Source of the DNA: Haliotis rubra
Lineage: Eukaryota
Direction of reading: 5' to 3'
DNA length: 64,000 nt
NCBI RefSeq assembly: GCF_003918875.1
Contig: NW_025767145.1
Location: forward strand, 372,001 to 436,000
Under the pieces are notes generated by a model. It was not told the origin of the DNA. It made no database searches and saw only the letters and a list, made by a program, of their open reading frames with translations. The position numbers and the translations under genes were made by a program. This document shows positions 1-64,000 of the stretch, in pieces; positions within the stretch are counted from its first letter, which is position 1; each line of letters begins with the position of its first letter.

Positions 1-347
1 CAAGTGGTTCGAGGCATTTGAAAACTGCATTTCAGCTGGAGCGAGAACTGCATTTCAATATAGCAAGAATCTGCAGAAACCGGAATGTGAATTCGAGACA
101 GAGGGATATTCGACATATCCTTCTGAAAGATATTTGACTGGAGTGAGCCATACGTAGTCAAACCTTCATACAGCACTGTGTAGTTAAGGAAATGTAACTG
201 AAGCACTATTTATATCAATGAGTAATAGCGTGTGTTGTGTGCACATGATCTTCGAGCCGTGCGTACGTGCAAAGCTAGTTTACAAATATAGAGACAACAG
301 CAGCACTAAGTCGTAATTCTATCGTCTTAAATCAGTAACGTGCATGC

Positions 348-948
348 TACGGAAGCCTATTAGGGCCACGCTACGCTATTATTCAGCATCTTGTATCTTG
401 AAAATTCAACTTGCTATCTTGAAAATTCAACATCCTTTCTTGAAAATTCAACTTGTTATCTTGAAAATTCAACTTAGTGTCTTGAAAATTCAACTTAGTA
501 TCTTGAAAATTCAACTTAGTATCTTGAAAATTCAACTTAGTATCAACTTAGTATCTTGAAAATTCAACTTAGTATCTTGAAAATTCAACTTGCTATCTTG
601 AAAATTCAACATCCTATCTTGAAAATTCAACTTAGTGTCTTGAAAATTCAACATCCTATCTTGAAAATTCAACATAGTGTCTTGAAAATTCAACTTGCTA
701 TCTTGAAAATTCAACTTAGTACCTTGAAAATTCAACATCCTATCTTGAAAATTCAACTGAACTTTGTTGAATATTCAAGTGAGTATCTTGAATATTCAAC
801 TTGTTATCTTGAAAATTCAAATTAGTATCTTGAAAATTCAACTTAGTATCTTGAAAGTTCAACTTATTATCTTGAAAATTCAACTTGCTATCTTGAAAAT
901 TCAACATCCTTTCTTGAATGTTCAACTTGGTATCTTGAAAATTCAAGA
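348..948 (+). repeat. Left terminal inverted repeat: ~46-bp unique tip plus ~26 copies of 21-bp unit TATCTTGAAAATTCAACTTAG
   Basis: Read directly; explains the heptad-repeat ORFs (LKIQLSI) at 344-985. The array ends in the near-palindrome TCTTGAAAATTCAAGA. Confidence 0.95.
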
Positions 949-1012
949 TATTTCACGTGACATTGCATTGTATTATTTCATTTAGAGTACAGGTTTGATT
1001 GAGGATTCAGAC

Positions 1013-3593
1013 ATGATGTCTTTGGACAATTTCCTCAAATCTCGGGGGATAGAGCAAGAGAATATTGACAAGATGCACACTGATAAGGTATGTTTAATGT
1101 GTTTTATTGAGATTAATGCTTCTTTGAATCTGAGATATAGTCGTTTACATTAACATATATTGTCATATATAATGTGACTCGTGAATATCCGGGTTAGAAT
1201 TGATTTTCAGTAACCCACGCATGTCGAAAGAGGCGACTAACGGAATCAAATGGTCAGGCTCGCTGACTTGGTTGACACATGTCATCGGTTCCCAATTGAT
1301 TGTGTAGATCGATGTTCATGCTGTTGATCACTGGATTGTCTGGTCCAGATACGATTATTCACAGAGCGCCATATAGCTGCAATATTGCTGAGTGTGGTGT
1401 AAATCTAAACTAACTCACTCATATATAATGCAGGCATGGTCAAATATAGCATATTTTGATGTCGCCAATTTAGCATTTTCTATGCAGTATGCTTCATTCA
1501 AAAAAAATGTCCTGAAAATTCTGAAATGTTCCAAAACAAATCTGAAATCATTACATTTTGAAGTTTATTTCATTGCCAGCAGTTCGTTTCAAAGATATAA
1601 TCAAAACTTTACGTTTTAGATTGATGGTCCATGTATAGACCTGATGACTGATGAACAGCTCTCGCAGTATATTCCCGCATTTGGGGACAGATTAGCGCTG
1701 AGAGGATTTGTTAAACCTGTGAAGAGGAAACATGATGAGAGAAAACAAAGCTTATTTGAAAGACTGCGCATGAAACTGAAGAAAGGCTCATCTCCAAGCA
1801 AAGACAACCAATGCGAACAGAAATATGCCCAAGCCAAAAATGCAATGAAGGAAAGCAAAACGGTGGGCATTGGGTTGATGAAATTCGACAGGAAGAAGAA
1901 GTTTTTCGACAAGTTCGGACAAACTCTGGTGGTGGTACACGTAGCACATCATTGCCAAAGACCTCAACAAAACTGGACATTCTGACCTCAGCTAAGACCA
2001 TATTCTTTCCCAACGGAACCTCAGTAAAACTTGGAGAAGAAACGCAGTTTGACTTTGATGTCATGGATTACCAGTTTGTTAAATTAGAGGAGCAGTTCAC
2101 AATACAGCAAATAAGTGAAATAACCAAGATGAAAAATCTTCGGTTCTACCTCATCATCAAAGACAAAGATCTGAGTGAGTTACCTGATGAAACTCCAGGG
2201 CCTAGTAAACCAATATCACCAGGAACTGGAGCCAAAACATCCACTATCACATCCTCGTCTGAGTATGAAGATAAAACAACATGTTACAAAACAACTTCCA
2301 AGAACGACATCCCATTGCATGGAACTGACACATCATCTAATGATTCTCTTCCTTCTCTAACGTCAATAACTAACACCGCTGGCTGGCAACGTGACAGGGG
2401 AGCATGTCACAGAATCCAGTATGGCTGATGTCTTATTGATTGACTCCTTTCCTCCAGTACAATCCTTCACAGCTGAGGTACCTCAGGATCCCACTATAAC
2501 GGAACCTACAGAATCTAGCATTGATATTGATATGCTATTCAGTGAGTTTGAAAATGCACACAACATGGTGAAAAAACATACCATTCGCCTTCACAGAGGA
2601 CATGTCTATGAGGAGTTGATGGCAAAATTCCGAGACGAATCTTTCAATTTTTCAAAAGATCTCTTTACATTGGAAATGGTGCTACCAAATGGCGAGACTG
2701 AAATTGCTGAGGATAACGGGGGTGTTGTACGAGATGCACTTACAGAATTTTGGAAGTCTTTCTGTGATAAATGTACGCTTGGCAATGATTGCAAAGTACC
2801 TTTTCTGAGGCATGATTATTCAGATGCTGATTGGAAGTCAATTGCAACAGTGATTTTCTTCGGCTGGTCTACACAGCGGTACTTCCCTATTTGTTTATCA
2901 AAAGCTTTCATGTCCTGTGCAATCTATGGAATGGACATCTTTTCAGAGAACAAAAAAAACATGATTTCGGATTTTCTCTCGTTTTTGCCGGAAGGTGAAT
3001 CAAGAATCCTTTCTGCAGCACTAAAGGATGATTTTGACCAGGAGGAAGTCATGGACATTCTCGGGTCGCACGAATGTCGTGTGGTTCCAACCAAGGAAAA
3101 TCTGGAGAAGATCCTGGGGGAAATCGCCCACAAGGAAGTGATCCAGCAGCCCATGTATGTAAAAGACTGCGGGTTCAACCAGTTAACAGCTCTTGGTTTC
3201 GATCTGAACACCAGTTTGGAAACACTGTATGTGTCTGCAAAGCCAAATCCCCGCAAAGTGATCAAGATTTTATCTTTTCCAGACGAAATGAGTCCTGTTC
3301 AGAGTGCGACATCTGGCTTCTTAACAAAGTACATCCGGGAACTAAATTCTGATGACTTATCAAAGTTTCTACGTTTTTGTACTGGTTCTGACTTGCTTCT
3401 CACAACTGGCAATGGAGAAAACAAGCCAATATTTGTCAGGTTCAACACCCTGTCAGGGTTATCAAGAAGACCTGTCGGCCATACTTGTGGACAGGTACTG
3501 GACGTACCTGAACAGTATGACAGTTACATTGAATTCAGGGCCGAATTCAACTCACTGCTCAGAAGTGACATTTGGATAATGGACTTTGTGTGA
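1013..3593 (+). pseudogene. Transposon-borne SAM-like + HECT-domain E3 ubiquitin ligase (G2E3-like HECT); exons 1013-1087 and 1620-3593, two apparent frameshifts
   Basis: Exon 1 MMSLDNFLKSRGIEQENIDKMHTDK|gt joins in phase to ag|IDGPCIDLMTDEQLSQYIPAFGDRLALRGF (SAM-like). The frame shifts near 1900 into FRQVRTNSGGGTR...KTIFFPNG and again near 2370-2390 into the 400-aa ORF. That ORF has HECT hallmarks DNGGVVRDALTEFW, KFLRFCTGS and catalytic PVGHTC. AATAAA near 3967. Confidence 0.85.
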
Positions 3594-5239
3594 TTTAATC
3601 CAGCCTGCCACTTTGACTTTTAACACCTCTTTAATCTGAGTTTATGTGAACTTTCTGGAAGTGACTTTATTGTTCACCTTTGTTCTTGTTGTGTGATACA
3701 CAAGTGTTTTTATCATAATCCCTCCCAACATAGAAGATGTTCGTATACAGTATTTTCATTTTAGAATATAGTTTCATTTCAAGTTTCCTTCAAAGGGGTT
3801 ACTGTACAAAATGAAAGATCTCATTCTATATTGATATTTTTATATCATTTTAAAAAGTGTAAAATTATGTTGAAAAATTTATGTGTTACTTCATGCAGGC
3901 AATTGTTGCTAATGATTACTGTTCACTGTTCCAGTTGAGATTGTCACTATGAAGAAAGAGTGAAAAAATAAAACATCTCATTTTGTGTCTTGGTTATCTT
4001 TGACCACTATTAATTTGAGAGCTTAGCTTTGAAATAGGAGGTTGCAATGGAGTGATTGAAGTGGGTTTTAACAAGCACAGCGGTTAGCTGTTTGGCTTTG
4101 GTTCAAGAGGTTCCAGGTTCGAATTCCACCAAGGGCACAACAACTTAGTCTGCAATATTGAGAACTGTTCTACACGCAGTCAGGTTTGGATGCAATGTTA
4201 CACAAAACAAATTGGGGGTGCGAGCATTCTTCCTGCAACAATACAACAGCCGATATAAAGTGAAATATTCTTGAATGCAGTGTTAAACATTTTTATCACG
4301 ACGGCTGGTATTATTGCAGGAAGAGAGCAATGATTGGTTGGAATCAAAGAACCAAGGGTGGTACTACACTGAATCTCAATACTACTAGTACTCAAACTTC
4401 ACTGTCTGCAGAATACAGTTCTCCAATGCAAAGACTCACCGAACCTCTTGGTTCTATGTTTCGCGCTAACCACTGTGACATGTGCTATCATGAGTCTCCC
4501 CTTATCTAAAGTCGGGAACTGTTCTACACTCAGCAAATATACACAGAGCTTCGGGACATGGATTTTCGATGCTGACTTACTGCTAAGATTTGGCGACACC
4601 TATCTTGGTGCTAAGAGAGCTTCGAAAATCTGGGCCCTGAAACTTAAACCTAACTGAGTGCAGAACAGTAACGCCTATGCATGGATCGCTAGCTCCAGTC
4701 GCTGCTGGCAGGTGTCATAGCAGTTAACACAACGGTACATTGGTTGACCATCCTTCCTTACGACACAAATACTAGCCACTGTCATATTAAGAGCAATACT
4801 CTTGAAAGCGGCATAAAACCCCAACTCAATATTAAATTTCATTTAATTTCTTATACCAGATTTAACCGGATTAGCAATCCTGTTCCCTTGCACTTGTAAG
4901 ATTTCAGCTTAAACTGTTTTTCATACCAACCCAACTACAAACAGACATGCTGCTATATCATTTTCAATATTTGAAATTGTTTACATATTTTGCATATTTC
5001 GCTGCTCAAATAATACTATAATATATAACAAGTACCAGTTCTACGAACTGCAGTCAATGGATTGAAAGCAAATGTGAAAAATCTCTTATTTTCTCTGAAC
5101 GAAAAAGACTGAGATGACTATACAATGGCTTTATTCATGAAACATTTCTTCCATTTCTCATGTATGTATCTGCTATGTTCATCTGAGGAGCAAAGGTTGA
5201 TTTTCAGACAGTTTCGTACATCAAAGCTCTTTTCTGATC

Positions 5240-6752
5240 TCACTTCTTGAATGCAAAAGTCAAATTCTTCTTGTCATCGGGAAACTGCCATTGCATGTCC
5301 TCCATGATCAAAGTACACAGTTCATGCACTGTTGGGTCACAGTTCACCTCACCTCTCGGGGTACTCTCCTGTCTACAGAGTTCCAGAGAGGCTGGACACA
5401 CAGGCTTCAAATGATCTTCAGCTCCATAAAGTTGGGGAAGGGAGAATAGAACAGATGGTTTTCCACTAGGATTGTCGGAGTTTTTGTTTGCTCGTATCTG
5501 ATGAAAGTTCCATGTTTGTGCAACATCTTTGATTTCCTTCTGAAATGAAAGGGATGAGTATATGTTACTATTTACTGATAAATATTCGTATCTGGAAAAG
5601 ACAATCCAGTGATTAACAGCATGAACATCGATCTTCGCAATGGGGAACCGACGACATGTGTCAACCAAGCCAGCGAGCCTGACCACCCGATCCCGTTAGT
5701 CGCCTCTTACGACAAGCATAGGTTACTGAAGGCCAATTCTAACCCGGACCTTCACGGGTTACTGATATGACATCAAGTACAACATAGGTGTGATGACATA
5801 ACACATTGACAGATTTTATTGTAAAGTGTCCATGCATGCATACATTTACTTTGAAAACATATTTTAATTCATGTAAATGTCTTATTTGCTTTATATGAAC
5901 ATATGAAAATATAACACCATACCTGAATGACATCAAGGAAACAGAACTGCACCAGGCTCTTGTCAAGGTAGTCTCCACAAAATAAGTCTTCATTTTTCAG
6001 GTGCTTGAACATGTCCATCCAGTATTGCACACACTGCTTTCTCAATATACCCCACCAAAACTCAATACGTTGGTTGTGGACACTTGAGCCATAAAGAAAG
6101 CTTTCACTTCCAGCAAATCTGTCGTTGTGGTCATGTCTAAGCAACAGCTGCATCTGCTCTACATGCCTATTTTCACCACCAGCATCTGATCTGATTCTTT
6201 CTGGGCATCCATGCAGTCGTTCTACAGTGTCAAGATAATATCCAGCTACTACTTTGGGATCGTTGTTTGTCGTCCATGCATCCATCCACAAAACACATCT
6301 AGAAAATCCGTCCACACATCCGTGAATACATATGCCATAAGGTTTCAATTTATCATATCCGTCCATGTGCCAAAGTGCATTTGGGCCGGTTGAAATATAA
6401 CTGCGGCATGCAAGGCGGCATTTCTTGCGATTCCTTACTCCTTCTGGGTCAATTAGATTCATAAGTATCAAAATAGTTTCTTTTGAAACTATGAGTCCGC
6501 TCTCCTGACATTTACGATGCATCCACCTGTAACCATTACAATTACCCGATGTGTCACACTGTTGCAAAATGAACAAAGCCACTTCCATATCAGAATGGCC
6601 TTTTCTCCTGTGAAGTTTGCATTTGGACAAAACCCTTTTCAGTGTCCTTACACTTATAATCATGCCATGATATTGTGCATATTGTGAATTTCGGCGTTAG
6701 ATAATCCTAAGGAAAAATACATAGAGATTATATTGTCTCTGCTTTGCTCCAT
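5240..6752 (-). pseudogene. DDE integrase-core transposase (IS3/IS481-like); exons ~6752-5923 and 5539-5240, frameshift near 6680
   Basis: Motifs WHMDGYDKLKPYGICIHGCVDGFSR (D), RIRSDAGGEN (D), GSSVHNQRIEFWW (E). N-terminal HTH-like MEQSRDNIISMYFSLGLSNAEI.../GMIISVRTLKR. Phase-0 intron FLDVIQ|gt...ag|KEIKDVAQTWNFHQIR. PolyA signal near 5130. Confidence 0.88.
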
Positions 6753-6836
6753 TGTCATATGTCATACACAGTTCGTGTACAGAGAATTTGGAAAAGCGCA
6801 TAATGAACGAAGAACATTTCATTTAAGTACTAATTT

Positions 6837-7173
6837 TCTTGAATTTTCAAGATAGGATGTTGAATTTTCAAGATACTAAGTTGAAATTTCAAGATAGCAA
6901 GTTGAATTTTCAAGATACTAAGTTGAATTTTCAAGATAACAAGTTGAATTTTCAAGATAGCAAGTTGAATTTTCAAGATAGTAAGTTGAATTTTCAAGAT
7001 ACTAAGTTGAATTTTCAAGATAGTAAGTTGAATTTTCAAGATACTAAGTTGAATTTTCAAGATACTAAGTTGAATTTTCAAGATAACAAGTTGAATGTTC
7101 AAGATAGCAAGTTGAATTTTCAAGATACAAGATGCTGAATAATAGCGTAGCGTGGCCCTAATAGGCTTCCGTA
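6837..7173 (-). repeat. Right terminal inverted repeat: ~14 copies of the same 21-bp unit plus unique tip
   Basis: Reverse complement of the left end; same tip and same array-terminating palindrome. Confidence 0.95.
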
Positions 7174-7243
7174 GCATGCAGATCGGAGCATGAGCTGAAA
7201 ACAGAAAGGGGTTTTTGCATGGCTGTACTCTATTTATAGATTA

Positions 7244-7414
7244 GGGGCGGTGGGGTAGCCTAGTGGTTAAAGTGATGTCTCGTCACGCCGAACACCCGGG
7301 TTCGATTCCCCACATGGGTACAATGTGTGAAGCCCATTTCTGGTTGTTCCCCGCCGTGATATTGCGGGAATATAGCTAAAAGCGGCGTAAAACTAAATCC
7401 ACTCACTCACTCAC
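7244..7414 (+). mobile_element. tRNA-derived SINE family A (representative; further copies near 7667, 9975, 10980, 13680, 14125, 15306, 16215, 18472, 37770, 43513, 45232, 46417, 47982, 57939, 60082, 61385)
   Basis: Pol III A/B boxes (GTAGCCTAGTGGTTAAAG...GGTTCGATTCCC), shared body, (ACTC)n or (CAGT)n tail. Confidence 0.9.
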
Positions 7415-8548
7415 TATTTATAGATAACCAAACATTCTCATTTGGTCTGCGACATTAACAACGAGGTGACGCAAAAAAAGTCACAATATATATTGTGACT
7501 TGAATGCATGTGAATTTCGAACTGTGCATATGCACATAGCAGGTTTACAAACATACAGACAACGGTGAAACAATTCCATCACTACGTTAATATTCATATA
7601 TTGTCATATACTTGGCACAAGTAGTGTGGGTGCAGTTCAATGGTCTAAGCGAGGCTTGATCTTGGCGTAAGTGGTTAAAGCGTCCGCTCGTCACGCCGAA
7701 GACCCGGGTTCGATTCCCACACATGGGTACAATGTGTGAAGCCCAGTTCTGGTGTCCCTCGCCATGATATTGCTGGAATATTGCTAAAAGCGGCGCAAAA
7801 CCATACTCACTCACTCTGGCGTTGTTATACGTAACATAACACACAAAAACAAAAGCAGCATCTTTCAGTGTCATTTACTTTATATGCACTATATTTACAC
7901 GTGTCGTATATTTTGAAACATGTACTTACAGAGGGTATTTGCATCAATATGAAACAGAATCCTTGCCAGCCTATCCAGTAAGAGACTTTGGACCAGGCAA
8001 ACCCATGATTGCATGAATTACAAATATCGCAATGGAGCATGATCAGGACACATCATCATTAGGTACAATTCTAACACGCGATTGTAAAGCGTTTCTAAAT
8101 TAGCAGGGGCACTCGAGCCCAGCCGTCTAACGCACATTTTGCTGTGAAGAGTCGCATCCCTTTACTGTGCCAGGATCTGCCCTTGTGGCATCACATTTTT
8201 CAACACCGTAACGGTGTTAATAGGTTTCACCAAAGCGCTAAACATAACGATTTCCTCACTAAAGTCTTTTTTGTTGAACAAGTCATGATGTAACTGAACC
8301 AATAGCAAAATAGTATACTGAGGGAAAGGAATAAGGGAACACCACTTCATCGCACTTTTCCTCTATTTATTCTCAGATTCTCACCAACAGTGCGATACAA
8401 AGCTTGATCAGAAACCTGGAAAAGAATAACGGAACATTAGTGCTTTAATGTGTTCCCTTATTTTTTTCCCTCAGTATATAAGGCATCAAACTTTGTACTT
8501 GTCTTTAAGTCACATGTAAAAGAATCATGAAAGCCTCTGGTAACACCC

Positions 8549-9475
8549 CTACCCATGCTTCAAGCGCAGGTAAGAAGATGAATGAGAAGCGCTGGGAAAC
8601 AGTTCAGAGTAAGATGGAGGAGGGTCAGTGATGACGTCACAGATGACGTCATACGGTGGTGGGTGAGGGTTGATGCTAGATAGGGACTGGGTAGAAATGA
8701 TGTCACAGGGAGATGAAGATTCTGAAGTTGGGAAGGATTCGTGAATAGGTGGAGCTGATGGTACACATCGCTCTGTCACACCATCTACGGGAATCGGACG
8801 CAAGTTTCTACACCTGTCCGTACACCTGTGTTCTTTCAAAACCACCTTGATCCCGTCAACACCTTTGTCGCTATCTCCGTACGTCCGAGAAACAGAATGA
8901 ACAGTAGGTTCTCCAAGATGGAACATACTATCAGGTCCTACCATCCCTTTCAGCCCACAGATGACAAGCTCCCCGTGCGACTCGTGATATGAGAAGTGTA
9001 TCAGTTCATCCAAAGCCTTGCAGTCTTTTACGTTCCTACCCACGCTGTCCACAAATATACTTTCTTCACCCAACACCTCCTCAATTAAAACCATCTCTCC
9101 CTCTCTCACTTCCCGGCCGACTGTCTTCATCAACCATGACGTTGCTCTCTTCATCCGTGCTACCATAGGCGAACTGACTGATATGGGGAACATACCATTC
9201 TTGTACGCTGTTCTCATATATTCAGTTACCATTCGTAATTGCTCGTACCTTTTCAGGTTACTTTGCCATGGGTTTTTGGAGGTACAAGGCCTTGATAGCG
9301 GAAAGTTGACAGCCACGGTGTCGCCTGATCGTAACGTACTATACAGCTCGCCCGCTAGAGTTATCGCTCCTGTTTCTTTTGATACGTCACTTCCTCTTTT
9401 GTCAATTATGGCTACTCTGTGTCCATGCGGCGTTGTGGTGTACGTGGAACTATGTTTCCGGAATAATATACCCAT
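8549..9475 (-). CDS. Alpha-kinase (eEF2K/MHCK-type) domain protein, probable pseudokinase, with PSAP/PPxY-rich C-terminal tail
   Basis: LIEE...IHFSYHESHGELVICGLKG...LGEPTVHS...YGDSDKGVDGI...HRCTDRC matches the alpha-kinase C-lobe and Zn finger. The start is placed at ACCATGG (9475, MGILFRK) just after a pyrimidine-rich splice acceptor. A possible 5'UTR exon donor lies at ~10189. Confidence 0.8.
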   Translation of the reverse strand: MGILFRKHSSTYTTTPHGHRVAIIDKRGSDVSKETGAITLAGELYSTLRSGDTVAVNFPLSRPCTSKNPWQSNLKRYEQLRMVTEYMRTAYKNGMFPISVSSPMVARMKRATSWLMKTVGREVREGEMVLIEEVLGEESIFVDSVGRNVKDCKALDELIHFSYHESHGELVICGLKGMVGPDSMFHLGEPTVHSVSRTYGDSDKGVDGIKVVLKEHRCTDRCRNLRPIPVDGVTERCVPSAPPIHESFPTSESSSPCDIISTQSLSSINPHPPPYDVICDVITDPPPSYSELFPSASHSSSYLRLKHG

Positions 9476-12400
9476 GGTGAATTTTCTTCTGAAAAATTGC
9501 GAACAAAAATTGAAATCATTGAATACACTGGACATTTAACCCATCAAAATACAAACTAATATATTGGTAAATAATAAGAATCTATGAACATTTTTCAAGT
9601 AAGACTTGAAATAAATTCTGCAAAGCGAAACCAGAGTGATAGACGACAAAGTAATACTCTCTAATTATAGGTGTAGTGAAACACTGTTATATCGAAGTTG
9701 AAGGGATCTACGTATATACTTTGAGTTATTCAAGGTTCGAGACAACCGAAAAATAGGGATTGACAGTGACCAAGTTTTAAATTCGTGACAACCGTGGGTT
9801 CGATACATCAACGTTGTTTGACAGTTTTCGATTTCTAATTGTTCGAGCGCATTCGTTATTCCAGAACTGAATGTACTTTGAATCCTGTACTTGAATTTAC
9901 TGACATGAAAACAAACATTCACATTACATGTGTCTAAATACCAATACAGTGATAATGAATGTATAACTAAAAGAGTGAGTGAATGATTTTGGTTTTACAC
10001 CGCTTTTAGCAATATTCCAGTAATATCAAGGCGGGGGACACCAGAAATGGGCTTCACACACTGTACCCATGTAGGGAATCGAACCCGGGTCTTCGGCGTT
10101 ACGAACGAACGCTTTAACCACTAGGCTACCCCACAGCCCCTAGAACTATGTCTTCATAAACAGAGTGCAAGATTATGGGTCATCTTACCTGATACCATCC
10201 GCATCAGCTCAGAAAGCTACCAACAACTCCTCATGTCATGGCATTATAGATTCAAACTCTGTTATATATACATGTATGTATGGTTTGTCACGTGTTTTAT
10301 GTTTACATTCAAAAATATACACAAGTCATTTCGTTTAGTTCCTCGAAAGAAAGCACATAGTTGTTGTTACGGTCTGTTTACTCAAAGTTATATTTTTACC
10401 CATTTCAAACTTCCTTGACGTGTGGATATGAATAAATGTTCACTTCTGTTGCCAGCACATGTTGCAACAGCGACAATCATAACTTTACCTAGTTCCCTAT
10501 TGCGACGATAAAACAGTATCACTTCCGGATTAAAATATATCCTGAGCAACCTATACCGTAGAAGAGGCGACTTAACCTGGTGGTTCGCTGGCTTGGTTGA
10601 CTGCCCATTGTATCCCGGCGTCGTGGACAGATGCTCATGATATCAGCCTTGGGTTTATGTTACCTAGACTCAACCCGTGAATATCCGTGTTAGAACTGGT
10701 CTTCCGTAACCAATGCTTGTCGCAAGAGGCGACAAACGGGATCGGGTGGTCAGACACAATCATGTCATCGTTTCCCAGTTGCGTAGATCGATGATCTATG
10801 CTGTTGATCAGTGGATTGTCTGGTCTAGACTCGATTATTCACTCACTCACCTGCAATACCGTTTTGAACATTTTGTAAACAGTGTAAACGTGTCAGTGCA
10901 AAACATGTACAAAATACGAACGATCCCCTGAATACCATTCTTTATGCCAGCAACCCATGCAAAAGGCCAATAACGGGATGACTGACTGACTGGTTTGGTT
11001 TTACGCCGCTTTTAGCAACATTCCAGCAACATCACGGCGGGGGACACCAGAAATGGGCTTCACACATTGTACCCATGTGGAGATTCGAACCCGGGTCTTC
11101 GGCGTGACGAACCAACGCTTTAACCACTAGGCTACCCCACCGCCCCACTAACGGGATGAGGTGGTCTGGTCCGCTGACATGGTTGAAACACATCACCGTA
11201 TCCCAATTGTGTAGATCGATGCTCATGCTGTTGATCACTGGATTGTCTGCTCCATCTCGATTTTTTACAGAGCGCCGACATATCGATGGGATATTACTAA
11301 GTGCGGCTTTAAACAACAAACAAAGACACAAACAAACAAACAAAGAAACACACCACTCTAAATGTTGTGGAACACGAGTGATTGACATGAGTTATCGACA
11401 ACCTAATAACATACACAACATCAGAAATAACTGCTTTTCTACAGATTTTGTCAACGTGACGTTTGCACACATAAATTGGGGTTGGGGGGTGGTGGTGGTT
11501 GGGTGGGGTGGAGTGGGTTTACATGTAAAAGAGTCTGAACGCATATCGGGTATTTTTAACACCAACACAAACTTGTAGAAGCTTTAAGCTTTAAGTGGAT
11601 CGCTTGTACAAACACTCTATTGAGTCACACCCTGAATCTATGTATGCATCAAGGCTGCCACATCACGGTTTTCTGAACAATTACATGCATCCACTGCGTT
11701 GATAACATGCAGGTCGCATTCCTTGCATGCACAACGAATTAAATTACATAGTGGCTCTATATATAGACTCCTTGGCTTAACCCATGGTCTTTAAGTGAAG
11801 CATTAACTGGAGTGTGGTGCACTGATCAAACTCCACGCTGGCCTACCTGTCTTGACTGGTGCAGTTTGATTATACGTTCTCTGTGTAAGATCAGATGTAT
11901 GACAAACATTTGTATAAAATTCCTTCAAGCAAATATTTGAAAATATCAGTTGTTCGTTGTTTCTTGCTCAAGGCCGCACTCAGCAGTATTCCAGCTATGT
12001 GGCGGCGGTCTGTAAATAATCTGGACCAGACAATTCAGTGATCAACATCATGAGCATCGATCAATTGGGATACAATGACATGTGTCAACCAGGTCAGAGA
12101 GTCTGACCACAAGATTCTCTTACGACAAGCATGGGTTACCGAAGACAACTCAAACCCAGACCTTAACGGGTAAAATATCAGTTGCATATGTCATAATTAT
12201 GAACTTTTCGAACTTGTTTTCGCAAACTTTGACAGAAGTTATCAGCAATAAATCTTCGTAAGACGCCACTTCAGAGTAAATGTTCAGGGTCGTCTTCTAT
12301 TGATTATACTTTGAAATGTATCTGCTGATGTGAATAATAATTACTTCAACGTCACCATGGGGCGGTAGGTTAGCCTACTGGTTAAAGCGTTCGCTCGAAA

Positions 12401-12952
12401 AAACCGGGATTGATTCCCCAAATGGGTACAGTGTGTTAACCCGTTTCCGGTGTGCCCCGCCGTGATATTGCTGGCAAACAACAGCGTTAAACTCTTCAGC
12501 TGAACACTTTAACTTCTTGGCTACCTCAAAGCCCCGTTGCAGATATGAGCGACAGAAATGATCAAAATTACTTAAAAAATGAAGGTTGGTGAGCGAAAGG
12601 TAAATAATTGTGTCTGGACCAGATAATCCGGTGATCAACATCATGAGCATCGATCTATATATCAATTGGGCTGTGATGACATGCGACAACAAAGTCTGCG
12701 AGCCGGACCGTTGAAATCTGGGGAGAGTAGCTTAGTGTAGAGTACAGTTGAGCACAGTAGTTTGTTTGTTTGTTTGTTTGTTTGTTGTTTAACGCCACAC
12801 TCAGCAATATTATAGCGGCGGAGTGTAAATAATCGAGTCTGGACCAGACAATCCCGTAATCAAGAAAATGAGCATCGATCCACGCAATTGGGAACCGATG
12901 ACATGTGTCAACCAAGTCAGCGAGTCTGACAACCCGATCCCGTTGCTCACTA

Positions 12953-13157
12953 AGGGCCTATTCGATTATGCTAAACCGGTGAGTAAACCATGCACTCGAT
13001 TATGTCGAAACCTAAAACTGGTTCTGAAACTTCGAAACCATCTCCGAGACGGGTTTCTGCTTTCGGTTTGTGGGAAACTGGACACTCGTTTATAACAGGA
13101 GAAACCAGTTTCAGAAACCAAAACCCAGTTTTCTCTATAATAATCGAACAGGCCCTT
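12953..13157. mobile_element. Small palindromic MITE
   Basis: AAGGGCCTATTCGATTAT...TAATCGAACAGGCCCTT inverted ends. Confidence 0.7.
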
Positions 13158-13418
13158 CATTAAGATGAAACCACATGAGTCATGTGTGTACTTTGTTGTT
13201 TCGCAATAATCGGGGCAGGACAGACCTGAATGTCCTAGAAACTCTCAGGAGTCAACCTGCCTTATGTGAATACCTGTCTATTACAAGTATTTGGAACAGG
13301 ATCGAATTGTAGAATATATGAGAAAGTGTTCTTGACAATAACATAATTCAAGAGTTTATGTCTCTCTTTATTCACACGAGCGTTGTCTTGATTATCAAAC
13401 CTAAAATATTTGTGTTGT

Positions 13419-16400
13419 TTAGTAACTCCAGATTTTGACGGACTTGACCGCCATTGCTGCCTTCTCGCCCTTCCAGGTCGGGTACCACTTGTCTTTGGCC
13501 TCCCAGAATGTTTTGTCCGACTGGCCAGCTGTTGGACACGTGTTACACCAGGGTTTGGGGTAGGGGAAGTTCTGGACGTTGTCGGGGAAGTAGCCGAGGG
13601 TGCCGCCGACAGCGACGTTGAATTGGAAATGGAACTGAAACAGAGCAGTTAAACAAACAGTGGTCATGCGATGGTATTTGAGTGAGTAAGTGAGTATAGT
13701 TTTACGCCGCTTTTAGCTATATTCCAGCAGAATCACAGCGGTGGACATGGGTTTCACACACTGCATCCATGTGGGGAATCAAACACGGGTCTTCGGTGTG
13801 ACCAGCGAACGCTAAGATCGCTTTGTATAATGCTCCTTGAAGTTTTGGAATTATGTTTTAAAAATGTAAATATTTCCAAAAGTGTTTTGATTGTAGATCA
13901 CATTCACAAACATTGTGTACATAAGGCTGGTGCAATGGAATCTGATAACTTTAAAGTTCTCCCGAGCACTGTTCATAACTGGTTTAACAAATCTGACAAA
14001 ATCAAGGAAAACTTATCACAAGTCTCGTTTTTCAGACATAAAGTAAAGATTACAAACCTGAGAACTATAATTTAGGTATTAGAATCAATTTAGGCGTGTG
14101 TGACGAATGCTTAAAGAATGTGGGTCGGTAGGGTAGCCTAGTGATTAAAACTTTCGCTCGTCACGCCGAAGACAGAAGATTCGATTCTCCACATGGAGAT
14201 ATTCCCACATTGTCTCCACATTCTGGTGTCCCCCGCCGCGATATTGCTGAAATATTGCTAAAACTTGAACTCACTCACTCACTTAAAGAATGTGAGTTAG
14301 AATATTTTAAGTCAGGCATGTGATAGCTGATAATCCAGAAAAGTGTTGAACATACATTTTTATACAGTTTCATTCATTTCTAGTTCTGTAGCACTGTACT
14401 TTGGGACTGACCTCAATGTAGACAAACGTTATCTGAAGTATGTTTTTGCATGTGTATTCAAACAGCTGCGACATATAGGTGACCCATATTCGTTATGTAA
14501 TCATTCATAGTTTTGGACCTCGTATGATGATAGCATGACCACTGGACTGGCTGTCCAGTTCATGAGAACTCAAAATCTACAGAATACGATATTCATAGTC
14601 GTAAAACTCAGAATTCAGGGGTTCCTGAGATTCGATACAATACAGTGAACACGTATTTCATTGGGACTTCCATTCAAGACAAAATTAATCTGTCTGAGGG
14701 AATAGAGGATAGGCCATGTAAGTTCTATACCACATCCCACACTTTAACCTCAACTCTTTGTGTACCCTGTGCTTCACCTCCTAACGGATGTAGAAGTGAA
14801 AAGCGGCGTGGAGAGCTCTTTGGCAAACAAACCAGTCTACGGAGTATGCGGAACATATCCCAGTCCTCACCTCCTGGTCAAAGGGGGCGTCCTTGCCGTG
14901 TCCAGCCCATGGGTTGATGCCGCTGAAGCCTCCGAATGAAAAGTATCCGTTTGAGGGAGTGGGCCGGTTCAGGATGACGTCACCGTCAACGGAGATGCTG
15001 CAGTGTTTACAAGAACCAGCGTTAGGGCATACACCACGTGAAGTACCGTAGACCGTAGACGTACAGTGGCGTCCATCCGTCCATCATCTGTTTTTTATTG
15101 TTTTGAAGTTTGTTTGTCTGATACGGTGTTAAGCTATTATAAAATATAACCGTGTTAACTGGCCGCAAACCTACACAATGCCACTTGCATCCCAGTCCAT
15201 GGTGTAGGTGTGGAAGTCGTCAGCCCAGGTGCCTCCGGATGCGAATCTGAAAACAGTTATCTCCCTTGATTCATGGTCACACCTAACAACGTTCACGATA
15301 CATGAGTAGGTAGCCTAGTGGTTGAAGCGTTCGTCACGCCGAAAACCAGAGTTCGATTCCCAACATGGGTACAATATGTGAAGCACATGTTTGGTGTCCC
15401 GCCGTGATATTGCTGGAATATTGCTAAAAGCGGCGTAAAACCATACTCACTCACTCACTATATTTACAAGATATTTTGGACAAGAACACCACAGGGTCTG
15501 CAGGGATGGGGATGAGTAATAAAATAATATTTCAATATAATTTGTGAATATATTATTCTTTAGCCTTGAATTGAAGAAACTATTTACGTGTGTTAGTTCT
15601 CGTCACATTTTCCGATAAGGGACAAAACAGGAAATTCCGATTGTTGGGTTAACAAGACAAAAATCATCAACATGTTACCAGAACAAGTAGTTGAAAGTAT
15701 GAGCCCCGATTCACCTACTTTCCCTGAGTGGTCTTTGGCCAGCTGTCACTTCCTGGATTGGGCCCCCAGTGTAGTGTTGACATTATTCTTTGAATACCGA
15801 TGTTTCCGTAATGTAATGAAGGTTACCTGTTATATTTATGTGAAATAATTCATGCTTCGTCATCCATATTTATCATTAACCTATTCAGACAAAGACCTTC
15901 TATTCAAAATGATCCTAATTTTCTTCTGTGAAAGTGAAAATAGACATCACAAACAACTATGGTTACACTAAATTCAAATTCCTTGTTTTATCGCTAAACA
16001 ACAATGTTAACCTTTCAATAGTTTGATAGAGATTTCCACGATTACCAGGTTTCTGTTTGTCAGTGCTCGCTGTACGACTGCTGCACGACATGTTTACAAG
16101 GATTATAAGGGGCGTAGTGTTGCAATATACGAGTGCTTAGATGTATCAAATAATACTGATTAATATTTATGTATCCAGTTAAATTAATTGGTCTCAAAAG
16201 TTTTGACTGGTTATTGTACTAAGTGTTCGCTCATCACGCCTCATCCTCCAAAGACCTGGGTTCGATTTTCCACATGGGTACAATGTGTGAAGCCCATTAC
16301 TGGAGTCACCCGTCGTAATATTGCTGGATAATTGCTAAAAGCGGCGTAAAACCTCACTCACTCACTTTTATTGTACTGTATTGTACTGTAAAAGGCGGCA

Positions 16401-19400
16401 TTTTGGTACAGATGTTTATAATGTTGTCAAGTAAGGCCATTCAGCTAATCCCACATACAGTATAAATACGAATTTATTATTGATAATTATTTTGTCGATT
16501 TTGTCCATTGCACTGGCTTTTCGCGTTAGCTTACGAAAGGTTTGCACATCAGTTTCTTATTTTTTCACAAAATAAAATTATATCATATAATAAACAATAT
16601 TTGTCAACACCAATAACTTTACGATCAGCTTAATTAATCATTAGAATAAAAACATGCAGACTAAAATACGAAATGAGCTAACATATCGATTTGCGAAACA
16701 ATACAAGACAGACCCAACCCCTTCTACTATCAGGAGATCAGTCCTCTAGTGTGTGTGGCCTACCTTTTTAAGGGTTTTGGAAAACAACGGCGAAAAAGTC
16801 ATGGAATCACTTGGTATTTAACTATTATATTAACCAATTTGGGCTATATTTAGTAGGTGCACGTTTTCAGAGTTTATCATTTGTTATATTTGTATACAGA
16901 TTAGAATTTATACAGGTTTTCACATAACAATTGACATTTGACGTTGAGAAACTTACTTATTATGTAATATTATTGCATCACTTACATCTTGCTTCCACCA
17001 TGTCTATTTCACCGGAAGCTGGCCATCCGCCATACACAAAGGACTTAGGCATCAACCAGATAGCTGCAAAATAGGTTCGTAAGGTATTGGTATGGTAACA
17101 TTGACTTGGCAGTAAGTCCACCTTGCTTGTATACCCACACTGCCATGTTACATGGAGAGCGCGTGCGTCTTCACAAGTTTGCAATATTGGCAAAGTCAAT
17201 TAATCTATATTTAGACCTACTAATGCAGGGAGTGCATTGTAATTAGTTTAGTTGTGTAAGCAGAGAGTGCGCCCTATATCAATGTGTATTTGCTCAGTTG
17301 TAAAAACCATGTAGGGCCATTTTCAAAACACATATTGTTCCCACCATGTCTAACATATGATTGTTTTTTAACCAATCCACTTAAAGTTCCTTTTTTAAGG
17401 TTGTCATTTAGAAAGCTGAAAGCAATCATTATCTAATGGAATGGAGTCAATGTACTCTCAATGATCTCAATATCAACATCATCGTAGGTAATTATAGTAG
17501 CAGAGATTGGTCTCATTTAAGCACATCCATAGTGACGTAATTAAGCACATCCATAGGGACATCATCAAGCACATCCATAGCGACATATTCGAGCAAATCC
17601 ATAATGAAGTGTTAATGATGAAGTCTTAAGCACATCCATCGTCACGTCTTGAAGCACATCAATAGGGATGTCATCAAGCACATCAATAAGGTGGTAAAAT
17701 ACATAAAAATAAAAATAACTCCTTCACGCTGCCTACCTGGCCAGATCCAGTCTCCTTCTGGCAACTTGGCTACCATCTCGATACGGCCGTACTTGAAGTC
17801 CACTAGCGAGATGAGCTTGGCTGAGAGGATAGGAGGGATGAGGGAATCCTTGGCGTCCCGTTTGCAGCCGTACCATCGTGAGTCAGTACAGGTTCCCCAT
17901 TGTTCTGTAACACAGATCAGACGAAATACAACATGAAATGTATCCGTCAAATATTATCATGTTTTCGTAGTTCGATATACTTGGGTGCCGTTGTACAAAG
18001 AGACCTTTGGATATCGTAACTCCCATACCTTAAGATGACTTACGAATGCCGTAGCGTTAAGATTCTTTAGAAACACGGCACCCTGATTCCATACAGTTTT
18101 ACAGCTTGATTTGGCCGTTGCAAGTAAGCTGCTGTGAGTTATCAACCGCTGCTTCTTTCGTATATGCGCCAAACAACGGGTTTTGTTGAATAACTCTCCA
18201 TTTTTATAACACACAGCTTCTTTTGTCATGATAGGTTTAACTTATATAAGCCACAATACACTGAAGCCGGGTCATGATAAAGGTCCTAGCTTTGGTGTCT
18301 TGGAGCCTGGACAATGAAGATCGAAAGACTGATATGTAATACATCTCAGAAGGGAGCTGTAAATATCAACCTGAGAACTACGACAGTCTATGTTAATTTG
18401 TAAACACCATTACGATCACGTTAACGCTAAGATCGCTCTGTGCAATGGCACCAATTCTTGCTATGTTCGGTCGGTGGGGTAGCCTAGTGGTTAAAGCGTT
18501 CGCTCGTCACGCCGAAGGCCCGGGTTCGACTCCCCTAATGGCCACAATGTGTGAAGCCCAATTCCGGTGTCCCCCGCCGTGATATTGCTGGAATATTTAT
18601 AAAAGCGGCGTAAAAACCAACTCACTCACTCACTTGCTATGTTCACATTACCCTATGGTTATCATGTAAGACTCTGTGACTCTGAAACTCACTCTGGACG
18701 TCCAGTACACCGTGGTAGAGGAAGTCGTTGCCAAACTTATCTGCCGTCAGCGTCTGAAACATGGGTGGACGTATAGTCACCGAAATGTAATTATGTGTAA
18801 AGGTGAGATATACAGAATCATTTATAGGAACCTTCGAGAACAACATAACCCTGAAATCACTTAATTACATGCGACCGCCTCCATGGTGTAGTGGTTAGAG
18901 CGACCCGGGGAGAGCAGAAGGTCGCGGGTTCGATCCCCGACCGCGTCATACTAAAAGACGTTAAAATATGGTACTTGTTGGTCCTGCCTGGCGCTCAGCA
19001 TTAATGGGTACAACAAGGACTGGTCGTCTCGGCCCGCGACCTTCCGCTCTCCGGGCGGACGCTCTAACCACTACACCACGGAGGCGGTTCGGAAGGAATT
19101 GTGAATTAGTTCTAATGAAAACGCGGATAATACATATATAGATCAATAACAGATTGTGTCATCAGAAATGTCACCAGTGATCTCTGTAACATATTATGAG
19201 AAATATACAAATAACACAATGCATTACACACACAGGGTAAAATCCGACGACATCACTTCATAGCTACGTTTAACTTTAAAATGCCAATGTGGTGGGCATC
19301 TTACACTGAAAATAGTTTCTTTTTGTTCATCTTTATTCTGTTGTGATATCTTAACAAAACAAAATGAAAACAGAGAAAGACCTTTGTAGCTCAGATTACT

Positions 19401-22400
19401 AATATAATCAACATTGGTAATCATCGAACGTTCATTCTAAGCGCTGCTTATTCAATGAACAAGGAACATTATCATGCTGTTCCTATACACACTGACTTTT
19501 ATACATCTAAATCCTAAATGTTAATTCTGACATCTGAGCCCTGAACAGAAAAATAATTTCAGTGGGAATAAGGTCATGTGCTGCTTCAGGTCTTCCAGCC
19601 TTTAAGTATCGCTTGATGGTTTCCTCTATAAATATTTGATGCTGAGGTCCGCAAGTTGTCGATGACTTACAGGCTTCAAGTAGAGGACGCCGTTCTTGAT
19701 GTAGCTGTTCTCCTTATCTGGCGTGTAGATCTGAACTCCCAGTTCTGGCGAAACAAGACAACAGTTAGACATGTAGGCTAGTCTTTGTGAGTTATCAGTG
19801 AGTGGTTTTAGGCAAATTAAGGTCGTAATGTTGAAGGCTGGAATTGAAACTTCTAGTTGTTGCATAATGTTATGACTCGTAACACAGTTCATATGTGACA
19901 CAGTAGACTAACAACTAGTCTCTGAAATGAACATATTTTACTGAAAAATGTTCATAGTAAAAAAAAAATATATATAATGAAAAGGAGCCCTGAGACTTTC
20001 TTCGAGGAAATCTAGACTAACATTTTCAGACTTGTGTGGGCTTTCTTGGATATATTTGCTTCAGGGTCTGTACGAGAGACTACACAGTTACGTACAGTAA
20101 CACAGGTTCGTACAATACAACACTCTCATAAAGTAACACAGATTGATACAGTTGCAATGGCTCGGACAGCGATACACGTTCGTACTGTAACAGATTCGTC
20201 CAGTAGCAATGGTTCGTACAGCATATCAGGTTCATACAGGCACATCGATTCGTACAATATGACAGGTTCATTAAGACAGTAACAAAGGTTCGTTCAGTGA
20301 CCCACGTTCGTTCAGTGACAAAGGTTCGTTCAGTGACACAGATTCGTTCAGTAACAAAGGTTCGTGTAGTGACAAAGGTTCGTTCAGTCATAAAGGTTCG
20401 CTCAGTAACAAAAGTTCGTTCACTGACACAGATTCGTTCGGTGACAAAGGTTCGTTCAGTGGCACAGATTCGTTCAGTGACCCAGGTTCGTTCAGTGACC
20501 CAGGTTCGTTCAGTGACAAAGGTTCGTTCAGTGACACAGACTGTTCATGGATCACATAGGTTATACGTTACATCAGAGGTAACTTTCATGCAGCTTTCTA
20601 AGAAGGACTCATATATAAATAGAATATAGTATACTCAACGGACAACTGTTACTGTTTTTAGACATGGCTCTGAAGATGAAATACCGATTACTACTGCGTG
20701 ACCTACCCTCCACCGAACGCGGACACCTCGTGCTTCCACTTGCTGTTGTCGATGGTGCCGGAACTGAAGTCGTCACTGAAGATGAGTTTCATGTTACCGA
20801 GGTTACCAGATCCTGTCCCTGAATGAGTGCCTGTGTGGGAGCCTGTGCCTGTGCCTGTGTGTGAGCCTGTGCCCGTTTGAGTGCCCGAGTTACCTCCGCC
20901 GCTACAGGAGCTTCCTGTTGGAGTGAGTGAGAGAGTGAGCCTCTTTCTTCAGTATTTCATTTAAACCACCGTTCTTTGATGGAAAGCGCAAATCGAAATA
21001 TATTTAAAGTTTGATATGTTGGTGAAAGTGTCAGCATCTCAACGATCATAATCCTTGAATCTGGGAATAGAACCACAACGGATCCTGTCAACCGTGTCGC
21101 CTAGCTACAAAACATGCTCATTCGTTTCATATTTCGCCAACTTAATCCTGACAAATATAAGGATCTCATTTAAGCATTTTATGATTTTTTGCAAACATAT
21201 CCCACAGTATTCAGAAATCAACAGTTACGACACCGTGATGAATAAATATATCTTATATTCACAATATAACAACAACATGAGAACCTCATTAATAACAGAT
21301 TACCCCTGTACTTAGAAATGTATTAATTATATTTTACCATTCTATCCACAAGCAACGAACTTTGCAACATACCAACTGTGGCGTGCAAGTCTGTCTTGGT
21401 ATGACCTTGTCCGTTGACCTTGAAGTACAACCAGTAGTTGACGGTGTCCCCGACCTTCACTTGGACGTTCGGGTTCTTGTGCACCCAGTATGAACCTACA
21501 TGGTGGAAAGTATTTTTTAATTATTTTTTTAAATCATAAAAATACAGCTTTCTACCTTTCAACATTCGGATCTCTTCACTTTTATAACACATCCCGGTTT
21601 ACAGTTAGAGGAATCCATACTGGAACTACTCTCAAGCACAGGACACATGACAACCTGTTGTGTGCTTACATAACGTCATCCTGTGCCTTAAAGTGATAGG
21701 GTATAGATCAACTAATTGTCTCTAAGCTTACGTACACCCCTTACCTTGCTTGCTGGTAACCTCATAATTACTGTCAGCTCCTCCTGCACCGGCTAGGGGC
21801 TTGTTGACGTCATAATGAACCCCCACCTCTTGTAGACCGCTGAAATCTGGGGAGAGTAGGTTCGAGTAAAGTACAGATGAGTATAGTAGAGTGGTTTATT
21901 AGTTGTTTAACGCCGCACTCAGCAATAGTCCAGCTATATGGCGGCAGTCTGTAACTAATCAAGTCTGGACCAGATAATCCAGTGATTAACAGCATGAGCA
22001 TCGATCTACGCAATTGGGATACGATGACATGTGTCAACTAAGTCAGCGAGCCTGACCACCCAATCCCGTAAGTCTCCTCTTACAAGCATGGGTTGCTGAA
22101 GATCAATTCTAAGTCGGATCGCCTTTAACAGGCGCCTTTAACAGGCTTCCCACGTCTGCGCTAAGAAAGTCATTGTTCAAACATACTCCTGGTCTGTCAT
22201 GCAGACCCTGTAACAAATATATCCAAGAAAGCCCATGCACGTCTAGTATATGTGGCAGGTCGGGATTTCCAGTTTCAGGAATTACATTTTATTATTATCA
22301 TTTATGAACCTTTTTCTGATAAATATGTTTATTTCAGAGACTAGATGTTAGTCAAACAACTTCCAGATATTAGTAATTGAAATAAATCAACATCCACCTA

Positions 22401-22507
22401 CCCTTGACTCTGATTTCAATGCCTCCCCCCGAGACACAGACTTCCCCGTCCGGGTACTGACCAAGGACTGTCCCAAGAAACACAACACTACACAACAGGA
22501 ACAACAT
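13419..22507 (-). CDS. Secreted beta-1,3-glucanase / beta-1,3-glucan-binding protein (signal peptide-CBM39-Gly/Thr linker-GH16), 12 exons; frameshifted in this sequence
   Basis: Exons 22507-22402, 21846-21745, 21495-21373, 20914-20707, 19744-19671, 18753-18693, 17904-17737, 17063-16986, 15826-15719, 15246-15175, 14997-14871, 13634-13419, all GT-AG. Motifs VKVGDTVNYWLY (CBM39), [37 protein letters not shown] (GH16 catalytic ExDxxE), FNVAVGGT. AATAAA near 13367. Confidence 0.9.
20080..20545. repeat. 18-bp minisatellite (GTTCGTTCAGTGACAAAG) in glucanase intron
   Basis: Read directly; gives the VRSVTK repeat ORF; degenerates toward 20080. Confidence 0.9.
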
Positions 22508-22794
22508 TGCGATTTGTGACGAGTGTCCAGAAATCACAGCTTTATGTAGAGTCCGTGACGTTATCAGTAGACACTGTCTGTGCCAGATAAGGGAGGGATA
22601 TGAGAATTAATTCATTGTTGTGCTTGCTCCATTAAGAGTGAAGGTTTCAAGTGGAGATATCAGTTCGAGTTTCAGTACAGTGGCCTATGAGAGAATAGTC
22701 TCAAACACCAGGTCCTGGAACAGCTAATGCCTCGTGATGATCCTATTGCATATATCTGAGAGACAACAGAAACTAATAAAGGCAGCTGTCTTGC

Positions 22795-23808
22795 CTAGAT
22801 TGCAATAACTGGAATCATTAGATTGCTATAACTGGAATCATAAGATTGCAATAACGGGAATCATTAGATTGCAATAACGGGAATCATTAGATTGCTATAA
22901 CTGGAATCATTAGATTGCAATAACTTAGGCAATAACTGGAATCATTAGATTGCAATAACTGGAGACATTAGATTGCAATAACTGGAATCATTAGGGATTG
23001 CTATAAGATTGCAATAACGGGAATCATTAGATTGCAATAACGGGAATCATTAGATTGCTATAACTGGAATCATTAGATTGCAATAACTGGAATCATAAGA
23101 TTTCAATAACTGGAGACATAAGATTGCAATAACTGGAGACATTAGATTGCAATAACGGGACTCATTAGATTGCAATAACTGGAGACATTAGATTGCAATA
23201 ACTGGAATCATTAGATTGCAATAACTGGAATCATTAGATTGCTATAACTGGAATCATTAGATTGCAATAACTGGAATCATTAGATTGCAATAACTGGAAT
23301 CATAAGATTTCAATAACTGGAGACATTAGATTGCAATAACTGGAGACATTAGATTGCAATAACGGGACTCATTAGATTGCAATAACTGGAGACATTAGAT
23401 TGCAATAACTGGAATCATTAGATTGCAATAACTGGAGACATTAGATTGCTATAACTGGAATCATTAGATTGCAATAACGGGAATCATTAGATTGCAATAA
23501 CTGGAGACATTAGATTGCAATAACTGGAGACATTAGATTGCAATAACTGGAATCATTAGTTTGCAATAACTGGAGACATTAGATTGCAATAACTGGAGTC
23601 ATTAGATTGCAATAACTGGAATCATTAGTTTGCAATAACTGGAGACATTAGATTGCTATAACTGGAGACATTAGATTGCAATAACTGGAATCATTAGATT
23701 GCAATAACTGGAATCATTAGATTGCTATAACTGGAGACATTAGATTGCTATCACTGGAATCATTAGATTGTTATAACTGGAATCATTAGTTTGCAGTAAC
23801 TGGAATCA
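22795..23808. repeat. 23-bp minisatellite (TAGATTGCAATAACTGGAATCAT), ~44 copies
   Basis: Read directly; ~290 bp upstream of the glucanase ATG. Confidence 0.95.
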
Positions 23809-25498
23809 AACCCTGCATAAATAATGATGCCCAATGCCCAAATGTCTCTTCTTTTGTGCAATATGTTTAGGTGGTATTTCTAGGTGAAATGTTGATTTGC
23901 CTGTGCGTGTGTTACTGACAGGTGCCACAGCTGCGGCAGATATGCTCATTGTCTCATAAATGACTGGCATCATCACTATTTGATAATGATTCATAATCAT
24001 ATAATAATGTTATAATCGGAATCATTGTATAGAACGGTCTCTTTTTCCAGCAAAGATTTATTGTGATGGAAAGGGTTCTGTCGCTTTTATTTGATAACCA
24101 TAATACCCTGTCAAGCCGCTGTATTCGGGACATCAACGGTAGGCGTGGCTGAATTCAGCCCCCTCTCTCCTTCTCCCCCGAAAATAATTTACCTGTGGAG
24201 AATTTCCCCATCACCTTTGGACTTCATGATTTATTTACGTATTTTAGCACTGACTTAAAGGCAATACACTTCAAATTCATACCTAAAACAATACGCCTCT
24301 TAACCTTTTACTTAGTACGCCTCGTTAACATTCGATCTATTATGTTACAAGCCTCGTAGATGCCTTTATGTTGCTTTGTATTAATTTAAAGAACTTAGTA
24401 TGCCTGAATTCGCTCTGACAATAATGAAAAGACTGCTGTCACAAGGACAATAAAATTTGATACCATAAATAAATTCATTGGATTTGTCTTCAAGGACAGA
24501 ATCAGGTCTGTTTTGAATTTCATTATTATTACAAGCCTCGTAGAGTCCTTGTGAATCACGTAACCAAAAGCTGGATTTTACACAACTGAAACTATCCAAA
24601 TACAATAGGAAATACATCCCATTACCGCATCTAGGCACGTTTCTCGAAATTCACCTACTATGTGCTTTCATTTCAAATGAACCTGTACCATTGAAAGATT
24701 CGCTCAACCTATATTGCCGAGTGCACAAGCACCTTCATCATGTTGACTGCGACATATTAATTAATATTTCAGACCTCATTGAATGTTTCCGATACATTCG
24801 TTTTAATTGCAATAAGTGATGAACTTTCTAAATACTTTCAAAGTTTACAAGGATTTGAAATATGATTATTTTTCTTATGCGAGAAAACATTTGTAAATTG
24901 TAAGTCTTCTTATGTGCCATAATCAGCTGGAATAATTCTTGGCACATACACTTTTGAATAAGATCCTGAATCGTACACAGCTGAGTCTGACGATGAATCT
25001 GAAAAGACAAATGCATTCTTGTAATATTTTGACCCAGAAGAATAGATTGAAACACTCTTTCTCACAGTGAATACCCCAGGATGCCACAATTTATGTGAGG
25101 GTTTCTGATTTGCAAATGTCAGAAAGTTGTTATTCTGTAGAAACTGGAAAAGAAGGAAAGCGATTGTTTTAGCATTCAGTTGAATATGAGGACTCATGTT
25201 CACACATAAAGAAATTATAAATATCCCTTAACCTTTAAACATCATGTATAATATTGTATCCACGACTTACTAAAGTCCGCAGATTGTGAATGAGTATGTA
25301 TTTCCTATGTCAATACAAAGTAGGACTTATTACATTTAATATATACATAAAGTGATAAGCCTGAATGCACTTGGTTAACTATTAAATACACTGAGGGAGG
25401 AGGATGTCAGCACTAGGGTTGTTTGTATGTTGATGGAAATATGTTAATCTTATTTGTTCAACTGTGTAGTCATTAGTCAACTTCTTTATTGCAATGAG

Positions 25499-25538
25499 TG
25501 CGACGTTTCGGTGTAGGCACTAACACCGTTATCAAGCA
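25499..25538 (-). ncRNA. Minimal hammerhead-ribozyme-like motif in Penelope terminal repeat
   Basis: TGC-TTGATAA-CGGTGT(loop)ACACC-GAAAC-GTC-GCA: U3-A8 core variant, helix II, GAAA, GUC triplet, 3-bp helix I. Confidence 0.6.
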
Positions 25539-26632
25539 AGTGATGCAAAGAGTTGTAACATGGAGAATATATACATAGCTGCATAGTGTGTATATACAAT
25601 TGACAAGGTTGATATACATTGGATTGTTAATTAGTGATTTGAGCAGAGTAGGTTGATGTACAGAGTGATAGTGATTCAGACAAATGCAGATATAGTTTAT
25701 ACAATAGATGAGTTGATGTACACTGAGATGGTAATGGTGAGTTAAAGAGAGTAGGTTGATGTACACATTGATTGGTTGTGATTACAATACACAAAAGGGG
25801 GGCATAGAAGCCACTTGACGAGGTATGGGTGGATTACTGGTGATCTTTAATTATGTGGTGATAGGCTGAGGAGATAAAATAACCTTGATCCCGGTTCATG
25901 CTGGGGTTGAAACGTTGGATTTTTATGGCTTCAAGGAGTTTCCTAATCCTGTAGTCTGATCGGTTGGTTTCCAGGATGTGGATGTTGTTCCCAAGGATGG
26001 CATAGTCAAAGTTGGCTTGGGTGTGGTCGGCTATGGCGGATTTGGAGTCTTTTTTCCCTGACTGAAGTTTTGTGTTCTTTAATTCGTAGTGGGGGAGGGC
26101 GGGACGTTGTACCTATATAAGAGTCTCCATATTAGCAATTGATCTGGTAGACTACTCCTGTGGGGTCTTCTTTAGGTGTTGATGGGGGTTTGCCTGTGGC
26201 TTGGAGGAGGTTTTGGATGGACTTGCCTTTCTGGAACAGAACGTCTATACCTGCTTGCTGCTGAAGTAGTCGTCTTATCTGGTGGCTGACTGCTGGGACA
26301 GACGGGATACTTATTACGAAGGGAGCTGATTGCCGACGGGTTGATTTATCTCTTGGGTTGAGGGTGGATGTGATGAGGTTGTTGACTAACTTCTGGGGGT
26401 ACTGGTTATAATGGATGAAGACATGGCGGAGGTGGTTTAGTTCGATTTCTAGGGCTTCTGTTGTCGAGCAGATGTTCTTGGCTCTTCGGTTAAGGGTGGA
26501 AATTATGCATTTCTTAACCTGCAGGTGAAGTGGAGATATTGGTCAGTATGAGTGTATATCAAACTAGTCAATTGTATATACACACTATGCAGCTATGTAT
26601 ATATTTTCCATGTTACAACTCTTTGTACCACT

Positions 26633-26672
26633 TGCTTGATAACGGTGTTAATACCTACACCGAAACGTAGCA
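26633..26672 (+). ncRNA. Second (inverted) minimal hammerhead-like motif
   Basis: TGC-TTGATAA-CGGTGTTAATACCTACACC-GAAAC-GTA-GCA. Confidence 0.55.
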
Positions 26673-26678
26673 CTCATT

Positions 26679-28239
26679 AGTGTAAACATATTTTATTCAA
26701 AATACATTGAACTAGGATTGGTAACCAAGCCGTAATGGCTTATTTGAATACCTGTCCATTTCATTGATAACAGATTGTAGTATGAAAGAATTTACAGGTA
26801 CATTTTTGCTTGGATTACCATTTAGGACAGAATTTAAATTATATCCATGTTCATAAAAATACATGCGATGTCTGATGTTAGAATAATTAGGACAAGGAAA
26901 GAAGTAATATAAAGTATCTTCATAGGGGTGACCACAGGAACAGAATGGATCAACTGAAATGTGCCGTTCAAACACGTGCGCTTTCAAATTGCTGCACCCA
27001 AGTCTGAGGCGTGAGCGGATAATTTGGCAAAAACGTGTACCAAAGTTTTTATCAAATATATTAAAATTGGGTGGTTTTGATGATATTTTTGAATTGGCCT
27101 ATGGTTTCAATATCGTACATATTCTCAGGCAAATCATTCCATTGTCGTATTGTATCAGGTAACGAGTTGCTATACAAATCACTACGACATCTTATAGTTT
27201 GAATGTTATTACTGTTTCTTAATCTATGGTCACTAAACTGTGATACTTTTTCGGGCAGTAGATCAATTAAATAAACTGGTGTCATATGATGAACCATTTT
27301 GTAAAATAATGATAACTTGCTAATTTGTCTACGGTCAACTAGGGGCATAGAGTTAGTTTCCTTATATATTAAAACATGACTTGTTCCTCTAACTGCCCCG
27401 CAAATCGTCCGCAGTGCGTCTAAATGTAGATTTTCGACAAGTTTTTCTTGTTCTTTAGTACAGTTATCCTAAAGGTGCGAACAGTAATCGAACGTTGGTA
27501 ATATATATGACTTGTACATTTGCTCTCATGATTTCTGGATAATCTATATTTAAACTACGTAGACAATTTACCAATGGACGAACCTTTTTTAACTAATTCC
27601 CCAATGTGGGAGTTCGATTTGCAGTCTGATTGCAAGGTTACTCCTAGGTGTTTATGGTAGCCGACTTCAGTAATGTCTACTCCGTGCATTTAAGTAGAAC
27701 AGCTTCAGTCTTACCAGGATTAAAGCTAACCTGCCATATTTCAGCCCAGTGAGAGATCCAGTTTAGGTCATTATTTAAGGAAGCGGCAGTAACAACATGA
27801 TTATCAACAATAACATATACCGAAGTATCATCGGCAAAAAGACGAATGTTACTACTGATACCCTCAATGATATCATTTATGTAAACTAAAAACAGTAATG
27901 GCCCAAGGACAGATCATTGTGGCACCCCAGCAGTGACTTTCTTTAGATCTGAATTGGAATTGTCTATAACTACTCTCTGGAATCTATTGTCAAGATAACT
28001 GGAAAACCAATCAAGTAACTTACCCTTAATACCATAAGCTTCTTATTTCGCTATGATTCCCTTATGCCAAACCTTGTCAAAAGCCTTGCTTATGTCACAG
28101 AAAACTGCCCTGACTTCTTTGCCATTGTCTAATGCATGTAGTATAAAATCATACAAGTATGTCAGTTGGTATACAGTTCCATCTCCAGGCATGAATCCTG
28201 ACTGCAAATTCGTTAATACGTTATTATCTAAAAAAAACA
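26679..28239 (-). mobile_element. 5'-truncated CR1/L2-type LINE (reverse transcriptase remnant) with 10-bp TSD
   Basis: LQSGFMPGDGTVYQL...FCDISKAFDKVWHKG, LGPLLFLVYINDI, IRLFADDT with stops. AGCACTCATT is duplicated at 26669-26678 and 28240-28249; AATAAA near the 3' end. Confidence 0.9.
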
Positions 28240-28919
28240 AGCACTCATTGCAATAAAGAAGTTGACTATCCATAGAAATTGCTTTTCCTCCATCTATACA
28301 ACTTCTAAAATGCCTCTCAAAGAACTTGTGTAGTCATTAGATTATATAAAATGGTTCAAAGTATAACTGTCTTGCACATAGTTTTACAATCTTTTACACT
28401 GTTATCCCAATTGTGATATGGGCCTGTTAAGATCCGAGTTAGAATTGATCTTCAGTAACCCATGCTTATGGTAAAAGGCGACCAACGGGATCGGGTGGTC
28501 AGGCTCGCTGACTTGGTTGACATATGTCATCGTATTCCAGTTGCATAATCTGGTGTCCCCCGCCGTGACATTGCTGGAATATTGCTAAAAGCACTCAGTC
28601 ACTCAACCCAATTGCGTAAATTGATACCCATGGTGTTGATCACTGAATTGTCAGGTCCACACTCGATTATTTACAGACCGCCGGCATATAGCTGGAATAT
28701 GGCTGAGAGTGAACTCACTCACTCATTCACTCAGTTGTTTAATTTAAAAACGACGACAATTGAATTAAGTGCTTTGATGAAGTCAAGATTCACAAATACT
28801 GACCGTGCATCGGAAACTTCAGCGGTCTGTGGTAAGATGAATCCCTATGTCATATGTTACTACTCACGAAATTACGTCACTAGCGCATTGCTGCACATTA
28901 ACAAGCCAATCTCTGAAAC

Positions 28920-31504
28920 ATAGATCGTCCTGAAACTTTTTAATGGCAACAGATTTTTCCAATTCCATGGATTCATTATGTCGTATCACAGCCTAAGACA
29001 GCATGTATCAACAAGTTCTGACAAGCGTCTTCTCCAAGCTTCTTCTTGGTTTCACTGATATTCCAAACTGGAATTCTTTTCAAAGAACTTTTCTTAGGGG
29101 TTGACAGCACGAAGATACCATGCAATTCCAGATTTGTGTGATGGCACAGGGAGGACCGGCAGATCCGTGTCCTCCCCTTTGACAACTGTTGATGGCATGC
29201 CAACTGCTGTTTGATTTATCACAACATCAGCATCACCAGTGGCCTGAACCGTGTCACATCCTTCAGCTTGGTGATAGGAACACGTCATGACGAACTGTTC
29301 TTTGTTCTGAACAGTGGCGAGCATGACTCTTTCTTTGATTGAAAGATCAGACTGTCAACAAATTTAACTGTTGGTCTGACAAGTCCATCTCAGGTGTGTT
29401 GTATACTTTGTCCAAGAACTTGAGTATCCATCGAACACAACAGTAGCTCTGTCATTGTGTATTTTCACATATGTGCAGTACATGATGCACAACTCAGTAT
29501 AAGATTCTCCACGTAGCCAAGGTAGAGGATGAAGCAAAGCCCTTCCACCGAGAACAAAAACAGCATCAGAAGCTGGACCAGGGGAAAAACCACCATCCAA
29601 TGTTGATATGAATGAAGCCAGGGCAGGTTTGTTTGCTTCCTAGCGGCAATCAGAAACCGTTGAAACACTAAAACTGGACCAATGTTGCAGATTTCTGATT
29701 ATTATTTCTCATTCATTTGTACAACTTGATCTTCTTTCTTGACAACTTGATCTTCCTTTTTGAGACACGTGAAGGTTTGAGTGCGGACTAAAACTAAACT
29801 CACTCACTCCTTTTTGAATTTGAAATCGCCAGTGGTAGTGTTTGTCATAGAGTCTAAAATTGAGCTACCAACAAAACATGCATCATCTGCATTCACAGTT
29901 GCACTCTGTTTGCAATGTTTCTGAGGCCAGGATCTTGTTTGAATGGGTCTCTGTCTTGAAGGAAATGGAGTAATTTCATGCCCACATTCTTGTCTCTCTC
30001 CTGTCTTGCATTGGACATGTCCTTGTGTAGTTCAGAGTTTCTGTTTCCACTACTTGTAAGATCACTCATGGCATTGCTGACTTCCATGCATGATGGCATT
30101 GACATAAGCCTCTGCGTTTCAGACATGACTGTCCCCCTTGTAAGTCCTCCATTTGTCTTAATGCTCCGCATGAACCCCTGTTCAATCACAAGATCTGTTG
30201 AAAGTCCTCCCCAATAGGGATCGGAACGGCGTATAACATGATGACCTGAGTTGAAGAGTTTTAAGGTCTTGGGATGTGTCCCTTGCAGGAAGTCATCAAC
30301 TGAACGTACAACTGAACTGATTTGGTATACAAGTTATGACAATAGACTTTAGGTGCATCTTCCAATTTCCTAATGTTTCAGCTTTAATGAAATTCCGCAA
30401 GATATCTACATGTACCATGTTCATATACTGGATCCAAAGTTTTGCTGTCCTCATATTGCTTAGTGCATCTTTTTCTGGGTTTAACTGATGGTGAATGTTC
30501 TTTATGTGTTTGAAGAAGATACTTCACCAACAGTCTAGGATTCCCTTATCAGCTATCGTACAGCACTTCTGCCATGTTGAGATCCTCATCATCACTGTTT
30601 TGAAGGGGAGTGGCAAGGTCAGCTTCATCAGAAGGCTTACAAAACCTAGGAAGGTTCACGTTAAAAGCTCTTGATACCAACAGTGCACTGAGAGCTGTGG
30701 CTACAGGATAGTGAGCTCGAATTGTTCTGGCAACAGCTTTCCCTGTTAGTATGTAACTAATTGTGTTACTGGCATATATCACTATTAGAAGTTCAAATAG
30801 ACCCTATCCAGACATGATATTTCGAATCCATCCCAAAAGGCAGTGTTCTTCAAATCCCTTGATGAAGGCTCACTGGAAATTTTCATTCAAGCTTTCTGCC
30901 AGAGAGGCTGATCAAAAGTGACGATTGGTGTGACATTGTTTTCCATGGCTTCTGTGGTGACAAGTCACTTGGGCTCATGTCAATCATTGGCAGGACGACA
31001 AATGTTAGTCAATTAACATTTAAAGACCCTCAGCTGCATTTTTAAATGTTTGTTTTTATTTTTAAAGATATAAAAGTACAATGTTTTAAAATTAATAAAA
31101 CATTGTTTTTAGCAGATATTATTTTTACATAATCGTAGCATACACATACATGTAGATGTCTGAAATCGATCTGAACGTTTTTTTTAAAATAAAACAAATA
31201 TGATAAGGCTAATACCTATTAAACCATATATCTTTGAAAAGCCTGTAAACAGAGCTTTTATTTGATATATAACATGACACAATTGAGTAGATTACAAAAA
31301 AGTTTGCATTTCCATCTAAGATTTCGAAAGCGAAGATGACCCCTATGACCTTTAGGGTTGAATTTGACCTTGTTCCACCACTGAGATTTTCCTAGACTTT
31401 TTATATGTTATAAAGGAATGGTCCAGGGTCTTAAAACAGTTGATATCATTTCTGTTGCAATTTGTGGTGGGTTAGGTCAGAATCTTACCAGGATGACTGG
31501 ACTA
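28920..31504 (-). mobile_element. Decayed Academ-like DNA transposon (transposase + XPG/PIN-like nuclease remnants)
   Basis: Fragments IEQGFMRSIKTNGGLTRG, LLHPLPWLRGESY...VVFDGY, GDADVVI, GEDTDL, IHAVLGCDTT. A plausible terminus ...GACTGGACTA at 31504 (TAG start on the minus strand). Confidence 0.65.
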
Positions 31505-33469
31505 TATTTCAATCGGGGCCATCGAAGAACATTGACAATATATTATCAAATGAGGAAATATAAAAAACCAATGACCATATTTTCACCCCTGTCATATTTG
31601 TTTATAGCCATTAGAAAGCTCTTGTGTTTTACACCTGATTTAAAAATACAAATTTGGCGGCCAAACGAAACGTGCATTTCAAATGTTTGACTTATGGACC
31701 TTGTGGAGGCTTATTTCCTAGGGTCCATACATTTGGGAAATACGGTCCTTTCGTGTAGTGATGCCGTTTCGTGTTATGCCAGATATAAACACCGTTTGAA
31801 GGTCGACTCGTATGTAGAGTTACATAAGACGTATGCAAGAAAGGCGTGTGTGCTAGTTCCAGATGTCATCTGTGCCTATCCTACGAGCTCTGTCTTATCT
31901 CACGCATTAAAACACACTGAGAATGACATGAGTCCTGTAAATACTATCAACAGGCTTTGATATATCTATCTTTTTAAAAGTACATTTTTGGCAAATACCT
32001 TGGCCTCGAAGGCCAGATTTCATTATGAACAATCCTAACGAAGATATCACGACCAAGATCAAAGGTGGGAATATTTTCGTATGTCCTCTAGATAATGACT
32101 TTGTATAATTTATTTATAAATGTACAATGACCTTCACATGCATATGTTACTCTCCAGACGTAACAGTGATTAAATATGAATTAAAATTATGTGAATGGCG
32201 GGAGCAGGAGGCCAGGATTACCATTTCCCTCCAACACCCGGTGTCTTCATTTGTTTTCAGTATCCATGGTCTTTCATTGCCATGTTGCTTATTACCTTGT
32301 ATAGAATCTGTACTAAACAAACAATCGCAACACAATGTTACCTATAGGTGCCTTCTCATTTAGCGACTAGTAGTAACAACTTATAGCTTGCAACACAGAT
32401 GCAACGTGAGAACACCCAAATCGCAACGATTTGAAATCGCATACAACTAGTCGCAGCCGAGTTGTAAGACATAGGATTTGTACTAATTCCTACTACAAGT
32501 GGCAAGCTCTCCACCAATCAAATCGCTTATATATGTGTCCAGTTGCCGACCCACACCGATTTAGGCATTCTCTTCTTCCTTTGACTGAGATATGTAGACT
32601 GGCATTAACGTTAGGGTGTCTTCTTCACTCGACGAATCCATGACGCCGAGTCATACGTGTGAATCTCTCGAGATACGAGTTGTATACGACTTCATAAGTA
32701 CATAAATAACAGAGTCAATACGATTTTTGTTGTACACGTCGTACGCTACAAGTAGTTACAACAAGTCGCACCGTGAGAATGCGCCTTAAGCATGTATCTT
32801 GCAACTGAGTGAGTGAGTAAGTGAGTGAGTTTAGTCTTACGCCGCACTCAGCAATATTCCAGCTGTATGGCGGCGGTCTGTAAATAATCGAGTCTGGACC
32901 AGACAATCCAGTGATCAACAGCATGAGCATCGATCTGCGCAATTGGGAACCGATGACATGTGTCAACCAAGTCAGCGAGCCTGACCACCCGATCCCGTCA
33001 GTCGCATCTTACGACAAGCACAGTCAGTCGCCTTTTGTGGCAAGTATGGGTTGCTGAAGACCTATTCTACCCCGGATCTGCACGGGTCTCTTGCAACTGA
33101 GATGCATGGAAACACATTGATATATACGCTTCTCAAAAGATTGTCTATTTATAAATAAAATCGACAGAACCATTTCCACATCCATAAGAAATCTCTGCTA
33201 AAAACAGAATCGATTGTACAATTGTGACTATAGCATGAGTATGTGTTTATGAATCACTTCGCAAAAGAGTGAGTGTGTCCTCCCCTACCGATGGCATAAA
33301 CACAGCAAAAAGTTAGACGATCGTTCGTCGAAAAAAATAAGGTACGTAATGTGCAAGCTAAATTGCGTGTGACATGATTTTTGTCACTTGTCAAATTTTG
33401 AAATTACCTTCACATGTCTACCATAAAAACCTTTGAAAGTTTACTGAGGCCTTGAATGTTGTAACCTTG

Positions 33470-33708
33470 ATCGAACTTAGTAATGGGAAAGACTAGGGCA
33501 TCGAACTTAGTAATGGGAAAGACTAGGGCATCGAACGTAGTAATGGGAAAGACTAGGGCATCGAACTTAGTAATGGGAAAGACTAGGGCATCGAACTTAG
33601 TAATGGGAAGACTAGGGCATCGAACTTAGTAATGGGAAAGACTAGGGCATCGAACTTACTAAAGGGAAGACTAGGGCATCGAACTTACTAATGGGAAAGA
33701 CTAGGGCG
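33470..33708. repeat. 30-bp minisatellite (ATCGAACTTAGTAATGGGAAAGACTAGGGC), ~8 copies
   Basis: Read directly. Confidence 0.95.
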
Positions 33709-33759
33709 TTCTTTAACTTCTTTTGTGCAGTATATTTACATAGATGCGCATAGCGGCCG

Positions 33760-34125
33760 ACACCGTCTGAAGTACTGGATACCGTCGTTGTGCCACATCT
33801 TGGTAACCATCCCTTCGGCAGTCGTTAAATATTCATGGATGACAACCTCACCGTTTCGAGCCGCCATCGATCATTTCCAGAACAACACCATTGAAACATG
33901 ACCATGGCCTGCACGAAGCCCCTTTATGAACCTCATCGACCATCTTTGGGGCAATTTCGACATCCAGTTCGAGATGGTGATCCTCTAGTTCTAATCTACA
34001 GGAATTGACGCAGGGAGTCTACGAGGAATGGCAGAGGATTCCGATGCTGAGAATTCGACGCTTGAGTGGCCGTATGAGGATGAGACTGGTAGATGTTGTC
34101 CGTGCGAGGGGAGGCCTACCAGGTG
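33760..34125 (+). mobile_element. Tc1/mariner transposase remnant
   Basis: Degenerate FMDDN and WPARSPxxNxIxHLW motifs around 33830-33950. Confidence 0.7.
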
Positions 34126-37100
34126 ATGATGTGCTCACCAGTGGTGCTACATACAATCACAACAATCAGTATCTGAGAAGTGTGCCACAATCAGATTGAT
34201 GGCGTACTCATGGTGACCAAAATTACCGGAACTGGTGATGATCAAATTATTCTGTATTCACCACAGAATGCAAGTGCCGTGTTACCAAATTTCATATTTC
34301 CGGCACTGCTGGTATTCACGTTTTTGCGTTATCCTCACAGATTGCGAGATGGTCCGTGGTGTAGTGGTTAGAGCGTCCGCCCGGAGAGCGGAAGGTCGCG
34401 GGTTCGATCCCCGACCGCGTCATACCAAAAGACGTTAGAATATGGTACTTGTTGGTCCCTGCCTGGCGCTCGGCATTAATGGGTTCAACAAGGACTGGTC
34501 GGCTCGGAGTCAATATAATGTGTCTCAGTGTGGCATTGTATCTCAGTGGGCTAGCACTATAAAACCAGCTTCAGTCTGGGCTAGTACATACCACATACAC
34601 ACGTATGCACGTTGTCATAAATGTACCAATTTTCAGTTTTCTTTTGCTTCAATCTGAGTGAAATTTGTTAAATATTTTCAATACGAAAATTTGGTTTTCA
34701 CAACATGACGTTACTTATCATGCCTAAGGAGTTATCAACCAAATGGCCAATTCTCACCACTTTTCCCCAATTGAACAGAAATATAGATCAATGAGACCAC
34801 ATGATCTGTTTCATATTTAGATCTCCGCATAAAGATTCAGAGTTTCTTTTTGGCTTTTCCAATCAGTATTCCCTTGAGTGAGCAGTGTTCCGGCAATCCG
34901 GTTTTGACGTTCTTTCACCATTTTGAATACGTCGAATGCTTTGGGTAGCCTTTGGTTAAAGCATTGGCTCGTCACGCCGAAGACAATCCCCATGTACTGA
35001 TTGAAGCCCATTTCTGGTGTCCCCGCCGTGATGTTGCTGGAATATGATATTGCCAAACGCAGGTTAATTACGAATATTGCAACAAAGGTAATTTTTATTA
35101 TATTTGGTTATCGTTCAACCAAAAAGAGCTGGGCCAATTCTCTACCACCGTCATTGCCGTGTTTTTGTTTGGTTTTAGGGATTTTGTAGATTTATTCATA
35201 CGATATAGTATAGAATATGAATTTGGATGTGAAAAGGGTTCTGTTTGTTATATATTAACCCTTGCCATTCCTGGATGTAAATACGCACCGTCATCGGAGA
35301 GATTCATAATATTGACAAGATGACGTCAACTCGAGCAGACCAGCTCAGATGTGGGCTAACTGAACGAAATAACGCATGGCGTTTTATCACGTTTTATCAT
35401 GACCGCATATTTCTGTACCAGAAAATCCAGAAAATTCTTTATGTTGTCCATCTACCTTGATCCCAGAACACCTTGTCCACATATTTCATGGGGGTAGAGG
35501 GGTGTATTTCGTTTTTATTCTTTTGTTGTTTTTTTTCAGGGAGATGAAAAAACATAAAATACGGTTGGTCAAATGGTTTGAGGCAGTTTGTGTAAGGATA
35601 TTTTATTACCGTTTCAGTAACTTGTCAGCTACGAGACGTAGCGTTTATAGGCGAGGTGAAATGGGGTTTAAGGTCGTACTTAAGAATACTTCGCTCATAT
35701 GATGACGTGCATGCGTGTGTATGTGTGGCTGGTTGTACTAGCCCAGACTTAAGCTGGTTTTATAGTGCTAGTTCACTGAGATACCACGCCGCAGTTAAGC
35801 ATGAATACCCCACTCAGACACATTATACGGACTCCGAGCCGACCAGTCGTTGTTGTACAGATTAATGCCGAGCGCCAGGCAGGGACCAACAAGTACCATA
35901 TTTAACGTGTTTTGGTATGACGCGGCCGGGGATCAAACCCGCGACTTTCCGCGACTGACTTCTTATTGTAGGTGGCATTTCACTAGCTTTACATGACTAC
36001 TTTAACCAACACCCAATACTGCTCTTGAAAGTCTAGAATATATGACAAAACCTTTATTACCACAGTTTCCGACTGAAGTGAAGAAAAGTCTCTCGGTGCC
36101 GTTCTAATTATATTATAAATCTAGTTTGGGAACCAATTTTTCTGTAACATATGTTCATTTCAGAGACGAGATGTTAGTCAACATGAATACCATTGCCAGT
36201 CAGTGCAACAGATACATGGTAAATCATGGCACCATTTGTCTTAAACATGAGGGTAACATCAGTGACGTCTTTAAGTCCAATATAATTGGACAGTTCGGTC
36301 TGAGGAGATCTAATGTCAGTAGCAACTGAAATGTTTTTACAGGTTTCATGTATTTCCAATGAACAACAATTTAACAAAAAGTATTTAAATATATACCTGT
36401 GTGATTTACTACTACGTTTTACATTAATTGGATTCTTCTCATTTCTATCAACAAAACACTCTCTTCTCATTTCTATCAACAAAACACTGTACATCATAAT
36501 TAATGAAGATCTACCATCATCTATTTGTACATATATGTAGATATTTTATTTTAAAAATGCTCTTTTACTGGAGGGTGTGGTTTTGAAATAAATCAGGAAA
36601 GGGCGATTCACGAACAATATATAGAGATTACAGGGTCCTTTCAAGGCTGAAACGAATTTAAGGCCTTTTTAGGGTAAATTGTCCAAATGTCAGGCCATTT
36701 CCAGCCTGCGCAAACCCTGGACATCGTTCTTGAGACATATGAGCAAAAATAAAAATTCACAATCACATATTTACAAATATTCCTCATTTTATTTGTCAAT
36801 GGTCAACATGATATACTGGCTATTTGTCAACAGTGACCACTAAGATTTTCACAGGGCAGACATAACTCTTTTAATCTCGCTGAGCAATTGTAGAATAAAC
36901 ACTGTCAATACGCTAAATCTATCAAACTAATTATTTTAAAGTCTTCCAAATTAGATAGAAAAATGCTACATTAGTAAAAATCCTATCAAAGCATATCTGA
37001 GTATTCATTCACCTTTTGTTTCCTGGTTTGTTTTGAACCAACAAACTCAATAATTTACTAAATAAACGATTCACATACTTTCAAGGCAAAACAATATTCC

Positions 37101-39477
37101 TTCCTTTCGCCAATTGTTTTCACAGACCAAAATTCTAAACAACATAAAAATCATTAAATTTTAATTCATCTATTTGAAAACAAGTCATACATCATCAACA
37201 ACGAAGGTTCATATACACTTCCATTACCAGAGAATACATACAGGACATTTTCAGGGTAGTTGCTATTTTTAACCAATGAATGAATCTCCTCTCTGTTTTC
37301 TGCAGCACAGAAACTAACGAGTGCTCTGACCAATGAGCATTCAGGTTACATCACACACAGGGCATTATTTCTTGTGTAACATGTGCCTTGCAAAAATTTC
37401 CTCCATCATCAATTCGTGATTCAGCAATGGTGAGGTTTGCACAAAATTCAAGCACAGACCAGGTCTCATTCACGTTTTAAAACAGTAAATTAGTAAAACA
37501 TGGCCTGACTGAACTAACATATTCACCAGTCAAATGTCGCTCTCTAGAAGGATCTTATTTTTAAGATGATTGTCAGGTCCGAAAATTTTGGTCAGCAGAT
37601 ATTCCAGTGTCCATCAACTACAGTTCAGCTTGACACAATGCAGAATCAAGTAACTGTAAGCATATGTTATGTCTTGCCTGTATAAGAGAAACTATGTTTT
37701 GATCACATGTTTCCACTTAGAAACTCTACAATCAACAATTTACATGTGACATGCAATGACTGTTCTGAGTGAATAAGTGAATAATATTTTATTCCTCTAT
37801 TAGCAATATTCCAGAAACATCACAGTGGGGGACACCAGAAATCAGCTTCACACATTGTACACATGTGGAGAATTGAACCCAGGTCTTCAGCAAGACTAGT
37901 GAACACTTTCACCACTAGGCTACCCCACCTGGCACCGTCTGTAAACAGGACATAGATATGCAGTGGAAGTTTTAAGGCATTCAATTACTTTATTTGCTCA
38001 TCCATTCACTGGGCAAACACAGAACACAGGTCAACGTGTAGGTATTCACAGGTACGGAATAACATAGGGTATACAACCCAGTGATATTTTGGTGATGAGG
38101 GAATCTATAAAACAAGATAAAATTAGTCTGACTCTATATATTTTGCTGCACCAAAACCATCCAAAAACAAACAGCACACCCAAAAGTGGGTTAACAAATA
38201 AAATATTACCAAAGACCGATTACTGTATGCATAAATACACAATAATTCAAGGTCTCATCAAATAATGACCATGAGACAAATAGCTAGTACTTAAACATGA
38301 CAAAGTTAAGCTGCACTTTAACACAAGGATAAACTTGTACATCTAGATATATGAAATTAGCAATAGAGGAATCTAGTAAAAGTTCCTGAATACCATAGAC
38401 AGGACCGAACGGATTGCAATGTATTTAAAATCAGACACAACACCTCCCTGCATGAAGATTGGAGAACATTTCCACAGGACACTACACCAAGTGAACTTTC
38501 TGATCTGTCAATCAGTGTCGTGGTTCCTAAATTTGCATTGTATGTCAGCAAATCATCCAGACCGGGATATCTCATTTCTGAATCTCAAAAATGAACTAAA
38601 ACAACAAGTTCCAAATGGAGATAAAAAAAAGCTGTTGTATAATAAAGTAGTAGATACCATATATTACACTTGTCGTTTCTGGCATCCTGGTACCTGCATC
38701 CAGAAGGAAGCACCGTTTCTTTGGCTCCAGAACCCATGAATCTGCATTTTGACTGGACAGAGTTTAATCAGGGTTCACTAACTGGTTCAGATCATAATGC
38801 AGAGAGATTAAGATCTAATTTTAATGCAATAGCTAGGGAGAACTGGTTACAGACAGACAGACCTCTCATTGCCCACAATTCAGAGAACACAAGTCCACTG
38901 ATTTGCGTTTGGGATATAGATCATCTGTAAATGACAATTAAATGCATGAAAGCTCTTGTAAAACAAAAGACAGGTACTAAAAGCCATTGTATGCTATTAC
39001 AAATCTGCCCACGACATCAGCTGAATTTAAGTATGATTACTAGTGCTGGAACAATTGATTCAATAATCGGTCAATCTATCGATCTTGTGTCAGCGATTAT
39101 CGATGAGCTCATTTGACTAATAGATATTCATGAAAGATGAAACATCAATTTAAACATCAGAAAGTATGTTTCTTATTTTTATGTTTGTGAAGTTAAGACA
39201 TAAACAACTGATTAAGTTTCCTGATGTATAAAACTGCAATGTAAACAACATATGTGTGTCTCAACAGGAAGCATCCTCGATTGTCTTGATCGTTGCCTGA
39301 ATCAGTGCCTGTTTCGTTTCCCAATATTATGATAGTGTCCTGTTGTAGTCCACAGGAGTTCTGTTGTGGGGTTTAGAATTACAATCGATTATTGATCGAT
39401 TACTGATCTCCGATTATTGATCGATTACTGATCTCCGATTATCAATCAGCATATTGTGAGCAATAACCAGCACTAAT

Positions 39478-40066
39478 CAGTCTAAGTAAACTTAGGCTCA
39501 GTATTATTCGTTACACTGCTATACTGAGTCTAACAAAACCTAGTAGAAGGTCGTGTCAGCTAACCTTTCGGACTGACAAATCAGATCCTTACCAAATCGC
39601 GAAAGTTAACATTCGCACATACCGTTTGAACATTTACCTAAAAAGCTGATATGATTCCAAATGCTATTTTCTGCACGATCGCTTCCGAGTGATACACGCA
39701 ATGAGTAAACAGTCGCTGAAAATAGCGTTTTTGTCAATATTCAAGGATGTCATCTTGCGAAAATATAAGCAAATAGTAACCATGTCATTAGAAACCCATA
39801 AGCGTATATACTGCAGGTCAAATATCTGTGTTTTATGCGGAGTGTCAGCGACCAGGGAAGAGAAAATCCAAAAACTGTTTTGTAAGTCCCCGCCAAACCC
39901 TAACAAGTAGTCGTTGTCTGATTGGTTAAATCCTTTCGGCTGTCTTACGTTTGATTGGACGGTCATAGGTCGCTCAAAGGTTAACTGACGCGACCTTCTA
40001 CTAGGTTTTGTTAGAGTCAGTATAGCAGTGTAATGAATAATACTGAGCCTAAGTTTGCTTAGACTG
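39478..40066. mobile_element. MITE with ~80-bp TIRs and 10-bp TSD CAGCACTAAT
   Basis: CAGTCTAAGTAAACTTAGGCTCAGTATTATTC... and its reverse complement; TSD at 39468-39477 and 40067-40076. Confidence 0.85.
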
Positions 40067-40302
40067 CAGCACTAATAATTATATTTTTGGTTGCAAAGAG
40101 ATTGATCTGTAGTCATAAAAATATGGAACATCTGTATCACTTTTTGTATGTAGCACTCCACATATTTACAAGACAAATTGTCCAGACACCCTTGTATACC
40201 CTTGACAACCTATTCACAAAGTACTGACACTACAGTGTGGTTAGGGAAATGCTCCAGTGTACAGCTTGAAAGACAGAGACGATTATTTCGGGTTCTCTCC
40301 AT

Positions 40303-41368
40303 CTACTTGGTAACTTCATGGATGGCATGGGCTAAGTAGTCGACGTTGCCAGACGTTACGCCGGCCATGGAGATCCTGCCGTCCTTGGTGAGGTACACGG
40401 AAAAGTCCTTGGTTAATCTCTCAACCTGCAACAGGGAAAGAAGATTGTGAGGTGTGAGTGGATTATTGCTCTGGAGGGACTGAGAGATTGAGATAAATCA
40501 CAGTGTGTAAGCTGAACATGTTCAGGAATCATGAAATGATGCCCCAAATCATCAAATCCTAGCCCAGCCAAGGGCAGCAACTCTGTAAACAGGGCTCCAG
40601 ATAAGGTCCGTATCCGCGTATGTAGATATAAAATGTGCATGATACGGTAGGAAATAAGTTAGAAAACGTAGCAGATACGCACCACAGCAATGGTGTACGG
40701 TCTTAGAATCATTTACAGACGTATTTATCTGAAAAATTATTGTTTTATTGTTTATTGACCTGTTTACACAAGAGTAGCAATGTTGTTGTGCATATATGAA
40801 AGTTACGAAACACAAGATTACTGATACTCCATTAAATTCCATTAAGTACTCTAAATGTACTCTTAAGGTTTTCCAGTACTCCTGCATTGAAAAAGTAAGG
40901 AGTACATACTCCTGATGTTGAAAATTTATCTTGAGCCCTGTGTACAGTTCTAGCACCTAAGACAACTGGGTTTCCAAACTGTAAATATATAACAGAATCT
41001 AAATGGATAAGAATCCGACAAAAAGAATGTTGACGCACCTGGTCTGGCTTGAGTCCTGTGAAGCAGAACATCCCGATCTGGTCTGTGATGTGTTGCCAGC
41101 TGCGAGTAGACCCTTCTCTCTTCAGACCTTCAGAAAGCTTCGTCCTCATGCTGATGATGCGGTCGGCCATCCCTTTGACATCCACTAACCTGGGAACAAG
41201 ACACCAAACAGTTAAAACTGTCAAGACATGATTTGAGATTCTCTCCGTTCACCTGAAGTACAACATTTGAACGGTTTTGGGGCTAGGGGAATGATGGGGT
41301 TTTTAAGGGGGTTTTATTTATTTAATTTTTTTTTTTATCATTTAATTTTTTTATTTATTTTTTTTTTT

Positions 41369-41404
<36 letters not shown>

Positions 41405-44400
41405 GGGGCATCAATTTTGTACACATGTACTAAAGGGGGTCAGCAATTTTGTACACAAATTTATTTAAAAAAATCATGCTTAATTATTATGGGAAGGGGG
41501 GTGTTATTGATTTTGAACATGACACGCAGGGGGGAGGTCTCTTACATTTTAGGGGGATCATTTACATTGTACATGCCTCTCCATAAAAATCATCATCACC
41601 CCTCTAGCCATAAATTATGAACGGTTCCTTAACATCAAGAGATCCAATAAACACCACCAAACATGATCAGCTGAGGAGGGAATACAGATTTTCTTCACTG
41701 CCACCATAAAATGGCAAAATGCAACATGGATGACTTCAAACTAGTGTTGAGAATTGGTTGAAATCTCACAATTGATGATTGCTTCATTACCAACGAACAA
41801 TCATCGAAAAAAATTGGTTAGCGTCATTTTTCAGATTTTCCTATCCAGGTTGTTATTGCAGATATTTATAACATGATGCAACTTGCTACTTTAAAGTGAT
41901 GACTAATATATCATGAACATAAACTTCCTGGAGTCTTCAAGAAATATTCGGTCATGGCTTTTCAGTTAGTGAAGTGAGTTTTCTATGAATTAAACACGCT
42001 TTCATGCCCTGACAACTTCAACGATATGTTCCATTGTCAAGTATTTCAAAGACTAAAACAGTAGTTCCAAAATCGTTTATGTTCGTAATTATGAGAAAAT
42101 GTGATCGATTGCTTGGTCGTTTGGTCACTGCGATCAATCTTCGATTATTTCAATTAATCGGAACACCACTATTTCAAACACATATAGTTTAAATATAAAA
42201 CAATCTACTGATGTCAGCGTTTAAAATTCCCACCTGCCCGACCGTCCGGAACGGTCTATTTTCATCTCGGACGGTCAAATTTCAAAAGTAGCCTGTTCGG
42301 TGGTCTGGTAGATGTTTTTACCACTAACAGTAAATATTTCATAATATCAAACAGGTTCTCTTGTCGTCAGTTTGAGGTGTTTAAGGTATTATGATAATTA
42401 TGTTAAACTATTTACGATTGGACAGTTCATTTTACAATAACCAATCACAACATATGTACTTTCAGTTTACCTAAACTCGGTGCATTGCCTGTTAGTGCTA
42501 TGTTGTTCATTGCGATGCTTGCAAACAGTAAAGTATTCAGAAACCTGATTTTGTTTTCATTGTTGAAAACCGACAGGCAAGTTTGTATCCGGACTGGTAA
42601 TTATTTAAAGTTACCAGTCCGGCTGTCTGGCTTGGAATTTTGGGAGTTTTAAACACTGCTGATGTTAAACAAAGGAGCACAGACTTTCAAACAATAAAAG
42701 CATGATACACAATTTTCAACTTTACATATAAAAGAAAGCCTTTTAGATTCTTGTGTTAAGTACTGAAATCATGGTGTGGTGAATGAATGAATGAAATATA
42801 TTGAGCTGATATGCATTACAGAACATCCTACTGTACAGGGTTACAGGCATTCTCTTCCCACAGAGGTTACTTGTCATATCTTCCTACGAACCTCTGTTTT
42901 AATACGGCCATATTTCCAGGTTCTCGTAAAATCCCCTAGCGGCAAAAGATCGCAACACGAATGATCTCCCTTCTTTCTATCCAATCAGAACACGTGTTAC
43001 ATCGACTTAGATTCAACTTGACTAACACAAGCAAATGTGGGGCCACAAATTTCCCCATCTGCCGGGGTTGATGTTACACATGGCTTTTAATGGCTAGTCC
43101 GTCTTGTCAACGAGGGCGATGGAGACGCCACTGATCTGCCATAACATGACTGAGTTCTGTCTCGAAGAAACGTTTGCGCATCGCGCAGGGGAAGAGGTTT
43201 AGTTTTCTCGAAGCATACGGAAATTACCGAGGCCTTGCGAATGATCACTTTTGAAACAATGTCGCTGATTGCACAACTAAATCTGATTGCCTCCAATCAC
43301 GAGTCTTGAACGCTCACACCATGAAAGGGCCGTATTAGAACAGAGGTTACGTAGGAAGATATGACAGGAGTAACCTCTGTGGGAAGAGAATGGGTTACAG
43401 GTTACAGGGACCTTTTTCTGACTTTTTCAGAAGAATGAACAACTGAGGCTTCATTTTGAAAAGAAGGTCCTGAGTTTTGTATTGAGAAGCCGGAGGTAAT
43501 GAGACTTATTCTGAGTGAGTGAGTGAGTGAGTGTAGTTTTATGCCGCTTTTAGCAATATTCAAGCAATATCATGGCAGGGGACACCACAAATGGGTTTCA
43601 CACATTGTACCCATGTGGGGAATCGAATCCGGGCCTTTGGTGTGACGAGTGAACGCTTTAACCACTAGGCTACCCGACCGCCCCGGATAAGGATGAGGAC
43701 ACCGACTCAGTGCCCTAGACCACTAGTTCATGGCATAGGAGGTACCGAGACTTATTCTCGCTTACGACAAGGAAGATGCTTGGATATTATTGAATGATGG
43801 GTACAGCAACACATCTTCAAAGAAACTAGAGCTCCTTTACCATTCCTTCCTGAGGTCGGGGTTGTTGAGGATGGTGGACACAATACGGGCACCGTGGATG
43901 GGAGGGTTGGAATACATGGGTCGGATGATGATCTTCAGCTGCGACATGACACGGCTGGCCTCGTCTGCGTCCTGACACATGATGGTGAAGGCCCCGGCAC
44001 GCTCCCCTGCAGAAGTACACACAGAGGTACAGATAAGCTGCATATCTTCGTAAATTATGCAAATATTTATGTGAAAACTAAATTCCTATTAAGTCTATTG
44101 CGTATCTTCGTAAATTATGCAAATATTTATGTGAAAACTAAATTCTCTATTAAGTCTATTGAATTTTTGTTTTGTAAATACTCAATAGATGTGATCTTAC
44201 ATGCGTACACACAAAAATGTCAAATCTTAGCTTGCGTGGATAGAGGTATATTGAGAGGTTCTGTTTCAGGACATGAACTTGGCAACTTGCAGTCTTTCTT
44301 ATGGTTTCTCATATTACACATCAAATATAAATAACAAACACTAACATTTAAACTTTATTATATTTTTACAATTAATGGAAAATGACAAAATACCCAATTG

Positions 44401-47400
44401 AGTTTGAGTGAGGTGGGTACAATTTATTTGGTTACTCAAAGGTAAATTAGTATACCCAATTGAGATGACCACAAGCGAGTACATAACTCAATGACCCAGC
44501 TCTGTACACAGCAACATATTGAGTGACAGATTGACGACTGGCAGCTACTTGTGAACTTGTGCCAAACCTTGAGATCTCAATGTAAATGTTATTTATATGA
44601 AACAAGATGATAAACACTGTTTTCAAGATCTGCTCCTGAAAGCACAACAACCATTTTCCTTGTAAGTGAAAGTTGTTGCCATGGAAATATAAAAAAACAA
44701 ACTTTTAAGACAAATTCTAATCAAGATCTTCACAGGTCTGTCAACCATGAGAAACTGAGTAACTCTCCTGCCGCAGATTGATTTGAGAAACACTCAATTA
44801 AATCTATCAAACATCAATGAATTAGCATAATCTGTATATGAATATTCGCATTGTATTCTGTTCTCATAAGCACTTAAGCTCTTTAACGAAGGGGTTATGA
44901 AATCAACTCCAACAGAGATATTACCCACCATATAAGCCCATGTTTTTAGCAAAGGACTGTGCTAGAGAGACCTGGTGGCCATCTTGGAGGAAGTATCGAG
45001 GAGCGTAGGCATCTTTGACGGTGTCACCACTAGCGAAGCCCTGGTAGGCCATGTCAAAGAACGGGAACAGCTTCTTCTTCTTAATAAGCTGACTCAGCTC
45101 TCTCCATTGCTCAGGCTGTGAGGGGACAACAATATATTAGGAATTAACATTTGTTAGATTTACAGTCGTGCCCCGTTTATCCGGACACTTGTGTTTTCTT
45201 GAAATTGTCTGGATAAACGAATTTTCGGGTAACTGACTGACTGACTGAGTATGGTTTTACGCCGCTTTTAGCAATATTCCAGCAACATCACGGCGGGGGA
45301 CACCAGAAATGGGCTTCACACATTGTACCCATGTGGGGATTCGAACCCGGGTCTTCGGCATGACGAGCCAACGCTTTAACCATTAGGCTACCCCACCGCC
45401 TCTTCGGATATCTGAACCCAGGACCATATGTAAAAAGACATACAAAGAAACAAAGATAACAGGCCTCAGCCGTAATCTTTATTGACAAGACATCAACAAA
45501 TAACAATGCATACAGTGTCACCTTGCTGATTACAGGTAGTTCATCCTCTCACGCTTCAAAGACTGCCGACTTCTTTTATGTTAGGGCAAACAAGGCCACT
45601 CAGTAAATACATGTGTAAACATACTGACAAGTGCTCAGCCATCCGGATATACGAGAAAAAATGCATATAATTTAGCGTTTTGTATGTGAAAATGACTGTG
45701 CGGTTACAGAAACCGAATTTTCAGATAAGTGAGTAATTTTACAATGTTGTGAATTCGTTTTAAGGAATTTTTGTTCGGGAGGCAAGTTTTCCGGATATCT
45801 GAGGTTCGGATAAATGGGGCATGACTGTATAGGTAACAGAATCTTCCCAACCAATAACCATGTTTGTTGAAACAAACAAAACACTTGTGTGGCTCAACAT
45901 TTTGCTTTTATCATCTGATATGACACTGTTTGGCTAAGTTGGATCAGCAGTAACAAAGTATTAGCAAACCACTCTTTTCAAGCCACACTTTTTTTCTGGT
46001 TTACAGAATTTTCTCAGCTGGATCCAGTACGAACATACAAAACATTTTCAGAACTCAGCATTTAACTTCTTTGATTGGCATTTTAGAAGTTGGGAAGTAC
46101 AATATAGGGAAACTTTATGGATAACAACTTCTTTATTTTGTAAGTGCGACTTTTCGATACAGATTCTTGAATGTCCTTCCTGCTTGACACCAGTACAAGA
46201 ATTTGTATCGAAATGTCGCACTCATGAAACAAAGTTGTTATCCATAAAGTTTGTCTATACTCAAGTTTTAGTCCTGTGGTATGAGGTCTTTTAGGTAAGT
46301 TGGCTCAATGACTGCACAAGAGAAGAAAATAGCAAGATTAATATTTGTAGGTTGGTGTATAGACATTTCGCACTTTTTCTAAAGCGGTGCATGACAAGAT
46401 GATATCTCAGGGAAATGAGTGAGTGAGTGAGTGAGTATGGTTTTGCGCCGCTTTTAGCAATATTCCAGCAATATCACGGCGGGGGACAACAGAAATGGGC
46501 TTCACACATTGTACCCATGTGGGGATCTCAGGGAAGAGTAGAGTAGTCCAGCCAAATACTCACGGTTGGGTCAACACCAGTGGGGTTATGTGCGCAGGCG
46601 TGCAGGACGATGGTTGACCCCTCAGGAATATTCTGTAAACATGACATCAAAGATCAAAAACAGTGAGTGAGTGAGTTTAGTTTTACGCCACACTCAGCAA
46701 TATTCAAGCTATATGGCGTCAGTCTGTAAATAATCAAGTCTGGCCCAGACAATCCAGTGATCAACAGCATGAGCATCGATCAACGCAACTGAGATACGAT
46801 AATCAAGTCTGGCCCAGACAATCCAGTGATCAACAGCACGAGTAACAATCTACGCAATTGGGATACGATAATCAAGTCTGGCCCAGACAATCCAGTGATC
46901 AACAGTATGAGCATCGATCTACCCAATTGGGATTCAATGACATGTGTCAACCAAGTCAGCAAGCCTAACCACCCGATTCTGTTAGTCGCCTCTTATGACA
47001 AGCATGGGTTACTGAAGATCAATTCTAACCCGGATCTTCACGGGTGATCAACAACAGAGTAAACAGTCTGTCATTTCAGCCACTGAAGGTAAAGTCAAGT
47101 CATTGTATGCTAGCAATAATTCTGCCTTATCAAAACAGCCTGTAAATGCTTGATTCTTGACTAAGCAAACCAGTGGCTAGAGTAACGCTTTGTCTCTGAA
47201 CAAATTACAATTTTGATAGACACAATCGATTCCTTTAAAATTGAAAAGTAGCCCCAGACAGAAGTGAGGAAATCACAACTTGCTTTATTTGAGAAATCTA
47301 GACTTGCTTTATTTAGGGCTTTATCATTGCAGAATGGGAAAGGCAGAAGGGAAAATAATGCAGTTCAGGGACTGTGAGACTTACTAATGGCTAACAACAT

Positions 47401-50400
47401 GACAAACAAACGATACAATCACAGAGCCTAACTGAGCCCCAGTATAACTCGTACAATAGTTATTATCATGATTATGTGCTAGAATCTGCTCTGCTCTGTA
47501 AACCTAAATTGGCATGGGGTGACAAGTTTGATATAATATCTCTGTTTTGTAAGTTGAGTTGATACACAATGTGATAATATTCTATACGTCAAAAACACCA
47601 AAATCTACTCACAAAGATGCCAAAATTAAATTGCTGGTTAAAAGAGAAAAACATTCAGCGGAGACTTTAGTAACAATTCTGATCTTACATCATTACTGTC
47701 TTTCATTTCTCAAATGAACACCGGAGAGTCAACATAAAGCACTATTAATGTCAATGAATATTTACTATGAAGCAGTGAAAATTATCCACTACACAATCAG
47801 GTAATTACTCACAGAGATATCCTCACACGCTCCGCTGAAGTCGAAACCACAGGTGCTTGGGTCGTAATACCGATAAGACTTCACTTCAAGACCAGCGTGT
47901 CTGTAAAACACAATTATACCAAACATTGTATGTTGGTCACACTCAAATCTTATTTCAGGTGTGGATGGCCACATAAAGAATGACTGACTGACTGACTGAG
48001 TTTGGTTTTATGGCTTTTAGCAATATTCCAGCAACATCATCACGGCGGGGTCACCAGAAATGGGCTTCACACATTGTACCCATATGGGGATTCAACCTAT
48101 CTCGACATGGCGAGCCAACGCTTTAACCACTAGGCTACCCCATGCCCCCATAAAGAATGAACTCAAGCCACTTTCAAAATAATATTCATAACAAAACACA
48201 ACTCTATGCAGAAAAAATACCTAGAGTAAAATGTGAAAAAACAAATCATGTCACGCTGCATTTCAATGGAAACATTAATGCCATCAGAATCAATATTTGT
48301 GCTACGGTCTCAGTTAGAATTCAACATGAGGAATTGTACAATAAACCCCATATTTCACAATGTCTGTTGTATTGTAATGAGTTTCGTGATAGCTAGGACC
48401 TCACAACATGTAACCATGGTAACAAGACTCAGTATCCATCTCACCAATGGATAATATTCTTACACCAGTTATAACATACAGTACTTCAGTAAAGCTACTA
48501 ACCACACAACACCTTACACAACAAATACACAACAGAGGTCTGATCACAGGTAACAACAATTCAGCATCACAAATTAACCATATTTGAGATGAACATTTGT
48601 TATTGCCAAGCCAAACATGACTGGCACAACAAAGAAGACCACTCACTTGAAGATTGGTGTGTGGTTCCCCCAAGATGGAGACGGGATGTAGAATACTTTG
48701 CTGGTTGAGAACCACTTGGCCTGGAATACAAGCATCATACCGACGAGTGAGTGAGTGAGTGCCAGAGTGAGTGAGTGAGTGCGAGAAGAGCGGCAGTGTT
48801 CACGAATCATGTTTCAAAGGAACTGGACATTGTGTCCTGTAAGTTTCAGATGTCTGTCTGACCCATTGAAAATTCACAGGACCCATAGAATAAAATTAAA
48901 CACACATTTCAGATTTAGCATTTCTTATAATTGGCACTGAAATAATAAACAAACATAAGATTTATAAACAGCAAACAGGTGTCACATGTCCCATATAACA
49001 ACTTCAGTCAAAGTCATTGTGAAATATACAGTCAGACACTGGGGCCGGCGGGTTGTAGAGTTTTATCGGACTGTTGGCAAATCTGCCGGATTTGTCAGAG
49101 GGTCAGACGCTATTCGTGAACACTGGAGTGGGTGAGTGCGAGAGTGAGTGAGTGAGTGAGTCCAAGAAGAGTGAGTGGGTGAGTGCGAGAGTAAGTGAGT
49201 GAAAGGGTGACTGCAAGAGTGAGTGAATGAGTGAGTGAGCCTGACCACCTGATCCCGTTAGTCGCCTCTTACGACAAGCATGGGTTACAGAAGATCAATT
49301 CCAACACGCATCTTCACAGGTTTAAACTGTTTGAATGGCATTTAGAAAAGACACACATAAAGAGGGAATATTTCAACTACTGTGATATGAGGAACAGAAC
49401 GTTTTTACCGAGTACCGAGTCTACCGAGATAATCTTACTCCTTCATCAGGCCCCGATTTCTCGAAACAAACTTAAAGTTTTTACTCAAATTTCAAACTGA
49501 GTTTGACAATTTGAAACAGCTGAATTTTTAACTCAACTGCATTTTTAAAATAAAAAAGCCCAAACAAATTAAGTAATCCATCCACCAAACTCAAATTGTT
49601 TAGTATGTTTGAGTTTAATATCAGTTTCAGTTCATTCTGCTAATGCATTTTCTCTATTTGAGTGAAAACTCGAACTTAAGTCAAAACTCAGACTTAAGTT
49701 TGTTTCGAGAAATCGGGGCCAGATCGATAAACGAGTAAGAACAGACGCCAAAAAGTTGACATCCATAATTCCCCCCTTTTATGATAATATTTTACTCACG
49801 AAGAACGCTGCTCCGATACGAAGAGAGCCTGTACCAGAAATACCCTGAGCAGTAACATTCTGAAAAAGAAAAGGTGATTATACAAATTCTTTTATTGACT
49901 ACAATGCCAATTCATTTCTTTATTTTAGTGACATTTTAGGAGCTTTGACCCGAGTGGATTGTTTGGACCAAATCCTATCAAGAACATACAACAACATAAC
50001 ATGTAACAACAATACATACACCAGCGGAAAATACACCATCAGAACATACACCAGAGGAACACACACCATCAAAACATACACCAGTGGATCATACAGCACC
50101 AGAACATACAGGTGGAACCATCATACACCACCAGAACATACACCACATAGAACATACACCACATACAGCAGTGGAACATACAGCACCAGAACATACAGCA
50201 GTGGAACATACAGCAGTGGAACATACACCACCAGAACATATACAGCACCAGAACATACAGCAGTGGAACAGCATAACACCACAGCAGAACATACAGCAGC
50301 ATACAGCAGTGAACATACACCAACATACACCAGTGGAACATACACCACCAGAACATACAGCAGCAGAACATACAGCAGCCAGAACATACAGCACCAGAAC

Positions 50401-53400
50401 ATACAGCAGCAGTGGAACATACAGCACCAGAACATACACCAGTGGAACATACACCAGTGGAACATACAGCACCAGGAACATACACCAGTGGAACATACAC
50501 CACAGAACATACACCACCAGAACATACATACAGCAGTGGAACATACAGCACCAACATACATGGAACATACAGCAGTGGAACATACAGCACCAGAACATAC
50601 ACATATACACCAGTGGAACATACACCACCAGAACATACACCACCAGAACATACACCACCAGGAACATACAGCACCAGAACATACAGCACCAGAACAGAAC
50701 ACCACCAGAACATACAGCACCAGAACATACACCACCAGAACATACAGCACCAGAACATACAGCAGTGGAACATACAGCACCAGAACATACAGCAGTGGAA
50801 CATACACCACCAGAACATACAGCACCAGAACATACACCACCAGAACATACAGCACCACCACCAGAACATACAGCAGTGGAACATACAGAACATACACCAC
50901 CAGAACATACAGCACCAGAACATACACCACCAGAACATACAGCACCAGAACATACAGCAGTGGAACATACACCAGAACATGGAACATACAGCACCAGAAC
51001 ATACACCACCAGAACATACAGCACACCAGAACATACAGCACCAGAACATACAGCACCAGAACATACAGCACCAGAAACATACAGCACCAGAACATACAGC
51101 ACCAGAACATACACCAGTGGAACATACAGCACCAGAACATACACCAGTGGAACATACAGCACCAGAACATACACCAACATACAGCACCAGAACATACACC
51201 AGTGGAACATACAGCACCAGAACATACACCACCAGAACATACAGCACCAGAACATACAGCACCAGAACATACAGCACCAGAACACCAGAACATACAGCAC
51301 CAGAACATACAGCACCAGAACATACAGCACCATACAGCACCAGAACATACACCAGTGGAACAGCACCAGAACATACAGCACCAGAACATACACATACACC
51401 AGTGGAACATACAGAACACACCAGAACATACACCACCAGAACATACAGCACATACAGCACCAGAACATACAGCACCAGAACATACAGCAGCACCAGAATA
51501 CACATACACCACCAGAACATACACCACCAGAACATACAGCACCAGAACATACAGCACCAGAACATACAGAACATACCCAGTGGAACATACACCAGTGGAA
51601 CCAGCACCAGAACATACACCAGAAACATACAGAACACCAGAACATACAGCACCAGAACATACAGCACCAGAACATACACAGCACCAGAACATACAGCACC
51701 AGAACATACACCACCAGAACATACAGCACCAGAACATACAGCACCAGAACATACACCACCAGAACATACACCACCAGAACATACAGCACCAGAACCAGGA
51801 ACATACAGAACATACAGCACCAGAACATACAGAACCAGAACATACACCAACATGAACATACACCACCAGAACATACACCAACATACAGCACCGATGAACA
51901 TACAGCACCAGAACATACACACTAGAACATACAGCAGAACATACACCACCAGAACATACACCAACCAGAACATACACCACCAGAACATACACCAGAACAT
52001 ACACCACCGAACATACAGCACCAGAACATACACCACCAGAACATACACCAGTGGAACATACAGCACCAGACCACATACATACACCAGTGGAACATACAGC
52101 ACCAGAACATACAGCACCAGAACATACACCAGTGGAACATACAGCACCAGAACATACACCACCAGAACATACACCAGTGGAACATACACCAGAACATACA
52201 CCACCAGAACATACAGGAACATACACCACCAGAACATACAGAACATACACCAGTGGAACATACAGCCCAGAACATACACCACCACATACAGCAGTGGAAC
52301 ATACACCACCAACAACATACAGCAGTGGACACCAGTGGAACATACACCACCAGAACATACACCAGTGGAACATACAGCACCAGAACATACACCCAGAACA
52401 TACACCACCAGAACATACAGCAACATACACCAGAACATACACCAGTGGAACATACAACATACACCACCAGAACATACACCACCAGAACATACACCAGTGG
52501 AACATACACCAGTGGAACATACACCACCAGAACATACAGGAACATACACCAGTGGAACATACACCACCAGAACCACCAGAACATACAGCACCAGAACATA
52601 CACAGCACCAGAACATACACAGCACCAGAACATACATACAGCACCAGAACATACACCAGTGGACATACACACCAGTGGAACATACACCAGTGGAACATAC
52701 ACCACCAGTGAACATACAGCACCAGAACATACAGCACCAGAACATACACTCACCAGAACCAGAACGACCAGCAGGAACATACACCAGTGAACATACAGCA
52801 CCAGATGATACAGCAGCGAACATTAAAGAGAACATACAACGGAACATAGACCACTAGTACATACAGCAGCAGAACATACATACACCACCAGGTCATACAC
52901 CTGCAGAACATACACCAGCGGAACATTCATCACCGGAACATACCAGATTGTCTTTCAGGGCCTGGCAATCATCCCCGAAAGCCAGAGCAGCTGAAGCTTT
53001 ACAGAAGTCTGCGAGACCAGAGATGGGCAAGTATTCCTTGTCCTGTTTGGCTGCAAGCATCTGCTGCTCTGCCTGAAAACAATCATTACAAACAATGAAT
53101 ACAATTAACACAAGAAGAACGAAATATTTATAACATATTTACTACTATTTATATTTTTGTCAGATAAAAGATGACTGAAATGACTGGTGTCTGTATAATC
53201 ACCCAATGTAGGCTGTCAACATAATTGAAGACATTGGGTACAATGTTTGATGACATATTGCGTTAACAAGAGTTTGAAAAGTGGTCAAAGTGGCATGGTG
53301 ACCTTGAAAATGAGGTCAAGGTCACCAAAATCGACTGGTGTCTCTATAATCGCCAAATGTAGGCTGTCACCAAATTTGAAAACATTGGGTACAACAGTTC

Positions 53401-56400
53401 ATGAGATATCGCACAACAAGGGTTTAAAAAGTGGTCAAAGTGGTGTGGTGACCTTGAAGATAAGGTCAAGGTCACCAATATCGACAGTTGTCTGCGTAAT
53501 CCCCAAGTGTAGGCTGTCACCAAATTTGAAAACATTGGGTACAACAGTCCATGAGATTTCGCGTTAACAAGTTTTAAAAGTGTGACCTTGAAAAATAAGG
53601 TCAAGGTGACCAAAATACACTGGTGTCTGCGTAATCCCCCTAATGTAGGCTGTCACTAAATTTGAAGACATTGAGTACAACTGTTCATGAGATATTGTAT
53701 TAACAAGAGTTTGAAAAGTGTGAACTTGAAAAATAAGGTCAAGGTCACCAAAATACACTGGTGTCTGCGTAATCCCCTAATGTAGGCTGCCACTAGATTT
53801 GAAGACATTGAGTACAACTGTTCATGAGATATTGTGGTAACAAGAGTTGGAAAAGTGGTCAAAGTGTCGTGGTGACCTTAAAAAAAAGGTCAAGGTCACC
53901 CAAATCGACTGGTGTCTGCGTAATCCCCCAATGTAGGCTGTCACCAAATTTGAAGACATTGGGTACAACAATTCATGAGACATCGCGTTAACAAGAATTG
54001 GGACGTACGGACAGACGCTGCTGAATACATAGTCCCCCCCGTTCCGCGTTGCGGCGGGGGACAACAAGCAATATTTTGTTACATATGTCAATGTTATTCT
54101 GTATGTATTGGTGAGCTTACATGTACACACAAAACATTCATTTACATGAAGACAGTAAAGTTGTCATTTAAGGGAAACACAATGATGTACACCATTTCAG
54201 TTTTAACTTCTAAGATAGACCTGTAAAAAATGTACAAGGGGTTTCCAGAAGAATAGAATCTCATGAATTTAAGAACTTTAACTCTAATAAAATACCTCAA
54301 GGTGGACATCTGACAATGTCAACAAAGAAAGACTTTGACCATCCATTCTAATCGAAAGAAAATTGTGCTACTGATGTCAGCCATCATTTCTGCATTCAGA
54401 AATCCCCAGTTAGGTTCATTTTCATTTTGAAGTTTTGAAAATTAGATAAGAGATAGACTTTAGAAGCCAAAACGGTGTCTGTCTGATTAGAAAATCCATC
54501 TCATGCAGGATCAATGATAATCTTCTCACCTTAGTAACTGATGGCAACACGAAAGGTTTGCCGTTGTCGTCTCTGTATGCACCCACACCAAGGTTCATCT
54601 TCTTGGGGTTCGTGTCCCGCTTGAAAGCCTCGGTAACTCCAAGAATAGCATCTGGGGGTCCCATTTCAACATTGGACCACCAAGAGCTGCAAGACAGTGA
54701 CTAGTGTTTAACATGTACATAGCTTTCACAATATCAGGACCCATGAAGATCTGGCTAAGAATTGGTCTTCAGTAACCCATGTTTGTCATAGAATGCAACT
54801 AACGGGATCGGGTGGTCAGGCTCGCAGAGTGGTTGACACATGTCATCGTATCCCACTTGTGTAGATTGATGCACATGCTGTTGATCATTGGTAGCTGGTA
54901 GGCAAGGGATGACACTGCTACTAAGGTGCGTACATCAGACCGTATTACCCAAGGGAGAAGTTTACAAGGTATTTATCTTACTGCCATGTTAAATGTACAA
55001 AATATCATTTTATTTTATTTTGAAGATCGATAAGCTCGCTACCGACTATAGGACACGTAAACAAAATGGCGTCTGCCTCTCGACTGGATTTTTAATCATG
55101 TTAATATCAGTGAAACATTCTGAAAAGCTAAAAACTGCTATAAAAGTAGTTAATTATGTTTAAGTTTAGTGTTTAAATGGTGCAATGCAGAAAATAGTTT
55201 AAATAAAGCAGTGAAAGTCGGTAAAATAAATCTGTACAAAGTGAACTTAAAAACAGCTAATCGAACGGTTTTCGAACTCTGTGATTCACATGAGTTATAT
55301 TATAACATCATACAATTGTTAGCGATACTGCTTCTCAGCAGAGAGTTTGGTGGTGACACGGAAACTTGTTAAAGCGTCTTTGACAATTGAAATTAAAGTA
55401 TTTTACATGAAGGTAAGACAAGTATAAATACCTGTCATTACAAGGTAAGGGAGGTAACCCAAGTAACCAATATTACTAGCACCAGAAAACTTTCAGAAGC
55501 ATTTTGTGTGTAAAATGATTTAACTTTAAAGTGAAAATGAATGAATGTTGCTCTACACTGCACCAGCACAATTTTCCAGCTATTCACTGTGAGTTTAAAG
55601 TGAAAAAAGAAAAGTGTTTTATGGTCACCTCTAATGTTATTTCTTGCATTAAAACTCTTCACATTTTAGAACTAACTTTGAATACAGCAGCAGGTGCAAT
55701 GGGTTGCTCAAGACCAATTCTAACCCGGATCTTCAAGGGTCAAATTCATAACAAAAAGCACCTTGTTTTTCCTACAGTTTATATTATGATCAATTGTTCT
55801 TACACTGACAATGGGTTATTTGATTCTTGAAAAGCTCTGCTACCCATTTGCCTATCTTTATGTCGTAATGGTCATGTTTGAAAGGTGAGGTGAGGTGAAA
55901 TTGGGTTTTAACGTCATGCTTCAGAATATTTCGCTCATATGACGACGTGCATACATGTGTATGTGTATGTGCGGCTGCTTGTACTAGCCCAGACTGAAGC
56001 TGGTTTTATAGTGCTAGCGCACTGAGATACATGTACCATGCCGCAGTGAAGCATGAATACCCCACTCAGACACATTATACTGACTCCGAGCCGACCAGTC
56101 CTTGTTGTACCTATTAATGCCGAGCGCCAGGCAGGGACCAACAAGTACAATATTTTAACGTCTTTTGGTATGGCGCGGTCGGGGATCGAACCTGCGACCT
56201 TCCGCTCTCTGGGCTGACGCTCTAACCACTACACCACGGAGGCGGTCATGCTTGAAAGGTTTAACTGACAGTGTATATAGTCTTTGGAACTCGTGCAATA
56301 CCACCACTTACTCAGTCAAAAGAGCTTCAGTCACAATGATCACCATTCAGGCTTGCATTTTACCCATATGTTCAGTTCACAATATAAACAGCATTCGATT

Positions 56401-56808
56401 TGATTCGCTGAAGTTTTTGACGTTTCAGTCTGTGTGTGATGGCAGCAAACATGTTTTGTATCTAAAAGCTGAGTGATGTTGCTTGAATCGATAATAATAC
56501 AACGCATTACTCCTTTAGACATAAGATAACAAATTATTATCAACAAAGTTTGACACGACTTCAAGGACAATCTTGGATACTAGAAGATTACGAAGGTGAA
56601 CTTGCGAGAGCATGGTCTTGATGCATGATCACGTACACTATTAGGTAATTTTGAATTAGATACTGATTGATATCCCATATAGATATATGTTTGCGATAGC
56701 ATATGCAAAACTGCAATCATACCTTGAACGTGCCAGTGTAGCAGCAGCCCCGGCATGTTTGCCGATGATGTTAGAGACGGTACGACAACGAAGCGCTTGC
56801 AATGCCAT
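40303..56808 (-). CDS. GOT2: Aspartate aminotransferase, mitochondrial (429 aa, 11 exons)
   Basis: Exons 56808-56723, 54686-54530, 53072-52944, 49859-49800, 48720-48647, 47900-47813, 46632-46564, 45115-44929, 44006-43841, 41189-41039, 40425-40303; phases consistent, total 1290 nt. Transit peptide [44 protein letters not shown]-lysine motif [21 protein letters not shown]. Confidence 0.97.
42848..43392. mobile_element. MITE with ~60-bp TIRs and 9-bp TSD GGTTACAGG (MULE-like)
   Basis: CATTCTCTTCCCACAGAGGTTAC...GTAACCTCTGTGGGAAGAGAATG; TSD at 42839-42847 and 43393-43401. Confidence 0.85.
45163..45827. mobile_element. pogo/Tigger-type MITE (TA TSD) with nested SINE
   Basis: ta|CAGTCGTGCCCCGTTTATCCG...CGGATAAATGGGGCATGACTG|ta. 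Confidence 0.8.
49449..49720. mobile_element. Palindromic MITE (PIF/Harbinger-like ends GGCCCCGATTTCTCGAAACAAACTTAA)
   Basis: Ends are inverted repeats. Confidence 0.75.
49980..52943. repeat. ~3-kb 15-bp minisatellite (ACCAGAACATACAGC and variants) filling GOT2 intron 3
   Basis: Read directly; source of all the long low-complexity ORFs at 49945-52857. Confidence 0.97.
53110..54065 (+). mobile_element. Non-autonomous Helentron/HINE-like element carrying a ~120-126-bp tandem array
   Basis: About 6-7 repeats of GGTCAAGGTCACCAAAAT...GTAGGCTGTCACCAAATTTGAA..., followed by GGACAGACG and the terminal hairpin GTCCCCCC...GGGGGAC, as in molluscan satellite-bearing HINEs. Confidence 0.65.
55937..56247 (-). 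mobile_element. tRNA-derived SINE family C (representative; also near 18873, 34352, 35700)
   Basis: tRNA-like head GACCGCCTCCGTGGTGTAGTGGTTAGAGCGTC...GGTTCGATCCCC, then conserved GGTCCCTGCCTGGCGCTCGGCATTAAT. Confidence 0.85.
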
Positions 56809-57818
56809 TTTCGGAGTTCAAGGTCAAGGAAGGTTTTAAGCTCATCACAGCGATAACTATCCGCAGAGCTTACAATCAAAGGGAGGCTACTCTTATACAT
56901 CGAACTCTGAGGGTACCCGCTAAACAATATGTTTCGCGGATTAGGGTGTTAGGAGTTTTTATTCAATATAACGCAATTACATAGAATCTAGTCTATAACT
57001 ATGTTTCACCTCTGAACTTATTCAACATTAAACAGAAGAATTAAAGTATAAGTTAGCCGTGTATTTATTCTACTACATTTTTATGGAAATAATGGGCCTG
57101 TTAAACATGTGTTGGAAATGCTGTCCAATACTTATTTAGTGATCGATAGTCTTCAATCTCTGCTTCTATGTTATAATAAGAAACAAACACGTACAGAAGT
57201 AGGGTTGTACAACATATGAAAACTGTCAAGCTCTAATAATATGCTGCCAAATATGAGATCTTCATATTTGTAAGGCCATCCAAGCCAACAAAATTCGCTT
57301 TGCACTAGTGAAAAGTATTGTCGTGGGTTCCAATCCAGCGTCTCCCAATTTGTGGTGGTGTTTTTTATTTGTGTCGTTAACTTTGTAATGATCGAGGCCA
57401 TAGGCAGAGACAAATGCAAGAAACATTTTTTTAATGGTGTCGCTGGGGCTCCCGATTTGTCAATAACTCGTCTTTGTATATACACGATACTTTCCTCTTT
57501 TCCATTTTGAACAGGACACATGCGTTTTACTTTCATATTTCCTGTTTCTTGGGTAGCAGTGGTTAAAGCGTTTCGTCACGCCGAAGAGGGTTCGACACAT
57601 GCGTTTTACCCCTGCCGTGATGTTCATTGCTAAAAGCGGCGTAAAACCAAACTTCCTGTGTTGCGGTATGCGAATGACTTGTTAGTATGAGTTATCTCCC
57701 GTTAACCAATATGTCAGCTTCCATGATTCTCAATGTGACATTTCGTACATGGACATGATTCGGTGAAACCAGTGTCTGGCAACCGTAACGAGCTTTATGT
57801 TCTTATAACATAGCAGAT
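56809..57818. promoter_or_regulatory. Candidate bidirectional promoter between GOT2 and RARS2
   Basis: Divergent ATGs about 1.0 kb apart; TSSs cannot be seen from sequence. Confidence 0.6.
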
Positions 57819-60800
57819 ATGGCCGCGTACTATCGGAACTATGTCATTAAAAAGGTAAATGAGCTGTTTTCCAATCTACCAAAGCTACAACGGGTGGATA
57901 ATGATTCATTGTACCGACCCATTCGATCCCAGCAAAGGACTGACTGACTGAGTTTGGTTTTACGCCACTTTTAGCAATATTCCAGCAATATCACGGCGGG
58001 GTACACCAGAAATGGGCTTCACACATTGTACCTATGTGGGGATTCGAACCCAGGTCTTCGGCGTGACGAGCCAACGCTTTAACCACTAGGCTACCCCACC
58101 GCCCTCCCAGCAAAGGACATGCCGGTCTGATTCAGTAATATAGCTCATAACGTGTCATCATAAGCTGACAACGAATCCAGTCTTTATTATGTAATATATG
58201 CTGTTAACTGTGGCATAAAACAACACTATTCCACCAACTCTGTCTACCCCGAGGCATATAGGTTTGTACACTTTCAAAGACAAACTTTCAGATAGAGGAC
58301 CTTGTCCAGGTGAAGCATGAAACACAATAATTTGATGTGGAGGCAGATGCAGGAAATGTCTTCGGTCAGGTGAAAAAACTAAGTTCAGAAGGGATTCAAA
58401 CGTCCAAAAAGCCACTTATTAATGAAATAATACGGGTTATTTTAGGCATTATAATTATGGTCAGAAGAGTGTCTCATTTGTTGATCATGTTGTGATATCA
58501 GATTGCCCAGACCCTCAACAACAAAGGTGCCGGACAAGCTGACCTGCTGAGAGATGCCCGTCAAATCATCAAGCTGTCTCATGCTACCAAGAAATATCGG
58601 TACCTAGTCTGCATGGTTTGAGAGAGCTTATATAAAATGTTGAAATATATATGATCATCCTCACAGTTGACAAGGTGTGACAACAATTGACACAAGGCAG
58701 CCTCACAGCCATGTACTACGATTAAGATAATCCTTATAATCTTCTGTTTAGTATTAAAGGTTGTCATCTTAAGCCTTTTTTATACCTTTGAAAACCACCT
58801 TCTAAGATACGTATTTTGAAATATATATATACAACAGTTCATCCCTAGCTGCAGGTATACTGTTCTTGCTTTCTATGTTGTGAAGGTGTACAGTAGTGAT
58901 CCCAAGCTGCAGGTGCACTGATCTTACTTTCCCATGTCATGCAGGTGTACTGATCTTACTATGTTATACAGGAGTAGTGATCCCCAGCTGCAGGTGTAAT
59001 GATCCTACTGTGTTGTACATGTGGTCGAATTTTACTGTGTTGTGCAGGCGTAGTGATCCCCAGCTGCAGGTGTCAGTCAGGGCAGGTGACAGTGGAAGTC
59101 AGCTGGATGCAGAGAGCATTAAAGCAGAACTACATAGGGTGAGTCAAATCGTGCTGTAATAGAGAATTTAATGTAGGGATTAAAGGAAAATGACAGTGTT
59201 GTTGTTGTATTAGGTCTTCATGACATAATAACTTTTTAAGGTAATTTCTGGAGCATATTTTTTATCAAACAATTATGAAATTAAAGAAACCTTGCCAAAG
59301 AAAATATCTTTAATACGTTTATACTGAGGTTTGCCCTAGTTTTCATCCATGTTTTGATTACAGGATGCACACACAGACATTGAAGCCGTGACGGCAGACA
59401 GGAGAAACTTGTACATCAAAGTCAAGAATCATAAGTTTAACCAGGTAAACAGCATCAGAGAGAGAATGTATTAGTCACTGGTCACAGTATAGTCATTTTG
59501 TTTTCTGCAACAGACTTTACATTAGTCTTTTACTTTTAGCTTGGTTTACAGATCAAGGGGCCATAAGAATGGAAAAATTTGAAAAATATATATAAGAATT
59601 TCGACTATTTCCATTTGCATATTTAAGTTTGAATTGGTTTTGTGGCTCCGTGTGCACACATGAAAGCCCAGTGGAGATCTGGTGATGCTGTCACTTTTAG
59701 CAATACAGTCTCTTTGATGGGTAAAGATACATTGTCATAATCCTCGATGTGGCAATTATAGTGGCATATACAGTCAGGCCGCGTTAGTTCCAACCCCGAT
59801 AATCCGATTCCCGCGATATCAGAACTGTAGCTAGCTGTAACAAATCATGTTTACTATGTAAACTCATTAACTGTTGATTCATTGATCACTCACCGGATCC
59901 GGACATTAATTAGCAGTAACGGATTACACTAATTACACTTAGTTTTGCTTCATTAATCCGGCGGTACATGAAAAAAGTTCGGATAATCCCCTTACCTCGT
60001 GAGCACCATTGATTAGCGCTGATCTTCATCGGTAAACTTCAATGGTAATTGGTAAGTGAGGTGACACTTCTGAGTTGAACAGGGGCGGTGGGGTAGCCTA
60101 GTGGTTAAAGCGTTGTCTCGTCATGCCGAAGACCCGGGTTCGAATCCCCACATGGGTACAATGTGTGAAGCCCATTTCTGGTGTCCCCCACCGTGATGTT
60201 GCTGGAATATTGCTAAAAGCGGCGTAAAACCAAAACTCAGTCAGTCAGTCTGAGTTGAATATGTTGTTAGTTTGTGATTTAAATCAATTAATAGGTCTCA
60301 ATTGGCACCATCAAAATTAAGCCGTTTGTCATCGCCAAATCCAGACGTCCCAGATGTTTTGGAATAGGATTTAACCCAGAAATTTATGTTCACTATCGGT
60401 TAAAAAACAAAGAGTGGATGACATCAGACATGTTTTGTGATTGGCTGAGATCTTTTGACAGACAGATGCGATCATGTGGTCGACACGACACATGATCTTA
60501 CTTTGTGACAACCCTGCCTGTCACAGGTATGCCAATGTCAAATTGACCAACATGAAAGTTCATTTCCCCTACTGTCAACCAAATGAGAGCTTATATAGAC
60601 TCAATGATAAACTATTTCGAGCGTGTTGGAGATGTTGTTATATTAATATCGGAGTTGTTATGTATACAAACTGTAATACATCATTTGATACATGTATACA
60701 TTCTTATGTTCTTGTCTCGGTAAGTCAAAGGGAAGTAACTCTACTGTAGTGGTGCATAATGGTTAGTTTCAGTAGTCCATATGTTTCACTACCCAAACGT

Positions 60801-63800
60801 TTTTGATGAAAAACGGAAGTGTTCGGATTAACGCGGCCTGACTGTACATATAATTATTGTGGCATATAATTGTTAGGCCGGGCTGTTCTGATTTCAGATT
60901 TAATTTTTCTCACTCTTTTTCAAGGCCAATTAAATGTCTGGTCATGTGATATGTAAATTATATTGTAGCATTAATACTAAGTCATCACTGCTGCAGAGTA
61001 TGATGTATTCACTAACATACCACCACATAGAAATCATATCTATTCCACCTCCGAATCATATCAAAACACTCCTACAGACAGCATCTTTACGAGATAATCT
61101 TGACCTGGGTATCAAAGACTTGCTGGCCAATGTTTCAGCACATCCTCAGGACAATTCAGCATCAGAAAGAGCTGTTTGGTTACAAACCTGATGATGGTCA
61201 CAGCTCAATCTCAGGACAGCATGTGGTTGTTGAGTACAGGTGAGTCTCGTTGAAGAACTCAGATCATCACACATTGAAGTGTTTCTTTCAGTAGCTTTTG
61301 TGTATTTTGCCTTTCGTTTTACATACTGGAATCCACTATTGTTTTAAAAGTTTTTAGCAACTGCAGAGGACATTAAATCTTTGCGATTCCCCACATGGGT
61401 ACAATGTGTGAAGCCCATTTCTGATGTCCCCCGCTGTGATATTGCTTGAATATTGATAAAATCTTTGAGATCTCGCCATTTGATAATTATGAAAGTTGGG
61501 TAGCCCAGTAGTTTAAGTGTTTGCTCTTTGTTCATGACTGTCCTGGGTTTGATTCTCCACATTTGCTGTGAGTAAAGCAAATTCTTGTACTCTACTGTAT
61601 GACTATTGCTCTTCTATTTTGGTGGTCAAGTGTTGTGTATTTTCAGTTCACCCAACATAGCAAAGCCGTTCCACACAGGACATCTGAGGTCCACCATTAT
61701 AGGAAACTTTGTCTCCAACCTGTTTGAAGCTGTAGGTCACAAGGTCACACGCCTCAACTACCTCGGGGACTGGGGAACTCAGTTTGGTAACTATGGCAAC
61801 CAATCATATGTCCTTGAATGGTAATCTAAGGAATGATAACTGTCAAATGTCCACAAGTAGGATACAAATGCCTAAAAAACAATAAGTAAGGTACCATTAT
61901 TAAGTCATGGCTGGGGGAGGTGAAGATGATTTTAAGGGAGCTGTCACCAATTTTGTTCTGGTGAGGTAGGGGGGTCATCTAGTTGGTACACATAAACTAG
62001 TGGGGGTCAGCAATTTTGTACATAAAAATATTTTAAAAGTATGTTTAAAAATTACAGGAAGGGTGTGGAGGGTCATTCATTTTGTACATGACATGCGGGG
62101 TGGGGGTTGTTCTCTTACTTTGAACATAAATTGGGGGACATTCATTGTACATTCTTCTCTATAAAAATCATCATTATCATAAAGATAAGGTACATTTGAT
62201 TAATTTATAAAATGAACAATTTGTGAAGTTTCTGATGTTGACTAAATTATTTATACAAATTGATTGTCACTTATTTTTGCTGTTATGGATGTTGGTGTTC
62301 TGGTTTTTATGTTTTATACACCAATAAAGCAAATACTCCTCAAAACATATCTGTTGATTTCTTCTGACAGGCCTATTGTTGACTGGTTACCATAGATACG
62401 GAGATACGCACAAGTTGTCGGTTGACCCCTTGCTTCATTTGTTTGAGGTGAGAGTTTGTGTTCGGCACATACAATGTTAGACCCGTTAAGATCCGGGGTA
62501 GAATAGGTCTTCGGCAACCCATGCTTGTCACAGAAGGCGACTATGCTTATCGTAAGAGGCGACTAACGGGATCGGGTGGTCAGGCTCGCTGACTTGGTTG
62601 ACAGATGTCATCGGTTCCCAATTGCTCAGATCGATGTTCTTGATGTTGATCACTCGATTGTCTGGTCCAGACTCGATTATTTACAGACCGCCACCATATA
62701 GCTCGAATATTGCTGAGTGCGGCGTAAAACTAAACTCACTCACTCACATACAATGTTAATGCTGTTGCTGAAACACCAGTGACAGTCATTTACAAAGAGG
62801 GTGATGTAATTGTTTTATAAGGGATGGCACACAGCTGTTATTGAAGGGGTCGTTGTCAGCACAGGTACTACAGATGTGTACCCCAGGTACGTTTCTGTAT
62901 ACAGAAATGTACCCTAGCCAAAATCATAATACAGAAACGTACCCTAGGACGATTCCATTCCTCAGTGTGTCGTTTTCTTGATGGTAACTGTCATACTGTT
63001 GTATTAGATTAGATATGTTTGCGTTATATAAGAAATGAGCATGCACAGTAACGAATATTTCATGCTGCACAAGACCCCTCTCAAACAATTGAACCGGAGC
63101 TACTAAATGCAGTATTTTGGGGGGGTGTTGCGGAATATGGGCTCGTCCGCTATGTAGGGTACCGGGTACGTTTCTGTATTTTGAGTTTGTTTAGGGTACA
63201 TTTCTGTATACCTGGGGTACATATCTGTAGTACCAGTGCTGACAATGAACCTTTCAGCACAACTGTTGACGGGATCATATCCAGGTGAAAGAGGCCTATG
63301 ATGTTAGAAATGGTCTTCAGCAACCCATGCTCGTCATAATAGGCTTCTAATAGGATGAGGCTTGCTGATTTGGTTGATGCCTGTCATTGTATCCCTATTT
63401 CATAGATCGATGTTTAGCCTGTTAATCCCTCTGATGTCTGGTCCAGATTCAATTATTTATAGACCGCCGCCATAGTAAAAAAGTAATAGTAATAGTCCGC
63501 TTATATGGGGCTCATATTCAGGCACATTGCCTGCTCACAGTGCTACGTACATTACTATCCCCGGTCATACGACACAATCATACTTTCCGATATTCTTTCA
63601 ACTCCCTGGGGAGCATACAGCCATGCTGCCTGTTAGGCACAATGAACTAAACACTCACATTGCCAGCACATCCTCACGGGTACCCATTTTACAGCTGGGT
63701 GAACTGAGACAATGTGGATCTAAGAATCTTGTCCAAGGATACTACGCAAATGTGTCCACCTCGGGACCCAAACCTAGGTGCCTCCACCGGGCATCAAACC

Positions 63801-64000
63801 CGGGCCTTCAGCGTGATAGGCAAACGCCTTACCACTGCACTATTAAGCTCCACACAGCTGGAATATTGCAGAGTGCAACATTTTAAACAACAAAGAGAGT
63901 AAATATATTTAGACTATTACAGGAAGTCTGTGTGTTTATTTCAGGTATACGTCCAGATAAATCAATGATGTTCAAACAGAGGCAGCGAAGGGTCAGAGAG
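57819..64000 (+). CDS. RARS2: Arginine--tRNA ligase, mitochondrial (5' part; continues beyond window)
   Basis: Exons 57819-57854, 58502-58599, 59048-59138, 59364-59444, 61139-61239, 61647-61786, 62371-62447, 63945-end; phases consistent. [26 protein letters not shown] (HIGH-type motif), [25 protein letters not shown]. Confidence 0.9.
59771..60844 (+). mobile_element. Internally deleted pogo/Tigger transposon with nested SINE
   Basis: ta|CAGTCAGGCCGCGTTA...TAACGCGGCCTGACTG|ta; DDE remnant [19 protein letters not shown]...[10 protein letters not shown]. Confidence 0.85.
62480..62746 (+). mobile_element. SINE family B (representative; further copies near 1176, 5600, 11146, 11960, 12770, 21895, 28425, 32807, 46665, 54737, 63290)
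   Basis: Body ACGGGATCGGGTGGTCAGGCTCGCTGACTTGGTTGACAC...; 3' tail GAATATTGCT..GCGGCGTAAAAC(ACTC)n shared with family A. Confidence 0.88.
62855..63245. mobile_element. MITE with long imperfect TIRs
   Basis: GTCAGCACAGGTACTACAGATGTGTACCCCAGGTA... / ...TACCTGGGGTACATATCTGTAGTACCAGTGCTGAC. Confidence 0.7.

Follow-up and report, generated by a model that had tools for sequence, protein, structure and literature searches.

DNA transposons are usually pictured as a transposase and its ends. PIF/Harbinger elements contain two genes, for a transposase and for a Myb-like accessory protein. The family described here shares with them an obligate-looking two-gene layout, in which a non-transposase protein is inherited alongside the transposase, and differs from them in its partner, which in PIF/Harbinger is a small DNA-binding protein without enzyme domain, as well as in DDE superfamily, TSD and ends. 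Ubiquitin-system enzymes are encoded by Helitron/Helentron elements, whose deubiquitinases (OTU, VTD) are thought to be protective of transposition proteins (Erven et al. 2022, PMC9741609). Like the gene studied here, these are transposon-encoded and conserved with intact catalytic residues; however, they remove ubiquitin and are fused in the RepHel polyprotein of rolling-circle elements, whereas here a separate gene of a DDE element encodes a ligase-type domain.

The closest described elements belong to the IS3EU superfamily, which has TA..TA termini and a 6-bp TSD (Kojima 2023, PMC10045372) and is known from fish, oyster, cnidarians and insects (2019, PMC6839031; Kojima 2023, PMC10045372). 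In fungi, TET/JBP-positive IS3EU elements end in TAYGG..CCRTA and encode, opposite the transposase, a second enzyme, an alpha-kinase (Kojima 2025, PMC12730594); the fungal TET/JBP genes also illustrate how DNA transposons, IS3EU included, pick up and exchange passenger genes (PMC12730594). The published IS3EU descriptions consulted make no mention of HECT or of any gene related to ubiquitin, and a literature search found no link between IS3EU and HECT.

The window is a stretch of 64,000 nt from Haliotis rubra (GCF_003918875.1, NW_025767145.1, 372,001-436,000, forward strand), and element positions are given relative to it. A 6,826-bp insertion, a bounded DNA transposon, occupies positions 348-7173 in this blacklip abalone genome, with the following features:

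342..347: left TSD GCATGC (direct reading), same as 7174-7179
348..390, + strand: left TIR tip, starting TACGGAAGCC, TA terminus (43/43 to the right tip)
393..946, + strand: left subterminal array, ~26 units of 21 bp, core TTGAAAATTCAA (GAAnnTTC palindrome)
1013..1087, + strand: exon 1 of the accessory (HECT) gene, MMSLDNFLKSRGIEQENIDKMHTDK, first half of the SAM-like helical domain, ATG at 1013
1088..1619, + strand: intron 1, GT..AG, with a SINE-like insert
1620..3593, + strand: exon 2 of the accessory gene, stop at 3591-3593, reading frame disrupted at 1901 (1-bp deletion) and changed again within 2372-2428
1860..2170, + strand: ubiquitin-like (beta-grasp) region with an invariant GGGTR loop (family alignments; Foldseek on model md2db1c47e44a)
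2517..3590, + strand: HECT domain, N-lobe and C-lobe (Pfam HECT; tblastn; structure matches)
3486..3488, + strand: Cys codon at the catalytic position (PVGHTC), with 34 residues following up to the C-terminus
3967..3972, + strand: AATAAA 3' of the accessory gene
5130..5135, - strand: AATAAA (TTTATT on the + strand) 3' of the transposase gene
5240..5539, - strand: transposase exon 2, 99 codons and stop
5540..5922, - strand: transposase intron, GT..AG, with a SINE-like insert
5923..6663, - strand: transposase exon 1, 247 codons, rva_4/rve integrase core (Pfam 4.7e-32)
6664..6760, - strand: N-terminal helix-turn-helix remnant (MTMEQSRDNIISMYFSLGLSNAEIHNM...), out of frame relative to the ORF starting at 6663
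6839..7127, - strand: right subterminal array, ~14 units of 21 bp
7131..7173, - strand: right TIR tip (43/43 to the left tip)
7174..7179: right TSD GCATGC (direct reading)

The window contains the TIR tip TACGGAAGCCTATTAGGGCCACGCTACGCTATTATTCAGCATC exactly twice, 348-390 (+) and 7131-7173 (-), both free of mismatches (chance expectation 0); the two tips match at 43/43 positions, and over 204 nt at 95% once the arrays are counted in. The 21-bp array core gave 38 matches at 1 mismatch or fewer, against 0 expected, in the subterminal arrays (393-946 and 6839-7127). The flanks read aacgtGCATGC/TACGG ... CCGTA/GCATGCagatc, giving the 6-bp TSD GCATGC. An earlier note on this DNA, made from the letters alone, had proposed a fully bounded element with TIRs and this TSD, two convergent intron-containing genes with their own polyA signals, and ATGs placed 65-85 bp inside the TIR arrays. 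All of this was recovered, with GT..AG introns, AATAAA at 3967-3972 (+) and 5130-5135 (-), and both ATGs 66-79 bp inside the arrays. In abalone the TSD falls within TGCATGCA; this palindrome was considered as a target preference and ruled out, since TSDs elsewhere differ (GAAAAC, CCTTAC, AGTATT).

The abalone element fits the IS3EU/GingerRoot superfamily, to which it was assigned by comparing its termini, TSD, TIR and transposase type with published criteria. TA..TA termini, a 6-bp TSD, a TIR longer than 30 bp and an integrase/IS3-like DDE transposase without HHCC zinc finger are all present, as in described IS3EU elements (PMC6839031, PMC10045372), and the TACGG..CCGTA ends agree with the published diagnostic ends, in line with the likeness to IS3EU ends pointed out in the earlier note. 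No conserved His/Cys quartet was found in the N-terminal 100 residues of the transposase alignment; a helix-turn-helix-like consensus is there instead. Unlike in published IS3EU, a conserved second gene is now defined by its domains, selection and co-inheritance. The abalone element shares with fungal IS3EU (PMC12730594) TAYGG..CCRTA-type ends, a 6-bp TSD and an opposite-strand second enzyme gene. The partners differ: fungal elements pair the transposase with an alpha-kinase and have TET/JBP as third gene, while the animal partner combines the ubiquitin-like part with HECT or, in some elements, with a Ser/Thr kinase.

Transposase exons 1 and 2 (6663-5923 and 5539-5240) correspond to the public gene model P0111 (346 aa). 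The product was identified as an integrase-core DDE transposase by Pfam (rva_4, 4.7e-32; rve, 3e-5) and by the intact codons of D101 (6363-6361), D160 (6186-6184) and E201 (6063-6061), whose columns are invariant in the transposase alignment. The intron position is conserved in tilapia, firefly, mussel and Xenopus. The helix-turn-helix remnant MTMEQSRDNIISMYFSLGLSNAEIHNM was recognised against the family consensus LIxLYFxLGLSxKEIL, and the conserved C-terminal LYxxLR helix runs on out of frame below 5240. Gene 1 of the family encodes a DDE transposase of ~385 aa. A helix-turn-helix stands at the N-terminus, the rva_4/rve core carries the D..D..E triad, and the gene has a single conserved intron.

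In the accessory gene of the abalone copy, exon 1 fits the family N-terminal consensus FLxxR...ID (family alignment). The window ORF matched Pfam HECT with 30.1 bits (cut-off 23.9; 4.8e-7), its HECT is 41% identical to that of tilapia (tblastn), and the Cys codon at 3486-3488 is intact. The HECT protein with a retained catalytic Cys described from the letters is borne out. The SINE of intron 1 of this gene is repeated elsewhere in the window.

The convergent HECT/rva_4 pair was also found in tilapia, a second cichlid (Archocentrus), rainbowfish, Xenopus, mussel, firefly and many metagenome contigs, and on two ENA contigs. TIR/TSD-bounded elements enclose it in abalone, tilapia and firefly, and TAYGRAAGCS termini with 6-bp TSDs occur in three of the pair-bearing elements. 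The tilapia element (L002, 8952-15806) has intact ORFs, 21-bp CGAAATTTCG arrays, the TSD GAAAAC and ends TATGG..CCATA; the firefly element (7,821 bp) lies at two loci that are 100% identical (L006/L007), with ends TACGA..TCGTA and, at L007, the TSD CCTTAC. AGTATT is the TSD of a short element (L008). The pair was found at nine independent HECT-anchored loci. When loci were anchored on the transposase, HECT was present in at least 14 of the 23 with at least 3 kb of downstream flank (a tblastn match in 13, all convergent, and one more divergent HECT by profile comparison); 8 transposase loci flanked by 3 kb or more showed no accessory gene, and most of these lack long ORFs altogether. At two solo HECT loci (L001, L005) no transposase was found within 5-10 kb. 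Molluscs, vertebrates and insects agree in the position, orientation and intron placement of the HECT gene, and no close host HECT gene was found, all strong matches sharing the same SAM-like/ubiquitin-like/HECT architecture. The earlier note had held that the HECT gene is integral to the element and not a chance host capture, and had asked whether other copies lack it or whether it is nearest a host gene; the recurrent convergent pair and the lack of a close host HECT uphold that view. The family is a two-gene element in which gene 2 is transcribed towards gene 1 and the pair is co-inherited across animal phyla. The start of each gene lies close to the inner edge of a terminal region that consists of a conserved TAYGRAAGCS tip and short palindromic repeat arrays.

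Gene trees of HECT and transposase coincide in their major clades, both with 8 pairs (Mantel p = 0.003) and with 21 pairs (p = 0.0007). The congruence that the earlier note had proposed to test holds for the major clades and fails inside one of them, where L027 groups with L086 for HECT (support 100) and with L042 for the transposase (99); because this conflict is highly supported, the linkage of the two genes is not absolute. dN/dS was estimated from a single pair of copies, tilapia against Archocentrus. It is 0.19 in the HECT domain, below the value of 1 that the earlier note had set as the test, 0.28 in the N-terminus and ubiquitin-like region and 1.3 in the linker; for the transposase it is 0.12 and 0.23. 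Within the accessory protein, omega is lowest in the HECT domain, and purifying selection acts on both genes where the copies are intact.

The gene 2 protein (~600-700 aa) begins with a SAM-like helical domain, followed by a beta-grasp domain of the ubiquitin-like kind. A disordered linker that evolves fast then leads to a HECT domain, which is complete though very divergent and has its catalytic Cys at the canonical position. Pfam SAM_3 matched residues 3-51 of P0008 below the cut-off (13.8 bits against 22.6, E 0.057); a confident helical bundle is modelled at 1-60 and, taken alone, gave no fold match. Residues 106-208 (model md2db1c47e44a, pLDDT >90) form a beta-grasp for which Foldseek retrieved the SATB1 ULD, UFM1, GABARAP, SUMO and RAWUL (probability ~1, TM by target up to 0.62), with E-values that are weak (3e-5 to 3e-3) and matches that are nevertheless uniform in fold. 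In the AlphaFold model of P0008 pLDDT is above 90 across 317-640, and model ma216ff800eb4 shows at residues ~308-640 a bilobed HECT fold matching HUWE1, UBR5, NEDD4 and E6AP (Foldseek E 7e-12 to 1e-9, probability 1.0), with E of about 1e-11 for HUWE1, UBR5 and NEDD4. Pfam HECT passes its cut-off on the window ORF, P0008, P0044 and P0086 with modest scores (23-50 bits), and the family HECT is 14-18% identical to studied or solved HECTs. The column of the catalytic-position Cys is at least 90% conserved (36 sequences), and across phyla this Cys and the LRFCTGS motif of the C-lobe either never vary or reach at least 90% conservation. By profile comparison the family HTC aligns to ahTC of the HUWE1 catalytic segment and to aSTC of UBE3C. 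Cellular HECTs (HUWE1, UBR5, NEDD4, E6AP, G2E3) likewise have a C-terminal bilobed fold, in which the C-lobe bears an FxTG-type motif and the Cys precedes the C-terminus by ~35 residues; the transposon proteins differ from them by the 14-18% identity, a unique SAM-like plus ubiquitin-like N-terminus and genes that are multi-copy, patchy and transposon-borne.

In certain related elements (L081, L069, P0283) the same ubiquitin-like module is followed by a protein kinase of the Ser/Thr type instead of HECT, and the Pkinase match is a full one (5.8e-46). This kinase-for-HECT variant is newly noted in this analysis. The N-terminal module is the constant part between the HECT and kinase variants. 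Together with the alpha-kinase of fungal IS3EU, these variants argue that the accessory slot holds a catalytic protein-modifying effector and not a mere scaffold.

The best overall explanation, to which we give a probability of roughly 0.65, is that the abalone insertion is a decayed copy of an IS3EU/GingerRoot cut-and-paste transposon from a two-gene family with a predicted E3-type accessory enzyme. The transposase would bind the tips and arrays and integrate with a 6-bp stagger. We lean towards an accessory protein that would work as an E3 enzyme serving the element; the anti-silencing or transposase-regulating ligase activity proposed in the earlier note is likewise a putative one. The constant SAM-like/ubiquitin-like module may reach a target that the C-terminal enzyme would modify, either a host factor restricting transposition, or the transposase or post-transposition complex needing removal for repair. 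Only tentatively can this be extended to animal IS3EU as an obligate two-component system, in which the constant module bears an exchangeable head (HECT for the majority of lineages, a Ser/Thr kinase for some), a predicted enzyme permitting transposition through a conserved host factor or the transposase complex.

The window copy is decayed, and neither full protein can be made from it. A second abalone copy at another locus (L011) is 98.4% identical to it, and the two have in common a frame change in the HECT linker (~2372-2428) and an out-of-frame N-terminal helix-turn-helix of the transposase. The 1-bp deletion at 1901 disrupting the HECT gene is private to the window copy. With frameshifts in both genes the window copy is not a working two-gene element, a decay that the earlier note had not seen, and the check for intact ORFs gave a negative answer for HECT and transposase alike. 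These frameshifts could be indel errors of a long-read-based assembly in a copy that is really intact and autonomous, as its identical tips, unbroken DDE triad and HECT Cys, and the indels that differ between the two abalone copies might suggest. This is highly improbable given the two frame breaks common to similar copies at different loci, the C-terminal transposase tail disrupted in both copies, differently in each, and the SINE insertions in both introns and the spacer of the window copy. An ancient cargo gene, captured once and either unselected or having a selfish or host-directed effect unrelated to transposition, would accord with the passenger genes of fungal IS3EU and other DNA transposons (PMC12730594), with the tree conflicts, which suggest gene movement between element lineages, and with the solo HECT loci. 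It is nonetheless improbable in view of the conserved position, orientation and intron placement, the omega well under 1, the lack of a near host HECT gene, all strong matches being of one architecture, and the start of the HECT gene directly inside the terminal array, as for the transposase.

It is less easily set aside, though still rather unlikely, that the HECT protein is needed by the element as a non-catalytic partner, comparable to the Myb-like protein of PIF/Harbinger. Its part would then be to bring in or import the transposase, or else to bind the subterminal arrays, and the HECT fold would serve as an interaction surface only. The strong divergence of the domain (Pfam 23-50 bits) agrees with this, as does the constancy of the N-terminal module, which resembles the oligomerising ubiquitin-like domain of SATB1. 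G2E3, whose HECT domain has been reported as not acting as a ligase, is among the nearest Swiss-Prot folds to the predicted HECT. On the other hand, the Cys and LRFCTGS motif are kept across phyla, the HECT omega is the lowest in the protein, and a passive surface would hardly account for the exchange of the C-terminal domain for a kinase.

If the two-component reading is true, these would be the first DNA transposons known with their own E3 ligase. A widespread branch of a little-studied superfamily, in at least molluscs, insects, fish and amphibians, retains a ubiquitin-ligase-type gene under purifying selection. Should the enzyme be active, one could test directly how a mobile element interferes with the protein turnover of its host or with its own transpososome, as viruses do with their E3 ligases, and the naturally intact tilapia and firefly copies provide material for a possible new two-component transposition system. 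The family amounts to 1,245 clusters (50% identity, E up to 1e-30), and these more than 1,200 clusters are publicly annotated as 'uncharacterized' or under wrong names; multi-copy 'HECT/G2E3-like' genes of fish and invertebrates may therefore be transposon genes and not adaptive host expansions.

The earlier note had described window positions 348-7173 (6,826 bp) as a DNA transposon bounded by terminal inverted repeats (TIRs) and a GCATGC target site duplication (TSD), and direct reading of the ends confirmed a bounded insertion, the parts of which are listed below.

Features of the window element (window positions)
342-347 and 7174-7179: TSD GCATGC, identical hexamers directly outside both tips
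348-390 (+) and 7131-7173 (-): 43-nt TIR tip starting TACGGAAGCC; 2 occurrences in 64 kb, 0 mismatches, 0 expected by chance
393-946 and 6839-7127: subterminal arrays of 21-bp units, interior to each tip
1013 (+): ATG of HECT gene exon 1, 75 nt, by direct reading
1088-1619 (+): HECT gene intron, GT..AG
to 3593 (+): long exon of the HECT gene, by direct reading
6663-5923 (-): transposase exon 1
5539-5240 (-): transposase exon 2; the 346-aa product is identical to public gene model P0111

The array core TATCTTGAAAATTCAAC, which contains a short palindrome (TTGAA-AA-TTCAA), was matched 24 and 14 times in the two arrays with at most one mismatch. Since identical hexamers flank both tips, the pre-insertion site was read as aacgtGCATGCagatc; no further copy of the element was found within the 64-kb window. 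Many copies of tRNA-derived SINE-like repeats occur in both orientations (1190-1420, 5590-5760, 7244-7413, 7670-7816, 9973-10142, 11046-11146 and others), two of them inside the introns of the element genes, one in each, and these repeats produced spurious ORFs and false inverted-repeat calls. At 49981-52943 a 15-bp unit, AGAACATACACCAGC, is repeated about 200 times to form a minisatellite whose strand skew is extreme.

The element holds two convergent, intron-containing genes, each with an AATAAA downstream, and each begins 66-79 bp inward of an array (65-85 bp according to the earlier note). The forward gene, said to encode a HECT protein keeping its catalytic cysteine, was recognized by Pfam HECT on its last 400 codons (30.1 bits for a curated cut-off of 23.9), with the cysteine of PVGHTC 34 residues from the C-terminus. 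The reverse gene, said to encode an integrase-core DDE transposase, gave an rva_4 match (Pfam, 4.7e-32) in which the D, D and E columns are intact, and these are invariant across 16 relatives. As genes, starts and signals all read as claimed, the description of the element was found to be correct. IS3EU/GingerRoot elements are defined by an integrase-like DDE transposase without the HHCC finger, and by TA..TA termini and a 6-bp TSD (PMC10045372; PMC6839031), fungal IS3EU families having TIRs longer than 30 bp and ends TAYGG..CCRTA (PMC12730594). The window element displays every one of these features (termini, TSD, TIR and transposase type) and was assigned to this superfamily by these published diagnostics, in agreement with the likeness to IS3EU ends pointed out in the earlier note.

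Intact ORFs were not recovered from the window copy, both genes being frame-broken. The comparison was made with a second abalone copy (L011, H. rubra contig QXJH01000022.1) that matches window 1148-7173 with 98.4% identity and has different flanks. A 1-bp deletion at 1901, which causes a frameshift within the ubiquitin-like domain, is private to the window copy and is read through in L011. A frame change in the linker (~2372-2428) is common to both copies; a 22-nt GT..AG "intron" at 2391-2412 that would restore the HECT frame was rejected as below metazoan intron size, and the change is better read as a shared frameshift. In the transposase, the N-terminal helix-turn-helix (MYFSLGLSNAEI...) is out of frame with the ORF from 6663 in both copies, and the conserved C-terminal helix is broken by a frameshift in the window and by an in-frame stop in L011. 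Assembly indels are a possible source of such breaks; their occurrence at two different loci, however, speaks against this explanation and argues for real decay or for copying from an already defective master, and the window copy, judged from its sequence, is dead. A second, divergent IS3EU-HECT element adjoins the L011 copy 125 bp from its end (~3800-9196 on QXJH01000022.1; HECT gene 8241-6416, terminus TACGGAAGCCTTTTAGGGCC); exon 1 of its transposase and the far TIR both appear to be missing.

Searching with the HECT ORF gave 110 homologous matches of about 600-690 aa, from teleosts, molluscs, a firefly and Xenopus, and these served as the starting point for fetching genomic context. The convergent pair, with rva_4 downstream on the opposite strand, was found in Nile tilapia, Archocentrus, Melanotaenia and Photinus pyralis, and likewise in Mytilus, Xenopus laevis and two ENA contigs. 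At the tilapia locus (L002, 8952-15806) the element has ends TATGGAAGCC..GGCTTCCATA, TSD GAAAAC, 21-bp arrays with core CGAAATTTCG, a 243-nt inverted segment common to both ends with CCAAT and TGACGTCA motifs, two intact genes, and the same transposase intron position as in abalone. The firefly element (7,821 bp) is present at two loci 43 Mb apart with 100% identity, one copy having a clean TSD CCTTAC and ends TACGAAAGCG..CGCTTTCGTA. A recent origin of the gene by capture from the host was rejected because every strong homologue is built in this way, with no canonical HECT among them; closest kinship with a single-copy host HECT was not what was found. The claim that the ligase gene is integral to the element, and not a chance capture, is thus supported by recurrence of the pair in fish, frog, mussel, firefly and metagenome loci.

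Several of these loci called for separate remarks. Just upstream of the full pair of Melanotaenia boesemani lies a non-coding element of 1.37 kb (L008:7709-9076) whose TACGGAAGCG... ends are perfect inverted repeats, with AGTATT as 6-bp TSD; it is probably MITE-like and derived from an IS3EU element. As TSDs outside the window are GAAAAC, CCTTAC and AGTATT, the palindrome TGCATGCA was rejected as a target preference. At firefly locus L006 (9530-9545, 17350-17375), the left end is GA and not TA, and a TATCCTGA(C) string stands on either side in place of a clean 6-bp TSD; these ends may reflect an aberrant integration or an assembly artefact. No transposase was found within 5-10 kb of the HECT gene at L001 and L005. 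L001 comes from the MAG of a bacterial symbiont, "Candidatus Thiodiazotropha sp." (GCA_040793965.1); the SAM-like/ubiquitin-like/HECT protein that it encodes (P0012) is of animal type, and the contig is most likely DNA of the bivalve host that was binned with the symbiont.

In the reverse test, metagenome loci were anchored on the transposase, and 23 of them offered 3 kb or more of downstream sequence. A HECT-family tblastn match was obtained in 13 of the 23, always on the convergent strand, and the HECT C-lobe was confirmed by Pfam in one of these (L022); profile comparison detected a divergent HECT start at one further locus (L039). One locus has a kinase instead, and most of the remainder contain no long ORFs whatsoever.

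Maximum-likelihood trees of the HECT domain and of transposase exon 1 were compared on 8, then 21 paired loci. The cichlid pair and two tight pairs of metagenome loci are each supported at 100/100 in the two trees, which also share a group of four from fish, frog and metagenomes (100/99) and an 11-member "intronless" clade (80/100). HECT and transposase distances are correlated (Mantel test, p 0.003 and 0.0007). The predicted congruence therefore holds for the major groups but not inside the intronless clade, where well-supported conflicts, such as the position of L027, imply either that related elements exchange genes or that loci on short contigs were mispaired. In a single comparison, between the tilapia and Archocentrus copies, dN/dS was 0.19 for the HECT domain, below 1 as foreseen, 0.28 for the N-terminal plus ubiquitin-like part and 1.3 for the linker, against 0.12 and 0.23 for transposase exons 1 and 2; in this one pair, the accessory gene is under nearly as much constraint as the transposase.

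The AlphaFold model of the tilapia accessory protein (36-sequence alignment) comprises three confident domains. Residues about 308-640 are predicted to adopt the full bilobed HECT fold of HUWE1, UBR5, NEDD4, SMURF and E6AP (E ~1e-11, 14-18% identity), with UPL7, G2E3 and HERC5/6 also among the structural matches to reviewed proteins. In the family profile, a nearly invariant HTC lines up with the catalytic segment in both HUWE1 and UBE3C, and the C-lobe motif LRFCTGS is invariant in the family alignment. Residues 106-208 form a ubiquitin-like beta-grasp with an invariant GGGTR loop (matches to the SATB1 ULD, UFM1, GABARAP, SUMO and RAWUL), and residues 1-60 a helical bundle with a sub-threshold SAM_3 match. 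A profile search of 1.84 billion representatives returned 1,245 clusters at E <=1e-30, a very large family, as expected of a transposon gene.

A search with the N-terminal module alone returned nearly only HECT proteins, plus P0283, in which the ubiquitin-like module is joined to a protein kinase. The corresponding context was seen in an IS3EU-type element on a JGI metagenome contig (L081:126-6245, Ga0126337_10010266). Its rva_4 transposase of 415 aa is intact, as is a convergent ORF of 751 aa that carries the ubiquitin-like module and a Ser/Thr Pkinase (5.8e-46) in place of HECT; the terminus reads TACGAAAGCC, and the subterminal arrays are inverted and built of 7-bp units. L069:1729-6847, listed as an element of this type, has a convergent kinase gene too. 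In fungal IS3EU elements the gene opposite the transposase is an alpha-kinase (PMC12730594), whereas the animal-type elements considered here have a HECT or a Ser/Thr kinase behind the ubiquitin-like module. Taken together, these cases suggest an accessory slot whose protein-modifying enzyme is exchangeable. An intronless ORF of 328 aa of the alpha-kinase family (Pfam, 1.2e-12) also lies in the window at 8549-9535 (-), 1.4 kb past the right end of the element, and the clusters that resemble it comprise short alpha-kinases from molluscs and Basidiomycota. Its membership in this or a neighbouring IS3EU element was rejected (SINE copies only, no bounding TIRs), no link to a transposase was found for it, no alpha-kinase was found among the 91 loci, and its proximity is left as an unexplained coincidence.

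In the mechanism we propose, the transposase would recognize the TAYGRAAGCS tips and palindromic subterminal repeats and integrate with a 6-bp stagger, each terminal region doubling as promoter of the adjoining gene. The array core GAAnnTTC, similar to a heat-shock element, also occurs in the tilapia arrays, so transcription may respond to stress. The accessory protein would be an active E3 working for the element, a reading to which we give a probability of roughly 0.55. Its plausible targets are two: a factor by which the host restricts or silences the element, or else the transposase/strand-transfer complex, whose removal from DNA is needed. That the protein is instead a catalytically dead partner seems unlikely to us; that the gene is cargo unrelated to transposition is more doubtful still.

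The IS3EU superfamily is already known, but nearly all of its documentation is in Repbase. Harbinger elements are two-gene transposons and offer a parallel in layout. In the library of papers searched (a second ORF may be noted in the Repbase entries themselves), no paper was found on IS3EU together with HECT, and nothing relevant on transposon-encoded HECT or ubiquitin ligase, HECT with integrase core, or G2E3 with transposon; papers on GingerRoot, IS481EU, fungal TET (PMC12730594) and a survey of DDE transposases make no mention of a HECT or ubiquitin-related gene. Within these papers, the HECT-bearing form of this known superfamily appears to be new. A transposon-borne enzyme of the ubiquitin system has a parallel in Helitrons, theirs being a deubiquitinase (PMC9741609). 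Public annotation of the HECT family is misleading (P0060, P0270), one member being named "fumarate hydratase, class II" and another gene model fusing the N-terminal module to leucine-rich repeats, and the 20 "G2E3" copies counted as an adaptive expansion in a sea-cucumber genome (PMC9700323) may be transposon genes of this family.

What the first reader, a model, noticed from the sequence alone, without database searches (positions are those of the whole stretch)
394..948. TIR arrays are phased 21-bp repeats of a heat-shock-element-like GAAnnTTC core placed directly upstream of both transposon genes
Seen: nearly every full unit contains the palindrome TTGAAnnTTCAA. Core variants change the two central bases (GAAAATTC, GAATATTC, GAAAGTTC, GAATGTTC, GAAATTTC) and keep GAA/TTC. 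Perfect three-box TTCnnGAAnnTTC sites occur at 437-449, 911-923 and 6836-6848; most other units are one mismatch away (ATCTTGAAAATTC). The 21-bp period is two helical turns, so sites share one DNA face. The arrays end 65 bp from the HECT ATG and ~85 bp from the transposase ATG. Established: HSF binds inverted nGAAn arrays, and heat-activated TEs with HSEs exist (ONSEN in Arabidopsis). Inference: the ends may act both as transposase-binding arrays and as heat-inducible promoters that co-activate both genes. A plain transposase-dimer site explains the palindrome equally well.
Basis: partly seen in the sequence, partly recalled or inferred. Interest (0 to 1): 0.72.

Follow-up and report, generated by a model that had tools for sequence, protein, structure and literature searches.

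The report
Transposon end arrays resembling heat-shock elements
The 21-bp repeats at both ends of this abalone jumping gene are real and look like heat-shock elements, but related elements carry the same arrays with quite different palindromes, so they are most likely the element's own protein-docking sites and the heat-shock resemblance a coincidence.

Summary
A 6.8-kb DNA transposon of Haliotis rubra lies at window 348-7173, flanked by a 6-bp target duplication GCATGC. Its ends hold 26 and 14 tandem 21-bp units. All 40 units keep TTGAA-nn-TTCAA. The three perfect TTCnnGAAnnTTC sites and the 65 and 86 bp gaps to the two start codons are as stated.

The heat-shock reading is not supported. I fetched relatives from abalone, oysters, a fish, a frog, a crinoid and one unidentified organism (a public assembly). 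All share the same layout: a conserved terminus (TACGGAAG...GGCCA in most), an A/T run, then 4-83 units of 20-22 bp ahead of the transposase gene. A HECT-like gene faces the transposase gene in all that could be checked.

The palindrome inside the unit is family-specific. Six lineages have no GAAnnTTC. A seventh keeps only the outer TTG...CAA arms, with GAAnnTTC in 14 of 83 units. The palindrome tracks transposase relatedness. The "third box" ATC belongs to a frame shared by most of the lineages, including ones without GAA/TTC.

Best reading: subterminal docking sites for an element-encoded protein, in an element with the IS3EU/GingerRoot hallmarks, placed at the promoters of both genes. HSF co-option in abalone is not excluded (about 7%). 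RNA data were uninformative.

The scan had noted this element before, but only on this same window.

The parts
342..347 (.). Left copy of the 6-bp target site duplication, GCATGC
   Evidence: Identical hexamer at 7174-7179 directly outside both termini. The terminus was placed by comparison with a second copy in L001 that has different flanks.
348..393 (+). Left terminal unique part of the TIR, beginning TACGGAAGCC
   Evidence: Inverted match to 7128-7173. The terminal motif TACGGAAG...GGCCA recurs in most of the fetched relatives.
394..948 (+). Left subterminal array: 26 units of 21 bp, consensus TATC TTGAAAATTCAA CTTAGT
949..1012 (+). 64-bp gap between array and HECT-gene ATG. The core promoter and 5' UTR must lie here or in the array. 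It contains CACGTG at 955-960.
   Evidence: Sequence read directly. A promoter role is inferred from position only.
1013..3593 (+). HECT-like companion gene (several exons; last exon ORF 2391-3593)
   Evidence: Pfam HECT PF00632, E 4.8e-07. tblastn finds a homologue facing the transposase gene in all relatives that could be checked.
5240..6752 (-). Transposase gene (integrase-like DDE; exons within ORFs 5869-6663 and 5240-5686, plus a short N-terminal stretch from ATG 6752 that is out of frame with the rest)
   Evidence: Pfam rva_4 PF24764, E 4.7e-32. 100% identical to a Haliotis rubra protein record. Invariant D101, D160, E201. The frame break near 6663 is shared with copy 2.
6753..6837 (-). 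85-bp gap between right array and transposase ATG
   Evidence: Nearly identical in copy 2 (L001).
6838..7127 (-). Right subterminal array: 14 units of 21 bp, same unit in inverted orientation
7128..7173 (-). Right terminal unique part of the TIR, ending ...GGCTTCCGTA
7174..7179 (.). Right copy of the target site duplication, GCATGC

Best explanation
The arrays are the subterminal part of a two-part terminal inverted repeat in a DNA transposon that has the hallmarks of the IS3EU/GingerRoot superfamily. The outer ~25 bp (TACGGAAG...GGCCA) recurs in most of the fetched lineages, across phyla, and is probably the site where the catalytic core cuts and pairs the ends (inferred). Inside it, after an A/T run, lie many copies of a 20-22-bp unit. 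Each unit carries a family-specific palindrome in a partly conserved frame (TATC-T...A-G/C-TTAGT in most of the mollusc families). The palindrome is most likely read by a dimer of an element-encoded protein. The best candidate is the transposase N-terminal region, which is predicted to form two small helix-turn-helix-like modules (inferred). The two-turn spacing puts all sites on one DNA face, so many protein copies could load side by side and mark the ends as 'own family' (inferred). In molluscs the arrays stop 43-118 bp before the start codons fetched here (43-88 bp on the transposase side). The same bound protein would therefore sit on or next to the promoters of both genes and could regulate them, as is known for Tn7, En/Spm and the P element (inferred from position). 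In abalone families A, B and C the palindrome happens to be TTGAAnnTTCAA. Together with the frame's ATC this mimics a heat-shock element.
For: 1) The same architecture appears in eight lineages from six species plus one unidentified organism. The arrays are: H. rubra A (26/14 units; 8 in copy 2), B (10/4), C (fragment), D (28/16), Saccostrea (32), Magallana gigas (38-39), Synchiropus (17-19/11-17), Xenopus (17), an unidentified organism's contig L009 (83) and Antedon (34/32). All have a 20-22-bp period.
2) The cores differ by family: TTGAAAATTCAA, TTGAAATTTCAA, TCCTAATTAGGA, TCGTTATAACGA, TGTTCGGACGAA, TCAGAATTCTGA, TCATAATTATGA and, in Antedon, AATTCGTTTAAACGAATT.
3) The core tracks transposase kinship. 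The two closest pairs share related cores: A-B at 63% identity, and fish-frog at 65%. Fish and frog differ by a symmetric change in both half-sites. All pairs at 46-54% have unrelated cores, apart from L009, which shares only the outer arms with A and B.
4) In L009 the TTG-N6-CAA arms are kept in 83 of 83 units, while the inner bases vary.
5) Family B carries the unit flipped relative to the terminus, as expected for a symmetric reader.
6) The conserved footprint in the window is TTGAA/TTCAA plus the frame, which is wider than nGAAn.
7) The transposase N-terminal 118 residues fold with confidence (pLDDT 83.6) into two three-helix modules. These weakly resemble DNA-binding HTH and winged-helix domains, including transposase HTHs.
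8) TA..TA termini and 6-bp TSDs fit IS3EU/GingerRoot (PMC6839031, PMC10045372).
Against: No binding experiment exists, and nothing here shows which protein reads the palindrome. The most conserved part of the transposase N-terminus hardly varies between families with unrelated palindromes, so the specificity determinants are not identified. The fold matches are in the range of common helical arrangements (Z 6-7.5; Foldseek E > 0.1). Tandem arrays are homogenised by unequal exchange, so within-array invariance overstates selection. Both family-A copies have the first ~30 codons out of frame, so this copy may not make a full DNA-binding domain itself. The promoter role rests on position alone; no transcript 5' ends were available.
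Confidence: 0.7

Rival explanations
1. One reading: the units are functional heat-shock elements. HSF trimers bind the arrays on heat stress and switch on both the HECT gene and the transposase gene.
For: Each unit has two perfect inverted nGAAn boxes plus a third box GAT/ATC in the correct 5-bp register. Three units are perfect TTCnnGAAnnTTC sites. Family C units form an 18-bp palindrome with four boxes in register. The core is kept in three abalone families whose transposases (A versus B) are about 40% diverged. The arrays lie 43-118 bp from the start codons. TE-borne HSEs are real elsewhere: Helitrons in Caenorhabditis (PMC6927752) and ONSEN (PMC13602373).
Against: GAAnnTTC and three-box sites number zero in the arrays of six related lineages with the same architecture. 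In L009 only 14 of 83 units have GAAnnTTC, while the outer arms are invariant. The ATC 'third box' also stands in most of the lineages that lack GAA/TTC, so it was not selected for HSF. The TT and AA bases flanking GAA/TTC are invariant, which HSF does not require. Roughly 1 random even palindrome in 64 has GAA-nn-TTC at its centre. With eight lineages and many known palindromic factor sites, one look-alike is expected; family D and Xenopus resemble homeodomain TAATTA sites in the same way. There is no heat or RNA evidence.
Confidence: 0.07
2. The palindromes are read not by the transposase but by the conserved HECT-like companion protein or a complex containing it. For example, this could recruit ubiquitin ligase activity to the ends or to the transpososome.
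For: The HECT-like gene accompanies the transposase in all relatives that could be checked, from molluscs to frog. It therefore co-evolves with the arrays just as the transposase does. The conserved parts of the transposase N-terminus vary little between families with different palindromes.
Against: No DNA-binding domain was detected in the companion gene; only HECT was found by Pfam, and its N-terminal exons were not analysed in depth. In other DNA transposons the subterminal repeats are read by the transposase or a DNA-binding accessory protein, not by a ligase (my own knowledge).
Confidence: 0.1
3. Each family has captured the site of a different host transcription factor (HSF-like in A-C, homeodomain-like TAATTA in D and Xenopus, and so on). 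On this reading the arrays are enhancers rather than transposition sites.
For: The arrays abut the 5' ends of both genes in every family. Several cores resemble known factor sites.
Against: Several cores resemble no common factor site that I know. It is unlikely that eight lineages each captured a different host factor while keeping the same frame, period and position. The arrays are part of the inverted terminal repeats, where transposition signals lie.
Confidence: 0.05
4. The arrays are functionless satellite-like expansions of a short palindrome-prone sequence inside the TIRs.
For: Unit number varies strongly between ends and between 98%-identical copies (26, 14 and 8 units). IS3EU-annotated satellites are listed for the Pacific oyster (PMC8268682).
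Against: Period, palindromic nature, frame, position and presence at both ends are kept across phyla while the surrounding sequence has diverged completely.
Confidence: 0.05

Closest known systems
[quoted passage not shown]
   Same: Integrase-like DDE transposase without an HHCC zinc finger, TA..TA termini and a 6-bp target duplication that here is GC-rich. The taxon range also fits: fish, oysters and other aquatic animals.
   Different: The published descriptions give 100-150-bp TIRs. Neither paper's main text contains the terms 'tandem repeat', 'subterminal' or 'HECT'. Here the TIRs are 336-600 bp, mostly made of arrays, and the lineage carries a conserved second gene.
Tn7 TnsB-binding sites and phage Mu MuA end sites (my own knowledge)
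   Same: An rve-type DDE transposase, several ~22-bp binding sites inside each end, and different numbers at the two ends. In Tn7 the right-end sites overlap the transposase promoter and give autoregulation.
   Different: Those ends hold 3-4 non-palindromic sites, not 4-83 palindromic units in strict tandem. They are bacterial.
En/Spm (CACTA) subterminal 12-bp TnpA motifs, Ac hexamers and Hermes subterminal repeats (my own knowledge)
   Same: Many short motifs in the subterminal regions are bound by an element protein. In En/Spm the promoter lies among them and the bound protein regulates it.
   Different: Those motifs are scattered in both orientations, not phased tandem units. The superfamilies are unrelated.
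TE-borne heat-shock elements: Caenorhabditis Helitrons (PMC6927752) and Arabidopsis ONSEN LTRs (PMC13602373, PMC8376061)
   Same: Repeated nGAAn-type motifs inside a mobile element and close to its promoter.
   Different: In those cases HSF binding and heat induction were shown. Here neither is shown, and relatives lack the motif. By the strict pattern NGAANNTTCNNGAAN used in PMC6927752, only 3 of the 40 units qualify.
Human satellite III repeats bound by HSF1 in nuclear stress bodies (my own knowledge)
   Same: A tandem array that can soak up HSF on heat stress.
   Different: That is a pericentromeric satellite, not transposon ends. It is relevant only to the unproven co-option reading.

Membership tests
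Heat-shock element (HSF-binding site) | At least three contiguous inverted nGAAn pentamers (NGAANNTTCNNGAAN, as used in PMC6927752) | tested here: inconclusive
   Three perfect sites (437, 911, 6836). The other 38 three-box windows have one mismatch, with GAT/ATC as the third box.
Heat-shock element (HSF-binding site) | GAA/TTC triplets are the selected positions, so they should persist in related elements with the same array | tested here: not met
   Zero GAAnnTTC in the arrays of family D, Saccostrea, M. gigas, Synchiropus, Xenopus and Antedon. In L009, 14 of 83 units have it while the TTG...CAA arms are invariant.
Heat-shock element (HSF-binding site) | HSF occupancy and heat-induced transcription | not testable with these tools
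   No run on record as RNA holds the element. Only two small low-depth contigs lie on transposase exons, in one run that is only guessed to be RNA.
IS3EU/GingerRoot DNA transposons | Integrase-like DDE transposase lacking the HHCC zinc finger | tested here: met
   Pfam rva_4, E 4.7e-32. Invariant D101, D160, E201. The N-terminus is helical with no Cys/His motif.
IS3EU/GingerRoot DNA transposons | 5'-TA...TA-3' termini | tested here: met
   TACGG... and ...CCGTA in the window and in L001, L002 and L004-L009; L003 begins TACGA.
IS3EU/GingerRoot DNA transposons | 6-bp target site duplication | tested here: met
   GCATGC in the window and GGTCAG in L006. The two fish copies are off by one base at one end.
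IS3EU/GingerRoot DNA transposons | Transposase groups with reference IS3EU/GingerRoot sequences in a tree | not tested
The assignment rests on the three features above and on the taxon range.
Subterminal transposase-binding repeats | Repeated motif inside both ends, inverted between the ends | tested here: met
   The same holds in L004, L005, L006 and L010.
Subterminal transposase-binding repeats | Motif co-varies with the element's own protein lineage | tested here: met
   Related cores occur only in the closest transposase pairs (A-B 63%, fish-frog 65%). L009 (53-54%) shares only the outer arms with A and B. All other pairs have unrelated cores.
Subterminal transposase-binding repeats | Direct binding by the transposase | not testable with these tools
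   Only a predicted two-module helical N-terminal domain with weak HTH-type fold matches.

The most novel reading that the evidence does not exclude
In abalone, one lineage of this transposon group (families A, B, C) has a docking palindrome that doubles as a working heat-shock element. Arrays of 4-26 HSF sites would then make both the transposase and the HECT gene heat-inducible. Family D in the same genome, with the same architecture but a TAATTA core, would be a built-in negative control.
Probability: 0.07. Interest if true: 0.6.

Novelty: new member of a known kind. Interest (0 to 1): 0.3.

Why it matters
As a heat-shock claim it matters little, because the resemblance is best explained by chance. 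The comparison did bring out a feature that the papers I could search do not mention. This animal lineage, which has the IS3EU/GingerRoot hallmarks, has a two-part end: a terminus conserved across phyla plus long phased arrays of a family-specific palindrome, set against the starts of two conserved convergent genes (transposase and a HECT-like ligase). That offers a simple system for asking how co-resident transposon families avoid cross-mobilisation, and how a transposase might regulate its own genes. If HSF did bind the abalone arrays, it would be a first case of a heat-wired cut-and-paste transposon in a mollusc that suffers heat mortality in aquaculture.

Tried and rejected
- RNA evidence. 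The run search found no holder on record as RNA. Laying four runs gave only two small low-depth contigs on transposase exons (5261-5446, 6199-6509) in one run guessed to be RNA, and nothing on the HECT gene. The very high depths at 1100-1500, 4500-4700 and 5500-5900 come from unrelated short repeats. Nothing can be said about heat response or transcript starts.
- Positive control for the HSE scan. The region next to an HSP70 gene fragment in L007 gave one near-match only. The true promoter is probably outside the locus, so I dropped this control.
- Fold search. Foldseek against the PDB gave no match at E <= 0.001. The top rows are bipartite HTH domains of MuA, Hsmar1 and Mos1 at E 0.3-0.5. The wide search gave Z 6-7.5 to winged-helix and HTH domains, which is within the range of common helical arrangements. 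I use this only as 'consistent with DNA binding'.
- Missing relatives. P0014 has no DNA available and P0072 is not on record.
- Earlier findings of the scan. The search by sequence gave nothing. The searches by place and by words returned only notes on this window and an unrelated element.
- Ginger2/TDD, my first guess for the superfamily. I rejected it because Ginger2 has TGTNR termini, an H2C2 zinc finger and 4-5-bp TSDs (PMC2836005), none of which are seen here.
- Literature on heat-induced HECT-type ligase genes in Haliotis. No paper was found.

Full report
**What is there.**
The window comes from the blacklip abalone, Haliotis rubra: the transposase ORF is 100% identical to a protein record of that species. 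Positions 348-7173 are one DNA transposon. Its termini read TACGGAAGCC... and ...GGCTTCCGTA, and the hexamer GCATGC stands directly outside both (342-347 and 7174-7179). I placed the termini by comparison with a second copy in another contig. That copy (L001 9322-15197) is 98.4% identical and has different flanks.

The element carries two convergent genes. One is a HECT-like gene on the plus strand (ATG 1013; Pfam HECT, E 4.8e-07). The other is an integrase-like DDE transposase on the minus strand (ATG 6752; Pfam rva_4, E 4.7e-32).

- Tandem Repeats Finder reports the 21-bp arrays at 393-946 and 6839-7127.
- There are 26 and 14 units. Spacing is 21 bp except one 32 (an extra 11-bp partial unit) and one 22.
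- Every unit keeps GAAnnTTC. The listed core variants and the three perfect TTCnnGAAnnTTC sites at 437, 911 and 6836 are all present. Another 38 three-box windows are one mismatch away.
- The 16-mer of the unit occurs 38 times at up to 2 mismatches, against 0.15 expected, and nowhere else in the window.
- Over the 40 units, the ten bases TTGAA and TTCAA never change, the two central bases change 7 times, and the 5-bp spacer is the most variable part.
- The distances to the start codons are 65 and 86 bp.

The enrichment is real, but it comes from tandem duplication of a single unit. It counts as one motif occurrence, not forty.

**The comparative test.**
I used homologues of the transposase to fetch the DNA around relatives. 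Every locus with usable DNA shows the same layout. A conserved terminus (TACGGAAG...GGCCA in most, weaker in the two oysters) is followed by an A/T-rich run, then a long tandem array with a 20-22-bp period that ends shortly before the transposase gene.

The unit consensus of each lineage is as follows:

| Lineage | Unit consensus |
|---|---|
| A (window) | TATC TTGAAAATTCAA CTTAGT |
| B (abalone, transposase 60-63% identical) | same, with a central AT |
| C (abalone fragment) | 18-bp palindrome ATCTTGAAAATTCAAGAT |
| D (abalone, 49-54%) | TATC TCCTAATTAGGA GTTACT |
| Saccostrea | TATC TCGTTATAACGA GTTAGT |
| Magallana gigas | TATT TGTTCGGACGAA TTAG |
| Synchiropus (fish) | aatc TCAGAATTCTGA CTTTAA |
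| Xenopus | AAtc TCATAATTATGA CTTTTA |
| Antedon (crinoid) | AATTCGTTTAAACGAATT |
| L009 (unidentified organism, public assembly) | 83 units at exactly 21 bp; only the arms TTG-N6-CAA are fixed |

GAAnnTTC and HSE-like three-box windows number zero in the arrays of D, Saccostrea, M. gigas, Synchiropus, Xenopus and Antedon. In L009, 14 of 83 units carry GAAnnTTC.

**What this says about the heat-shock reading.**
Four points weigh against it.
- The palindrome is a family-specific variable inside an architecture shared by all eight lineages. If HSF binding were the selected function, the GAA and TTC triplets should be the conserved part, because HSF specificity is conserved across eukaryotes. Instead they are replaced wholesale.
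- The "third box" ATC that makes most units near-perfect HSEs belongs to the frame. It also stands in families D, Saccostrea, fish and frog, so it was not selected for HSF.
- In L009, whose core is nearest to A and B, the constraint sits on the outer arms. The inner bases drift to GTA, GTT and AAC, which would break nGAAn boxes.
- The invariant footprint in the window is TTGAA/TTCAA plus the frame. That is wider than HSF needs, and it is what a 5-bp half-site with a free 2-bp spacer would give.

About 1 random even palindrome in 64 has GAA-nn-TTC at its centre (my estimate). With eight lineages and many known palindromic factor sites, one look-alike is expected. Family D and Xenopus look like homeodomain TAATTA sites in the same way.

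**What the arrays most likely are.**
- The core follows the transposase tree. The two closest pairs have related cores. A and B (63% identity) share TTGAAnnTTCAA. Fish and frog (65%) share TCAnAATTnTGA and differ by a symmetric change in both half-sites.
- Pairs at 46-54% have unrelated cores, apart from L009, which keeps only the outer arms of A and B. Symmetric change is what a homodimeric reader predicts.
- Family B carries the whole unit flipped relative to the terminus, compared with A and the other lineages. This again fits a symmetric reader.
- The transposase N-terminal 118 residues fold with confidence (pLDDT 83.6) into two three-helix modules. Their fold matches are weak but are DNA-binding HTH or winged-helix domains, including transposase HTHs. 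A sub-threshold Pfam hit to HTH_21, the domain that precedes rve in IS3-type transposases, points the same way.

I therefore read the arrays as subterminal docking sites for an element-encoded protein, most likely the transposase. They would set family identity, while the conserved terminus serves catalysis. Binding itself is inferred, not shown.

**Position at the promoters.**
In molluscs the arrays end 43-88 bp before the transposase ATG and 55-118 bp before the HECT-gene ATG. In the vertebrates the gap is 200-500 bp, and in the crinoid about 1 kb to the called gene start. The core promoters must therefore lie in that short gap or in the arrays. It also makes autoregulation by the bound protein plausible, as in Tn7, En/Spm and the P element (my own knowledge). 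No transcript starts were available, so this remains inference.

**Classification.**
TA..TA termini, a 6-bp target duplication (GCATGC here, GGTCAG in L006), a DDE integrase-like transposase without a zinc finger, and the taxon range all match IS3EU/GingerRoot (PMC6839031; PMC10045372). They do not match Ginger2, which has TGTNR termini, a zinc finger and 4-5-bp TSDs (PMC2836005). A tree with reference sequences was not made.

Neither paper's main text contains the terms 'tandem repeat', 'subterminal' or 'HECT'. [quoted passage not shown] IS3EU-annotated satellites in the Pacific oyster (PMC8268682) suggest that such arrays have been seen only as satellites.

**RNA.**
No run on record as RNA holds the element. 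One run guessed to be RNA has two small low-depth contigs on transposase exons and none on the HECT gene. This says nothing about heat.

**Verdict.**
The element is an ordinary member of a known kind of DNA transposon, with an end architecture that the papers I could search do not mention. HSF co-option in the abalone families cannot be excluded, and I put it at about 7%. Family D in the same genome offers a clean natural control.

Noticed in passing
L003 16014-16982, L004/L005 12033-13007, L006 17542-18520, L007 17396-18364, L008 22582-23556: A HECT-like gene facing the transposase gene is present in every relative with enough DNA, from oysters to fish and frog (30-45% identity to the window's HECT exon). 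The two-gene layout is an old, conserved feature of this lineage, not a recent capture.
   Followed up: partly
window 348-372; L001 9322; L002 9700; L004 9126; L006 9323; L007 9094; L008 9368; L009 8138: The outermost ~25 bp of the TIR (TACGGAAG, about 6-8 variable bases, then GGCCA or a near variant) recurs in most lineages across molluscs, fish, frog and an unidentified organism. The arrays just inside it differ completely. It is weaker in the two oysters.
   Followed up: partly
L002 16430-16440 and L001 9196-9322: Copies of different families lie against each other. A family B end (lacking its last 5 bp) abuts a family C array in L002. In L001 a family B end lies 125 bp from a family A end. 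This may reflect insertion preference for related elements or for their arrays.
   Followed up: no
window 6655-6752 (minus strand); L001 9616-9712: In both family A copies the first ~30 codons (MEQSRDNIISMYFSLGLSNAEI...) are out of frame with the rest of the transposase. Copy 2 has a further one-base difference. The public gene model starts at the downstream Met. Both copies may lack a complete N-terminal DNA-binding module.
   Followed up: partly
window 1174-1359 and 5581-5762; also 4500-4700 and 7230-7400: Short, very high-copy repeats (SINE/MITE-like, one with a tRNA-like head at about 7230-7300) sit in the element and just outside it. The pair at 1174-1359 and 5581-5762 is inverted. They dominate read depth in all runs.
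   Followed up: no
window 955-960: A CACGTG E-box lies in the 64-bp gap between the left array and the HECT-gene ATG.
   Followed up: no
window 342-347; L004 9120-9125 and its right flank: The target duplication GCATGC of the abalone copy is the same palindromic hexamer that flanks one fish copy. Another fish copy sits in AATATT. This is a possible preference for palindromic targets, but there are too few cases to judge.
   Followed up: no
L007 1-1225: An HSP70 gene fragment lies about 8 kb from the Magallana gigas element. I take this as coincidence, since that element's array has no HSE-like core.
   Followed up: partly
I did not examine it.
   Followed up: no
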